NCBI RefSeq assembly: GCF_006345805.1
Contig: NW_021826859.1
Location: forward strand, 1-11,817
Direction of reading: 5' to 3'
Length of the DNA: 11,817 nucleotides
Source: Octopus sinensis
Lineage: Eukaryota
Below are positions 1-11,817 of the stretch, in pieces. Below the pieces are notes generated by a model. It saw only the letters and a program-made list of their open reading frames with translations. It ran no database searches and was not told the origin of the DNA. How positions within the stretch are numbered: position 1 is the stretch's first letter; the number at the start of each line of letters is the position of its first letter. The translations under genes and the position numbers were made by a program.

Positions 1-66
1 ATAAATATATGCATATATACATACATATTTTACATACCTACATATATATGTATATATACATGCATA

Positions 67-255
67 TATTGGTACAGGACATAAAGAAACGTGGAACAGT
101 TAGAAACGAAAACATAAAACAAAACCATAGGAACGAACTTTTTTCCGAACAACGAAAAAACGGAGAAACGAGACATACAACATAAAGAATATTCCCCTTC
201 TTTAGTTGTCCCCGTTTGAAACTACTCCACGGTTCGAAGGCAATGGAAAGACGCC
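67..255 (-). mobile_element. Short terminal (pLTR-like) fragment of a probable Penelope-like element, embedded in TA-rich microsatellite
   Basis: Minus strand reads ...ccttCGAACcgtggagtagtttcaaacggggacaaCTAAAGAagggg..., then a ~125-nt T-rich tail ending acgtttctttatgtcctgta. This is the same architecture as 2369-2527, which lies downstream of a GIY-YIG remnant. TA-type repeats flank both sides. Confidence 0.5.
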
Positions 256-279
256 TATATATATATATTTATATATATA

Positions 280-373
<94 letters not shown>

Positions 374-397
374 TATATATATTTATATATATATATA

Positions 398-442
<45 letters not shown>

Positions 443-450
443 TATATATA
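256..450. repeat. (TA)n microsatellite, imperfect
   Basis: Directly visible; source of the YI-repeat ORF 216..527. Confidence 0.98.
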
Positions 451-802
451 GTATAATGGAGAATGTAGAGCGCAAGTTCTTTTATTACGTTAATTTACAA
501 TTGTTTCATCTAAATTCGATCTCATGAATATTGCTCTATTATGCAATAATATATGCAAATATTTGTTCATGTGGTGTCATTGACATGTATCAACTCTTCG
601 GCTCTTCAGAATTACGTATAAAAATTATTTGCTGTAGATACTTGTATTATCAATAATTTATACCTATATAGGCTTGGGAGTGTTTACATCATTACTTTTG
701 TATAATATAAGCAAAAGAAAACAAAGCAACGCTTGGTTTGAATTAACCGGTCACGAAGAATGATAGGAAAAAGAAAAAGAAAAAAATAGAAAAATATCGT
801 CG

Positions 803-990
803 TGGTACTCCGTCGGTTACAACGACGAGTGTTCCAGTTGATCCGATCAACGGAAAAGCCTGCTCGTGAAATTAACATGCAAGTGGCTGAGCACTCTACA
901 GACACGTGAACCCTTAACGTAGTTCTAGGGGAGATTCAGCGTGATACAGAGTGTGACAAGGCTGGCCCCTTTGAAATACAGGTACAACAG
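803..990 (+). mobile_element. Interspersed repeat fragment, probably the body or 3' part of a SINE
   Basis: GC-richer complex segment (ggtactccgtcggttac...gatccgatcaacgg...gtggctgagcactc...gacaaggctggccc...gaaatacaggtac) that I recall as an abundant octopus repeat. No second copy in this window, so both call and orientation rest on recall. Confidence 0.5.
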
Positions 991-1036
991 AATTAGGAAG
1001 AAAAGTGAAAGAGTCCAACAGGTTTCGTCAACACCT

Positions 1037-1167
1037 CTTGCCGGAGCCTCGTGGAGCTTTAGGTGTTTTCGCCCAATAAACACTCACAACGCCTGGTCTG
1101 GGAATCGAAACTGCGATCCTACGACCTCGAGTCCGCTACCCTAACCACTGGGCCATTGCGCCTCTAC
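1037..1167 (-). mobile_element. tRNA-derived SINE head (family B)
   Basis: Minus strand has A box TGGCCCAGTGG (1145-1155) and B box GTTTCGATTCCC (1100-1111) at tRNA-like spacing. Second copy at 8918-9027; the extreme 5' end is duplicated at 1203-1225. Confidence 0.88.
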
Positions 1168-1202
1168 AATCGTTGTATAGTAAAATCTGATACACTTTTA
1201 GT

Positions 1203-1225
1203 CCACTGGGCCATTGCGCCTCCAC
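1203..1225 (-). repeat. Local duplicate of the 5' tip of SINE family B
   Basis: ccactgggccattgcgcctccac matches 1145-1167 with one mismatch. Confidence 0.8.
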
Positions 1226-1616
1226 ACACATATATATAAATCAGTTAAGAAAAAGAAAGATTTTGTTTTGAGGCAATATCATAAAATAATAGCTTCGTAA
1301 ATAATTTATATCTCAGATGGTATTTTAAAGCAATGTTCTTGAAAAGTTCTTTTAACGCTTTTGAGGTGTTTTTCGTCAATCGTCTCTTTCGATAAGGAAT
1401 CGCAGACATACGTTTGTAGTTTTATCACAGTGAAATCTTTTTGTCTGCTACACTTTGGTGGTCAGCTAGATATTGGCATTTCAAGGGTAAGATGTCATTT
1501 GCTACAGAATTCAGTGATCACGCGCACACATATGCTTACACATACAGACACAAACAGACAAAGAAGATAAAAATACTATTAATGTCTTGCTAAAAACGAA
1601 AAAAGGTTAATTTACT

Positions 1617-1992
1617 CCGGATAAAGTATTTGTATACAACGAAATGACCGAGACAGTTCTTATCCAAAGAACAAGCAACTCAATTTCGGAAGAATGCATA
1701 TATGTAGGCGCAACCGTGGATTAAAAAAAAAACCGTTGGCGTAACCACGGAGCGTCATTTCGATACACAAACAAGAGACACTACTTTATCGGATAACTTA
1801 ATCTCACATTCAACAGAAAAGAAGATTTAATATATTCCCTGGTTCGTGGTAAAGGCTGCATACACGTATATCAGGAATTCTAAGTTATGTAACCATTGTT
1901 TTGACGATATACGTATTTTATTATCTAAATTAACACTCTCTACTTGTTATGAGGTACCACCATAAGATTGGAAAAACTTTCAAGAAATACAA
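1617..1992 (+). pseudogene. Decayed GIY-YIG endonuclease domain of a Penelope-like retroelement
   Basis: Hand translation from 1617: PDKVFVYNEMTETVLIQRTSNSISEECIYVGATVD*KKNRWRNHGASFRYTNKR (VY...YVG-x-T, then RW-x-NH-x-x-SF). After frameshifts: DTTLSD, then from 1840 WFVVKAAYTYIRNSKLCNHCFDD (CxxC at 1888-1899), then from 1940 LLVMRYHHKIGKTF. Motif order matches PLE C-terminal endonucleases. Not in the ORF track because of the stop at 1722 and the frameshifts. Confidence 0.8.
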
Positions 1993-2523
1993 AAAAAAAT
2001 ACCTATTAGAGAATTGCTAATTATTCTGGTCACAACCCGAACCCGTTTTAGGTAGGAAGATTTCTAAATGGACCTGTGTACACCAGTATATCAGGAATAC
2101 ATATATCATGTGGTAAAAGGAATTTCTTGAAATAATACGAAAATTTTGGTATCTTTATGAAAGTATCCCCAGGGTACCAGTATATCTGCATTTAGTATTT
2201 TTTTTATAACAGAATATTCTATGTTGGAAAATTACCTGAGTCAATGAGAATGAATGTAAGAAGAGATATATAAGTACACATTCGCTAACTTTCTTACAAA
2301 GGGGTCTAATGCGCTTAACTTAGACTTTTTGGGGGCTCAACCAGATCGAACCATCTAAAGCGTAACTGCCCGAAATGGTCGTGAGTTCTGGGACTTGACT
2401 GATGAAAGAAAGCCAAGAAAGACCCGTGTTTTTTTGCCGGTCCTACTAATTGTTTCTCTTGTCCGCCTTTGTATCGTCTATCTGACCGAACGTTTTAATG
2501 ACCTCTATTACGTTTTTGTTCAT

Positions 2524-2527
<4 letters not shown>
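1617..2527 (+). mobile_element. 5'-truncated Penelope-like element: EN remnant + 3' non-coding terminal region ending in (TA)n
   Basis: GIY-YIG remnant followed by ~530 bp non-coding sequence containing CGAAATggtc (2371-2380) and CTGATGA (2399-2405), a T-rich tail, and an abrupt end at the TA tract. The 5' boundary is uncertain. Confidence 0.65.

Positions 2528-2560
<33 letters not shown>
2527..2560. repeat. (TA)n microsatellite
   Basis: Directly visible. Confidence 0.97.
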
Positions 2561-2561
<1 letters not shown>

Positions 2562-2656
2562 TAAGGGTACTACTATTCGTAGATACCAACACGCTAAGAG
2601 GGACCAATGCGGTCAAAACTACTAAAAATAAACAAAATTTTACCGAATGCAAAACT

Positions 2657-3072
2657 TCAAAACACATCATTTTAAAAAAGAATTCAGTTACATATCACAT
2701 GTGATTTCGCATTTAATGCAGAATATGCATTTCATGTTCATCAGTGCAACAAACTCAAGAAATATAAGAAAAAACATAACATTACAAGCTCGATAGCAAA
2801 CCGTAGAATTCGTCGTAGCATGTACGAATGTTTATCCTTACATATCTATGAAAATGGCGGGCTTATTCGCAATGCATTTGGGTACCAAATTGTCTAGTCG
2901 GAATAAAAATTCAGTATTGAACTATTCCGGTGAAAAATATAAATTAATGTTATGTTTTCTTTTATATTTCTTGAGTTTGTTGCACTGATGAACATGAAAT
3001 GCATATTCTGCATTAAATGCGAAATCACATGTGATATGTAACTGAATTCTTTTTTAAAATGATGTGTTTTGA
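2657..3072. repeat. Long inverted repeat: arms 2657-2784 and 2945-3072 (128 bp, 126/128 identical), 160-bp spacer
   Basis: Manual reverse-complement alignment; the only differences are tataagaaaaaac vs tataaaagaaaac near the inner ends. Confidence 0.97.
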
Positions 3073-3161
3073 GGAAGAATTTACGGATTTTTTCTCTTAC
3101 GAGGTTTTTCACGCTGACTACTGATAATTTCTTTTAAAGATTTTATCCTCAATTGTTAATT

Positions 3162-3275
3162 TATATATATATTATATATATAATATATTATATATTATAA
3201 TATATTTATATATATAAGCCTTGAATCTTTAAATTGTTTTGGCTTCAAAGCTGGGGTCATGCTGGGGCACCAAAT

Positions 3276-3312
<37 letters not shown>

Positions 3313-3570
3313 CATACATATATATACATAGATACATATGTAAATATATATATATGTACACACACACACACGCACACACATATATATATCCATATACACA
3401 TATGCACGCGTATACATACTTATATGCATAAAAATACATATATACGTACACACTCACTTAAATGTATTCACACACATATAAGAGAGAGTTGCGAAGACAT
3501 GAGAGATACAAAAGATGTGAGAAAAGCACAGAGAAGGAGAGAGGGAGGGAGAGAGAGAGAGAGAGAGAGA
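3162..3570. repeat. Compound microsatellite (TA)n / (CA)n / (CATA)n / (GA)n, interrupted by the SINE tail fragment
   Basis: Directly visible; source of the HT/CV/YI ORFs. Confidence 0.95.
3225..3272 (-). mobile_element. 3' tail fragment of SINE family C
   Basis: Reverse complement tggtgccccagcatgaccccag...aaaacaatttaaagat aligns to cggtgctccagcatggccacag...gaaacaattaaaatt at 11021-11067. Confidence 0.7.
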
Positions 3571-3865
3571 AATGGCACTAAAAATATATGATCAAAAATA
3601 AAATATACAAAAATAAATGTTTAGCCTCAGGTCGGCCATAATCATGAAGGTCTATCATGAAAGACGTTCAGTCCATCTTATCTTAGCAATAGTACACTCG
3701 AGACGACATTAACCTTCTTACTCTTTTATTTTGAAACAATAGAATGTGATTTGAGGAAGATTTAACTGCCATTTCTAGCAGATTAACTCACTTTGTCAAT
3801 GTTAACTCATTTTAATACCTATGAAGTGATGGAAAATTTAAGCAACAGTAATTGCTACATCATAA

Positions 3866-4445
3866 GGCGGCGAGCTGGCAGAAACGTTAGCACGCCGGGT
3901 GAAATAGCGGTATTTCGTCTGTCTTTACGTTCTGAGCTCAAATTCCGCCGACGTCGATTTTGCCTTTCATCCTTTCGGGGTCGATTAAATAAGTACCTGT
4001 TACACACTGGGGCCGATATAATCGACTTAATCCGTTTGTCTGTCCTTGTTTGTTCCCTCTGTGTTTAGTCCCTGTGGGTAGTAAAGAAATAGGTATTTCG
4101 TCTGTCTTTACGTTCTGAGTTCAAATTCCGCCGACGTCGAACTTGCCTTTCATCCTTTCGGGGTCGATTAAATAAGTACCTGTTACGCACTGGGGTCGAT
4201 ATAACCGACTTAATCCGTTTGTCTGTCCTTGTTTGTTCCCTCTGTGTTTAGTCCCTTGTGGGTAGTAAAGAAATAGGTATTTCGTCTGTCTTTACGTTCT
4301 GAGTTCAAATTCCGCCGACGTCGAACTTGCCTTTTATCCTTTCGGGGTTGATAAATTAAGTACCAGTTGCGTACTGGGGTCGATGTAATCGACTGCCCCC
4401 CTTCCCCCCCAATTTTCAGACCTTGTGCCTAGAGTAGAAACGAAT
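3866..4445 (+). mobile_element. tRNA-derived SINE family A, trimeric form (head + three ~184-bp units + 3' tail)
   Basis: Head ggcggcgagctggcagaaacgttagc (A-box-like at 3876). Units start ggtatttcg at 3909, 4092 and 4276 (periods 183, 184). Each unit has a B-box-like gagttcaaattc (e.g. 4117-4128) and core gcctttcatcctttcggggtcgat...aagtacc. Tail cttgtgcctagagtagaaa is shared with the other copies. Confidence 0.92.
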
Positions 4446-4469
4446 AGTTGCTACATCAACGCCTCAGCG

Positions 4470-4715
4470 ACCACTGCCATTATGATGAATATTACTATCA
4501 CCACAACATCCACCACCACCACCACCACCACCAGCAGCAGCAGCAGCTTTATCACTACTACCACTGCCGCCACCATCAGCTTTATTACCACCACCATCAC
4601 AACCACTACCGCTACTACCATTATCAGCACCACCACTGCTGCTGCTACTACTACTACTACTACTACTACTACTATACTACTACTACTACTATACTACTAC
4701 TACTACTACTGCTAG
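4470..4715. repeat. Compound trinucleotide repeat (CAC/CAG/CAT/TAC)
   Basis: Directly visible. Confidence 0.95.
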
Positions 4716-4866
4716 TTTTAAAAACTACGGTAATTGCAACAACCATCACCGACACAACCATCTGAGAAAATCGTGAAGAAATTATATAATGCTGTCCTAG
4801 ATAAACGCCAAAAGGACAGAATGGCCATTGGATGAATGCCTTTGATAATTGGCCTGTTCAATCAGT

Positions 4867-4980
4867 TCAGTCAAGACTGGCCATCATCATCGTCATCATT
4901 ACTACCACTCACAACTATCATCATCAGTCAAGACTGGCCATCATCATCGCCATCATTACTACCACCCACTACAATCATCA
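4867..4980 (+). repeat. 57-bp tandem duplication (4867-4923 / 4924-4980)
   Basis: tcagtcaagactggccatcatcatcg(t/c)catcattactaccac... occurs twice at period 57. Confidence 0.9.
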
Positions 4981-5720
4981 TCATCATTATCATCATCATC
5001 ATCAGCAGCAGCAACAGCATCACCGCTGCCACCGTCGTTGCGGTGGTGGTCGCCGTCATCGTCATCATCATCACCAAAACAACACCACTTCCACCACCAC
5101 CACCACCACCACCACCACCTCACCACCACCACCACCACCTCACCACCACCACCACCACCACCACCTCACCACCACCAACACCATCACCACCATCACCACC
5201 ACCGCCACCGCCACCGCCGCCGCCACCGCCGCCGCCACCGCCGCCGCCACCGCCGCCGCCACCGCCGCCGCCACCGCCACCGCCGCCACCGCCGCCGCCT
5301 CCACCAACACCACCACCATCATCAACAGGAACAACAACAACGACAACAACAACAACAACAACAACAACACCAAGAACAAATACGACAGCGATGACAACAG
5401 TAACAAAGCAAGACCAGCTGTAACAACAACAGCAGCAACAACAACAACAACAACAACAACGACAACGACTACAACGACGATAACAGTGATAACAGCGATA
5501 AAAACAATAGCAACACCAACAACGGCGATAACAGAAACAGCCGTAACGAAAAAAAAGTCAACAACAGCTGTGACAACAACAACAAAAACAACAACAACAA
5601 CAACAGCAGCAGCAGAGCTAACAACTGTAACAATAAAACCTACCAACAACGAAACACATAACAACATAAATGCTACCAAGAAACCACCGCAGTCGACAAC
5701 AACAACAGCTACAACAACGC
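4981..5720. repeat. Long compound trinucleotide tract (CAT, CAC, (GCCGCCGCCACC)n, CAA)
   Basis: Directly visible; includes a 12-bp higher-order unit at ~5203-5300. Lack of stop codons explains the overlapping ORFs. Confidence 0.95.
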
Positions 5721-6025
5721 CTCGGTAGTTCAATGAGTCATTATCGATCACTTCTCCAGTTTTGTTATCTTGACGATGTCTTTAAACAAGTGATCAAAAC
5801 ATACCAATGTTTGTCTTTTTACTAAATCTTCTGATCTCCCTGATGATGATGGCAGCAGCTGATAATGCTGCTGTTGGGAATCCGCTGTTGTTGACACTAC
5901 AGTTAGTCTTCTCGCAGAATCGTGTTGCTGTTGTTGTTGTTGTTGTGGTGGTGGTCACAGTTATTTGTATATTGTTGCTGTTATTTTCGTTGTTGTATCG
6001 TGTTGTTTTCATAGTTATTTTTATC

Positions 6026-6027
<2 letters not shown>

Positions 6028-6082
<55 letters not shown>
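6028..6082. repeat. (ATT)n microsatellite
   Basis: Directly visible. Confidence 0.97.
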
Positions 6083-6084
<2 letters not shown>

Positions 6085-6237
6085 TTTTTTTTTCTTCTTT
6101 CAAATTTGCTTCCATTTCTTACCGAGTGTCTTCCCGACTCCTAGGGCAAAGAAACTCATAGTATACATTGGTAGGCCATTAAACTAAACTCAATAGTTCG
6201 TTCATTTTTTTTTAAAGTTAAATTAAAATACATGGGT
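6083..6237 (-). mobile_element. Possible 3' UTR remnant of an R4/Dong-like retrotransposon with (TAA)n tail
   Basis: Minus strand ...gccctaggagtcgggaagacactcggtaagaaatggaagcaaatttgaaaagaagaaaaaaaag runs into (TAA)n. It resembles R4/Dong 3' UTRs as I recall them; no coding remnant is present. Confidence 0.4.
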
Positions 6238-6238
6238 A

Positions 6239-6312
<74 letters not shown>

Positions 6313-6335
6313 TATTATTATTATTATTATTATTA
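6238..6335. repeat. (AAT)n switching to (ATT)n at ~6311
   Basis: Directly visible polarity switch aataataata|attattatta. Confidence 0.97.
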
Positions 6336-6710
6336 GCAGTATCGCCCGGCGTTGCTCGGGTTTGTTTCGACCGTTTAGAATTGGAATTTTTGAAAAGTAA
6401 AAATTTTGCATTATGTTGCTTGTTATTCTCTTTAAGTGAACATTTTTTCTGGTAGAAATACACCGAAAAATGAAGACACAGCGGTCAAAAAATCGTAAAA
6501 AATAGGGATTTTCATAGATGTAAATAATTTTTGGTGTTGACATGGTCCGATTTAAGTTTTTTTCTTCTACAGAAGGAAGAGCAAGCCTTCTTCTATCATA
6601 CTCCCGATTTTGGTCAACTTGCGCCGCAGGGACTCGGAGGAGATAGTGTTAGTTGAAGGATATCAAACCTGCCATACACAGACAACTTCAGCTTTATATA
6701 TATAGAGAGA
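6333..6710 (-). mobile_element. Non-autonomous Helitron, 378 bp
   Basis: Minus strand starts A|TCtctctatatatataaag at 6710 and ends with GC hairpin cccgagcaacgccggg (6345-6360), short spacer, then CTAA|T at 6333 (fits CTRR). Inserted at an AT dinucleotide with no TSD. Confidence 0.88.
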
Positions 6711-6747
6711 TTATTGTTGTTGTTGTTGTTGTTATTATTATTATAAA

Positions 6748-6940
6748 GGCAACGAGCTGGCAGAACCGTTAGTACACTGGGCGAAACGCTTAGCATTATT
6801 TCGCCAGTCGCTATGTTCTGAGTTCAAATTCCGCAGAGGTCGACTTTACCATTCATCCTTTCGGGGTCGATAAATTAAGTACCAGTCAAGTGCTGGGGTC
6901 AATGTAATCAATTCCATGTCTTGTGCCTATAATAGAAATT
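6748..6940 (+). mobile_element. SINE family A, monomeric and more diverged copy
   Basis: Same head, B box, core and cttgtgcctataatagaaa tail as 3866-4445, but a single unit and no inter-unit spacer; runs into (ATT)n. Confidence 0.9.
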
Positions 6941-6953
6941 ATTATTATTATTA

Positions 6954-7010
<57 letters not shown>
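6939..7010. repeat. (ATT)n tract between the SINE 3' end and the R4/Dong 3' end
   Basis: Directly visible. Confidence 0.97.
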
Positions 7011-7011
<1 letters not shown>

Positions 7012-7705
7012 GACGTCGCACAGTGTACAATATTGTGAGGTTGTCGATTGAGGATATTGTGTCTACCGAGGGTTTGTACTGTTTGTCAAGTCACAACAAG
7101 GACCTCAGACAGTCAATATGCGTGCAGTTCCAAGTAATGCTGACTTTTGCAATACATCTAGATTGTAGGGTATCTCTAAGGTTTTCAGGTGTTTTTTCAG
7201 ATTGGGTGGTATTGAACCCAATGCTCTGATGACAATAGAGATAGCCTTTATCCTCGGTTCTCGTAGCTGCCACATCTTAGCGATCTCAATTCTCAGGTCT
7301 CCATATCTACCAACTTTTTCTCTTTCTTTCATGATATGTTGATCTGGCATTGCTACGTCGATTATTAGGCACACTTGTTTGTCCTTCCTAAAGGTTACTA
7401 TATCCGGCCTTCGATGCTCTAACACTTTGTCTGTCTGGAAATCAAAGTCCCAGAGGATTTCTGCCTTCCCCTTTTCGTCCATTACTACTACCAGTGTATG
7501 TTGGTACTAAACACCCATAACCTCCTATCCATACTGATGGCATAGTAGCCAGTGGAGAGTTTTGGGCTACTTTGTCGTGTCTACGCTTGTGCTCTTTCTG
7601 TGCAAGACTTTCACAAGCACTAACAATGTGAGTCACATTTTCGACCCTCTTGCCACACATTCTGCAGAAGTCCAATGCACTTGTCTGGTATATATTCTTT
7701 TTCAC
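7011..7705 (-). mobile_element. 5'-truncated R4/Dong-clade non-LTR retrotransposon (CCHC zinc knuckle + restriction-like endonuclease + 3' UTR), pseudogenised
   Basis: CRMC...ENVTHIVSAC...KRRHDKVA (ORF 7442..7741), frameshift near 7560, then LHWLLCHQYG*...*YQH in frame with ILWDF..QTD...HRRPDI...IIDVA.P...EK..RY.DL..EI..MW...ALGSIP...LQKSALLGTARIL (ORF 7105..7482). About 95 bp of 3' UTR follows, then (TAA)n, the known Dong tail/target. Confidence 0.93.
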
Positions 7706-7765
7706 TATCATGATCATCATAACCAGCATCATCATCATCATTACTGTTATTGTTAATATTATTAG

Positions 7766-7826
7766 ACATTCTCAGTTCAAATTCTGCCGAGCTTGACTTT
7801 GCTTTTCGTCCTCTCGGAGGTCGATG
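7766..7826 (+). mobile_element. Diverged internal fragment of SINE family A
   Basis: acattctcagttcaaattctgccgagcttgactttgcttttcgtcctctcggaggtcgat aligns to the unit core. Confidence 0.8.
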
Positions 7827-8030
7827 ACATCAAATAACCTCTTGTTTCTGTTGCTCTAATTGTTGTCGCTGTTGTGTTGTCATCACTGTAGTTATAGCCG
7901 TAAGTAACGATGTTACTCTTTTTGTCTGTTAGTAGTAATACTGTTATAGTGTTATGGCGTTGTCCTGTTACTATTTCTGTTACCTCGTTGTGTTATTTCA
8001 GCTATTGTCCGGCTATTCTTGATAATGAAA

Positions 8031-8293
8031 TTTTGTTACATTGTGGTTGTTTCCGTTGTGCAACTATTACCTTGCTTGTATTGCGTTGCGGCGACGCTAT
8101 TACAGTTGCTGTTTATACTGTTGCAGTATTGATATTGCTGCTGTTATTCTGGGATCCCTGTTAATGTATTTTTGTTACCGTTTTTATTGTGGTTTGTTTC
8201 CGTTGTGCAACTGTTACCTTGCTTGTATGGAGCTGCAGTGACGCTGTTTCTGTTGTCTATACTATTGCAGTATTATTATTGTTATGTTATTGC
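8031..8293 (+). repeat. Diverged ~139-bp tandem duplication (8031-~8150 / 8170-~8293)
   Basis: Both copies contain ttgtgg(t)ttgtttccgttgtgcaact(a/g)ttaccttgcttgtat...gacgct...tatact(g/a)ttgcagtatt. Confidence 0.85.
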
Positions 8294-8336
8294 TTTAGAT
8301 ATATTATTATTGTTGTCACGTTATCATTCCTTTAAA

Positions 8337-8922
8337 GGCGGCGAGCTGGCAGAAACGTTAGCACACCGGGTGAAATGCTTAGCGGTATTTCGTCTGCCGT
8401 TACATTCTGAGTTCAAATTCCGCCGAGGTCGACTTTGCCTTTCATCCTTTCGTGGTCGATAAATTAAGTGCCAGTTACGCACTGTGGTCGATGTAATCGA
8501 TTTAATCCGTTCGTCTGACCTTGTTTGTCCATTCTGTGTTTAGCCCCTTGTGGGCAGTAAAGAAAGAGGTATTTCGTTTGCCGTTACATTCTGAGTTCAA
8601 ATTCCGCCGAGGTCGACTTTGCCTTTCATCCTTTTCCTTTCGATCGATAATTTAAATAAGTGCCAGTTACGCACTGGGGTCGATGTAATCGACTTAATAA
8701 TCCGTTTGTCTGTCCTTGTTTGTCCCCTCTGTATGTAGCCCCTTGTGGGCAGTAAAGAAAAAGGTATTTCGACTGCCGTTACATTCTGAGTTCAAATTCC
8801 GCCGAGGTCGACTTTGCCTTTCATCCTTTCGTGGTCGATAAATTAAGTGCCAGTTACGCACTGGGGTCGATGTAATCGATTTAATCCGTTTGTCTGTCTT
8901 TGTTTGTCCTCTCTGTGTTTAG
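8337..8922 (+). mobile_element. SINE family A, trimeric form, 3' end lost by fusion to a family B head
   Basis: Head at 8337; units start at 8384, 8568 and 8763 (periods 184, 195). The third spacer breaks off at ctctgtgtttag. Confidence 0.92.
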
Positions 8923-9027
8923 GTGTTTTCGCTCAATAAACACACACAATGCCCGGTTTGGGAATCGAAACCGCGATCCTCCGACCGCGAGTCCACTGCC
9001 CTAACCATTGGGCCATTGCGCCTCCAC
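8918..9027 (-). mobile_element. tRNA-derived SINE head (family B), second copy
   Basis: Aligns to 1058-1167; minus-strand A box TGGCCCAATGG and B box GGTTTCGATTCCC. Confidence 0.88.
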
Positions 9028-9542
9028 TGTTGTTGCTGTTACTGCCATTGCTGCTGCATCTCTCATTGTTTTTGTTACTACTGTTAGTCTTACATCTGCT
9101 GCTGATGCAGTTACTGTTGCTGTTGTTGTTGCTGCTGACGTTTCTGTTGCTGCTGCTGACTTGCTGCTGCAGTCGTCATTGTTCTTATTATTGTTGCTGT
9201 TATCATAACAATTATTATTATTATTGTCGTTGTGTTAAGTTCGATAACAATCAAAGAGAAGCAAGATTTCAACCATTGATAGATCCATTTATCAGCAGTT
9301 AGTCACGTGTCAATAATCCAAACTAATACAACACTACAACACTTAAAGCTGTTCACCTTGTTGTTATCGTTGTTGTTGTTGTCGTTATTGATGTTGTTGT
9401 TGTCGTCGTCCTTGTGGCTATTGTTCTTCTTGTTGTTATTTCGTTATCTTTGCATCAGCTGTTTAATGTTGTTCGGCGATGTATTTGCAGTACATCGTCC
9501 TCTTGTTACTACTGTCTGTTACTATTCTTTAGTTTGAGGCTA

Positions 9543-9585
<43 letters not shown>

Positions 9586-9650
9586 CATTATTATTATTAT
9601 TATTATTATTGTTATTGTTGTTGTAGCTGTTGTTTTCGTTATTATTATTA
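9028..9650. repeat. Low-complexity GTT/GCT/ATT trinucleotide tracts with short unique islands
   Basis: Directly visible; pure (ATT)n at ~9545-9610. Confidence 0.9.
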
Positions 9651-9654
9651 TCCT

Positions 9655-9917
9655 CACCATCATCTTCCATCTCTTCATTACTTCTTCTCCCCGACCTTCC
9701 CTCCTCATTCACCTTCCCTCCTCCTCCTCCTCCTCCTCCTCCTCTGCCTCTTCCTCCTCCTCCTCTGCCTCTTCCTCCTCCTCCGCCTCTTCCTCCACTT
9801 CCTCCGCCTCCTCTTCCTCTTCACCTTCCTCCTCCTCCTCCTCCTTCTCCACTTCCTCCTCCTCTTTCTCCCTTTTTCTTCTCTTCCTTCTCTTCCCCCT
9901 TCTCCCCCTTCTCCCCA
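9655..9917. repeat. Polypyrimidine (CCT/CTT) tract
   Basis: ~260 bp almost purine-free on the + strand. Confidence 0.95.

Positions 9918-9964
<47 letters not shown>
9918..9964. repeat. (TAC)n microsatellite
   Basis: Directly visible. Confidence 0.97.
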
Positions 9965-9965
<1 letters not shown>

Positions 9966-10560
9966 ATTTACATCCAGTCTTAGTGATAGTCTATTGTGGC
10001 TGTTACTATCATCGTCGTCATTGTCAGTTTTGCTTTTTGTTGTTTACAATTATTACTATTATGTTGTTGTTACTATTATTGTTGTTGTTGTTGTTGTTGT
10101 TGCTATTATTAGTAATATTAGTAGTAGCGTTATTGTTTTGGTATTTCTAGTGTTATTGTAGGGTTATTAGTATCACCATCGTTGTTTTTGTTGCAGGTGT
10201 CTTTATTATCTTTGCATTACTTGTTAACAATGTTTTGCATTCATGATGTGTGATATCGATCGTGAGGTAGTGCATGAGTTTTTCCAGAGTTAGCTGGAGC
10301 TAGAAGAGGACGCAGTTTCGATACTTGAGATGGGACCACATTGACCCTATTTATCTCCTATCGTTAAGTCTCTGCTTAAAACCTGCCAAAATATTCTTGA
10401 AATAGGCGCGGGTGTGGCTGTGTGGTTAAGAAGCTCGCTACGAAGCCACGTGCTTTTGGGTTTAGTCTCACTGTGTGGTATCTTGAGAAAGTGTCTATAC
10501 CATAGCCATAAGCCTACAAATGCCTTATGAGTACATTTGACAGAAAGAAACCGTAGTATA

Positions 10561-10602
10561 TGTTTGTCCTCTCTGTGTTTAGGTGTTTTCGCTCAATAAA
10601 CA
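10561..10602 (+). repeat. Exact 42-bp copy of 8901-8942 (family A/family B junction)
   Basis: tgtttgtcctctctgtgtttaggtgttttcgctcaataaaca is identical at both positions; the flanking bases differ. Confidence 0.97.
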
Positions 10603-10629
10603 TTGGTAGCATATATATATATATATGTA

Positions 10630-10830
10630 TAGATAATGTGTCAATAACCAGTTAGAGGAGAAGCCGTGTTGGGAATCAGAGATAGAGGCTGTGTTTTGGA
10701 GGTGGAGCATCATACTTTTCTTAAGGATGGTTTCGAACATCTTGCTGATTATTGATGTAAGGGAAACCGGTCGGTAGTTAAGCGGGTCTTCGCGGCTCCC
10801 TTTCTTGAAAATTGGGCAGATTATCGCTGT
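10630..10830 (-). pseudogene. Fragment of LINE reverse transcriptase N-terminal region (CR1/L2/Jockey-type)
   Basis: TAIICPIFKKGSREDPLNYRPVSLTSIISKMFETIL...ISDSQHGF contains the PIFKKG, NYRPISLTS and QHGF motifs of APE-type LINE RTs; bounded by TA-type microsatellite on both sides. Confidence 0.92.
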
Positions 10831-11154
10831 TATATGTATGTATATATGTACGTGTGTGTGTATATGTTTGTGTGTCTGTGTTTGTCCCACCAACATCGCT
10901 TGACAACCGATGCTGGTGTGTTTACGTTCCCATAACTAAGCGGTTCGGCAAAAGAGACCGATAGAATAAGTACTAGGCTTACAAAGAATAAGTCCTGGGG
11001 TCGATTTGCTCGACCAACAGCGGTGCTCCAGCATGGCCACAGTCAAATGACTGAAACAATTAAAATTGTAAATGTAACTAAGATTTTAGAACATCTACAT
11101 TGCTTGAAATAAGAGCTAAAAAGCTCCAGTGTTGTAGTTAAAGCACATAACTGT

Positions 11155-11205
11155 ATACATATGTACTCACACACACACACATACACACATACATACACAC
11201 ACACA
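11155..11205. repeat. (CA)n/(CATA)n microsatellite
   Basis: Directly visible. Confidence 0.93.
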
Positions 11206-11488
11206 TTATCTTGGTAACAACCTCCTAACGTGCATTTCAAAGCTCCTATACGATTATCGGCTATCATATGCCATCACGCAGCAGGATTACTTCTTTTACT
11301 GGATACACATGTGAAAATCCATTCGTGTATGCAGAATTCATATAAAGATTTACGAAACAAGAAGGAATGAACAGGCTTTAATCACAAATCACAACAACTG
11401 TTTCTGTGCATTGGTAACAGCTGTTAGCTGTTGAGTTTTCTACACATAATGTTATATAACTGTTAGATATATATATATATATAATATA

Positions 11489-11817
11489 CTTCTCTATTCT
11501 AGGTACAAGGCCCGAATTTTTTGGTACTTAATTTATCGACCCCGAAAGGATAAAAAGCAAAGTCGACCTCGGCGGAATTTTAACTCAGAATGTAAAGAGA
11601 CGAAATACCTATTTCTTTACTACCCACAAGGGGATAAACTCAGAGAGGACAAACAAGTACAGACAAACGGATTAAACGATTACATCGACCCCAGTGCGTA
11701 ACTGGTACTTATTTAATCGACCCCGAAAGGATGAAAGGCAAAGTCGATCTCGGCGGAATTTGAACTCAGAACGTAACGGCTTACGAAATACGGCTACGCA
11801 TTTCGCCCGGCGTACTA
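11489..11817 (-). mobile_element. SINE family A, dimeric form, head cut by the window edge
   Basis: Reverse complement of the unit; cgaaatac at 11601 and 11784 (period 183); tail complement tctattctaggtacaagg at ~11493-11510. Confidence 0.92.

What the first reader, a model, noticed from the sequence alone, without database searches (positions are those of the whole stretch)
2365..2415. Permuted (type II-order) hammerhead-like motif in the 3' terminal region of a Penelope-like element
Seen: C-GAAA-T-g-GTC (2371-2380), an 18-nt segment able to form a hairpin (tgagtt/gacttg, three G-U pairs), then CTGATGA-A (2399-2406), ~380 bp downstream of a GIY-YIG remnant. Established: PLE terminal repeats commonly carry minimal type I hammerheads (CUGANGA first, then GAAAC-palindrome-GUC) that can cleave as dimers. 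Inference: here the two core halves are in the opposite order with helix I closed by a loop. That is type II topology, known mainly from prokaryotes, so it could be an undescribed ribozyme variant of a PLE lineage. Weakness: helix II (ctgccc vs agaaag) does not pair in this decayed copy.
Basis: partly seen in the sequence, partly recalled or inferred. Interest (0 to 1): 0.72.

Follow-up and report, generated by a model that had tools for sequence, protein, structure and literature searches.

The report
Split-core permuted hammerhead in retrotransposon tails
This is a decayed copy of a repeated jumping-gene sequence that holds all core letters of a hammerhead ribozyme in a scrambled, knotted strand order with the core likely split and held together by two extra helices; it is predicted to cut itself, untested, and the same fold appears to sit in the tails of Naiad jumping genes that were reported to lack the usual hammerhead.

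Summary
The letters are real, but the type II reading fails: in 57 other copies its helix II pairs in 28-34% of cells, and its hairpin needs a base private to this copy. Window 2274-2521 is a 5'-truncated copy of a ~750-bp (TA)n-flanked repeat, a separate element from the endonuclease remnant upstream. The core boxes fit another wiring: strand order S-G-C, predicted cut after C2355 (AUC), not 2380. Stems I and III pair and covary across seven repeat families of this genome and one metagenome contig. The stem II partner lies upstream, so the core is opened between A9 and G10.1 and splinted by two extra helices; 6 of 8 sets pass a joint test, 2 fail. The fold follows the ORF of R2-group retrotransposons and, read by eye, ends 7 published Naiads; 6 others show type CSG. 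SGC and CSG hammerheads are known only outside genomes of known organisms (PMC10085705); I found no split form in print. Cleavage is untested; this copy is probably impaired.

The parts
2274..2521 (+). 5'-truncated 3' third of a ~750-bp non-coding, (TA)n-flanked repeat (family A)
   Evidence: (1986 candidates, 40 scored, other copies 86-90% identical)
2288..2295 (+). P4 5' strand; pairs with 2406-2413 and closes the opened core
   Evidence: 94% of cells paired in 57 copies; window 7 of 8 pairs
2297..2331 (+). P5 hairpin between P4 and stem II
   Evidence: 90% of cells; window 12 of 12 pairs tested
2333..2337 (+). stem II strand 10.1-10.5, upstream of the cut block; pairs with 2367-2371 (4 pairs in this copy)
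   Evidence: G-C versus A-U covariation; 200 of 220 cells in 44 of 57 copies that could be parsed
2341..2345 (+). 5' strand of the helix linking stems I and II (matches the 'I' helix of type SGC; inferred); pairs with 2387-2391
   Evidence: 93%; window 5 of 5
2350..2354 (+). stem III strand 16.5-16.1 (U16.1 = 2354)
   Evidence: 94%
2355..2355 (+). C17; predicted cut between 2355 and 2356 (AUC triplet)
   Evidence: analogy to the hammerhead core; NUH in 8 of 8 sets (required by the search); not tested
2356..2361 (+). stem I strand 1.1-1.6; two private substitutions (2357, 2361) leave 4 of 6 pairs in this copy
   Evidence: 92% in other copies
2367..2371 (+). stem II strand 11.5-11.1
2372..2375 (+). 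G12-A13-A14-A15.1 core box
   Evidence: sequence; CGAAA in 8 of 8 sets
2375..2379 (+). stem III strand 15.1-15.5
2387..2391 (+). 3' strand of the stem I-II linking helix
2393..2398 (+). stem I strand 2.6-2.1
2399..2405 (+). C3-A9 core box CUGAUGA
   Evidence: sequence; CUGANGA in 8 of 8 sets
2406..2413 (+). P4 3' strand, directly after A9
2527..2560 (+). (TA)n tract at the fixed 3' end of the repeat
62..256 (-). second, more decayed copy of the same fold in a different repeat family (C); core box at 199-205 and G box at 232-235 both mutated, upstream strands missing

Best explanation
Window 2288-2413 is a decayed copy of a conserved RNA fold in a ~750-bp non-coding repeat: it holds every hammerhead core letter in S-G-C order, likely has its core opened between A9 and G10.1 and splinted by two extra helices, and is predicted to cut itself after C2355. 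Shown: core letters, strand order, stems I and III and their covariation across families; place in the 3' tail of non-coding repeats and of R2-group ORF elements. Strongly indicated: stem II forms with an upstream strand; P4 and a P5 hairpin sit flush between A9 and G10.1. The fold is then a circular permutation of the SGC/CSG scaffold whose opening lies inside block C. Inferred: intact copies cleave as monomers (stem III is 5-6 pairs, no palindrome needed); cleavage in two tandem units releases a unit-length RNA that can be ligated to a circle, on which a reverse transcriptase supplied in trans starts at the internal (TA)n spacer, giving the fixed 3' end, variable 5' ends and partial tandems. 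This copy, with 4 of 6 stem I pairs and no upstream two thirds, is probably impaired. The autonomous partner of family A was not identified.
For: (8 sets: families A-G and contig L281): stem I positions 1-5 paired in 40 of 40 cells with 3-4 pair types per position, against a cross-family mean of 2.2 of 5 (6 of 56 chimeras reach 5); stem III positions 2-4 paired in 24 of 24 cells with 2-4 types. Sets are 39-66% identical pairwise while CUGANGA and CGAAA hold in 8 of 8; flush P4|P5|stem II junction found in 6 of 8 sets (scores 42-53), 0 of 60 upstream shuffles reach each; gaps are 0/0/0 in C, D, E and L281; inside family A, stem II position 3 is G-C in 19 and A-U in 10 of 36 informative copies (57 examined, 19 unparsed, 2 other; Fisher p 2.7e-4); core columns 0.965 against 0.919 elsewhere (p 0.006); new helices 90-94% of cells, type II helix II 28-34%; 73 descriptor hits in 433 kb of loci (chosen for these families) against 0, 0, 0 in three shuffles; the descriptor led to D and E as unsought neighbours, later F and G. 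L281, with a protein 38% identical to family E's, has the same fold after its stop and the start of a next ORF behind it. A pattern from the published octopus Naiad tail matches this genome 180 times, control 0, with stems I, II, III of 6, 6, 5 pairs. By eye in PMC8557442 File S5: 7 Naiads with the split form and 6 with type CSG. Type SGC and CSG RNAs cleave in vitro (PMC10085705). 13 of 39 family B alignments follow a previous unit across an identical 8-nt TA spacer.
Against: No cleavage or raw-read evidence. F and G fail the automated junction test (score 0): F fits only if two CpG-decayed columns are read back, and G pairs 5 of 5 with the strand right after A9, i.e. could be an unsplit SGC. 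Searched one at a time, upstream stem II (5.1 versus 4.5) and P4 (6.9 versus 6.3) barely beat cross-family chimeras; G10.1 was forced by my search. Top chimeras equal or beat cognate scores (B/A 49.5, D/C 47, C/D 42; related families). In the genome's Naiad, P4 has only 3-4 contiguous pairs. Core columns are not better conserved than flanks within C, D and G (p 0.5, 0.21, 0.3). The stem II covariation in A may be one inherited event. 21 of 31 A alignments and the 20 Naiad copies shown run across the predicted cut, and none of the 31 starts within 4 nt after it, so templates are uncut or re-ligated. A Penelope hammerhead was not needed for insertion in vitro and needed protein to cleave (PMC11167929 passages). 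Four distant R2-group loci (26-31% identity; at least two end close to the stop) show no motif; Naiad_Omin shows none. Naiad readings are by eye on part of 54 consensi.
Confidence: 0.78

Rival explanations
1. The fold is conserved but works mainly as a structural handle (a binding or initiation signal for the reverse transcriptase) and cleaves little or only with protein.
For: Most copies span the predicted cut; the Anolis Penelope hammerhead needed protein and was dispensable in vitro (PMC11167929 passages); an opening at A9/G10.1 might weaken the A9-G12 pair (inference).
Against: All catalytic letters including G5, G8, G12 and NUH are kept across sets 39-66% identical, which a mere handle would not need; related SGC and CSG RNAs cleave.
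Confidence: 0.12
2. It is an ordinary unsplit type-SGC hammerhead: stem II forms with the strand after A9 and the upstream helices are an alternative or inhibitory fold.
For: Contiguous stem II scores 4-5 of 5 in C, D, E, F, G, 5 of 5 in G.
Against: Only 2 of 5 in A and B and 3 of 5 in L281; only 2 Watson-Crick pairs in C, D, E against 5 upstream; within A and G the 11.x variants track the upstream strand.
Confidence: 0.07
3. It is a type II hammerhead cutting after C2380.
For: G box precedes C box, and GUC follows GAAAU.
Against: Helix II 28-34% of cells, hairpin depends on a private base, first helix I pair is G.A, helix III would close a 1-nt loop; the GUC after the G box is not kept in B, C, D, E, F, G or L281.
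Confidence: 0.01
4. The boxes are chance matches in a decayed repeat.
For: CTGANGA occurs 8 times in the window and short GAAA..GTH words are common; in 180 kb of random genome the relaxed descriptor gave 1 hit against 1-3 in shuffles.
Against: Covarying stems across eight sets and an independent contig.
Confidence: 0.02

Closest known systems
Type-SGC hammerhead (HRIMA-1 and variants; Eckert et al. 2023, PMC10085705; read parts 1-6 of 8 of the text; figures and supplements not seen)
   Same: Block order S-G-C, pseudoknotted stems I-III, short linker from stem I to stem II, an extra helix joining the far ends of stems I and II, full core consensus.
   Different: There block C is assumed never to be interrupted by more than 1-2 nt; here the 10.x strand lies upstream of block S and P4 plus P5 are inserted at A9/G10.1. 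Those RNAs were not found in genomes of known organisms; these are high-copy repeats of an animal genome. Those were shown to cleave; these are untested.
Type-CSG hammerhead (same paper; two metagenomic sequences)
   Same: Same cyclic order C-S-G; the split form is its circular permutation opened inside block C. Six published Naiad tails read as CSG by eye.
   Different: Block C intact, no P4/P5.
Minimal type I hammerheads of Penelope-like elements (Cervera and De la Pena 2014, PMC4209133; read parts 1-2 of 4) and non-LTR retrozymes (bioRxiv 10.64898/2026.07.22.740005; part 1 of 5 and passages)
   Same: Place near the 3' end of a tandem-forming, microsatellite-inserted retroelement; proposed release and circularisation of unit RNA.
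   Different: Type I order C-G-S, 1-2 pair palindromic stem III, dimer cleavage; here stem III has 5-6 pairs and the order is S-G-C.
Naiad Penelope-like elements (Craig et al. 2021, PMC8557442; passages, supplement parts 1 and 24 of 59 and search excerpts; one supplementary figure page held no text)
   Same: (TA)n targets, partial tandems; reported to lack canonical hammerheads, with 'HHR_core' (10 mentions) and 'HHR_half_core' (8) notes; the octopus Naiad tail carries this fold.
   Different: Family A has no ORF and no sequence link to a Naiad was tested; the same fold also follows R2-group ORFs.
R2-group (restriction-like endonuclease) non-LTR retrotransposons, probably the HERO clade (label recalled; clade described in passages of PMC4640811)
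   Same: Families E and F and L281 carry the fold just after the stop of such an ORF (RVT_1 E 1.8e-22; best solved structure R2).
   Different: No hammerhead reported for HERO in my search (0 papers); family A itself shows no ORF.
Type II hammerhead (Perreault et al. 2011, PMC3088659; passages)
   Same: G box precedes C box.
   Different: Type II has the cut block between G and C and stem II open at the ends; here the cut block precedes G.

Membership tests
Type II hammerhead | Stem II formed by the strand before GAAA and the strand after CUGANGA | tested here: not met
   28-34% of cells in 57 copies; 2 of 5 in consensus
Type II hammerhead | Stem I hairpin flush between the cut site after the G box and C3 | tested here: not met
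   first pair G.A (2 of 56 paired), fifth pair 1 of 56
Hammerhead ribozyme (class) | Core C3UGANGA9, G12AAA, U16.1-A15.1, H17 | tested here: met
   window; 8 of 8 sets (the anchors were required by the search); 37 of 57 A copies keep all 11 core letters
Hammerhead ribozyme (class) | Stems I and III flank the core with covariation | tested here: met
   window stem I only 4 of 6
Hammerhead ribozyme (class) | Stem II with G10.1-C11.1 | tested here: met
   C11.1 in 8 of 8; 5-6 pairs with an upstream strand in 6 of 8 sets; F and G ambiguous
Hammerhead ribozyme (class) | Site-specific self-cleavage | not testable with these tools
   needs a bench assay
Type-SGC hammerhead | Block order S-G-C | tested here: met
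Type-SGC hammerhead | Helix joining the distal sides of stems I and II | tested here: met
   93% of cells in A; 5-11 pairs in 7 of 8 sets, 3 in G by the contiguous count
Type-SGC hammerhead | Block C uninterrupted (10.x strand within 2 nt of A9) | tested here: not met
   family A 2 of 5; upstream strand with P4/P5 instead
Minimal type I hammerhead of Penelope-like elements | Order C-G-S with palindromic minimal stem III | tested here: not met
   no GAAA box after CUGAUGA in the family consensus
Penelope-like element (family A as a derivative) | Partial-tandem insertions, fixed 3' end, microsatellite target | tested here: met
Penelope-like element (family A as a derivative) | Homology to the terminal repeat of an ORF-bearing element | tested here: inconclusive
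   no ORF in the unit; adjacent endonuclease remnant is another family; no parent found
HERO clade (families E, F, L281) | Reverse transcriptase plus C-terminal zinc knuckle and restriction-like endonuclease | tested here: met
   for E; endonuclease motifs read by eye; F seen only as the last ~25 codons
HERO clade (families E, F, L281) | Placement in the HERO clade by reverse transcriptase phylogeny | not tested
   no named HERO reference in hand; label recalled

The most novel reading that the evidence does not exclude
A self-cleaving hammerhead of an undescribed topology (S-G-C order, core opened at A9/G10.1 by two helices) is shared by Naiad Penelope-like elements, HERO-type R2-group retrotransposons and their non-coding derivatives across animals; with type CSG in nematode Naiads it supplies the ribozyme Naiads were thought to lack and points to a circular-RNA copying route common to two unrelated retrotransposon groups.
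Probability: 0.6. Interest if true: 0.92.

Novelty: new variant of a known kind. Interest (0 to 1): 0.8.

Why it matters
It would add a hammerhead topology outside the six permutations thought possible, move non-circular permutations from anonymous environmental sequence into animal genomes at thousands of candidate copies, and answer why the most abundant Penelope-like clade seemed to lack a hammerhead. The same fold behind R2-group ORFs makes a circular-template model for both groups directly testable, and a near-identical young family (B, 99-100%) is a ready substrate. A junction at A9/G10.1 that tolerates two helices would also be a new insertion point for ribozyme switches.

Tried and rejected
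Type II fold and cut at 2380: rejected. Type I readings with the upstream CTCAAG-like word or the downstream GAAT..GTC: no stems. Link to the GIY-YIG remnant: rejected; Pfam gave no GIY-YIG hit. Rfam: no hammerhead hit. Random 180 kb of the genome: 1 relaxed hit without stem II, like shuffles, so no density estimate. Sequencing runs: no RNA holder listed; 18 runs, contigs only. Laying 8 of them on family B: summed contig depth rises across the predicted cut (about 6-, 13- and 50-fold in three RNA-like runs against 2-fold in a DNA-like run), but the rise starts about 25 nt before the site, that stretch is shared with related families, contigs cannot show ends and no pile-up was listed; not counted as evidence. 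5' ends of A copies found with a 3'-only query: 10 of 31 at +5 to +47, 2 in the 43 nt before, 0 at the site (hand binomial 10 versus 2, p about 0.02 one-sided); short copies and a stable fold explain this as well; weak hint only. The same test for B returned no match. Viral contigs: 0 loci for the protein alignment; 0 of 76 pattern matches fit the descriptor. Prokaryote collection: 4 distant loci, 0 with the motif. Metagenome scan gave only 1 locus. A Pfam accession for a Penelope domain was not in the library. Literature: searches found no split-core hammerhead and no non-circular hammerhead in retrotransposons; PMC3088659 passages list only 1-2 nt core insertions; PMC3334697 was not held; subscription papers, Repbase Reports, the figures and supplements of PMC10085705 and bioRxiv supplements were not seen and could hold a precedent.

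Full report
Observation. The window has CGAAATGGTC at 2371-2380, 18 nt, then CTGATGA at 2399-2405. Rfam reports no hammerhead in the window at E up to 10. A search of the own genome with 2240-2525 gave 1986 candidates; of 40 scored, the 39 other copies are 86-90% identical over window 2274-2521. Extending them shows a ~750-bp unit without ORF between (TA)n tracts, with a fixed 3' end, variable 5' ends and frequent partial tandems (family A). The stretch 1700-2266 is a different, older repeat (24 candidates); 0 of 19 relatives fetched match 2274-2521. Its consensus resembles the C-terminal part of a Penelope GIY-YIG domain (resemblance recalled; no Pfam hit). The motif and the remnant are neighbours, not one element.

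Type II fails.

What the boxes belong to. A neighbouring repeat in locus L010 (family B, 99-100% identical copies, 785-bp tandem unit) and the repeat at window 62-256 on the minus strand (family C) keep the same boxes. Comparing A, B and C gave another wiring: the U-H site lies before the G box. In window terms: stem III 2350-2354 with 2375-2379, C17 = 2355, stem I 2356-2361 with 2393-2398. This is the S-G-C order of Eckert et al. 2023 (PMC10085705, text parts 1-6 of 8). A descriptor for it gave 73 hits in 433 kb of loci selected for these families, against 0 in each of three shuffles, and exposed families D and E as neighbours (one of the 73 looks like chance; the window's own copy is missed because its stem I has decayed); F and G turned up the same way.

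Covariation. Eight sets (A-G and the metagenome contig L281) are 39-66% identical pairwise and keep CUGANGA and CGAAA in 8 of 8. Stem I positions 1-5 pair in 40 of 40 cells with 3-4 pair types each; strands swapped between families give 2.2 of 5 on average. Stem III positions 2-4 pair in 24 of 24 cells. In A copies the new helices pair in 90-94% of cells.

The split core. The strand before GAAA pairs poorly with the strand after A9 (A 2, B 2, L281 3 of 5; C, D, E 4 of 5 with only 2 Watson-Crick pairs) but fully with a strand upstream of the cut block. The strand after A9 pairs further upstream (P4), and a hairpin (P5) fills the gap. A joint search found this junction in A, B, C, D, E and L281, with no unpaired base in the last four; 0 of 60 shuffles reached each score, 1 of 60 for the window's copy. 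F and G failed: F fits if two CpG-decayed columns are read back; G could be unsplit. Taken singly, the searches for upstream stem II and P4 barely beat chimeras, and chimeras of related families score as high as the true sets. Within A, stem II position 3 is G-C in 19 and A-U in 10 of 36 informative copies out of 57 (p 2.7e-4; possibly one inherited change). Eckert et al. assumed block C is never interrupted by more than 1-2 nt; this fold is a circular permutation of their SGC/CSG scaffold opened at that point (inference). The helix 2341-2345/2387-2391 joins the far ends of stems I and II as their 'I' helix does (inference from the text; figure not seen).

Host elements. Family E lies behind an ORF with reverse transcriptase (RVT_1, E 1.8e-22; best solved match R2), zinc knuckle and restriction-like endonuclease motifs; F follows a similar ORF end; HERO is a recalled label. 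18 of 30 loci found by the E protein gave a descriptor hit, one of them family F. L281, 38% identical in protein, has the fold after its stop and the start of another ORF behind it. Craig et al. 2021 (PMC8557442; passages) report that Naiads lack canonical hammerheads but note cores and half cores. Read by eye in their File S5, the tails of Naiad_Obim, Naiad_Ovul, three Acropora Naiads and two unnamed excerpts (parts 9 and 12) show the split form; Naiad-1, -2, -3_Nbra and three unnamed excerpts (parts 13, 15, 16) show type CSG; Naiad_Omin shows none and one excerpt (part 17) has unclear stem II (names by header order; only part of 54 consensi seen). A pattern from the octopus Naiad tail matches this genome 180 times, control 0, which also suggests an octopus-like genome; stems I, II, III have 6, 6, 5 pairs, P4 only 3-4. 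Family A was not linked to any ORF.

Mechanism. Shown: letters, order, stems, position. Inferred: monomer cleavage after N17, since SGC and CSG RNAs cleave and stem III is stable; release of unit RNA from tandems, ligation, and internal priming at the (TA)n spacer, following the model in PMC4209133 and the internal initiation in PMC11167929 (passages). In line with this, 13 of 39 B alignments follow a previous unit across an identical 8-nt spacer, and 21 of 31 A alignments span the cut; uncut tandem transcripts explain both equally well. The window's copy has private changes at 2357, 2361 and 2288 and is probably impaired.

Novelty. Paper searches found no split-core hammerhead and no non-circular hammerhead in a retrotransposon; closed papers and unseen supplements may. 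Other agents of this scan reached the same reading on other windows; I found these notes after my own analysis and do not count them as evidence. Verdict: new variant of a known kind; interest 0.8.

Noticed in passing
window 2979-3042 (+), with an inverted copy inside 2657-2784 (-): A type I hammerhead-like motif: 6-pair stem I, CUGAUGA at 2985, GAAA at 3021, a 12-nt palindrome as stem III, H17 = A3036; first stem II pair is A.C. It sits in a 128-nt inverted repeat.
   Followed up: partly
window 1240-1585 and 1700-2266: Old low-copy repeat with a Penelope-like endonuclease end; in several relatives the 1240-1585 piece lies inverted behind the 1700-2266 piece. No hammerhead seen in its consensus.
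   Followed up: partly
PMC8557442 File S5, nematode Naiad tails: Six excerpts read by eye as intact type-CSG hammerheads with 5-12 pair stems and a flanking helix; CSG was reported from two metagenomic sequences only.
   Followed up: partly
L281:492-1100: Stop of a reverse transcriptase ORF, the ribozyme fold, then the zinc-finger start of the same kind of ORF: a tail-to-head joint, tandem or circular. Many homologous proteins lie on 3-4.5 kb contigs.
   Followed up: partly
L086:1774-1790 and other family B loci: Very young family with tandem units joined by an identical 8-nt TA spacer.
   Followed up: partly
L056, L060, L026, L068 flanks: Canonical and core-variant minimal type I hammerheads in other TA-flanked repeats (seen by eye).
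   Followed up: no
window 3866-4420, 6747-6910, 8336-8900, 11510-11817: SINE-like repeat with an internal ~183-nt tandem unit, several copies on both strands.
   Followed up: no
window 7105-7771 (-) and 10579-10935 (-): Fragments of non-LTR retrotransposon ORFs: a zinc knuckle plus restriction-like endonuclease end, and a reverse transcriptase start (identities recalled).
   Followed up: no
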